From Candidatus Hodarchaeota archaeon (lineage in GTDB: Archaea > Asgardarchaeota > Heimdallarchaeia > Hodarchaeales > Hodarchaeaceae): a stretch of DNA of 36,161 nucleotides. The notes beneath the pieces are model-generated. The model had not been told where the DNA came from. It saw only the letters and a program-made list of their open reading frames with translations, and ran no database searches. The position numbers and the translations under genes were made by a program. The DNA lies in contig JAEOTC010000164.1 of the NCBI GenBank assembly GCA_016840035.1, positions 1-36,161 on the forward strand, in the 5' to 3' direction. Below are positions 1 through 36,161 of the stretch, piece after piece; position 1 is the stretch's first letter, and each line of letters starts with the position of its first letter.

Positions 1-2
1 TA

Positions 3-131
3 GGACTTACCATCGAAGATGCTGAATTTATTAAAGCAATTCAGTCATTGGTAAATAAGGGTCTAATAATGGAGCTGGAGACGAAACCTAAGTCTTACGT
101 TATAACCTCAGAAGGGAAGGAATTCATTTAG
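3..131 (+). CDS. 3' end of a winged-helix protein (partial, begins before the window)
   Basis: Frame 3 is open from the window edge: GLTIEDAEFIKAIQSLVNKGLIMELETKPKSYVITSEGKEFI*. This matches the wHTH recognition helix plus wing pattern (L..KGLI...Y.IT..G). Not in the ORF track. Confidence 0.7.
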   Translation, partial: GLTIEDAEFIKAIQSLVNKGLIMELETKPKSYVITSEGKEFI

Positions 132-136
132 ACTGA

Positions 137-1603
137 CTACATTGAAGTTAAGATTTTCATATTAATAATTCCCTTTGCAAAAACCTGACTATTGTACAAG
201 AATTGACTAAATCCGTAACTTTCGATTGAATATCGCAGTTCTCGGGCAGTATTCTGTAAAATCTTTTTCGGACGCATGTAAAATCGTTTATAGGCATTTT
301 TAGTTAATGTTTTCATCTCATCCCTTGTAAGTCCTGACAATTCGGTAATTGGATAGAATAAGTTATACTTAGAATAATCCTGTTCCTTGATCTTACCTTG
401 AGCAAGCATACTTTCATAGAATTCAGTTCCTGGATATGGAGTAGCTAAGGTAAATAGGGCTAATGAAGGGTCAAGACGCTTTATTATCCAATTAACCGTT
501 GATTCAATGGTTTCTTTTGTTTCACCAGGAAACCCAAACGAAACAGAGGCTAGAGAATCCATACGAGATTTTTTAATATTGTCAAAATATCTTTCTATTT
601 GGTTTAATGTCGTTTTTTTATGAATTTGGTCTAATATTACCTGATTTCCAGACTCTACTCCAACAAAAACCAGTCTACAACCAGCTCTTCGCATTAGGGT
701 GAGTAGTTCAAGATCACCCTTGTCAGCACGAGTAGTAGCTCCCCAATAAATATCTTTAATTTTGGAAAGTTCGACGGATAGTTTCTTTACTCTTCTATTT
801 GAGAGAAAAAATAAGTCATCAACGAAAGCAGTTGCTTTTATGTTCATTTGTTCTCTCAAGAATTGAGTTTCTTCTGCAATCTTTTCTGGGGATCTGGGAC
901 GCCATTTAGCACCATAAAATGCGGAAACACTACAAAAATCGCATGAATACGGACATCCTCGACTGGTAATTATTGATGTAGCTGGGAAGGATGACCCAAA
1001 TATCTTGTATCGATCCATAGGAAGCAAATGACGAGCTGGCAATGGCAAGGAGTCTAAGTCTGGAATTAATGGAGCTGGAGGATTATGTTGAGGGGAATCT
1101 TTCATGTAAGATATTCCTTGAATATTTGTCCAATCCTGTCCATTTTCATATTTTTGAACAAATTCCAAGGTTGGAAATTCCGCTTCTCCTCGAAATAAAA
1201 GATCTACGTTTCCTTTTCCGAGGAGTAGGCTTTCATCTGGCATAGCTGTGGGATGATACCCTCCTAAAGCCACGATAGGTACTTTTTCTTCCTTAGCAAT
1301 TTGTGCAGCGTGTAAGGCATTCATAAAATTTGGTGTGAGTGTTTGAATTCCAACGAAATCAGGACCATAACGTTTCAGATACCTCCGATAATCATTTGGA
1401 GATAAATCATAGGCTTGGGAATCAAGGATCTTAATTTTGGAAAACCCATGATCCTCCAATACTGCTGCAATGTATCCTAATCCAAGAGGTGGAGCAGTAA
1501 AGTTGAGGAAAGCAAGTTGATATTTTGAAATCGATTTTTCCTGAATCGATGGAGGAACTAGAAGAAGAATTTTCACTCTAACATCAGGAAGAGTCTTTAT
1601 CAT
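137..1603 (-). CDS. Cobalamin-binding radical SAM protein (class B / BchE-like architecture)
   Basis: N-terminal B12-binding domain (PPLGLGYIAAVL, GGYHPT, RGEAE). Radical SAM triad SRGCPYSCDFC, then FVDDLF, GVESG, GFPGET and TPYPGT. Confidence 0.9.
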   Translation of the reverse strand: MIKTLPDVRVKILLLVPPSIQEKSISKYQLAFLNFTAPPLGLGYIAAVLEDHGFSKIKILDSQAYDLSPNDYRRYLKRYGPDFVGIQTLTPNFMNALHAAQIAKEEKVPIVALGGYHPTAMPDESLLLGKGNVDLLFRGEAEFPTLEFVQKYENGQDWTNIQGISYMKDSPQHNPPAPLIPDLDSLPLPARHLLPMDRYKIFGSSFPATSIITSRGCPYSCDFCSVSAFYGAKWRPRSPEKIAEETQFLREQMNIKATAFVDDLFFLSNRRVKKLSVELSKIKDIYWGATTRADKGDLELLTLMRRAGCRLVFVGVESGNQVILDQIHKKTTLNQIERYFDNIKKSRMDSLASVSFGFPGETKETIESTVNWIIKRLDPSLALFTLATPYPGTEFYESMLAQGKIKEQDYSKYNLFYPITELSGLTRDEMKTLTKNAYKRFYMRPKKILQNTARELRYSIESYGFSQFLYNSQVFAKGIINMKILTSM

Positions 1604-1848
1604 GGGAGAAATATAATAATATGTTTACATCGTTTACAAGTTGAATCCTAATTACAAAATTATGACGGAGTAGTTAATTATTGTTTACTTCATATATTAT
1701 TTCCCGTAACATATTAATAAATAGGGTGTTTGAAGGGAAATCGCCGATCTAGAAAATGATTATCACCTAGGTACCCAGATTTTTTAGAAAAGCACGAAAA
1801 TATTTCTTTATTCAGTATTAGAGAATTATTCAAGATTCTAAATCAACA

Positions 1849-2232
1849 GTGAAGTGGAATAAAATGTTTGAAGAACCAATGACTCATTTGGGACTATTTT
1901 TGATTGCAGGACTAGCAAGTCCTATTGCCATTAAAGTAATTCAGTATCTTTTAGCTCCAAGCATTCCACGATTAAAGCAAGCATCAACTACATATGAGTG
2001 CGGAGAAAAGCCAATTGGTTCGGCACAAATTAGATTCAATGTTCAATTCTTTACGTTTGCTGTTGTGTTTGTGGTCTTTGATATTCTCACAGTTCTTTTC
2101 TTTCTCTGGGCCTACTCATTCCGATTAGTAACGGATTTAACTCCTCTTCTTCTAGTCATGGGAATATTCTCAGCGTTAATACTGTTTGGTGTGTTTTTCT
2201 GGATAAAAAAAGGAACCTTGTCGTGGGTGTAA
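1849..2232 (+). CDS. nuoA: Complex I-like oxidoreductase subunit A
   Basis: YECGE loop, FVVFDI, three TM helices, C-terminal KKGTLSW. The start may be the ATG at 1864. Confidence 0.93.
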   Translation: MKWNKMFEEPMTHLGLFLIAGLASPIAIKVIQYLLAPSIPRLKQASTTYECGEKPIGSAQIRFNVQFFTFAVVFVVFDILTVLFFLWAYSFRLVTDLTPLLLVMGIFSALILFGVFFWIKKGTLSWV

Positions 2233-2235
2233 ACG

Positions 2236-2862
2236 ATGGCTGATTATGATGAATTAAAGGCTCTTGGTGAGCTTGAAATCTACGAACCAATGCCTAATGT
2301 TGTTTTGACTAAATCACGTGGTTTTGTCACAGTGGTTGCAAACTGGCTTAGAAATTGGTCTCAAAGATGTAGTCTTTACCCTGTTTATTTAGGTATGAAA
2401 TGCTGTGCAATCGAAATGGGAGCGACCGCTGCTGGAAGGTATGATACGCAGCGAATTGGGGTATTATTCAGAGCAAGTCCACGACATTGTGATGTACTAT
2501 GGATCAATGGTCCTGTTAGTGTTAAATTTGCTTCACGATTGCGAGATGTTTATGATCAAATGCCAAGTCCAAAGTGGGTACTCGCGACAGGGGAGTGTGC
2601 AATTAGTGGTGGTCCATTTTGGCAAGCACCAACCATTCTAGAAGGTGTTGATCAAGTAATACCCGTTGATGTATATGTTCCTGGATGTCCTCCTCGTCCC
2701 GAGGCGATGTGGGCGGGAATTCATCGTTTACAAGAAAAAATTAAAGCAGATGGTATATTTGTGCCAGAACCTCTGCTTGAAGAAGCCCCGGAATTTTATG
2801 AGCGTGATCCTGCTCCCGTTGACCATCGAATACGTGTAACTAAACCACAAAAGGAAGTGTAA
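2236..2862 (+). CDS. nuoB: Complex I-like subunit B (N2 cluster)
   Basis: [22 protein letters not shown] and VPGCPPRPE motifs. Confidence 0.95.
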
Positions 2863-2864
2863 TT

Positions 2865-3377
2865 TTGGCAGATTCACAAGCTCATCTAATAGCTCTAAAA
2901 GATAAGCACATCAACTTACTTCTTCACTCCGAGATGCTTGAAGAAACCAGAATAAAGATTCAGGTATCTGCAGAGAAGTTACCAGAAATAATGAAGTTTA
3001 TAGCAAATGAGCTTAAATTCCCCTCCTTAGAATCAATTACAGGAGTTGATTGGGAAACTCATTTTGAGGTTGTATATCATATTGATAGATGGGATGGAGA
3101 TCCAACTGTTATTCAAGTTCACGTAAAATTAGAAAACAGAGATAAACCAGAAATTCCTTCAATTACATCAATCTGGGCCTCTGCTAATTGGCATGAACGT
3201 GAACTTTTTGATTTATACGGGATTTATGTCTCAGATCATCCAAATCTGAAACGAATCCTCCTTCCTGAAGATTGGGATGAGTATGAACACAAGGATCCCT
3301 CTGTGCTATATCCAATGCGGAGAAGTTACAAATTACCAGAAAAACCTTTTTCATATAAACCGCAACCTAAGAAGTAA
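2865..3377 (+). CDS. nuoC: Complex I-like subunit C
   Basis: [39 protein letters not shown] and YPMRR motifs. TTG start. Confidence 0.95.
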
Positions 3378-3394
3378 AATAGAGGTTATACATA

Positions 3395-4483
3395 ATGAGT
3401 GAACAAATGATTATCCATATGGGTCCTCAACACCCGGTGAATCATGGATTATGGACTTTAAAAGTCCGAACTGAAGGAGAAAAGGTCATTGATGCGGAGA
3501 TTCTAATTGGATATATCTTTCGAATGATTGAAAAAATGGCTGAATCTCGTCCTTTTAATACTTTCCAACCTCTAGCTGATCGGTTGTGCTATGTAAGTGC
3601 AATGTCTTGGGAAGCGAGTTATGTTCTCGCATTAGAGAAACTTATGGGAATTGAGGTTAGTAAGAGAGCTCAATATTTGCGAGTTATAATGTTAGAATTG
3701 CAGCGAATTGCATCTCATTTAACATGGCTCTCCGCTTTTACTGCGGATGTTGGTATAGTTACAATGCAAGCATTGACATTTCGGGAGAGAGAATACATAT
3801 TAGATCTGCTAGAGCACGTAGCAGGTTCACGAATGATGTATAATTATTTCAGGGTTGGTGGGTTAAAGCATGATATTCCAAAGGGGTTTGAGGAGGATGC
3901 GCGAAACCTAACTCATTTCTTGGATAAGCGTATAGGCGAATATGAGGATATGACTGAGGATTCAAAAGTTTTCAGGTTGAGAACTAAAAATGTCGGAATT
4001 TTGGATAAGGAAACCGCTTTAAATATGGGTGCTACTGGACCAGTGTTGAGAGCATCTGGAGTTAGGGGAGACATAAGAAAGATTGAACCATATTTAGTAT
4101 ATGACGAACTAGATTTCGAGGTTCCAATTGGTACAAACGGAGATTGTTATTCTCGTTTTCGAGTTAGAATGGATGAAATGTTACAATCCACAAAGATCAT
4201 TCGCCAAGCTTTAGACAATCTTCCAGGTGAAGGAGAAATATCGCAAAAAGCCCCAAGAAAACTTCCAAAAGGTGAAGTGTACTTCAGAACCGCTGACCCA
4301 CGTGGAGAAGCTGGTTTCTACATCATCGGAAACGATGATAAAATCCCTTATCGTGTAAAAATTAAATCTCCTGCTTATAGCAATTTAGCTTTGTCTTCTC
4401 ATTTACTTAGGGGAGTTAAAGTCGCAGATATCGCTCCCATAGTGGCTAGTATCGATTTATGCATGGGGGAAATAGACAGATAG
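3395..4483 (+). CDS. nuoD: Complex I-like subunit D (FpoD/NuoD type, not a NiFe hydrogenase large subunit)
   Basis: GPQHPVNHG, DRLCY, ELQRIASHL, TGPVLRASG, GDCYSR and C-terminal SIDLCMGEIDR. No CxxC pairs. Confidence 0.95.
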   Translation: MSEQMIIHMGPQHPVNHGLWTLKVRTEGEKVIDAEILIGYIFRMIEKMAESRPFNTFQPLADRLCYVSAMSWEASYVLALEKLMGIEVSKRAQYLRVIMLELQRIASHLTWLSAFTADVGIVTMQALTFREREYILDLLEHVAGSRMMYNYFRVGGLKHDIPKGFEEDARNLTHFLDKRIGEYEDMTEDSKVFRLRTKNVGILDKETALNMGATGPVLRASGVRGDIRKIEPYLVYDELDFEVPIGTNGDCYSRFRVRMDEMLQSTKIIRQALDNLPGEGEISQKAPRKLPKGEVYFRTADPRGEAGFYIIGNDDKIPYRVKIKSPAYSNLALSSHLLRGVKVADIAPIVASIDLCMGEIDR

Positions 4484-5629
4484 GTGAGATTCATGGGTTA
4501 TGGATTATACGATGGATTGGTTGACATGCTACTTGACTTCTTAGGATTATCTGATTCAATTCAAAGTTCACTTCGTTCTACATTAATTGATTCCCTAGAA
4601 ATGACCACAATTCTTCTTTTTCTTATAGTCAATACTATCATGTTGATCTGGCTTGAAAGAAAAGCTTGGCCTAGGATGATGAATATGAGGGGAATTACAT
4701 TCGTTGATTTTAACTATGGTCACTTCTTTGGTCGAACATGGAAGTTTGGCTTCTTACAGAACATTGCTGAATTTTTGAAATTCTTTTCCAAAGAAGATAT
4801 CGTACCTGAAAAAGCTGACAAATTCCCATTTAATATTGGGTTTTTCGCATTTGTTGTTGCTCCCCCCTTCATGCTCGGGGCATTACTTCCGTTAGGTGGA
4901 GATGCAGTCATTGCTGATCCTGCAATAGGATTTCTCCTTATATTTGCAATTTTTTCATTATATCCTATTGGTGTTCTAGTAACAGGATGGTCTTCAAATA
5001 ATAAATACTCGTTGTTAGGAGCATTTAGATCAGCTGCGCAAATGATTTCCTACGAGATTCCTCTTCTACTCTCTATAGGAGCAGTTGTTATTGTTACGAA
5101 TTCCTTTTCTCTGATTTCAATTGCTGAACAACAAACATTAACTCCATTTGGACTTCCCTTCGCGGTTTTGATGCCTATCGGATTTATAGTTTTCCTAACT
5201 GCGTTAGCAGCCGAAACTGAACGAGTTCCCTTCGATATTCCAGAAGCTGAGGCTGAACTCGTAATGGGATGGCGTACCGAGCTTACAGGATTTCGCTACA
5301 TGATGTCAATGGCAACAGAATATTTTATACTTCTTATAGGAGCCTTTGTTGGAGTTTCATTGTTCTGGGGAGGTTCTTATCTGCCTTTCGTACCTGCAGA
5401 ATTCATGAATGAACTTTTTGAGTTCTGGCCTTTGATTGCAACCTTTATCTTCACTGCAAAGCTGTGGGTCTTCGTATTTCTGTTTATATGGATCAGAAGT
5501 GCGCTTCCAAGGGTTCGAATCGATCAACTCCTTGATATAGGATGGAAAAGGTTGATTCCATTAGCGATAATCAATATTGTTTTTGTAATTGTGGTATATT
5601 TACTCAATCCCTCAATTTATGGAGTATAA
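4484..5629 (+). CDS. nuoH: Complex I-like subunit H
   Basis: WLERK, SNNKYSLLGAFRSAAQMISYE, RVPFDIPEAEAELV and PRVRIDQL motifs. Confidence 0.95.
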   Translation: MRFMGYGLYDGLVDMLLDFLGLSDSIQSSLRSTLIDSLEMTTILLFLIVNTIMLIWLERKAWPRMMNMRGITFVDFNYGHFFGRTWKFGFLQNIAEFLKFFSKEDIVPEKADKFPFNIGFFAFVVAPPFMLGALLPLGGDAVIADPAIGFLLIFAIFSLYPIGVLVTGWSSNNKYSLLGAFRSAAQMISYEIPLLLSIGAVVIVTNSFSLISIAEQQTLTPFGLPFAVLMPIGFIVFLTALAAETERVPFDIPEAEAELVMGWRTELTGFRYMMSMATEYFILLIGAFVGVSLFWGGSYLPFVPAEFMNELFEFWPLIATFIFTAKLWVFVFLFIWIRSALPRVRIDQLLDIGWKRLIPLAIINIVFVIVVYLLNPSIYGV

Positions 5630-5641
5630 ATGGTGATTTGA

Positions 5642-6277
5642 ATGCGTTTAATTCCAAGTTTTTTGATAACTCGTCCAATGGCATACGTTGGAAAAATCCT
5701 CTTCAAGAAACCTTTTACTATGCCTGATGGGGATAGAAGGAATGAAGATACAATTTATTTTCCGGAAGCATTAGCAGAGAAAGGAAAAACAATTCTCGAC
5801 CGTGATTTAAGCTTATCTGATGTATTCAATCATACTCCTCATTTAACTCCCAATGCACGCGGCTTAATCGGTATGAACATTTACAACTGTACTGGCTGTA
5901 AACTCTGTGCCCGTAATTGTCCAAATAAATGCATTGAAATGGTCACAGCTGATCCTCAACCTCCTCATTGGAAGAAAGATAGGCCCTTAGAGCATCCTCA
6001 AATCTTTGCAGGACGGTGTATGTATTGTGGAATTTGTGTGGAGTCATGTAGATTTGATTCACTGTATCATACCCCAGGATTTGATGCAGCAACCAAAGAT
6101 AAGTCAGAACTCTATCATAACTACCAAAAATTATTTGAAATATACCAACTCTATTATCCAGAGGAATATGAAAAGCAAAAGAAAGAATACGAAGAAGAAC
6201 ATGGTGATTTTTACACAAAATTCGATATATTTGCGAATAAAATCAAAAAATCAAATGAGAGAAAGGAGAATGAATGA
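5642..6277 (+). CDS. nuoI: Complex I-like subunit I (2x[4Fe-4S])
   Basis: CTGCKLCARNCP and RCMYCGICVESC ferredoxin motifs; lies between H and J. Confidence 0.93.
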   Translation: MRLIPSFLITRPMAYVGKILFKKPFTMPDGDRRNEDTIYFPEALAEKGKTILDRDLSLSDVFNHTPHLTPNARGLIGMNIYNCTGCKLCARNCPNKCIEMVTADPQPPHWKKDRPLEHPQIFAGRCMYCGICVESCRFDSLYHTPGFDAATKDKSELYHNYQKLFEIYQLYYPEEYEKQKKEYEEEHGDFYTKFDIFANKIKKSNERKENE

Positions 6278-6864
6278 TGGCATACCTAATTCCTTCTGAA
6301 TTATTCGAATTCCTAAATATCATTATCTTGATCATATTAGTCGTTTATATTTTGGGATCGGCTTTCTTAGCCACTCATGTTAAGAGTGTATATCATGCAG
6401 TTCTCTGGCTAGTCTTTTGCTTTTTAGGTATTGCATTGATGTTCCTTCTATACGCTGAATCCTCAATATTATTTGTGATACAAATCATTGTTTATGCAGG
6501 AGGTATTACGGTATTAATGCTCTTTGCAATTACTCTTTCAGGGCGAGAAGCAATGTATGAATCTTCAGGGAGAGAGAAACTCATGGATTGGCGTTTAAGC
6601 GCTGCAGGGGCATTTCTGCTGTTTTTAATCTCATTCTATACAATATCTCAGGTTGGTAAAGCTTTCTGGTTACTCCCAGATTTAACCACTAGAGCACCAT
6701 TTTATGATGCTCAAGGTTTCCGTATTGAAACTGAAGTAATTGGCTTTTTAGCTGAATCAATATTCACAACACATGGTATAACAATTATTGTTTTAGGATT
6801 ATTGATCTTGGGAGCGATGCTTGGAAGCGTATATCTTGTTAAAAAGGAGGTTGAGGATGTATGA
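6274..6864 (+). CDS. nuoJ: Complex I-like subunit J
   Basis: QIIVYAGGITVLMLF motif; five TM helices. Confidence 0.92.
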   Translation: MMAYLIPSELFEFLNIIILIILVVYILGSAFLATHVKSVYHAVLWLVFCFLGIALMFLLYAESSILFVIQIIVYAGGITVLMLFAITLSGREAMYESSGREKLMDWRLSAAGAFLLFLISFYTISQVGKAFWLLPDLTTRAPFYDAQGFRIETEVIGFLAESIFTTHGITIIVLGLLILGAMLGSVYLVKKEVEDV

Positions 6865-7172
6865 GTTTTGATTCCTCCATTTTTATTGGCATTGCTTTGA
6901 TGTTATTCTTGATTGGCTTTGCAGGATTTATTAGATCAAAATCAGCAGTACGAATGCTAATCGCAATTGAACTAATGTTAAACTCTGCAAATATTAATTT
7001 TGCGATCTTTGCACTCTATAATGATATCGGCCTTGTAACGGGACAAGTAGCAGTCATCATTAGTATAGCATTAGCTGCAGCGGAAGCTGCGGTGGGACTG
7101 GGAATAATCCTATCAATTTATAGAAAACATGGTACCGTGGAGGCAACTAGCTTTCAATCAATGAAAGGTTAA
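6861..7172 (+). CDS. nuoK: Complex I-like subunit K
   Basis: IELMLNSANIN and AAAEAAVGLGI motifs. Confidence 0.95.
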   Translation: MSFDSSIFIGIALMLFLIGFAGFIRSKSAVRMLIAIELMLNSANINFAIFALYNDIGLVTGQVAVIISIALAAAEAAVGLGIILSIYRKHGTVEATSFQSMKG

Positions 7173-7183
7173 GGTGAAAAATT

Positions 7184-9478
7184 ATGGCTGATGAAGTAAC
7201 GCATTTAATCTTTGGTAATCTAGCAATTCTAATTCCAGTTATTCCGATAATCGCATCTTTTATCGTCCTTTTCCTTGGTAAATATTATGATAAGAAATCA
7301 CACGGAAATTTATTTGCTCTCGTTGCCACTGGTGGAAGTTTAATCCTTACAATACTTGTTTCAGGTGAAATCATTCTCCGACTACTTTTCGAACATGCTC
7401 ATATTGAAGAGAAAATTGCATTTACTTGGTTCCATGTTGGGAATGTCCATATTGAATTTGGGGTTTTACTTGATCCTCTATCCGCTGTTGTGAGCTTACT
7501 TGTGGCTCTTATTGCTTTTCTTGTAGTTGTTTACAGTAGAAGCTATATGTCCCACGAAGGGTCTCCTCGCTATTATGCTGAAATAAGCATGTTCGCTGCT
7601 GCAATGTTAATGCTTTGTTTCTCACCAAATTTCGTCCAACTCTTTATTGGTTGGGAAATCATGGGTGTTTGCAGCTATTTACTGATTGGTTATTTCTACG
7701 ATAAAGAAACTGTACCAGAAGGACAACCACATCCAGCCTCAGCATCTAAGAAAGCATTCTTAACAACCAAGGTAGGAGATATCTTTTTATTTGCTGGAAT
7801 TATACTTGTTTACCTTACTACGGTTGCTGCTTCTGAAAGATTCCCTGGTTCGGTATATAAGCCCTCATTCGATTTTATTGAAATTAGACACATGATAGAA
7901 GCAGGAGTTATTCCAGGAATTTTCGACCCTGGGTTATTTGTTTTTATTGCATTATTGATCTTTGGTGGGGCTGTTGGCAAATCTGCCCAATTTCCACTAC
8001 ACGTGTGGTTACCAGATGCCATGGCTGGACCTACAACTGTCAGTTGCCTTATTCATAGTGCTACAATGGTGAAAGCAGGAATCTTCCTGGTTGCGAGAAG
8101 CTATTTCGTATTTGAGTTTGCTGATTCGGATGCTATGTTGATTGTAGCTCTCATAGGGGGTATTACCGCAATTATGTCAGGAACAATTGCGCTAGTTCAA
8201 ACGGACATCAAGGGAATACTGGCTTTTTCTACTATTAGTCAGTTAGGGTATATGACTATTGGTTTAGGGGTTGGTGGTATGGGTGTAGCCATTTTTCATG
8301 TCATAAACCACGGTCTTTTCAAAGCTTTGCTCTTCTTATCCGCAGGATCTGTAATTCATGGAGCTGGAACCCAAGATATTCGTGAGATGGGAGGATTACG
8401 AGATAAAATGCCTCAGACTTCAATAGTAATGCTAATCGGATCACTCTCTCTTGCTGGGATTGGGAATGGTTTCTTTAGTAAAGACGCAATTATTCTTCAT
8501 GCACTTGATCATGCGTCACATGAACCACTCATATACCTTGTATGGTTATCATCAGTCATAACAGCATTTCTTACAGCATTCTATATCTTCAGATTATGGT
8601 TTTTAGTATTCCCTGGAGAATCCAGAAAACCAGAACATCATGCTCACGAATCCGACAGCTGGATGACAAGGCCATTATGGACACTTGCTATTGTATCGTT
8701 AGTGTTGACAGGTATCTACCTATTAGGTAATATACCAGTTTTAAACATAAAATTGATTCCAGAATTGAATATTGAACATCATATAACAGAATGGTTGATG
8801 GGAGCTGCCCCACATATTGATAATGGATTGGTGTTTATAACACAACTATCATCAATTATCATTGCGCTTCTTGGGATCGGGCTTGCATATCTCGTATATT
8901 ATCCACGTAAAGGAGCAACAGTCAGTTTTCCAGAAGATGGTACATTTAAATTTGAAATCTCTGAAAAAGATTCAATTATAAGTGTTCAACAGACTTCTCG
9001 CTCCCTTATCCGAGGAATAAAATTAACTTTCTTTGGAAGAGGTATCCAGCGTATCTTAGAAAAAGGCTATTATATTGACGATCTTTATCTTGGTTTAGTT
9101 CATATCATTTATGAATACTACTGCGAAGCTATGAACTGGATCGAAAAGAATGTCTTCGATAATGCTGTGAAATTTGCGGGAAGGATCGGTTACGAGCTTT
9201 GTGGCATTTCTAAATGGTGGGATGATACAGTAATTGATGGGGTAGTACGATTGACTGCAAGAACCTCAGTAGCACTTTGTGGTCTTGCAAAAGCAACAGA
9301 TGAGCGCGTTATTGATAATGGAATCATTCGTGGTTCGGCTAAAGGAGTTATGAAAACTGGTGGATACCTTAGACGTATTCAAACAGGGATAGTAGAAAAT
9401 TACGCACTTTACACATTAATGGGTGCACTTACAATTATTATCATCGGTTTACTAATTGCAGGGGTATTTCCCCTCTGA
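7184..9478 (+). CDS. nuoL: Complex I-like antiporter subunit L
   Basis: FIGWEIMGVCSYLLIG, KSAQFPLHVWLPDAMAGPT, HSATMV and HGLFKALLFL motifs. C-terminal amphipathic helix with RIQTG. Confidence 0.96.
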   Translation: MADEVTHLIFGNLAILIPVIPIIASFIVLFLGKYYDKKSHGNLFALVATGGSLILTILVSGEIILRLLFEHAHIEEKIAFTWFHVGNVHIEFGVLLDPLSAVVSLLVALIAFLVVVYSRSYMSHEGSPRYYAEISMFAAAMLMLCFSPNFVQLFIGWEIMGVCSYLLIGYFYDKETVPEGQPHPASASKKAFLTTKVGDIFLFAGIILVYLTTVAASERFPGSVYKPSFDFIEIRHMIEAGVIPGIFDPGLFVFIALLIFGGAVGKSAQFPLHVWLPDAMAGPTTVSCLIHSATMVKAGIFLVARSYFVFEFADSDAMLIVALIGGITAIMSGTIALVQTDIKGILAFSTISQLGYMTIGLGVGGMGVAIFHVINHGLFKALLFLSAGSVIHGAGTQDIREMGGLRDKMPQTSIVMLIGSLSLAGIGNGFFSKDAIILHALDHASHEPLIYLVWLSSVITAFLTAFYIFRLWFLVFPGESRKPEHHAHESDSWMTRPLWTLAIVSLVLTGIYLLGNIPVLNIKLIPELNIEHHITEWLMGAAPHIDNGLVFITQLSSIIIALLGIGLAYLVYYPRKGATVSFPEDGTFKFEISEKDSIISVQQTSRSLIRGIKLTFFGRGIQRILEKGYYIDDLYLGLVHIIYEYYCEAMNWIEKNVFDNAVKFAGRIGYELCGISKWWDDTVIDGVVRLTARTSVALCGLAKATDERVIDNGIIRGSAKGVMKTGGYLRRIQTGIVENYALYTLMGALTIIIIGLLIAGVFPL

Positions 9479-9489
9479 AAAAATGAAGG

Positions 9490-11055
9490 TTGAAGACAAT
9501 GATATCACAGATATTATTTGGTGAAAATGGAATTGGAGTTTTATCTCTGATTTTTCTCCTACCAATATTAGCAGCTCTACCCACATGGTTTATAGGCCGT
9601 GTGAGAGAAGGATTTGCACGTTATTTGGCTCTACTTGTAAGCTTAGTTACGTTTGCACTTGCTATTTTGGTTTGGATGATGTATGATAACAATCCACTTT
9701 TACCCACAAGTCTACATGTAGGTCATGCAGCTAGCGGACAATGGGTTCTTGTTGAGAACATCGAGTGGATCAAATCAATAGGTATGAGTTATTCTCTTGG
9801 AATAGATGGATTGAGCTTACCTTTGGTTCTTCTAAGTGGATTTGTATTTGTTGTCGCAATTCTTGCGTCATTTAAGGATATCCACGAGAGAGAACCTGCA
9901 TATTATGCAATGATTCTTTTGTTAGAGACAGGTGTTATGGGTACATTCTTAGCAACTGACTTTATTATTTTCTATGTCGCTTGGGAATTAGTACTCGTTC
10001 CTATGTTCTTCCTTATAGGAATTTGGGGCGGTCCAAGACGAGAATATGCTGCAATATACTTCTTCATCTATACACATGTTGCGTCTATGATTATGCTTCT
10101 AGGAATAATCGGCATTTGGCTGGAATCAGCAAAATACACCGTATCTGGAGTGGGTACATTTTCATTTGCAGAATTAACAGGTATTTCTCTCCAATTCGGA
10201 AATGGAGTATTTGTTTTATTGATTTTCTTGGCATTACTGTTTGGGTTCATAGTAAAAGTTCCCAGTGTTCCATTCCATACATGGTTACCTCTAGCGCATG
10301 TTGAAGCACCTACACCTGGATCTATGATTCTGGCAGGACTTTTGCTAAAAATGGGTGGTTATGGATTAATGCGAATGAGTGGTTGGTTTTTACCTGAAGC
10401 CTTAGCTGAGTTTGCTTGGTTAGTTGCCCTCATTGGAGTTATTTCGTTACTTTATGGTGCATGGGTCGCATTAAGGCAAGTAGATATGAAATCCTTAGTC
10501 GCTTACAGTAGTGTAGGACACATGGGAATTGTACTTCTCGGAGTTGCTACTCAGACTTCAGAAGGATTTGCTGGTGCACAATACATGCAAATCGCTCATG
10601 GAATTATCTCACCATTGTTATTCTTTCTAGCTGGAACAATTGGACATTCTGCACACACACGAGATATACCCAAACTCAAAGGTTTTGCAAAAAATATGCC
10701 CATTACTGCAGCGGTTCTTGTGTTCGCCTCATTTGCGAGTGCCGGTCTACCTGGATTAGCTGGATTTTGGTCCGAACTTCTAGTATTTCTTGCCCTCTTT
10801 GATTGGGAAATGAGCTTAGCTTTCATTGGGATCTTTGGAATCGTCTTTACAGCAGCGTATTATCTTTGGATGTTACAAAGAACGGTGTTCGGTGATAAAA
10901 ATCCTGAACTTGCACATGCCCATGACGTTGACCATTGGTCCCAATTCGCTGTACTTGGATTGTTGAGTCTTTTCACCCTCTTATTGGGTATTTTCCCCTC
11001 TTGGCTAATCAATATGATGACTGAAGCAACTGCATTCTTCGCATCTCAATTCTAA
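9490..11055 (+). CDS. nuoM: Complex I-like antiporter subunit M
   Basis: GIDGLS, WELVLVPMF, PFHTWLPLAHVEAPT, LLKMGGYG and AYSSVGHMG motifs. Confidence 0.96.
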   Translation: MKTMISQILFGENGIGVLSLIFLLPILAALPTWFIGRVREGFARYLALLVSLVTFALAILVWMMYDNNPLLPTSLHVGHAASGQWVLVENIEWIKSIGMSYSLGIDGLSLPLVLLSGFVFVVAILASFKDIHEREPAYYAMILLLETGVMGTFLATDFIIFYVAWELVLVPMFFLIGIWGGPRREYAAIYFFIYTHVASMIMLLGIIGIWLESAKYTVSGVGTFSFAELTGISLQFGNGVFVLLIFLALLFGFIVKVPSVPFHTWLPLAHVEAPTPGSMILAGLLLKMGGYGLMRMSGWFLPEALAEFAWLVALIGVISLLYGAWVALRQVDMKSLVAYSSVGHMGIVLLGVATQTSEGFAGAQYMQIAHGIISPLLFFLAGTIGHSAHTRDIPKLKGFAKNMPITAAVLVFASFASAGLPGLAGFWSELLVFLALFDWEMSLAFIGIFGIVFTAAYYLWMLQRTVFGDKNPELAHAHDVDHWSQFAVLGLLSLFTLLLGIFPSWLINMMTEATAFFASQF

Positions 11056-11057
11056 AG

Positions 11058-12626
11058 GTGAATAAAATGAGTGATATCGCCATACTACTCCTTCCGTTCC
11101 TAATTCTAGTGGGAACCATGATCTTATGCCTTCTTTTAGAAGCATTCAATATAGCGAGGAGACTCTCTCCTCCTATCACAATTATAGGAGGTTTTCTTGC
11201 CCTCTATAGTGTTATCTTAGATGTAAATGGTGGTATTACTTATCTTTTTGGAAATCCTACCGATTTTCTAGATACAACTTATGCCGTTGGATTGATGGTT
11301 ATCGATGATTTCTATCGCTTCTTTGCGATACTCTTCCTCATCGTCTTGATCTTTGTAGCAATTTCAAGTAGTGATTACATGAAAACTGATCACAACTTGG
11401 GAGTTTACTATTCTCTTCTAATCTTAGCCACTTTAGGTATGATGATCCTTGCAGCAGCAAACGATTTGTTGTTGATTTTTGTAGCTTGGGAACTGGCATC
11501 ACTTCCAGTGTATTCTCTTGCAGCTTATCAAAAATCTAGAGCGGAAACTAGTGAAAGTGCTTTGAAATTCTTTTTAATTGGTGCGATGTCTTCGGCCTTC
11601 ATATTATTTGGAATTTCACTAGTATATGGTATCACTAGCTCCACTGGAACTTCATCCCCTACCAATCTCGTAGTAGTCATTGCATCCTTTACAGATGTCA
11701 CAAGTTATACTCCCCTCCATATATTGGCGTTAATGTTTCTATTTGTAGGATTTGGGTATAAAATGGCCGCGGTACCATTCCACGCGTGGGCGGTAGATGT
11801 TTATCAAGGAACTCCAACGGCTATTACTTCTTATCTAGCAGCTGGATCGAAAGCAATGGGATTTGCTGCTGTTTTGAGAATTGTGGTTGTTGGCCTTACT
11901 GATCTGGGAGAAGTCTGGGGAATGATATTTGCTGTTTTAGCAGTTTTAACTATGACTCTTGGAAATGTAGTGGCTTTGGTACAAACAAATATCAAAAGAA
12001 TGCTAGCATATTCGAGTATTGCTCATGCAGGATATATTCTAATTGCATTAGCAGCCGCAGCAAACGACCCACTAACAACAATTGCTGGTTATACTGTTGG
12101 AAGTTTTTCAGTAGCAGCTGCAGAGTTCCATATATTGACTCATGCCGTAATGAAGATTGTAGCATTTACAGTTGTCATAGTAGTTGCCTTTTCTATTGGA
12201 AGTGAAGAAATAAACGATTATGCAGGACTCAGAAAGAAGCATCCTTGGACCGTCTTTGCATTGACTATAACATTCCTTAGTCTACTTGGAGTTCCCCCTC
12301 TAGCTGGATTTATCTCGAAATTACTAATCTTCTTCTCAGCAATCTATGCTGATCTGATATGGCTAGCTTTCATTGGAGTTATTAATAGTGCAATATCTGT
12401 CTACTATTACATCCGTGTAATAAAACTAATGATCTTAGATCCCCCTACAGAAGAACTAATCGAATCTCATACAGTTTCTGTTGAATCTATGAGAACATAT
12501 AACATTCCTATGTCATATGCAATGGCAATTGGGATTGGTGTGATACTAATCATACTCATTGGAGTTATTCCAGAAGCAATATTCGACTTTGCTGTTAGTG
12601 GTGCTCAAGGTCTCAACCTTCCTTAA
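11058..12626 (+). CDS. nuoN: Complex I-like antiporter subunit N
   Basis: ESALKFF, KMAAVPFHAWAVDVYQG, KRMLAYSSIAHAGY and GVPPLAGF motifs. Confidence 0.96.
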   Translation: MNKMSDIAILLLPFLILVGTMILCLLLEAFNIARRLSPPITIIGGFLALYSVILDVNGGITYLFGNPTDFLDTTYAVGLMVIDDFYRFFAILFLIVLIFVAISSSDYMKTDHNLGVYYSLLILATLGMMILAAANDLLLIFVAWELASLPVYSLAAYQKSRAETSESALKFFLIGAMSSAFILFGISLVYGITSSTGTSSPTNLVVVIASFTDVTSYTPLHILALMFLFVGFGYKMAAVPFHAWAVDVYQGTPTAITSYLAAGSKAMGFAAVLRIVVVGLTDLGEVWGMIFAVLAVLTMTLGNVVALVQTNIKRMLAYSSIAHAGYILIALAAAANDPLTTIAGYTVGSFSVAAAEFHILTHAVMKIVAFTVVIVVAFSIGSEEINDYAGLRKKHPWTVFALTITFLSLLGVPPLAGFISKLLIFFSAIYADLIWLAFIGVINSAISVYYYIRVIKLMILDPPTEELIESHTVSVESMRTYNIPMSYAMAIGIGVILIILIGVIPEAIFDFAVSGAQGLNLP

Positions 12627-12668
12627 ATAAAAAGGATTAAAGCGTTATCTCTCATAGGATCTATTGTC

Positions 12669-13898
12669 ATGAAAGTAGATGTGCTAGTTGTAGGACTCGG
12701 GCCAGCTGGAGCTACCACGCTTAATAAAATAACAAAACTAGCAGGGAATGATCTTTCAATACTAGGTGTCGACAAACGGGAGCGTCCTGGATTTCCTGTT
12801 CAATGTGGAGAATTTATGCCCTCTCCAGAAGAAATGGCAATCCTAACTCCTGATGTTCCCGATGCTAAGAATTTTTTTACATTTGATTCTAAGTACATCA
12901 GTTCTCGAACCAATCGGATTAGTTTCCATTCACCTCAGGGCAAAATTATCCAGACCCCTTTTGAAGGATATACTATCCATCGTGGAATTTGGAATGAGGA
13001 CTTATTACTTACTGCGGAACAATTGGGTGCGAAGATTTGGAGATCTTCACGCGTTATTGGCATGGAGAATAATAAAATCTTAATTTCACAAAAGGATGGT
13101 TCCCCAGAGTCTGTTCAAGCGCGAGTTATTGTTGGAGCAGATGGAGCTAGGTCGAGAATCGCACGATATTATGGATTAGCAGAAAAAAGAAACATAGAAC
13201 ATTTTGTTTATACAAAGCAACACATAATTACCGATATTCAATCTCTTAAGTATGACTCAACCGATATTCAGATGTTTTTCGGATCCCAATATGCTCCTGG
13301 TGCATACGCATGGGTAATACCAAAAGATAAGAACACAGCCAATGTGGGAGTAGGATTGCGAACTCCAATGAGTAAAAGAGAAATTACCGTTTCCCAAGCA
13401 TTGGAAAATTTTGTGTCCAAACATCCTTATGTGAGTGAGATCACTGAACAGACCTCGATCGAGTCTACCATTGGGGGTTTAGTTCCTGTAGGATTACCTC
13501 TAAAAAAAACTGTTGATGAACAAAAAAGGGTAATTTTGGTTGGTGATTCGGCTTGTCAAGTAGTTTCAAGTGTTGGTGGAGGGATACCAACCTCAATGGT
13601 TGCTGGATCTATAGCTGCGGAGACAATATATAATTATACTGTCAAAAAGGGATCATTAACTGAGTACGAGGCGAAATGGAAAGCTCAAATGATGGCCATG
13701 TTCAATCGTGCCTATAAATTAAGACGATTATTTGATAAGATTTCCTCTGGGAGTGATGATCAGGTGCAATGGTATCTGAATCGATTGAGGTCATCAGATG
13801 TTTGTGCGGTGGTCCATTGCCAAGTGCCACTCAAAGTAACCCTCGGTTTCCCCTTTATAAAATATGTGAATTTTATACTTAAAAAATGGCAGATTTAG
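12669..13898 (+). CDS. Geranylgeranyl reductase family FAD oxidoreductase
   Basis: VVGLGPAG FAD motif, PVQCGE, GADG, APGAYAWVIPK (PxxYxWxFP-like) and GDSA...GGGI. Confidence 0.88.
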   Translation: MKVDVLVVGLGPAGATTLNKITKLAGNDLSILGVDKRERPGFPVQCGEFMPSPEEMAILTPDVPDAKNFFTFDSKYISSRTNRISFHSPQGKIIQTPFEGYTIHRGIWNEDLLLTAEQLGAKIWRSSRVIGMENNKILISQKDGSPESVQARVIVGADGARSRIARYYGLAEKRNIEHFVYTKQHIITDIQSLKYDSTDIQMFFGSQYAPGAYAWVIPKDKNTANVGVGLRTPMSKREITVSQALENFVSKHPYVSEITEQTSIESTIGGLVPVGLPLKKTVDEQKRVILVGDSACQVVSSVGGGIPTSMVAGSIAAETIYNYTVKKGSLTEYEAKWKAQMMAMFNRAYKLRRLFDKISSGSDDQVQWYLNRLRSSDVCAVVHCQVPLKVTLGFPFIKYVNFILKKWQI

Positions 13899-14080
13899 AT
13901 CCAGCGCGTATAACCAGGCATACTACAGCATTTCGGGAGAGGTTCATAATGGCAATCTTCACCATTGGCACAGATTAGACTTGGAGCCCCGTTAATTTCT
14001 CCTATAACCATATCTTTACCACAATGTTGTGGAATCGGAGAGATTACTTTCCCACAGCTTTGACAACGATACGAAGGCAT
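13895..14080 (-). CDS. Small Cys/His-rich metal-binding protein (61 aa; tandem zinc-ribbon or desulforedoxin-like)
   Basis: From the ATG at 14080: MPSYRCQSCG...PQHCGKDM...ICANGEDC...PKCCSMP. The track's longer start overlaps the upstream gene. Confidence 0.7.
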   Translation of the reverse strand: MPSYRCQSCGKVISPIPQHCGKDMVIGEINGAPSLICANGEDCHYEPLPKCCSMPGYTRWI

Positions 14081-14117
14081 GTTTCTAACACCTATATCCA
14101 ATTTCACCAAGATAATA

Positions 14118-15485
14118 TCAGGAGGTCTGAGGCGAGTCATTGATTCCCTGCTTTTTAATTTTAACGGAAACATAAATTGTAATCACCCCAAATCCCAAAA
14201 ACCCAAATCCGAGGAGAAAAAGAGATAAACGACTTGTGGTCACAGTTATTGAGAGTTGAGCCGTCATTCGTTGTTCATTTCCATTTAAAACCATAGTATC
14301 ATTCCAATTCTCCATGATACCAATAACAATAATAGAACTACTCACTAATTCGGTATAAATCGTAGTTTCATTCAGATTTGATAGATTCATTGCCAGAGCG
14401 GTACTGTATAATTGACTAAGTAAGAGTGAATAGTTTTCACGAAATGTAGCAAGATTTTGACTTGAATTGGGAGGTGAATCCTTGAATAAGGTTGAAAGAT
14501 CCCGGTTAAAAGTGTTGTAGTTTTGTTGGGAGGAAATTAATAATACATGGTCAAAATCACCAGTTTGAGGTTCAACTTTTAATGATCCTGATACTTTCAT
14601 GATTGTTTCTGACTGGAATAGATAATTAGATGGGTCAACGGATAATGCTACAACAGATGCAAAAGAGGTAGAAGAAATTCGAAATGACGAATTATTCGTG
14701 CTTGAATCAACTACGTGAGTGCCAATTACTGGGCCCATAACACTACCAAGTAAGATTAAGACTAATCCAGCAGTAAAAACATACCTGTCATATTGAAGAT
14801 TTGATCGAAAGTCCTTAAAACTAGTGATAGAAAATTTAGGAAACATCGGTCTAGTAATATGGAGAAAGACAGATAAGAGAACCAGGTGAAGAAAAATATC
14901 TTCGATCCCGATTGTAATAACGTCTGAACCGAAAACTTCAATTCTCTGAGAGGGTGTCAAGTTAACAAAGTAATTAGCAATACCCTGTAAGTAGGAGGTA
15001 CTAGTAATTTGTAATTCCACCCCGACTATCATCACTGGGAAGAATAACCAAGGAAGTAAGCTAAGGAGATATGCAAAATCAATCTGATAGAGTCGATCTG
15101 AAAGGGGATAAAAAATCGCTAATGGATATTCTAAGTCTAGTAACAGGTGAAAACTCCACAGCAATCCCGCATACAAGAAAAGACGCCCTCTGAAGGCGTT
15201 CTTCAGATGGTGTGAGTTTTGAGAATTGTTATTTCCTTGTGTAATTCGATATTGACTTAAAATGTGAATACAGGTTCCAAGAATGACTAATAATACAGGA
15301 GGGATGAGACTATGCGATAATCCACGGTGTAGAGCAAAGAAAATATCAATATCGGGAAGTATGGAAAATGTCAGAACAATCCAGAAGAAATATTTTTCCT
15401 TAACAAAGTTACTTTTCTCTTCATGAGACAGAAATGACCAGAAGGCAATTCCAGCTAAACTTAGATGTGTTGGGAGAATCGTCAT
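14118..15485 (-). CDS. YdjM-like membrane-bound metal-dependent hydrolase with a C-terminal soluble domain
   Basis: PTH, LPDID, HRGLSHS, HLLLD and FYPLS motifs; several TM helices; a Ser/Asn-rich domain followed by a terminal TM helix. Confidence 0.8.
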   Translation of the reverse strand: MTILPTHLSLAGIAFWSFLSHEEKSNFVKEKYFFWIVLTFSILPDIDIFFALHRGLSHSLIPPVLLVILGTCIHILSQYRITQGNNNSQNSHHLKNAFRGRLFLYAGLLWSFHLLLDLEYPLAIFYPLSDRLYQIDFAYLLSLLPWLFFPVMIVGVELQITSTSYLQGIANYFVNLTPSQRIEVFGSDVITIGIEDIFLHLVLLSVFLHITRPMFPKFSITSFKDFRSNLQYDRYVFTAGLVLILLGSVMGPVIGTHVVDSSTNNSSFRISSTSFASVVALSVDPSNYLFQSETIMKVSGSLKVEPQTGDFDHVLLISSQQNYNTFNRDLSTLFKDSPPNSSQNLATFRENYSLLLSQLYSTALAMNLSNLNETTIYTELVSSSIIVIGIMENWNDTMVLNGNEQRMTAQLSITVTTSRLSLFLLGFGFLGFGVITIYVSVKIKKQGINDSPQTS

Positions 15486-15660
15486 TGTACATCACTCTCT
15501 TGTAGAGAAGAAATTAATCCAAAAGTGAATATTGACCACTTAGAAATAACTACAAAGTGAATATTCGGAGATTTTCTTCAGATAGGTCTAAAATACTGTG
15601 ATATTAAATTATATTGCTTTGTAACAAAATGACAAAAGTCATGAGTAAAGGGAGATCAAA

Positions 15661-16266
15661 ATGTCTCTACTTAGCAGTCTAAAAAGGGTTAAAAAATTAA
15701 AGAAAATTCTCATACTTGGTTCAGGCGCGGTTGGGAAATCTAGTATGTTGAAAGTTTTTAAGGAATCTGCCTGTTTAAATGATATGAATGATACAGAGTC
15801 GCATTATAGTCGTACACTATTCCTTGAATTAGAATCTTTCAAAGCATCCCAAATAGCCAATACGGATATTGAAGGAACATTTCATATGTACGATCTCGCT
15901 GGTCAGATTGACCTCCCGATTCATGCCACACGTGATATTGCTGATACTGTCCTAGGCTCAGTAGATTTAGTCGTTCTGATGTTTGCCAATGATAATACTC
16001 AGTCTTTATTTGATATTATCAACTGGATGAAAATTATTGATAATTATTATGATAATATTGCCATAGATAAACCCAAACCGAAATATATTCTAATTAATAA
16101 CAAAATTGATATTCCAAGTAGTACAGATCACAGTATTATCGATGATATATTGAAAAATGAAAAACGATTTGTGACTTATTTTCCAATGAGCTGTATGAAT
16201 GGTGAGGGAGTTTCTAATTTTAAAGAATGGTTGATTAGCTATTGTTTTGGAGAGGATCAGAGATGA
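15661..16266 (+). CDS. Ras/Rab-superfamily small GTPase
   Basis: G1 GSGAVGKSS, G2 Thr (YSRTL), G3 DLAGQ, G4 NKID, G5-like MSC. No CAAX box. Confidence 0.9.
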   Translation: MSLLSSLKRVKKLKKILILGSGAVGKSSMLKVFKESACLNDMNDTESHYSRTLFLELESFKASQIANTDIEGTFHMYDLAGQIDLPIHATRDIADTVLGSVDLVVLMFANDNTQSLFDIINWMKIIDNYYDNIAIDKPKPKYILINNKIDIPSSTDHSIIDDILKNEKRFVTYFPMSCMNGEGVSNFKEWLISYCFGEDQR

Positions 16267-16799
16267 ACGATTTAATTGCAGATAAAATCGTCCAAGATAC
16301 AATTTTTAAGTGTAAAATTTGTGATCAACAAATAATTTTTAATATTACAAATAAACAGAGCTTTGTTTCATCCACAGAGGGCAAAGAATTTTTTGGAACG
16401 CAATTAACTACCTACCGTGTTTATCATGATGTTAATACTGAACGTCATCATAATGCCGTTTTAGTTGACAATGAAGGGGCGTATAGAGGGCATGTGGATG
16501 GATATGCAGAAGAAATTCCTGTACAAAGTCTTGACAATTTAAGCAAGAAAGACCAGACTACAATGTACAAAGGAATCATCCCCGTAGATGTTGCTCTTAA
16601 TAGAGAAAAAAGCGCTTTCATATTGGATAAATCAATCTTAAAATTAGTTTGTATTCATGGCCCTATATCTATAGAAGAAATACGTCGACGAACCCTTGAT
16701 CTTGAAGCACCTCTAGGATTGAAAATTGACCTTACGTTGATCAAGGAAATTTGTGACAAATACATCAAAGAAGGGCTTATCAGTGAAGTAATACAGTAA
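16263..16799 (+). CDS. Hypothetical protein: N-terminal CxxC/H/H putative Zn domain and C-terminal winged helix
   Basis: The ATG at 16263 overlaps the GTPase stop (ATGA). CKIC...YH...HH...VD..G.YRG at the N-terminus; GPISIEEI...ICDKYIKEGLI at the C-terminus. Confidence 0.7.
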   Translation: MNDLIADKIVQDTIFKCKICDQQIIFNITNKQSFVSSTEGKEFFGTQLTTYRVYHDVNTERHHNAVLVDNEGAYRGHVDGYAEEIPVQSLDNLSKKDQTTMYKGIIPVDVALNREKSAFILDKSILKLVCIHGPISIEEIRRRTLDLEAPLGLKIDLTLIKEICDKYIKEGLISEVIQ

Positions 16800-16818
16800 A
16801 AATAGATTTGGAGAGATA

Positions 16819-17310
16819 TTGATATTGATGAGATTTTTTAGTAGAAAGGATCCAAGAAGGAATTATTTGAATAAAGCAATTATTGGACTTGGCCTTGGGC
16901 TTGTTCGTTCAAAAAATTTAATTTTGTCCGAGGATTTTGGTCCTCAAGGGGCCATGGACGTCTTAGGAATATGGGTAGGACAGGAGATTGTTAAGGAAAT
17001 GCTTTCCCAGAAAAAGATTACACCCACTATTTCTGAATCAGACATGATCGAAAAGTTATTAGAGGAAATCAGATTAGCTGAAAATCTGATAATCGATTTT
17101 AAACAAGACAATATCGATGTTACAATCCAAGATTGTCTTATTTGTCCAAAACGTATTGGTGGTTATGATCTTGGTGGTGATACAGCTTGTCCAGTAGGTG
17201 GAATTATCTTAGGAGCCGTTTCGTACCTTCATGGATCTACTCCAAGTTCACCTGATGTTAAATTAAGACCCGGGGAACTTTGTAATATTACACTTCCAGT
17301 AAAGGGCTAG
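16819..17310 (+). CDS. V4R / MetOD1-like ligand-binding domain protein
   Basis: Helical N-terminal half with G..VG.EI, then CLICP, ACPVGGIILG and a terminal LC strand, matching the V4R cysteine pattern. The start may be the ATG at 16828. Confidence 0.7.
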   Translation: MILMRFFSRKDPRRNYLNKAIIGLGLGLVRSKNLILSEDFGPQGAMDVLGIWVGQEIVKEMLSQKKITPTISESDMIEKLLEEIRLAENLIIDFKQDNIDVTIQDCLICPKRIGGYDLGGDTACPVGGIILGAVSYLHGSTPSSPDVKLRPGELCNITLPVKG

Positions 17311-17457
17311 GAAGGACGTAGTAAAGTGGAAGAGAATAATTGAAAATCATTAAATTCTCCCTCTTACTAGATTTGGACTTTTCTTTACTAGTTAAGGTCA
17401 AATTTTATATTGGTGTCTAAGTTAATGTATCAAATAGATGGGTTAGAATTTGCGTAA

Positions 17458-18306
17458 TTAAATGCTAACTACTCTAATTATAAAGAAAAAGACTCCTAAC
17501 AATATCGTTGTTGCTCCAAAGCCATAACAAAACTTATCATAGGGGATATCTTTCAAAGAAAGTAAAAAATCCATTGTGATAATTCCTATAACAGCTGTTA
17601 AACCAATAGTAAAAATAAGCAATGGATAAGGAAATGATACCATACCAACTGACATTCCTGTAATATCTAATTGAAATCCTTCCAATAAAAATTCTAAACC
17701 GGTAGCACCAAGGACTGCGGGGATTGATATTAAGAAACTTATCTTGAATGCTTCTTTATGCATTAATCCAATTATGAGAAGAAAAGTAATGGTCATTCCA
17801 CTCCGACTGATACCTGGTAGGGCTGCTGTTCCTTGTACAAAGCCAAGTAAAAGGGCTTCCTTTCTGGTTATGGATAATATTTCTCTTGTGCCTTGAGCTG
17901 ACTGTTTTGATAAAATTAAGCCTGTAACAATCAATAAACCCCCAATAACCATAGTGAAAAGTAAATCAGGGGGAAGAAAGAGTTCATCTGTGAAAGATTC
18001 CCAATAATTCTTGAATATAAGAACGATCGGTACTGCAGTAATACCTGTTCCAATTGTTGTAATAATGATTGTTTCTAGGAGTGGAGAATTTAAATCAAGC
18101 ATTTCGAGTAGATCTTTCCTGAAATACCAGATAACTGCTATCATTGTACCAAGATGTAAAAATAATGCCAATGTAACGGCTGCTAGTTCATCCAAGCCAT
18201 ATATTGTCACAAATAGCAAGGATAGTTGGCCTTCGGAGGAGATTGGTAGCCATTCAATAATTCCTTGAAAGAGAGACATAAGAATTGCGGCTAGAAGATC
18301 AATCAT
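17458..18306 (-). CDS. uppP: Undecaprenyl/polyprenyl-diphosphate phosphatase (BacA family)
   Basis: QGIIEWLPISSEG, HLGT, PGISRSG and SFLISIP motifs. Confidence 0.92.
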   Translation of the reverse strand: MIDLLAAILMSLFQGIIEWLPISSEGQLSLLFVTIYGLDELAAVTLALFLHLGTMIAVIWYFRKDLLEMLDLNSPLLETIIITTIGTGITAVPIVLIFKNYWESFTDELFLPPDLLFTMVIGGLLIVTGLILSKQSAQGTREILSITRKEALLLGFVQGTAALPGISRSGMTITFLLIIGLMHKEAFKISFLISIPAVLGATGLEFLLEGFQLDITGMSVGMVSFPYPLLIFTIGLTAVIGIITMDFLLSLKDIPYDKFCYGFGATTILLGVFFFIIRVVSI

Positions 18307-18373
18307 TAGAATATTTCCCTTAAATGATCGATTAAATCTTTAATTCAAAAGGATAAGTATACCCAATCTTGAG

Positions 18374-18519
18374 TAATTTATTCACAAATAGGTGTGTAAA
18401 TCTACGCTCTCTTTTTGTTAATTTAAATGAAAAATCCTTTCTTTTGGATATTTATCGGTATCTACTAATTTATTCACATATCAATAAATTTATAAACAAA
18501 TTGTGAATATAATTATTCA
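18374..18519. promoter_or_regulatory. Divergent uppP/hsp20 promoter region with repeated TATTCACA motifs around a TATA box
   Basis: TAATTTATTCACA at 18374-18386 and 18466-18478; inverted TGTGAATA at 18502-18509; TTTATAAA at 18489-18496. Confidence 0.55.
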
Positions 18520-18546
18520 GAGAATCACAATCAAACAAACAACAAG

Positions 18547-19143
18547 GTGATTATTATGAATCGAAAACGACGAATATTTGATGATTTTTGGAATTTGAAC
18601 ATGAATGATATGTTTAAATCTTTTAATGAAGAATTTTTCTCATCTTTTAATGAGTTAAAATCCGAAACTGAAACTGAATTTAAAGAGGGTGGCCCTATCA
18701 CCTTCGGTTATTCCATGCGGGTAGGTCCTGAAACTGATTATGTTCCGGAGGTTCGTCAATGGGGAAATTTAAACGATTACCGCGAAAAACAAGGATTACC
18801 TCAAATTGATGTATTTTCCTCATCTAAAAATCAGCCACAAATCACGACAAAGACATCTTCAACAGATAGATTTGTCGATTTTATTGATGAAGATGAGTCA
18901 CTAAAGATCATTATAGAGGTCCCTGGATTTACAAAAGAGAACTTGGACATAGAAATCAACGAAAGCGGTTCAACCTTAACCCTCAAGGGAAATGTCGACG
19001 CTAGGGAAATTAATCAGGTGATTCAATTACCCTCGAAAATTGAACCGAATGAAACAAAAAGTACGATTCGAAATGGTGTACTTGAGATTGAAGGTAAGAA
19101 ACAAAAATCTTCTGAGAAAAGACATAAGTTGAGAATTGATTAA
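18547..19143 (+). CDS. hsp20: Archaeal small heat shock protein Hsp20
   Basis: GPITFGYSMRVGP, IIEVPGF, IQLP, RNGVLEI and a C-terminal LRI (IxI-type) motif. Confidence 0.92.
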   Translation: MIIMNRKRRIFDDFWNLNMNDMFKSFNEEFFSSFNELKSETETEFKEGGPITFGYSMRVGPETDYVPEVRQWGNLNDYREKQGLPQIDVFSSSKNQPQITTKTSSTDRFVDFIDEDESLKIIIEVPGFTKENLDIEINESGSTLTLKGNVDAREINQVIQLPSKIEPNETKSTIRNGVLEIEGKKQKSSEKRHKLRID

Positions 19144-19161
19144 AAATTGAACACGAATAAT

Positions 19162-19191
19162 AGAGCAGTGCGATACTGCTCTTTAAATTTT
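19162..19191 (+). terminator. Hairpin plus T-rich tract after hsp20
   Basis: AGAGCAGT-gcgat-ACTGCTCT perfect 8-bp stem followed by TTAAATTTT. Confidence 0.45.
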
Positions 19192-19235
19192 ATATCAGAG
19201 CATCAACCAACAAATGAGGAATGAAGTGAGTTATT

Positions 19236-19868
19236 TTGGATGAGTATCGAACGGATAGTGAGGAATTTATTCCCGAGTATTTATCTAGATTAGAAGAATC
19301 AGTACTAGAAGAGCTTTCAATCCGAGAAAGAAATTATAATTTCCGATTCAACGGCCTTCGACGATTACTAAGAGATGTTCACCAGCAAAAATTGACTCGT
19401 GCTCTAGAGCGCCTTCAAGAAGATCGATTGATACAACAATCTCCTGATGGAGGGTATAGGTTAGGTAATGATTCCTATGATAAGGTACGTGAATACTACG
19501 GGAATCAAGAACTCTTACACCATTATCAAAACCAAAATAATGAACAAGGTAAACTTCTCACTACAATTACCTCTGAGAAGGAAATTCCTGTAGAAGATCT
19601 GATTAAAAAATTAGCAGGAAAATACTTTGGTTATTTTAGATTTGTTGGTCACTTTTCTACCGATAAAAAAGGACGACTAGAGTGGATTCATGTCGAAGAC
19701 CATTCAAAAATACTAATTTCAACAATTTCTCAATCAGAAATTGAAATTGAAAGCTATAATGTAAGAAAAGAAACAATAGAACGGTTTATCCAGCTAATTC
19801 GACAGCTACTTGTCAATCAACATGTCTTCCTTCAAATCCGCGAGAATTCCTCCTCCCATCCAAATTAA
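19236..19868 (+). CDS. Winged-helix DNA-binding protein with an uncharacterised C-terminal domain
   Basis: FRFNGLRRLL..VHQQKLTRALERLQEDRLI...GGYRL fits an HxlR/MarR-like wHTH. C-terminal LAGKYFGYFRF...LEW. Confidence 0.7.
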   Translation: MDEYRTDSEEFIPEYLSRLEESVLEELSIRERNYNFRFNGLRRLLRDVHQQKLTRALERLQEDRLIQQSPDGGYRLGNDSYDKVREYYGNQELLHHYQNQNNEQGKLLTTITSEKEIPVEDLIKKLAGKYFGYFRFVGHFSTDKKGRLEWIHVEDHSKILISTISQSEIEIESYNVRKETIERFIQLIRQLLVNQHVFLQIRENSSSHPN

Positions 19869-20165
19869 TGAAAAGAGAGACTTTTTTATTCTCTACTGAG
19901 TACTTTCTGTTTTTTGTCTAATGCTCTTATCATTGATTCAATATATTCTCTCTTTCATTGCCATATCAATGACAGAGGTATTAGTAACCAATGAAAGCCA
20001 AATTCTTATAAGAAAAGGATGATTTGGGTGGAGTAGAGGTATTTCAAGGATGTCTGGTGTTCTCTAAATTTAACTCTTCTTTTTATCCAGTAGAGAACGC
20101 TCTATTGAAATTTCCTTTGATTACACATCCCTTTTCTTTATTTACCCTAATGACGGTGTATTATA

Positions 20166-23126
20166 TTGAGTGAACAACAGAGTGTGATAAGTGATTTTTT
20201 CGAATCGCTGCGAGTCATTGAACAGAAGTGGCAGAAGCGGTGGGCAGAGCAAGATATCTTCAAAGGAGTCGTAAATAAGAAGAAAAAGTTTTTCTTCACA
20301 GTCCCCTATCCTTATTCCTCAGGACCATTACATGTGGGTCATGCTCGAACATACACACTTGGAGATATGTTCTGTCGCTATAAACGACAATTAGGTCTCA
20401 ATACCCTCTGGCCAATGGCGTTTCACATCACTGGAACGCCCGTTCTATCTGTTTCTGCCAAGATTGCGGATGATAATGAGCACACCATCTCCCTTTATGA
20501 AGATTATGTCCGAATCTATGAGAAAGACGAGAAGAAAGTCAAGAAACTTGTCAAATCCTTCACCGAACCTATGAATGTCGCGATGTATTTTGCGAAGAAT
20601 ATGATTCACGACTTTCAAGGCATGGGTTATTCCTTGGATATTCATCGTCAGTTCACAACTGGAGATCCTGAATACAATAAATTCATCGAATGGCAGTATA
20701 AACACCTGATCGAGCAGAATTTGATTGTTCAAGGAGAATTTCCAATTCTTTGGTGTCGAAATGACAAGAATGCCGTTGGCGAAGATGACATTCAAGATGC
20801 AGATGTCAATAAGGTTGAGGTGCAGGAATTTGTAGCTTTAAAATTTCAGATGGGTGATGAATATCTGGTTGCAGGAACATTCCGGCCTGAAACTATTTAT
20901 GGTGCAACGAATATTTGGATTCATCCTGAAGCGATGTATAAAAGAATTCGCGTTGACGGGGAGACATGGATCATTTCTTCAAAAGCTGTTACCAAATTAC
21001 ATCAACAAAATCACGAGATTGAAGAAATAGAAGAAATTCCAGGATCCAATTTTATCGGAATGGATGCTTTTGCACCACGTGTTCCTGACCGTCCATTACC
21101 AATTCTTCCTGCTCCGTTTGTTGATCCTGAGCATGCAACTGGAGTTGTTTACTCAGTACCTGCGCATGCTCCCTATGATCATATTGCCCTAAGAGATTTA
21201 CAAGAGGATCCTACTCCACTTGAGCAATATAAGGGCTTAGCTGAAAAAGTGGCTCAATTGAAACCAATAGCATTAATCTCTATAAATAATTACGGTGAAT
21301 TTCCAGCTGTTGAGATAGTTGAGAGGCTAGGTGTGAAAAACCAAAATGATACTAGTAAACTTGAGATAGCAACCCAAGAAATCTACTCTGCTGAGTTTTA
21401 TAATGGCATTATGATGGATTTCACAGAGGAGTTTGCTGGGCAGAAGGTTGAGCAAGCTAAAGATAATGTGGCTCATACTTTGATTGAAGAAAACCGCGCA
21501 ACTTTTTTCTATGAAACCTCAAGAAAAGCTTTCTGTCGATGTGGTGGAGAAATTGTTATCGCGGTGTTACCAGACCAATATTTCTTACACTATGGAAACA
21601 AAAAATGGAAAACAAAGGCCAATGATGCGTTATCAAGTATGAAAATAACACCAGAGAAGTACAGGAAGTCTTTCGAAAATTGGTTCGATTGGTTTGATAA
21701 AAGACCTTGTGTTAGAAAACGAGGTTTAGGAACTGAATTTCCTTTAACCAAGGGACAAGGATGGATCATTGAGTCATTAAGCGATAGTGTCATCTACATG
21801 GCATTTTATACAATTATTCATCATATCCGTGAGCACAATATAAAGCCTGAGCAATTGATCCCCGAAGTGTTTGACTTTATCTTTCTGAAGAAAGGAGCTA
21901 AAACGAAAGTTTCAAAGAAAAGTGGTATTGATCCTCAGCTGTTAACCGAAATGCAAATAGAATTTCTTTACTGGTATCCAAACGATATGAGACATACAGC
22001 AATCGCTCATATAGGTAATCATCTATCCTTCGCAATATTTCATCATGCTGCCATCTTTCCCAAAAAGCATTGGCTCCAGTGCATAAGTTTGAATGAATTA
22101 CTGATTCGTGAAGGGGACAAGATGTCAAAATCATTAGGAAATGTGATCCCGATTGCACATTTACCAAAAAAATACTCGGTCGATGTCACACGAATGTATT
22201 TGGTTTCAGCTGGATCTGCCGATACCGTCTTGAATTGGACAGATGAGGGTATAAATACCTTAGTAACTCGATTCAGGAAATTTTGGGCCTTGATAAATGA
22301 GATAACTTCGTATCCAAAAACAAAGTCGTTTAATGTTGAAAAGTCTTCCTTTATGACCCGTTCATTCATCTCGGCTTGTACATCTCATTTAAAGGAAGCT
22401 GTAAATCAATTGGATCAGTTTGATGGTAGAGATTTCGTCACTCATGCTTTCCATCTGATGCTAAGAGAAATTGAATTCTATCAAAAATCTGCAATCGGCA
22501 TTCCAAAGAAAGAAAGGCATGCTGCACTACGCTATATTGTCGATCATTGGAATGTTATTCTCAGTCCAATGATTCCACACGTCTGTGAGGAAATTAATGA
22601 AAAGTTAGGAAATAAAGAATTTTGTTCCTTAAGATTAATTCCTCAGCTGGAGGTAACAGACGAAGCATCAGATTTAATGCGCCAAACAGATTTCATAAAG
22701 GACCTATCAGAAGATATTCAGGCCATAATTGATCTTAAACGTGAAAATCCACAAAAGGTTATAATCTACGTGGCCCCAAATTGGAAACAAGATTTATACG
22801 TTGAAATCTCTCATACTTTAGGTGAAGGTGCGTTTAATATGGGGAAAATCATGGGTACGCTTAAATCGAATCCCAAGTTTACTCCTAAAATGAATGTGAT
22901 TGCTAAAGAGATGAAAGCTATTCGTGGAGATGCAAAGGTATTTAGAAGAGAGTTCGTAGGAACAGAAAAAGAATTAGATGCCATTAAAGGTTATAAGTCG
23001 TATCTTTCCAAACATTTTGCCTGTGAGATTGAAGTTTATGCTGCTGAAGCGGAATCGATCAACGATCCTCTGAAAAAGGCTTCAAAAGCTCAACCAATGA
23101 AACCAGCTCTCTATATAGATTTCTAA
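20166..23126 (+). CDS. leuS: Leucine--tRNA ligase (archaeal/eukaryotic type)
   Basis: PYPYSSGPLHVGH (HIGH), TFRPETIYG and ATGVVYSVPAHAPYD (editing domain), IESLSDSVIY, KMSKS and C-terminal PMKPALY. Confidence 0.97.
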   Translation: MSEQQSVISDFFESLRVIEQKWQKRWAEQDIFKGVVNKKKKFFFTVPYPYSSGPLHVGHARTYTLGDMFCRYKRQLGLNTLWPMAFHITGTPVLSVSAKIADDNEHTISLYEDYVRIYEKDEKKVKKLVKSFTEPMNVAMYFAKNMIHDFQGMGYSLDIHRQFTTGDPEYNKFIEWQYKHLIEQNLIVQGEFPILWCRNDKNAVGEDDIQDADVNKVEVQEFVALKFQMGDEYLVAGTFRPETIYGATNIWIHPEAMYKRIRVDGETWIISSKAVTKLHQQNHEIEEIEEIPGSNFIGMDAFAPRVPDRPLPILPAPFVDPEHATGVVYSVPAHAPYDHIALRDLQEDPTPLEQYKGLAEKVAQLKPIALISINNYGEFPAVEIVERLGVKNQNDTSKLEIATQEIYSAEFYNGIMMDFTEEFAGQKVEQAKDNVAHTLIEENRATFFYETSRKAFCRCGGEIVIAVLPDQYFLHYGNKKWKTKANDALSSMKITPEKYRKSFENWFDWFDKRPCVRKRGLGTEFPLTKGQGWIIESLSDSVIYMAFYTIIHHIREHNIKPEQLIPEVFDFIFLKKGAKTKVSKKSGIDPQLLTEMQIEFLYWYPNDMRHTAIAHIGNHLSFAIFHHAAIFPKKHWLQCISLNELLIREGDKMSKSLGNVIPIAHLPKKYSVDVTRMYLVSAGSADTVLNWTDEGINTLVTRFRKFWALINEITSYPKTKSFNVEKSSFMTRSFISACTSHLKEAVNQLDQFDGRDFVTHAFHLMLREIEFYQKSAIGIPKKERHAALRYIVDHWNVILSPMIPHVCEEINEKLGNKEFCSLRLIPQLEVTDEASDLMRQTDFIKDLSEDIQAIIDLKRENPQKVIIYVAPNWKQDLYVEISHTLGEGAFNMGKIMGTLKSNPKFTPKMNVIAKEMKAIRGDAKVFRREFVGTEKELDAIKGYKSYLSKHFACEIEVYAAEAESINDPLKKASKAQPMKPALYIDF

Positions 23127-23353
23127 AGGAATTATTTACGGAATCTAAGTTTTTTTCCAGCTTGAAGACGAAATAATACTACTAGTGGGTATTCAAGAAG
23201 AATTGGAATCTTTTTTGTGGCAGATTCACCAGCTAGTCAATCAATTCCTTTTTTACCCGAAAGCCAGTCATATTATTGGGGTCTTAAAATACTCTATATG
23301 AAACAATATTAGATTTTACAACAAAACAAAACGAAATAAAGGAGAAATACATT

Positions 23354-24013
23354 GTGAATTATCCAACAAACCCCTTATTTAATGATTCACACCAAGATCA
23401 GATGAATCGATTGAAAGGGACAACTGGTGTTGCACTGAAATTTAAGAATGGTGCTTTAGTTGTCGCGGATCGTCGTGCATCTATGGGCTCTTTTACGGCA
23501 AGTAAACAGGCGAAAAAAGTCCATAAAGTCAATGATTATACTGGTATTGGTATTGCTGGATCTGTATCCGATGCACAAGCACTTGTAGATTTACTGCGAA
23601 GTGAATTACGCCTATATCAGCTTGAAAACAACTTTAATCCTAGTATTAAGGTTGCAGGCAGTCTACTAGCAACAATCATGCATGGAGGCTATCGAAGATA
23701 TCAACCTTGGTGGGTTCAGCTCTTAGTGGCTGGTGTAGATCGTCGTGGATCTCATGTTTATGTTCTCGGTCCTGATGGATCCCTTTCCGATGAAGATTTC
23801 TTCGCAATTGGATCTGGAACACTTCTATCTATTGGTGTACTAGAAAATGCATGGAAACCTGATCTTGATAAAGAATCAGCGAAAGATCTTGCCATTGCGG
23901 CAATAAAAACATCTCTAGCTAGAGATAATGCTACTGGAAATGGAATTGATGGTTTGATCTTCGTAAAGGAAGGAGATCAAGTCATAATGGAAGAAATACA
24001 CATCGATATGTGA
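23354..24013 (+). CDS. psmB: 20S proteasome beta subunit, predicted catalytically active
   Basis: 22-aa propeptide ending LKG, then Thr1 (TTGVA), Asp17 (ADRR), Lys33 (AKKV), GSG and RD..TG. Confidence 0.93.
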   Translation: MNYPTNPLFNDSHQDQMNRLKGTTGVALKFKNGALVVADRRASMGSFTASKQAKKVHKVNDYTGIGIAGSVSDAQALVDLLRSELRLYQLENNFNPSIKVAGSLLATIMHGGYRRYQPWWVQLLVAGVDRRGSHVYVLGPDGSLSDEDFFAIGSGTLLSIGVLENAWKPDLDKESAKDLAIAAIKTSLARDNATGNGIDGLIFVKEGDQVIMEEIHIDM

Positions 24014-24023
24014 GGTAAGTATC

Positions 24024-24686
24024 ATGTACGATTCTAGAATACCCTACGATAAATCTGCAGCCATTTGGAGCCCAGATGGTGAATTAGTCCAACTTTCCTA
24101 TGCACGAAAAGCTTCTGAGAAGGGAGCAGCCGCATTAGGTATGATTTTGGATGAAAAAACCATCCTACTTGCAGGAGAAACTCTCTTTGACCCACTCGTT
24201 GTGAAACCAGATAAGATCCAAGAAATCGACAATAAACTTTTCTTAATTGCTTCTGGACTCTCAACTGATTCAAATCTTTTAATTGGGCAATCTCGACTTG
24301 TTGCTCAACAACATCGGTTAATTTATGGCGAGAAAATCTCAGTAAGAGCGCTAGCTCAAAGATTAGGCGATTTAATGGCTCGTCATACAATTCAAGGAGG
24401 ACTCAGACCTTTCGGTACAGCTTTACTCCTTGCAGGATTTAACCCGATTTCTAAAGAAGCAGAACTTTTCTTTGTGGATAATGGAGGATCACACTTTGCA
24501 GTAAATGCTTATGCTGCTGGAAGTGGCAATGAACGAATAATTGATGCCCTTAGGAAGGAGTACAAGCAAGGCATCAATGTTGATGCAGCAAAGAAATTAG
24601 TTCTCGAAATTATCACAAGTGCTTTGAACAAAAAAGAAACTCTCACAGAGAAAGAATTAGAAATCCAAATTCTAACTGCAGAATAG
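24024..24686 (+). CDS. psmA: 20S proteasome alpha subunit (divergent, short)
   Basis: YDKSAAIWSPDGELVQLSYA (alpha signature), DKIQEID, SGLSTD, GLRPFG and AGSG. Confidence 0.9.
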   Translation: MYDSRIPYDKSAAIWSPDGELVQLSYARKASEKGAAALGMILDEKTILLAGETLFDPLVVKPDKIQEIDNKLFLIASGLSTDSNLLIGQSRLVAQQHRLIYGEKISVRALAQRLGDLMARHTIQGGLRPFGTALLLAGFNPISKEAELFFVDNGGSHFAVNAYAAGSGNERIIDALRKEYKQGINVDAAKKLVLEIITSALNKKETLTEKELEIQILTAE

Positions 24687-24708
24687 TGAGAGCGTTTATC
24701 TAATAAAA

Positions 24709-24748
24709 ATGGAAGTGGTCATACACCACTTACATCCTCTTTTTCTCT
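24709..24748 (+). terminator. Hairpin plus pyrimidine tract after the proteasome pair
   Basis: AAGTGGT-catac-ACCACTT stem followed by CCTCTTTTTCTCT. Confidence 0.45.
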
Positions 24749-24829
24749 GTAATGGAAAAACAATGTTTAAAGATTCAAACAATTTTTTAAAGAATAATTT
24801 GAGTCAAATGTATTAATCTGGGAATTTTT

Positions 24830-25561
24830 ATGTCTAATAGACCAATGCGAATTTTGTTTCTGGCAGACCTTCACAGTAATTTGACCGCGTATAATGCAAT
24901 TCGAGATGAAGTCCAAGAACAATTTGGAAAGAACATTGATTATACAATATGTCTGGGGGATCTCATTGGATATGGGCCTTATCCAAACGAAATTGTAAAA
25001 ATCTCTGAATCATTTGATTTAAATATAATTGGGAATCACGATATCGCCTGTGCTACAGGAAATGCAGATGGCTTTAATCCAGAAGCGGAAAAAGCTGTTC
25101 TTTGGACTTTTGATCAACTGACGACATATAGCAAGACTTATATTTCAATAATCGCTCAAAACGAATTTAAAGAGATTGAAGAGAAGGGACTCAAACTATA
25201 CTTAACCCATGCTTCCCCGAAAGAATATTTGACTGATTATATTTATCCAGATGACTCCAAAGAGCGCAAAGATGAACTACTAGGAATGATTGGAGAAAAT
25301 GTCGTTCTTATTGTAGGACATACTCATATCCCTATGATCTATCAAAATGAAGCGGGAAAGGTTATCTTCAATCCTGGAAGTGTGGGACAACCTCGCGATA
25401 ATGATCCCCGGGCATCTGCAGGAATTATGGAAATCAATCCCGACTCTTCGGTAAAACTCGACTGGATTCGTGTGACCTACGATACGCGTGAAGTCGCTCG
25501 TGAGATTCAAAAGGTGGGTTTGCCAATAAAGCTCGCAGAAAGACTGTTTTTTGGTCATTGA
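24830..25561 (+). CDS. Calcineurin-like metallophosphoesterase (MJ0912-like)
   Basis: DLHSN, LGDLIGYGP, GNHD, HASP, GHTH and NPGSVGQPRD motifs. Confidence 0.92.
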   Translation: MSNRPMRILFLADLHSNLTAYNAIRDEVQEQFGKNIDYTICLGDLIGYGPYPNEIVKISESFDLNIIGNHDIACATGNADGFNPEAEKAVLWTFDQLTTYSKTYISIIAQNEFKEIEEKGLKLYLTHASPKEYLTDYIYPDDSKERKDELLGMIGENVVLIVGHTHIPMIYQNEAGKVIFNPGSVGQPRDNDPRASAGIMEINPDSSVKLDWIRVTYDTREVAREIQKVGLPIKLAERLFFGH

Positions 25562-25565
25562 AGAT

Positions 25566-25979
25566 TTACAAGTAATCCTCTTCATCAATTGCACTCTGGA
25601 CTTTTTCAAGTTTGATGGAGCGACCAATTCTTAATTTTTCAAAAAATTTAATGTCTCCATCTTGAATGTGGCCAACGATATTAACGGGATATGCAATTTC
25701 TTTATTGAGTAGAAAAATAATTAGAACATTGCTTTGTGTCCAATAACCAATATCACCTTTTTTGACTATTTTCTTTGCATTCTCCGGACCAGCTCTTCCA
25801 ATCTTGAAAGGAAAACTAACCTCTCCATTACGAACTACGATTCGAGTTTGAATGGCGTTGCGGAGTTGATAGTTAATCAATGCAATTGTACGAGGTGCAA
25901 AGTTTCGATCTAGGACTCCACGACCGTATTCATTCTGACCGGTGATAGAGAATTCAATAACGATGTGGTTCGATGCCAT
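25566..25979 (-). CDS. Cyclophilin-like fold protein (DUF369 / TM1367-like)
   Basis: APRT, GPENAK.IV..GDIGYW, LIIF and PVNIVG motifs. Confidence 0.8.
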   Translation of the reverse strand: MASNHIVIEFSITGQNEYGRGVLDRNFAPRTIALINYQLRNAIQTRIVVRNGEVSFPFKIGRAGPENAKKIVKKGDIGYWTQSNVLIIFLLNKEIAYPVNIVGHIQDGDIKFFEKLRIGRSIKLEKVQSAIDEEDYL

Positions 25980-26127
25980 ATAAAGGCTCCATGTGCCAAA
26001 CCATTAATTTGTGTTGGGCAGAATATATCTGATCTGGTTACTTTCCGTGAAGTGAGGATTTAAATTAAATAAGTTTCTAATTGAAAAGTGACTAATATTC
26101 AAGAAGAACAATTTATAGGTTAGAAAA

Positions 26128-27015
26128 ATGGAAATAATGAATTTTTTTGCGCAAAGCGATGGCCTAGAAATTATGCTACCGTTTTTTGCGTTATTTGGTA
26201 CGATCCTCGTTCTTATTTATGTTCTGAGTGGAATTAAGGTAATTAAAGAATGGGAAAGAGCCCCCGTACTTCGTCTTGGGCGCTATACAGGGTTGAAGGG
26301 GCCAGGTATTTTCTGGATTATTCCTGGTATCGATAAAATCCCCTCTATTATCTCCACACGGATTCAAACGTACTCATTCCGATCCGAACAAAGTTTAACT
26401 CGAGATAATGTGCCCGTTACAATTGATGCTGTGTTATTCTTCAAGGTTGTTGATGTTGAAAAAACTGTCTTAGAAGTTGAGCATTATCAATCAGCTACAC
26501 AATGGGTTGCTCAAACAACACTGCGAGAAGTGACTGGACAAGTTGAACTTGACGAAGTACTTGCAGAACGAGAAAAAATTGCCCATCATATGCAAGAAAT
26601 TGTCGATGAAAAAACTGAAATGTGGGGAATCAAAATCATGAGTGTCGAAATTCGTGATGTGGTTGTCCCAGGAAGATTGCAAGAAGCAATTTCTCGTCAA
26701 GCAGAAGCTGAACGGGAGAGACGGGCTCGTATCACTCTTTCTCAAGCAGAAAAGGAAGCCGCGAAGGGTATGATTGAAGCTGCTGAACAATATGCAACAT
26801 CTCCATACGCGATGGAGCTACGTTGGATAAATTTATTATTTGAAGCTGCTACAGAAGGTGGAGCTACTATAATGATAGTACCTGCGAATATTCCAATTGC
26901 TGGATTTTCGGGAATGGGCTCCAGAGAAGGGTCTGGAAGCACAGGGCTACCGCCTGTAGGCGTATTTGGAATGAAACCCCTTCCTACCAAAGAGAAGAAA
27001 AAGAAAGAAGAATAA
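26128..27015 (+). CDS. Stomatin / SPFH (band 7) protein
   Basis: N-terminal TM helix, EWERAPVLRLG, GPG, TRDNV, AQTTLR, WGIKI and QAEAERERRA coiled coil. Confidence 0.95.
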   Translation: MEIMNFFAQSDGLEIMLPFFALFGTILVLIYVLSGIKVIKEWERAPVLRLGRYTGLKGPGIFWIIPGIDKIPSIISTRIQTYSFRSEQSLTRDNVPVTIDAVLFFKVVDVEKTVLEVEHYQSATQWVAQTTLREVTGQVELDEVLAEREKIAHHMQEIVDEKTEMWGIKIMSVEIRDVVVPGRLQEAISRQAEAERERRARITLSQAEKEAAKGMIEAAEQYATSPYAMELRWINLLFEAATEGGATIMIVPANIPIAGFSGMGSREGSGSTGLPPVGVFGMKPLPTKEKKKKEE

Positions 27016-27208
27016 GAATGAACTGATTCTTACTTAACCATTTCTTTTCTATCTTCCCTTTTTTTCAGCTAAATATTTTTGATTATACTATTGATGAAGG
27101 ACGGAGAAATATTCTTGTTTTTTTTATTTTTAGTTTTAAAAACACCAAAAAATAAATACATCAGAGAGATAGTATCCTTTATTATCAAGAATAACTGGAT
27201 GCACTAGA

Positions 27209-28090
27209 ATGTCAGTACAATCCTATTTTATACTTGGAAGACCGTTAAATTCCCTGTTAGCAGGATCAGCTGTTGCTATTGGTGCGTTAGCTGCCTTATC
27301 TGCCCCATTAACTTCCACCCAACTATGGTACATAATTCTAGGGTGCATTACAACTGGTTTTATTTCTGCATATGGGTATGCTATTAATGATATTTTTGAT
27401 ATTGAGATTGACAAGATTAATGTTCCACATCGCCCTATCCCGTCAGGTAATGTAAGTCTACAAGGAGCAAAATGGTTTGCAATCATTACTCTTGCATTAG
27501 GTATAATTTTTGCTTTTTTAATCGATCTAGTTGCGGTAGCATTAGCATTATTTGGAGGAGTTCTTCTTTATCTTTATGCAGGGTACTTTAAACGTTCTGG
27601 TTTTCCAGGAAACCTTATAGTTGCATTATTAGCAGCAATTCCATTTATTTTCGGTGGATTTGTTACTGCAAGTTATTCGACCTTAATTTACCCCGCCTCA
27701 TTTGCATTTCTAATTAACCTTGGACGAGAGTTAATCAAAGATATTGAAGACGTTCATGGTGATAAATTAGAAGATGTTCAATCTATTGCTTTACGATATG
27801 GGGTAAAACCTGCAAGAAATCTTGCATACATAATTCTATTTTCTCTTGTAGTTATCATCCCATTCCCAGTTCTTCTAGGATTCTATAAAAGCATCCCTTT
27901 CTACATTGCAGTTCTTCTAATAATTGGAATCATAATTTACACAGTACCAATGGTGTTTAACCATCCTGAAGAAACAATTATCCAAAATACTACAGCCATA
28001 AAGCGTATTCTTAAGATTTGCATGACAATTGGTGTTGTTGGCTTTATGTCAGAGGGTTTAATTAACCTGTTTCATTATACTTTCTCTTAA
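27209..28090 (+). CDS. Digeranylgeranylglyceryl phosphate synthase (UbiA family)
   Basis: RP.N, NDIFDIEIDKIN.PHRPIPSG and GRELIKDIEDVHGD, the latter typical of DGGGP synthases. Confidence 0.88.
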   Translation: MSVQSYFILGRPLNSLLAGSAVAIGALAALSAPLTSTQLWYIILGCITTGFISAYGYAINDIFDIEIDKINVPHRPIPSGNVSLQGAKWFAIITLALGIIFAFLIDLVAVALALFGGVLLYLYAGYFKRSGFPGNLIVALLAAIPFIFGGFVTASYSTLIYPASFAFLINLGRELIKDIEDVHGDKLEDVQSIALRYGVKPARNLAYIILFSLVVIIPFPVLLGFYKSIPFYIAVLLIIGIIIYTVPMVFNHPEETIIQNTTAIKRILKICMTIGVVGFMSEGLINLFHYTFS

Positions 28091-28104
28091 TCATCTTACT
28101 TCGC

Positions 28105-28851
28105 TTATAACATCGCCTGAATGGTTTCAATAATAATTGTAAAGGGTACAATAATTAAAATGGAAGGAGTTAAATCTCCAACGGGGATATCTTTAATTTC
28201 AAGGATCCGAATGCCTAATCCGAGGATTAAGACTCCTCCAATAACAGTAATCATACCTTGAACAGAATCGCTTAGCTGCGGTCCTACTAGTGCAGAAAGT
28301 AGGGTTATTGATCCTTGGTATACAAGAACTGGAATAATGCTGAAAATCACACCGATTCCCATTGATGCTGATAGAGCAATGGACATAATACCATCTAAGC
28401 CAGATTTAATAAGTAAAAGGTCAATTTCTTCCCCTAATCCATCTTTGATTGAACCAAGAATAGCCATCGGCCCTGTTTCAAAGATGATTGATGCCACTAC
28501 AAATCCTTCGACAAAGGTGCTCTCTGAGCTTTTAGCTTTATTCTTAAACCATTCCCCCAATTTTTCAATATTTTCTTCAATCTTCACCCACAATCCTAAA
28601 ATTCCCCCTAAGACAAGAGAAAACAATAAAATTAGAAACTCGACATTTGATATATTGTAAGAGAGAAACATTTCGACTCCGAGAAGCATAGTTAATAATC
28701 CAATGCTTTTGATGGTGATTTGTTTCATTTCGTCCGTAAATATAACTTTTCCTACGGTTATTCCTATTAATGTGCCGATAATTATAGCCAAGCAGTTAAT
28801 TAACGTTCCTAGCAAGATTAACCATCTTATAATTCTCTTTATCGAATGCAT
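28105..28851 (-). CDS. DUF554 family membrane protein (YdfK/YqgA-like)
   Basis: GTLIN, FVEGFV.AS, GPMAILGSI.DG, KSGLDG and YQGSIT. The true start is probably near LGTLIN. Confidence 0.88.
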   Translation of the reverse strand: MHSIKRIIRWLILLGTLINCLAIIIGTLIGITVGKVIFTDEMKQITIKSIGLLTMLLGVEMFLSYNISNVEFLILLFSLVLGGILGLWVKIEENIEKLGEWFKNKAKSSESTFVEGFVVASIIFETGPMAILGSIKDGLGEEIDLLLIKSGLDGIMSIALSASMGIGVIFSIIPVLVYQGSITLLSALVGPQLSDSVQGMITVIGGVLILGLGIRILEIKDIPVGDLTPSILIIVPFTIIIETIQAML

Positions 28852-28965
28852 TTAAATTGTCTAGATCTAATTTTTAAAATCAATTGCCTAATACAATCGA
28901 CGCTTTCATATATCAAAGTAGAAAAGCTCAGTACAAGTCAAATACGCTGATTGGAGTAAGATAAG

Positions 28966-29256
28966 ATGAGCATATCTGATAAACGGGTACGTAAAAAACG
29001 CCGATGGGGTAAAGTGTTTGAATATACTAGCTATGAGCGATCTCTTCTCGTTGGCGATGAATATGATTCTATGCTGAAAGATTTAACAGCTGAATACGAA
29101 AAACGGAAATCTATCGTTGTTACTCCTCAAGAAATCGCTGCACGTAATGATATTCGTGTTTCGGTAGCGAAAAGGCTCCTAACAGATCTGGAAGAGAAAA
29201 AAATCTTGAAAAAAGCGTTCTTCAATAGACGATTATGCGTTTACGTGAAGGCCTGA
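28966..29256 (+). CDS. rps25e: Ribosomal protein eS25
   Basis: Basic N-terminus KKRRWGK and winged-helix core VTPQEIA....IRVSVAKRLL.DLEEKKIL......RL.VY. Confidence 0.85.
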   Translation: MSISDKRVRKKRRWGKVFEYTSYERSLLVGDEYDSMLKDLTAEYEKRKSIVVTPQEIAARNDIRVSVAKRLLTDLEEKKILKKAFFNRRLCVYVKA

Positions 29257-29421
29257 AGTCTAGAGTTTCACAACTCTCCTAAACACTAACTTTTTTCTAA
29301 ATTCTTTTCTTACCTTTGAGAGAAGAATTTAAAGAATCCTTTGAAATTTATTGATCAGTCTTCTCCATATCGATTGAGAGATCTCTATTACTAGTCTCTT
29401 AATGATTTAACAGGTGGAAAT

Positions 29422-30027
29422 TTGACCTTGCTAGAAAATATCAGACTTATGAAGTCTTTACTACGAACAGGATGGATCCGTTCTGGTGTGCCAAAATGTG
29501 ATATTGAATCTTTGGCGGATCATTCTTGGGCTGTAGCTGCGTTAACATTCCTTTTTTGCTTAGAAGAAAATGCCGTAAGAGAAAAACACGGAAAAAAACC
29601 TCTTCTAAATACTGAAAAGGCAGTTTTATTCGCCTTGTTTCATGATTTTCCAGAATCAGAATACATGGATATAGATAAAAGCATATATAATTTAACAGAA
29701 TCAGAAGTGACATCTCAATTCCTTCATAGTGTTGAAGAACAGGCTATTGGAAAGATTAGTGGGCGCCTTGATAGTGGTCTTAGAATGGAATTTCAAAAGG
29801 TTCTCGTTAATGACAACACAGCTGAATCAAGGATTGCTAGGGTTGCAGATCATATTGATGTCATGCAACAAGCGATTTGTTATAGGGATAAGAATTGGAT
29901 TGCTGAAGAACAAAGCTCCTCCTTCCATAAATATGCACTAGAAGAACTCCAAAAATACCTTGAAGAATTTATGTTTTTACGATCCTATCTTGAAAGAAAT
30001 ATGTTTTTCGAATCTGTCAGAGAGTAA
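29422..30027 (+). CDS. HD-domain 5'-deoxynucleotidase (YfbR/HDDC2-like)
   Basis: LRTGW, ESLADHS, FHDFPE...DI and ADHID motifs. Confidence 0.88.
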   Translation: MTLLENIRLMKSLLRTGWIRSGVPKCDIESLADHSWAVAALTFLFCLEENAVREKHGKKPLLNTEKAVLFALFHDFPESEYMDIDKSIYNLTESEVTSQFLHSVEEQAIGKISGRLDSGLRMEFQKVLVNDNTAESRIARVADHIDVMQQAICYRDKNWIAEEQSSSFHKYALEELQKYLEEFMFLRSYLERNMFFESVRE

Positions 30028-30035
30028 CTAGATTT

Positions 30036-31034
30036 TTACTCCTGCAACCCAGTAAATTCAATTACTTTTTTGATAAATTCAATACTTGTTGCCATAAAGT
30101 TTTCTGACTCAGGAAGTTTAATTCCCAATTTAAAAGCATGCGCTTTTTCCAATAACGGATAATAGGGTGAAAATTCTGACTCATTTCCCCAAACCTCAAT
30201 GATTTCTTCATGGATATCTGGTTTCACCAGATCCATTGTTACTGATTTTACACCCGCTTTATAGCAAGACAAACCAAATGCAATATCAATTATAGAAGCC
30301 CCTATGAGATAATCTAGTTCATCTTCGGGTAAATCTTCCTCTTTTGCCGTATTAATAATTTCATCAATTTGAGAAACAGCTTCTGCTATGAGCAATTTTG
30401 CTGATCCCTGTACCTGCTCATCCGTAAATTCGAGGTCTTTAAAGAGATTCTCCCCAGCAAGAAGTTCTCCATCTTTAGCATAGAGAGCATGAATATGTGT
30501 AAAATCTGGACCAAATTTCTCTAGTTCGGCAATATCATCCTCTTTTAGGATCATTAGATCGAAGATATGGGCAATTTCTGGTGTAATAATCTCTTCTGCA
30601 ATATTTGATATGATTTCAATTGCTTTTTCTGAGTCTTTTTCCGCAGTAAGGACGATTAAGAAATTAATATCACTTTCTCCTACCACATGCAACCGTTTTG
30701 CATAAGATCCGTAAATCATTAGACTTTTAATGTCTTCTTTCAATTCAGGAGTAGCTAAGAGTCTCTGAGATACCAATCTTGTTAACATTTCATACTCTGA
30801 GGCTTCATCGACTGGAATTCCGGCTCCAGACTCACTTAAATCCTCCTCCTCCATAGAGTTTACTTCACCAATTACTTCTTTGATTAATGCGACCGAAGAT
30901 CTTACTTGAGCTTTAGCCTCTGGATTTTCTGCTATTACTTGCTTAAGAACTGAAGTTAATGATGCTTCACCTTGATCGAGTCGTACTTGCATTGCATATT
31001 CTTTTATAAGCTCTCGTAACTCTGATTCTTCCAT
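30036..31034 (-). CDS. Fusion: archaeal GluRS-N-terminal-like domain + Pol-beta superfamily nucleotidyltransferase + helical C-terminal domain
   Basis: ATG at 31034 (MEESELRELIKEYA...GEA...VLKQVIAENPE.K.....LIKEVIGEVNSM); NTase motif IYGSYAK......SDINFLIV; later FDLMIL and GELLAG. Confidence 0.75.
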   Translation of the reverse strand: MEESELRELIKEYAMQVRLDQGEASLTSVLKQVIAENPEAKAQVRSSVALIKEVIGEVNSMEEEDLSESGAGIPVDEASEYEMLTRLVSQRLLATPELKEDIKSLMIYGSYAKRLHVVGESDINFLIVLTAEKDSEKAIEIISNIAEEIITPEIAHIFDLMILKEDDIAELEKFGPDFTHIHALYAKDGELLAGENLFKDLEFTDEQVQGSAKLLIAEAVSQIDEIINTAKEEDLPEDELDYLIGASIIDIAFGLSCYKAGVKSVTMDLVKPDIHEEIIEVWGNESEFSPYYPLLEKAHAFKLGIKLPESENFMATSIEFIKKVIEFTGLQE

Positions 31035-31348
31035 GATAAGACCTCTGATGATCAAAAGAGACCCGTTGAGTCTATTTTTTCACTGATGAATCTAGATTTT
31101 ATAAAGATTCGATTGAGATAGAAATCTAGTGGATTCGATTATTATTAAATTTTCAAAGCTTCAATACCATTCTTAAGCTTATTCAGTTATGCATCAAAAA
31201 TATTGGGAAAGTAAAAGGCAATTTTCAATGGTTTAAAGCTGTCAACACTAAATACTCAAATAATATCACGATAAACAAAAATAGCAGAATTACAACTGAA
31301 ATCAACCCAAAGATCTTCTTACATTACCGCAATACGTTGGTATGAGTA

Positions 31349-32092
31349 ATGATCGATGCACATGCACATTTATTACCCGACTTTATGAAAAATATCGATT
31401 CCAAGGTCGAAAATGCTAAGAATGAAGGTCTTCAAGCTGTAATAAATAGTGCAATAGAACCTCATCAATTCGCTTTTGCATCACAGCTGGCTGAGGATCA
31501 TCTTGGATTTATTTTCACAACATTGGGATTTGCACCCCAAAAAATTAAACAACTTTCATTTGAAGATTCATTTCGGGAAATTAGTCAAAATGCATCAATA
31601 GTGGCAATAGGAGAGGTTGGGTTGGATTATCACTGGATTACTGAACGGAATTGGCGAGAAAAACAACAAGATACGTTTCGAAGATTCATTGAGCTTGCGA
31701 ATTCTCTTAATAAGCCACTTGTTATCCATTCTCGAAAAGCAGAATCTGATTGCATCAATATTTTAGAACGATTTGCCAAAGTACCAGTGTTAATGCACTG
31801 TTTTGCGGGAAATATGAGCGAAACAGAAAGAGTTATTGATTTAGACTGGATGATTTCAATCCCAACCGCAGTAGTTAATCGGAAGAAACATCGTAAAATA
31901 GCACGAAAAGCACCATTAGAACATGTTGTTGTTGAAACTGATTCTCCCTTTCTTAGTCCAATCCCAAGGAAGCGGAATGAACCTGCAAACATAAAATATG
32001 CAATAGAGGAATTGGCAAAATTGAAAAGCACTTCATTTGAAGAGGTAGATAAAATCACCACTCAAAACACAAAGCGATTCTTTAATATATAG
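31349..32092 (+). CDS. tatD: TatD family nuclease
   Basis: DAHAH, IGEVGLDY, IHSR, MHCF, VETDSPF and RNEPA motifs. Confidence 0.95.
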   Translation: MIDAHAHLLPDFMKNIDSKVENAKNEGLQAVINSAIEPHQFAFASQLAEDHLGFIFTTLGFAPQKIKQLSFEDSFREISQNASIVAIGEVGLDYHWITERNWREKQQDTFRRFIELANSLNKPLVIHSRKAESDCINILERFAKVPVLMHCFAGNMSETERVIDLDWMISIPTAVVNRKKHRKIARKAPLEHVVVETDSPFLSPIPRKRNEPANIKYAIEELAKLKSTSFEEVDKITTQNTKRFFNI

Positions 32093-32108
32093 TCATTTAG
32101 ATAAAAAT

Positions 32109-33749
32109 GTGATTCCTATGACACTTCTTGAGTATCGTCAAAAAACTATCGACAAAATGAGCGAGCAGACGTACGATCTCCTTGTGATAGGAGGTGGAAT
32201 AACAGGAGCAGGTATTGCACGCGATGCAGCTCTCCGGGGTCTCTCCGTAGCATTAGTAGAAAAAGCAGATTTTGGATACGGAACAAGTAGTGGTTCCTCT
32301 AAGCTAGTACATGCAGGTCTTCGCTATATTGGTCAAAAAGAGTTTCGACTTGTGCGTGAGGCATCTATTGAACGTAAAAAAATCTTAGAAATGGCTCCCC
32401 ATATTACTAGACCAATAAAATTTCTTGTGCCATTACATTCAGACACGATTCTGACAAAGAACAGGCTACGATTGGCAATATGGCTGTATGATATCTTAGC
32501 GAATTTTAGAAACTATACTTTTCATAAGATTTTTAATCCTGTTAAAGCTAAAAAGCTATTACCCAGTCCTATTCGTGAAACTAACTTTCAAGGAGCGGCT
32601 TTATACGGGGATGGTCATATGGATGACGCTCGTTTGACTCTCGAGGTAATCTTATCGGCTGAAAAAGCTGGTGCAGATGTATTGAATTATTGTTCTGCTG
32701 AAGATTTTCAAACTCAAAGTTCAGAGGGGATTGATATTGTAACAATGCGTAACCAAACTAACAAGCAGGTTTTTACGGTTCAAACGAAAACTTTAGTACT
32801 TGCATGCGGACATTGGAGTGATAAATTAATCAGTCAAATTGATTCTTCATTCTCTTCTTGGGTACGTCCAACAAAAGGAGTACATCTAATTACGAGAAGA
32901 TTCTATCACGAGGATTATGCTGTAGTCATTCCCGTTGATGATGGAAGAATAATTTTCATTGTACCATTTGGTGAGGATCAGCTGGTTGGGACAACAGACA
33001 CTGATTATACAGAAGATTTTGATTATGTTCCAGTGACAGAGGAAGATGTACATTATTTGATAGATGCGGTTAATTTTTTGTTCCCGGGCTCTCTTACAGA
33101 GGAGGATGTTCTTAGTGCTTATTCAGGGATACGTCCATTAATAGTTTCTGATCCTACTAAATCAGAATCAGACGTTTCTCGTAATCATGAGATTCGAATG
33201 ATTAGACCAAATACTTTCGCTATAGTAGGAGGAAAATATACCACCTATAGGGCTATGGCAAAGGAAATGGTGGATAAAATTGCTAGAGTACTGGAGAAGA
33301 AAGGGAAGTGTAGCACTGACAAGGTTCCAATTAACGGTTGGATTTCAACAAAACGTATTGGATGGGAGGCTTGGTCTCGTATTGCCTGTGAAAATATGAT
33401 GATTCGTTACAAGTTACCAGAACAGGTTGCGAAACATCTGCTAAGGTATGGGAATAATTACATCAAGCTACTTGAAGATATAAAAGAGGAACCGCAATCG
33501 ATGGAATTAATTTCAAAACTACGGCCGTATATTTTTGGAGAAATCAAGTATTCTGTTAAGTTTGAGAAAGCAGTCACATTACAAGATATTTTATTCCGAC
33601 GAACACAAATCCAATTATCATTTGAACAGGGACTAGATTCGGTTGATGCCATTGCTCAATATATGGGTAAGTTGTTAGGATGGTCACCAGCAGAACTAGC
33701 AAAAGAAATTGATGATTATAAGAAAGCGTTGGTCTGGGTTAAGAAATAA
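32109..33749 (+). CDS. glpD: FAD-dependent glycerol-3-phosphate dehydrogenase/oxidase
   Basis: GGGITGAGIARDAALRGL, GTSSGSSKLVHAGLRY, DDARL, KGVHL, GTTD, GIRPL, SRNH, GGKYTTYRAMA and RRT motifs. Confidence 0.93.
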   Translation: MIPMTLLEYRQKTIDKMSEQTYDLLVIGGGITGAGIARDAALRGLSVALVEKADFGYGTSSGSSKLVHAGLRYIGQKEFRLVREASIERKKILEMAPHITRPIKFLVPLHSDTILTKNRLRLAIWLYDILANFRNYTFHKIFNPVKAKKLLPSPIRETNFQGAALYGDGHMDDARLTLEVILSAEKAGADVLNYCSAEDFQTQSSEGIDIVTMRNQTNKQVFTVQTKTLVLACGHWSDKLISQIDSSFSSWVRPTKGVHLITRRFYHEDYAVVIPVDDGRIIFIVPFGEDQLVGTTDTDYTEDFDYVPVTEEDVHYLIDAVNFLFPGSLTEEDVLSAYSGIRPLIVSDPTKSESDVSRNHEIRMIRPNTFAIVGGKYTTYRAMAKEMVDKIARVLEKKGKCSTDKVPINGWISTKRIGWEAWSRIACENMMIRYKLPEQVAKHLLRYGNNYIKLLEDIKEEPQSMELISKLRPYIFGEIKYSVKFEKAVTLQDILFRRTQIQLSFEQGLDSVDAIAQYMGKLLGWSPAELAKEIDDYKKALVWVKK

Positions 33750-33766
33750 GTTTCATCAAGGGAAAA

Positions 33767-34381
33767 TTACAAAGTATTTGCGAAGGAGTATTTTTCTGCA
33801 TAGACAATGAACATCCAGATTACTTCTCTTGCCGATAATGGATTACCTTTAGATGCTTCTGTATTTAGCTCATAAACAAGCTCATTATGAGCCTTAATTT
33901 CGTTTAGGGTTTTTTTTCGTTCCTCAATGATCGTTTGAATTACCAAAGAAGATCCTTTTCCTATTCCTGGACATGTATTCACAGAGTCTTTTGCCCAGAA
34001 GAAAGGATTTTCAGTTTGATCCTCAAGGAACGCGATTGGATAATTTCTACATGCGCGAGGCCGGGAATTATATATAGAACAATTTGGTTTCATGTAAAAA
34101 GTACAATTTTGCCCATTAATCTTCCGTAGTCCTGGAATTATTTCTCCATCTGACGTTTTAATTGATGAAAGGACAAGTTTTTTCCGCAATTCAGAGCTTA
34201 GATTATCCTCGACTCTATAAAATGTGAGCTTTTTGAGAAGATACTCAAAATCTTGTTCTAATCCAAGATAAATGTGGAATATATCTACAAAAGTGGTAGT
34301 CACAATAATCTTCGGATCACAACAACAATGCCCACTTTGTTGACATTGGAAGCAAAGTTTTTGATCTGTATTATTGCTCAA
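33767..34381 (-). CDS. YkgJ / CxxCxxCC family Fe-S or Zn cluster protein
   Basis: CFQCQQSGHCCC, CTFY, CSIYNSRPRACRNYP and CPGIG motifs. Confidence 0.88.
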   Translation of the reverse strand: MSNNTDQKLCFQCQQSGHCCCDPKIIVTTTFVDIFHIYLGLEQDFEYLLKKLTFYRVEDNLSSELRKKLVLSSIKTSDGEIIPGLRKINGQNCTFYMKPNCSIYNSRPRACRNYPIAFLEDQTENPFFWAKDSVNTCPGIGKGSSLVIQTIIEERKKTLNEIKAHNELVYELNTEASKGNPLSAREVIWMFIVYAEKYSFANTL

Positions 34382-34572
34382 TACCGATCTTCCTCCAGTG
34401 GAACGTCATAATTACAATTTTTACAGTATATTCGCGTAAATCTCTGTTCACTTAACGGATCCAGATACGTTTCCATAATAAACGGCTCCTTACATTTCCC
34501 ACAGCGCTCTTTAATCTCTTCAACTTTTATTCGGACCCCAAGCGGTGGATTTTCTGCCATACGGGCTATCAC
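34378..34572 (-). CDS. Small zinc-ribbon protein
   Basis: CGKC...CKNC; the stop overlaps the YkgJ start (ATGA coupling). Confidence 0.7.
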   Translation of the reverse strand: MIARMAENPPLGVRIKVEEIKERCGKCKEPFIMETYLDPLSEQRFTRIYCKNCNYDVPLEEDRY

Positions 34573-34793
34573 TCTGAGCGTTTTGTTTAATTTATCCCTT
34601 TTATCCTAAAGAGGAGCAGTTTAGAGAGAAAAACTCTTCTTATACTCTCTTTAATCGGTGACTAATAAACCATTATTTCAAAAGCGAGCTGTTTTGAAAT
34701 AGAATAACAGAAGACTCTGACGAGAGAGTCACTGGAAAGAATTCTAAAAAATTTAAATGCAATAATTGGTCCTTTTAAAAAAGAAAAATTCGG

Positions 34794-35009
34794 TTAATCC
34801 TCATAGGACTCTTCACGGAGTTTTTTAAGTTTCAATTGATGCGTAACATACCCTGCAATCTGATTCCTTAATCTTTTCGAGTGGATTTTAGCCACTTTCG
34901 AAACAATGTCTTTATTATGCTCAAATGAATCAGGAGATAAATGTTCTTCATATTCTTTAACGATTTCACGGGAAATAACTTTTACTGCGGATGTTCGGAC
35001 TTTGCCCAT
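34794..35009 (-). CDS. rps17e: Ribosomal protein eS17
   Basis: MGKVRT, FEHNK and SKRLRNQIAGYVT. The ATG at 35009 gives the canonical N-terminus. Confidence 0.96.
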   Translation of the reverse strand: MGKVRTSAVKVISREIVKEYEEHLSPDSFEHNKDIVSKVAKIHSKRLRNQIAGYVTHQLKLKKLREESYED

Positions 35010-35155
35010 ATTTTTCATTATCCTACTGAGTAACTCTTCTAATACCTACACCTTAGTTATGATTAGAAGAGTAATTACGCTTCTGGTAACGTTTACTCTA
35101 GAAATTTTTAAAGCTTTCAACTACTCATTTCACGAAATCCAGATCATCTAAATAT

Positions 35156-35452
35156 TCAGGGAGTTAAAGTAATTTTCTGTGTTTCTCTTAGCGTTGAAGA
35201 CCTCATGGTTAAGCAAAGTTCTGTAGTCACTTTAGGTGATTTAATTACCCAGTTTAAAATGACAGTATTGCCTTCTAAAGTTGGAAGTTCAATAATAGGA
35301 TTTTGTTCGGGCTCAAAAATGAGTTTTGGAATGCCTGAAATTTCAAATTTTATTTCTCGGAGGGGATCACAGTTTTTTGGCTGAGAGATTTCCCAAGAGA
35401 TTAAAATTCGGTTATCATAGAACTTCGACACCTCAGGTGAAGGGAATAGCAT
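35156..35452 (-). CDS. Hypothetical beta-rich (Ig-like?) protein
   Basis: Alternating hydrophobic strands (ILISWEI, IKFEI, VILNWVI, LCLTM, KITL); co-oriented just downstream of the ESCRT-II-like gene. Confidence 0.55.
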   Translation of the reverse strand: MLFPSPEVSKFYDNRILISWEISQPKNCDPLREIKFEISGIPKLIFEPEQNPIIELPTLEGNTVILNWVIKSPKVTTELCLTMRSSTLRETQKITLTP

Positions 35453-35475
35453 AAGAGATTAAGCTTCCATTTTAG

Positions 35476-36161
35476 TCATTTTTTGAATCCTGGGAAGAAA
35501 ACTAGTTGCTCAGTTTTGTTATGAATACAAATCCGATTTGAGATGAGAATTTCTATTAAAGAAATGATGCGAGATTCATCCCAAGGGACTAATTGTCGAA
35601 TTAGAGAAATTGATATCTCACCATAATCACTAATCCCATCAGAAATCGCGGAAAGGAAAGTTCTAACTTCACTTGAGAGTGAAAATGGTTCAAAGATATA
35701 TCCTCCTTTCTCCGTGTGGATTATTCCTTCTTTTTTGAGAACATTGAGAGCCGTTTCAATATCTTGAATATCACACTGCCACCACGGTCGGTGCTTATGA
35801 AACAGTGAAGAAATTTTGTGAAGAGGAACTGATTCTAAGTTAACTCGTTGGTATGCCAATCCAAATGAAATAAGATCTGAGGCCAATCGCTGATAAAAAT
35901 CTGTTTTGCCTTTAAAATTCGGCCTTTTAAACAAAGAATCTGGTAAAAGAGACACAGGTAAATTTGAAGACAATTTCAAGTCTAATAAGTAAGTAGAAAA
36001 TTCCTGTGGAAAATAACCAATTTTGGAAGTTTCTTTTAATCCCTTAGTGAGTAGAGACTTCGCTTCTTTATCAGCTGAGTCAGAAATATTTTTTAATTTT
36101 GCAGCTAGTTTATCATGAAGCTCTTTACTTGATTTTGGATCTGGAATGAAGTTGACCTCCA
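35476..36161 (-). CDS. EAP30/Vps22-Vps36-like ESCRT-II winged-helix protein (partial, N-terminus beyond the window)
   Basis: The frame is open to the window edge (EVNFIPDPKSSKELHDK...). DFYQRLA...N...V.L......R......DIETAL..L...G followed by LS......L.......G.IS...I.....W...R....IE.L mirrors the two WH domains of Vps22. Confidence 0.72.
   Translation of the reverse strand, partial: EVNFIPDPKSSKELHDKLAAKLKNISDSADKEAKSLLTKGLKETSKIGYFPQEFSTYLLDLKLSSNLPVSLLPDSLFKRPNFKGKTDFYQRLASDLISFGLAYQRVNLESVPLHKISSLFHKHRPWWQCDIQDIETALNVLKKEGIIHTEKGGYIFEPFSLSSEVRTFLSAISDGISDYGEISISLIRQLVPWDESRIISLIEILISNRICIHNKTEQLVFFPGFKK

Follow-up and report, generated by a model that had tools for sequence, protein, structure and literature searches.

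Domains appended to aminoacyl-tRNA synthetases normally occur on synthetases or amidotransferases, and the locus described here raises the question of what such a domain does on a nucleotidyltransferase (NTase). The gene lies on the minus strand of the window, a stretch of 36,161 nucleotides (contig JAEOTC010000164.1, assembly GCA_016840035.1, Candidatus Hodarchaeota archaeon), within an open reading frame that runs from a TTG start over 30036..31055 (minus strand, 339 amino acids). The coding sequence is taken to begin at the ATG at 31034, since its homologues all begin MEES or MDE; the same initiator Met is found in 79 full-length homologues. The features of the gene and of its convergent neighbor are the following.

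30036..31034, minus strand: whole coding sequence, 332 amino acids plus the stop codon at 30036-30038, with the ATG at 31034.
30831..31034, minus strand: N-domain, residues 1-68, a putative four-helix YqeY-type domain (PRK04156, hhalign, AF2 model).
30801..30830, minus strand: acidic, fast-evolving linker, residues 69-78, with pLDDT below 50.
30435..30800, minus strand: Pol-beta-type NTase domain, residues 79-200 (Pfam Polbeta/NTP_transf_2; structural match to AAD(9)/AadA).
30663..30713, minus strand: active-site loop YGSYAKRLHVVGESDIN with G109-S110, D122 and N124, where Asn replaces the second carboxylate.
30558..30560, minus strand: codon of D159, the third carboxylate (HIFDLMIL), Asp in 36 of 37 fused proteins and nearly invariant superfamily-wide.
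30039..30434, minus strand: helical HEPN-like C-domain, residues 201-332 (HEPN Z 9-10.5 over residues 205-332).
29422..30027, plus strand: YfbR-like HD phosphohydrolase (Pfam HD_3/YfbR-like), convergent with the fused gene, 8 nt between the stop codons.

The initial annotation described a very acidic protein with a glutamyl-tRNA synthetase (GluRS)-type N-terminus that is not followed by a HIGH or KMSKS core, a Pol-beta motif with the second Asp changed to Asn, and a third carboxylate in FDLMI. This description is accurate: the loop carries D122-I-N124, D159 is in place, no Pfam tRNA-synt_1c match follows the N-domain, and the protein has a pI of 4.35 and a net charge of -41. Its remark that the architecture matched no described protein is also borne out, as no Pfam or NCBIfam model covers the fusion and a literature search found no paper describing the protein. 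Its interpretation, that of an active nucleotidylating enzyme directed to tRNA or to a GluRS partner, is partly supported, and the two caveats that it raised itself, the acidity and the D-I-N motif, proved to be its most informative points.

The evidence for the origin of the N-domain comes from profile comparisons. NCBIfam PRK04156, the model for archaeal glutamate--tRNA ligase, aligns through its positions 3-68 with residues 4-68 (E 3.3e-7 for the whole protein, E 2.5e-8 for the domain alone), and TIGR00463 (gltX_arch) does so through positions 3-64 (E 2.3e-4). When 23 fused N-domains were compared by hhalign with a GluRS profile made from the first 85 residues of 11 Heimdallarchaeial relatives, the profiles aligned across 67 columns with no internal gap (probability 97.6%, E 4.4e-12), and the joint alignment is collinear. 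The same GluRS profile finds residues 4-85 of the Methanothermobacter thermautotrophicus enzyme (PDB 3AII) with E 1e-19; residues 1-85 of that non-discriminating GluRS have been described as a 'YQEY' appended domain (PMC2978374). No Pfam model covers the N-domain in genuine GluRS. On the fused N-domain, Pfam GatB_Yqey (PF02637) gives a weak match that stays below its gathering score (17.4 bits against a cut-off of 27, E 0.0043, HMM positions 73-127), and the archaeal GluRS models score 29-33 bits against a cut-off of 516, the class I core being absent.

Structural comparison added little to this picture. The AF2 model of the isolated N-domain is confident, with a pLDDT of 86 and helices at residues 3-21, 26-36, 38-46 and 48-60, and a Foldseek search with it returned nothing at E up to 0.001. 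In a VIA wide search the best matches, at Z 6.3, were unrelated small helical proteins; YqeY (8xje, 51 residues aligned at rmsd 2.2) and the N-domain of human GlnRS (4ye6) both reached Z 4.6, at rank 32-33 and within noise. A PDB sequence search with the N-domain profile returned only calpain EF-hand helices (E 0.3), and a word-limited, hence weakly informative, search of longer proteins with that profile returned the same fused family and no other architecture. Because the structure searches gave nothing decisive, it is the strong profile evidence that confirms the N-domain as a paralogue, by sequence, of the archaeal GluRS N-terminal (YqeY-type) domain.

The two copies of this domain share about 65 homologous residues of equal length and helix pattern, with G-x-A, S, P and V-N kept (G22, A24, S28, P38 and N59 in the fused proteins). 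They differ in context and in surface: the fused copy sits on an NTase and is mostly acidic, whereas the GluRS copy sits on a class I synthetase core and is neutral to basic. The N-A pair invariant in GluRS is lost from the fusion, and the G-K-A and K-S positions become G-E-A and T-S, with Lys changed to Glu in 31 of 37 proteins. In GatB, a G-K-A-N-P pocket with flanking basic residues has been proposed to hold the tRNA D-loop (PMC2811023), and this pocket may correspond to the G-K-A of GluRS. The conserved basic residues R7, R18, K31, K41, R45 and K52 of the fused N-domain may still allow contact with RNA. With the YqeY-type tRNA-affinity modules, namely the C-terminal Yqey domain of Deinococcus radiodurans GlnRS, the GatB/GatE tail and the N-domain of eukaryotic GlnRS, the fused domain shares a domain class through the naming of the GluRS N-domain in the literature; it differs from them in its sub-cut-off GatB_Yqey match, its structural match within noise and its loss of basic residues.

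The remainder of the protein belongs to a familiar fold. Over residues 99-167, Pfam Polbeta gives E 9.3e-6 and 26.2 bits, just under its cut-off of 26.9, and NTP_transf_2 gives 17.5 bits against 21. In the AF2 model of the whole protein (pLDDT 80), residues 77-332 superimpose on AadA/AAD(9)-type structures with Z 14.5-15.6: AAD(9) 6xz0 at Z 15.6 (218 aligned, rmsd 3.4), AadA 5g4a at Z 14.9 (224 aligned) and ANT(3'')(9) 7uy4 at Z 14.9 (224 aligned). The kanamycin nucleotidyltransferase ANT(4') (1kny) is a more distant likeness, ANT(4')/KNTase structures aligning over 225-228 residues at Z 10-11. Foldseek supports the fold with E 1.3e-4, and the alignment covers residues 5-260 of AadA and AAD(9), so that the modeled core clearly appears to be a two-domain AadA/ANT(9)-like NTase. 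The initial annotation had reported an all-helical tail without the HEPN motif. The tail is indeed helical and the Rx4-6H RNase motif is absent from 35 of 37 family members, the fused protein of the studied genome having no Arg after residue 200; it is not a separate tail, however, since residues 77-332 superimpose as a whole and the C-domain resembles HEPN, which makes it the regular second domain of AadA/KNTase-type enzymes. The residues conserved within it are K271-P-D273 and H299-x2-K302-x-G304.

Likeness of fold does not extend to family membership. NCBIfam ANT_9 reaches 19.9 bits against a cut-off of 340, over residues 97-181 only, which places the protein outside that sequence family. 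The fusion and the AadA/ANT(3'')(9)/AAD(9) enzymes share the NTase and helical C-domain, the GS motif, and two of the carboxylates, the first and the third; they are 9-16% identical, and the fusion has Asn in place of the second carboxylate, an additional YqeY-type N-domain, and a location in a conserved chromosomal housekeeping block without resistance context. The MNT-HEPN (MntA-HepT) systems are a further comparison, as 8xeo, an MNT antitoxin, matches the NTase domain at Z 8.8 and HEPN toxins match the C-domain at Z 8.8-9.5. Those systems consist of two adjacent genes, whereas the fusion is a single chain, as in KNTase, at a single conserved locus with HD and TatD neighbors and no sign of mobility, and it mostly lacks the Rx4-6H motif. 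Among models, NCBIfam MntA_antitoxin gave E 0.023 and cca_archaeal only E 0.06, while PADLOC returned only generic MNT/CD-NTase-type matches of 14-27 bits and no defense-system signature. A PDB sequence search with the whole protein found no match at E up to 10, and ESM Atlas features led only to generic NTP_transf_2 clusters.

The active site is both very conserved and unusual. In an alignment of 37 fused proteins, G-S at positions 109-110 and K or R at position 302 are present in all 37, D159 and K271 in 36 each, and D122 in 35, the other two having Asn; position 124 is Asn in every one. The hG[GS] motif and the third carboxylate of Pol-beta enzymes are therefore present, and the [DE]h[DE]h pair is not, its place being taken by D122-I-N124. 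To our knowledge, every characterized Pol-beta NTase uses carboxylates at this motif to hold two catalytic metals. Changes of Asp to Ala or Asn there are standard inactivating mutations, and HalB D21A/D23A was itself among the structural matches of the fused protein. In a wider alignment, divergent fused members read S-N-I-N and S-N-L-N, two lineages thus being N-x-N, and two members lack the third Asp (F-N-L and F-N-P). Standalone paralogues are mostly D-x-D, the copy in the studied genome reading S-D-L-D; the D-x-N form is not exclusive to the fused clade, because the standalone relatives P0095, P0096, P0104 and P0114 also carry it. The invariance of N124 together with these further losses argues against a standard two-metal transferase. 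The side-chain oxygen of Asn can ligate Mg2+, and an invariant Asn within so conserved a loop is just as compatible with a catalytic site that has been modified and still works.

Acidity sets the protein apart from its surroundings. Its net charge per residue is -0.123, compared with a window median of -0.012 and -0.049 for the next most acidic protein, and the fused family spans net charges of -30 to -41. Most sampled fused N-domains carry -3 to -4 and two carry 0, whereas GluRS N-termini range from -1 to +6 over 85 residues and from 0 to +4 over the first 62. Relative to an 88%-identical orthologue, for which dS is about 1.5 and the values are approximate, dN/dS is 0.056 in the N-domain, 0.026 in the NTase domain (the lowest) and 0.067 in the C-domain; all three folded domains are under strong purifying selection. 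In the linker region, residues 61-79, dN is 0.31, compared with 0.05-0.08 in the domains.

The fusion recurs throughout one archaeal order. Full-length homologues fall into 79 clusters of 54-88% identity in the NCBI, JGI, ENA and Logan assemblies, the named sources being Hodarchaeales or Heimdallarchaeota, and an exhaustive phmmer search added fused relatives of 29-35% identity, also from Hodarchaeales, together with standalone relatives of about 250 amino acids without the N-domain. The fused form is also present in G010, a genome assembled as a single 4.9-Mb contig. The initial annotation had proposed that a fusion confined to this assembly would be a chimera, and the 79 clusters sharing the architecture show that it is recurrent. 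With dN/dS values of about 0.06 in the domains that flank the junction, and with single-contig genomes among the sources, an assembly chimera or a mis-called reading frame is refuted; nothing was found in its favor, and its probability is practically nil.

A search with a model of the NTase core found it in 76 of 83 Heimdallarchaeia genomes. Hodarchaeales genomes hold two copies, one fused (frames of about 335-350 amino acids) and one standalone (about 264 amino acids, at G000 C111:4305-5060 in the studied genome), and other Heimdallarchaeia families hold one standalone copy. An unrooted maximum-likelihood tree of the core places all fused proteins in a single clan (100/99), which joins the standalone copies of Hodarchaeales with 98/97, separate from the other families. 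Because the fused copies form one clan, the simplest history is a single fusion that came after a single duplication, placed inside Hodarchaeales or at the base of the order. The gene product is a paralogue, specific to Hodarchaeales, of a two-domain NTase of AadA/KNTase-like type that is widespread in Heimdallarchaeia.

The initial annotation had also asked whether the host GluRS keeps its own N-domain. In genus relatives it does: their GluRS is complete, its match to the model starting at position 3-5, and the N-domain of the fusion is accordingly an extra copy and not a displaced one. In the studied assembly, which is 87% complete, no GluRS was found, and a GlnRS-type gene matches its model only from position 95 onward; many genus relatives likewise carry a GlnRS-type gene together with the fusion. 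Co-folding of the fused orthologue of G002 with the GluRS of that genome scored 0.00 against a mark of 0.32, which is evidence neither way. An amidotransferase had been suggested as a GluRS-type partner. A GatB/GatE-type YqeY domain is found above the curated cut-off in nine genus members; the GatB_Yqey domain was not found in the studied genome or in G002, G004, G005, G006 and G011 (74-93% complete), four of the latter five holding the N-domain match and G005 holding a fused-length frame. In G014 there is only a sub-threshold GatB_Yqey match, located on the N-domain of the fusion itself. Within the limits of genomes of this completeness, an amidotransferase is therefore rejected as a general partner.

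The gene neighborhood names no partner of the fused protein. The gene is monocistronic and divergent from a TatD gene, with an S25e gene nearby. The order with the HD gene adjacent is kept in all eight genus loci examined, and fused relatives as distant as about 30% identity retain the HD/S25e/TatD order in its essentials, the gap between NTase and HD genes being 3 nt in P0081 and the ends overlapping in P0090; the P0116 locus differs, with genes for an RsmB-like methyltransferase and an Ost5-like protein inserted between the two. Genes upstream of the fusion vary among relatives, and an SHMT-like or PALP enzyme encoded there was rejected as a partner, not being conserved. Standalone paralogues do not adjoin an HD gene. 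The standalone orthologues of other families lie in a conserved operon in which the NTase gene precedes one whose product, of about 220 amino acids, is a KaiC-like protein of ATPase fold, and often a further gene for a protein of about 250 amino acids; the KaiC-like protein is absent from the fused loci and was not found in the studied genome with one protein query, and was likewise discarded as a partner of the fusion.

Taken together, these observations tentatively favor, with a probability a little short of even, the reading that the fused protein binds nucleotide as an adaptor or regulator, with catalysis attenuated or absent, and is docked through its YqeY-like domain more probably on a basic protein than on RNA. 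The history behind it is established by the data: following the duplication in Hodarchaeales, one copy gained, once, a GluRS-type N-domain through an acidic flexible linker, and the same fused lineage fixed Asn at the second metal-ligand position, changing D-x-D to D-x-N. The remodeled site probably still binds nucleotide, because the GS motif, two carboxylates and the Lys/Arg residues of the C-domain are conserved, and two-metal transferase chemistry may have been lost or greatly weakened. Lost or weakened chemistry at a retained nucleotide site would imply a role as adaptor, sensor or regulator. The YqeY-like domain would then dock on the tRNA elbow or D-loop or on a component of the translation apparatus, a basic protein being a more probable ligand than naked RNA because of the charge reversal at G-K-A and the net charge of -41. 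A precedent exists in MiD51, in which an NTase fold binds nucleotide without catalysis (PMC3926961). In each protein the NTase fold lacks part of the catalytic carboxylate set, and each is proposed to bind nucleotide without catalyzing a reaction; the two share no sequence relationship beyond the superfamily fold, and nucleotide binding by the fusion is predicted from its conserved residues.

The reading closest to this one is that of an active NTase, an AMPylase or similar, which would act on a protein or small molecule in the manner of AadA/ANT or MntA; N124 would bind metal or substrate, and targeting or regulation would fall to the YqeY-like domain. It draws on the conservation of GS, D122, D159, K271 and K/R302, on the lowest dN/dS of the protein falling in the NTase domain (0.026), on the superposition of the core on active adenylyltransferases at Z about 15, and on an N124 that is invariant and not drifting, which suggests that Asn itself is used; an active but unusual enzyme explains the extreme conservation of the loop as well as an adaptor does. 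It is a serious contender but nevertheless seems unlikely, since characterized Pol-beta NTases are not known to do without two carboxylates here and changes of Asp to Ala or Asn are standard inactivating mutations, divergent fused members lose another carboxylate, and the gene neighborhood offers no substrate candidate. More improbable is the reading of the initial annotation, in which the YqeY-like domain binds the elbow or D-loop of tRNA-Glu/Gln and the tethered NTase modifies or caps that tRNA. The YqeY-type domain of D. radiodurans GlnRS raises tRNA affinity (PMC1865053), the GatB/GatE tail has been implicated in D-loop recognition (PMC2811023), the fold positions G22, A24, S28, P38 and N59 are retained, and the linker, of about 20 residues, might be long enough to reach from the elbow to the acceptor end. 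Against this stand the acidic N-domain and linker in a protein of net charge -41, which argue against RNA binding, the replacement of the GluRS-invariant N-A pair and of the G-K-A Lys, the D-x-N active site, and a core that resembles small-molecule ANT enzymes and not CCA-adding enzymes or MenT.

Two further proposals concern partners and targets. The fused protein might pair with the YfbR-like HD neighbor, the two acting as writer and eraser, or one sensing a nucleotide and the other hydrolyzing it, a combination comparable to the NTase and HD domains of GlnD. Synteny is the one line of evidence behind this pairing: the tail-to-tail adjacency is kept in eight of eight genus loci and in P0081 and P0090, at about 30% identity, while the standalone paralogues are without an adjoining HD gene. 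The genes are convergent and therefore not co-transcribed, however, the whole block with TatD, S25e and the Ost5-like gene is syntenic, so that adjacency may be inherited gene order, two genes intervene in the P0116 locus, and both proteins are acidic; the pairing is accordingly very unlikely. A regulator of the Glu/Gln arm of translation is a bolder proposal, doubtful at present, in which a captured tRNA-sensor domain of a synthetase on a remodeled nucleotide-binding NTase would sense the nucleotide status of the cell and act on a translation component, be it tRNA-Glu/Gln, GluRS or some other. It might compete with the GluRS N-domain for its ligand, or it might carry out single-metal nucleotidyl transfer through the invariant Asn.

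Whether the nucleotide-binding adaptor or regulator proposed here or an altered enzyme, the fused protein offers a clean natural series that runs from duplication through domain capture to remodeling of an active site, and the canonical D-x-D paralogue in the same genome provides an internal control for deciding between a pseudoenzyme and a modified one. In the archaeal lineage nearest to eukaryotes, a GluRS-type domain has long been kept on an unrelated enzyme fold, and a fusion kept for so long suggests that nucleotide sensing or transfer is in some way connected with the Glu/Gln arm of translation.

The fused nucleotidyltransferase (NTase) gene and the neighboring gene for a YfbR-like HD phosphohydrolase converge, and their stop codons lie only 8 nt apart (window positions 30027-30036); therefore, the two transcripts probably overlap at their 3' ends. 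In one of the distant relatives, the two coding sequences themselves overlap at their ends (locus L026:1056-1064). Elsewhere, the window carries a Ras/Arf-family small GTPase gene (15661-16266) and an EAP30/Vps36-family, ESCRT-II-like gene (35476-35979), both typical Asgard eukaryote-signature genes, along with a complex I-like operon (roughly 1849-12626), a LeuRS gene and proteasome subunit genes.

The same genome also encodes a standalone paralogue of the NTase core and a GlnRS-type synthetase:

Contig C111:4305-5060 (locus L027:4272-5078), minus strand: standalone paralogue, 268 aa, canonical motif S-D-L-D
Contig C69:65380-66900 (locus L001:1417-3159): GlnRS-type synthetase, 580 aa

On one side of the paralogue lies the gene of a 173-aa protein of no assigned family, with a ZIP transporter gene ahead of it; a metallophosphoesterase gene lies on the other side. 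The GlnRS-type synthetase lacks an N-terminal YqeY-type domain and ends in a Lys-rich C-terminal tail, and a GluRS was not found in this assembly, which is 87% complete. Across the genus, GlnRS-type and GatE-type genes occur in patchy, overlapping sets. Two GluRS types, about 30% identical, coexist within a single GTDB genus (L003, L004, L005 and L007 versus L010, L011, L013 and L014), and their HIGH signatures differ, reading P-L-H-I-G-N in one and Y-L-H-I-G-H in the other. In other families of Heimdallarchaeia there is an additional GluRS-like paralogue, longer at 650-665 aa.

In family f7 of this class, the open frame of the standalone orthologue spans 360-386 aa, yet just about nine residues precede the core (L033:7497-8579); this orthologue therefore seems to carry a different extension, located on its C-terminal side. 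More broadly, in families of Heimdallarchaeia outside Hodarchaeales, the standalone D-x-D orthologue resides in a conserved same-strand operon (loci L029-L036 and L038), as in these examples:

L030:7814-9232: operon with standalone NTase
L034:2676-4922: operon with standalone NTase

The NTase gene is followed by one whose product, about 220 aa long, has a KaiC-like ATPase fold (PF06745/DUF835/MEDS matches); in five of the nine loci, next comes a gene for a product of about 250 aa that matches no family. This KaiC-like operon context may hint at an ancestral partner of the NTase.
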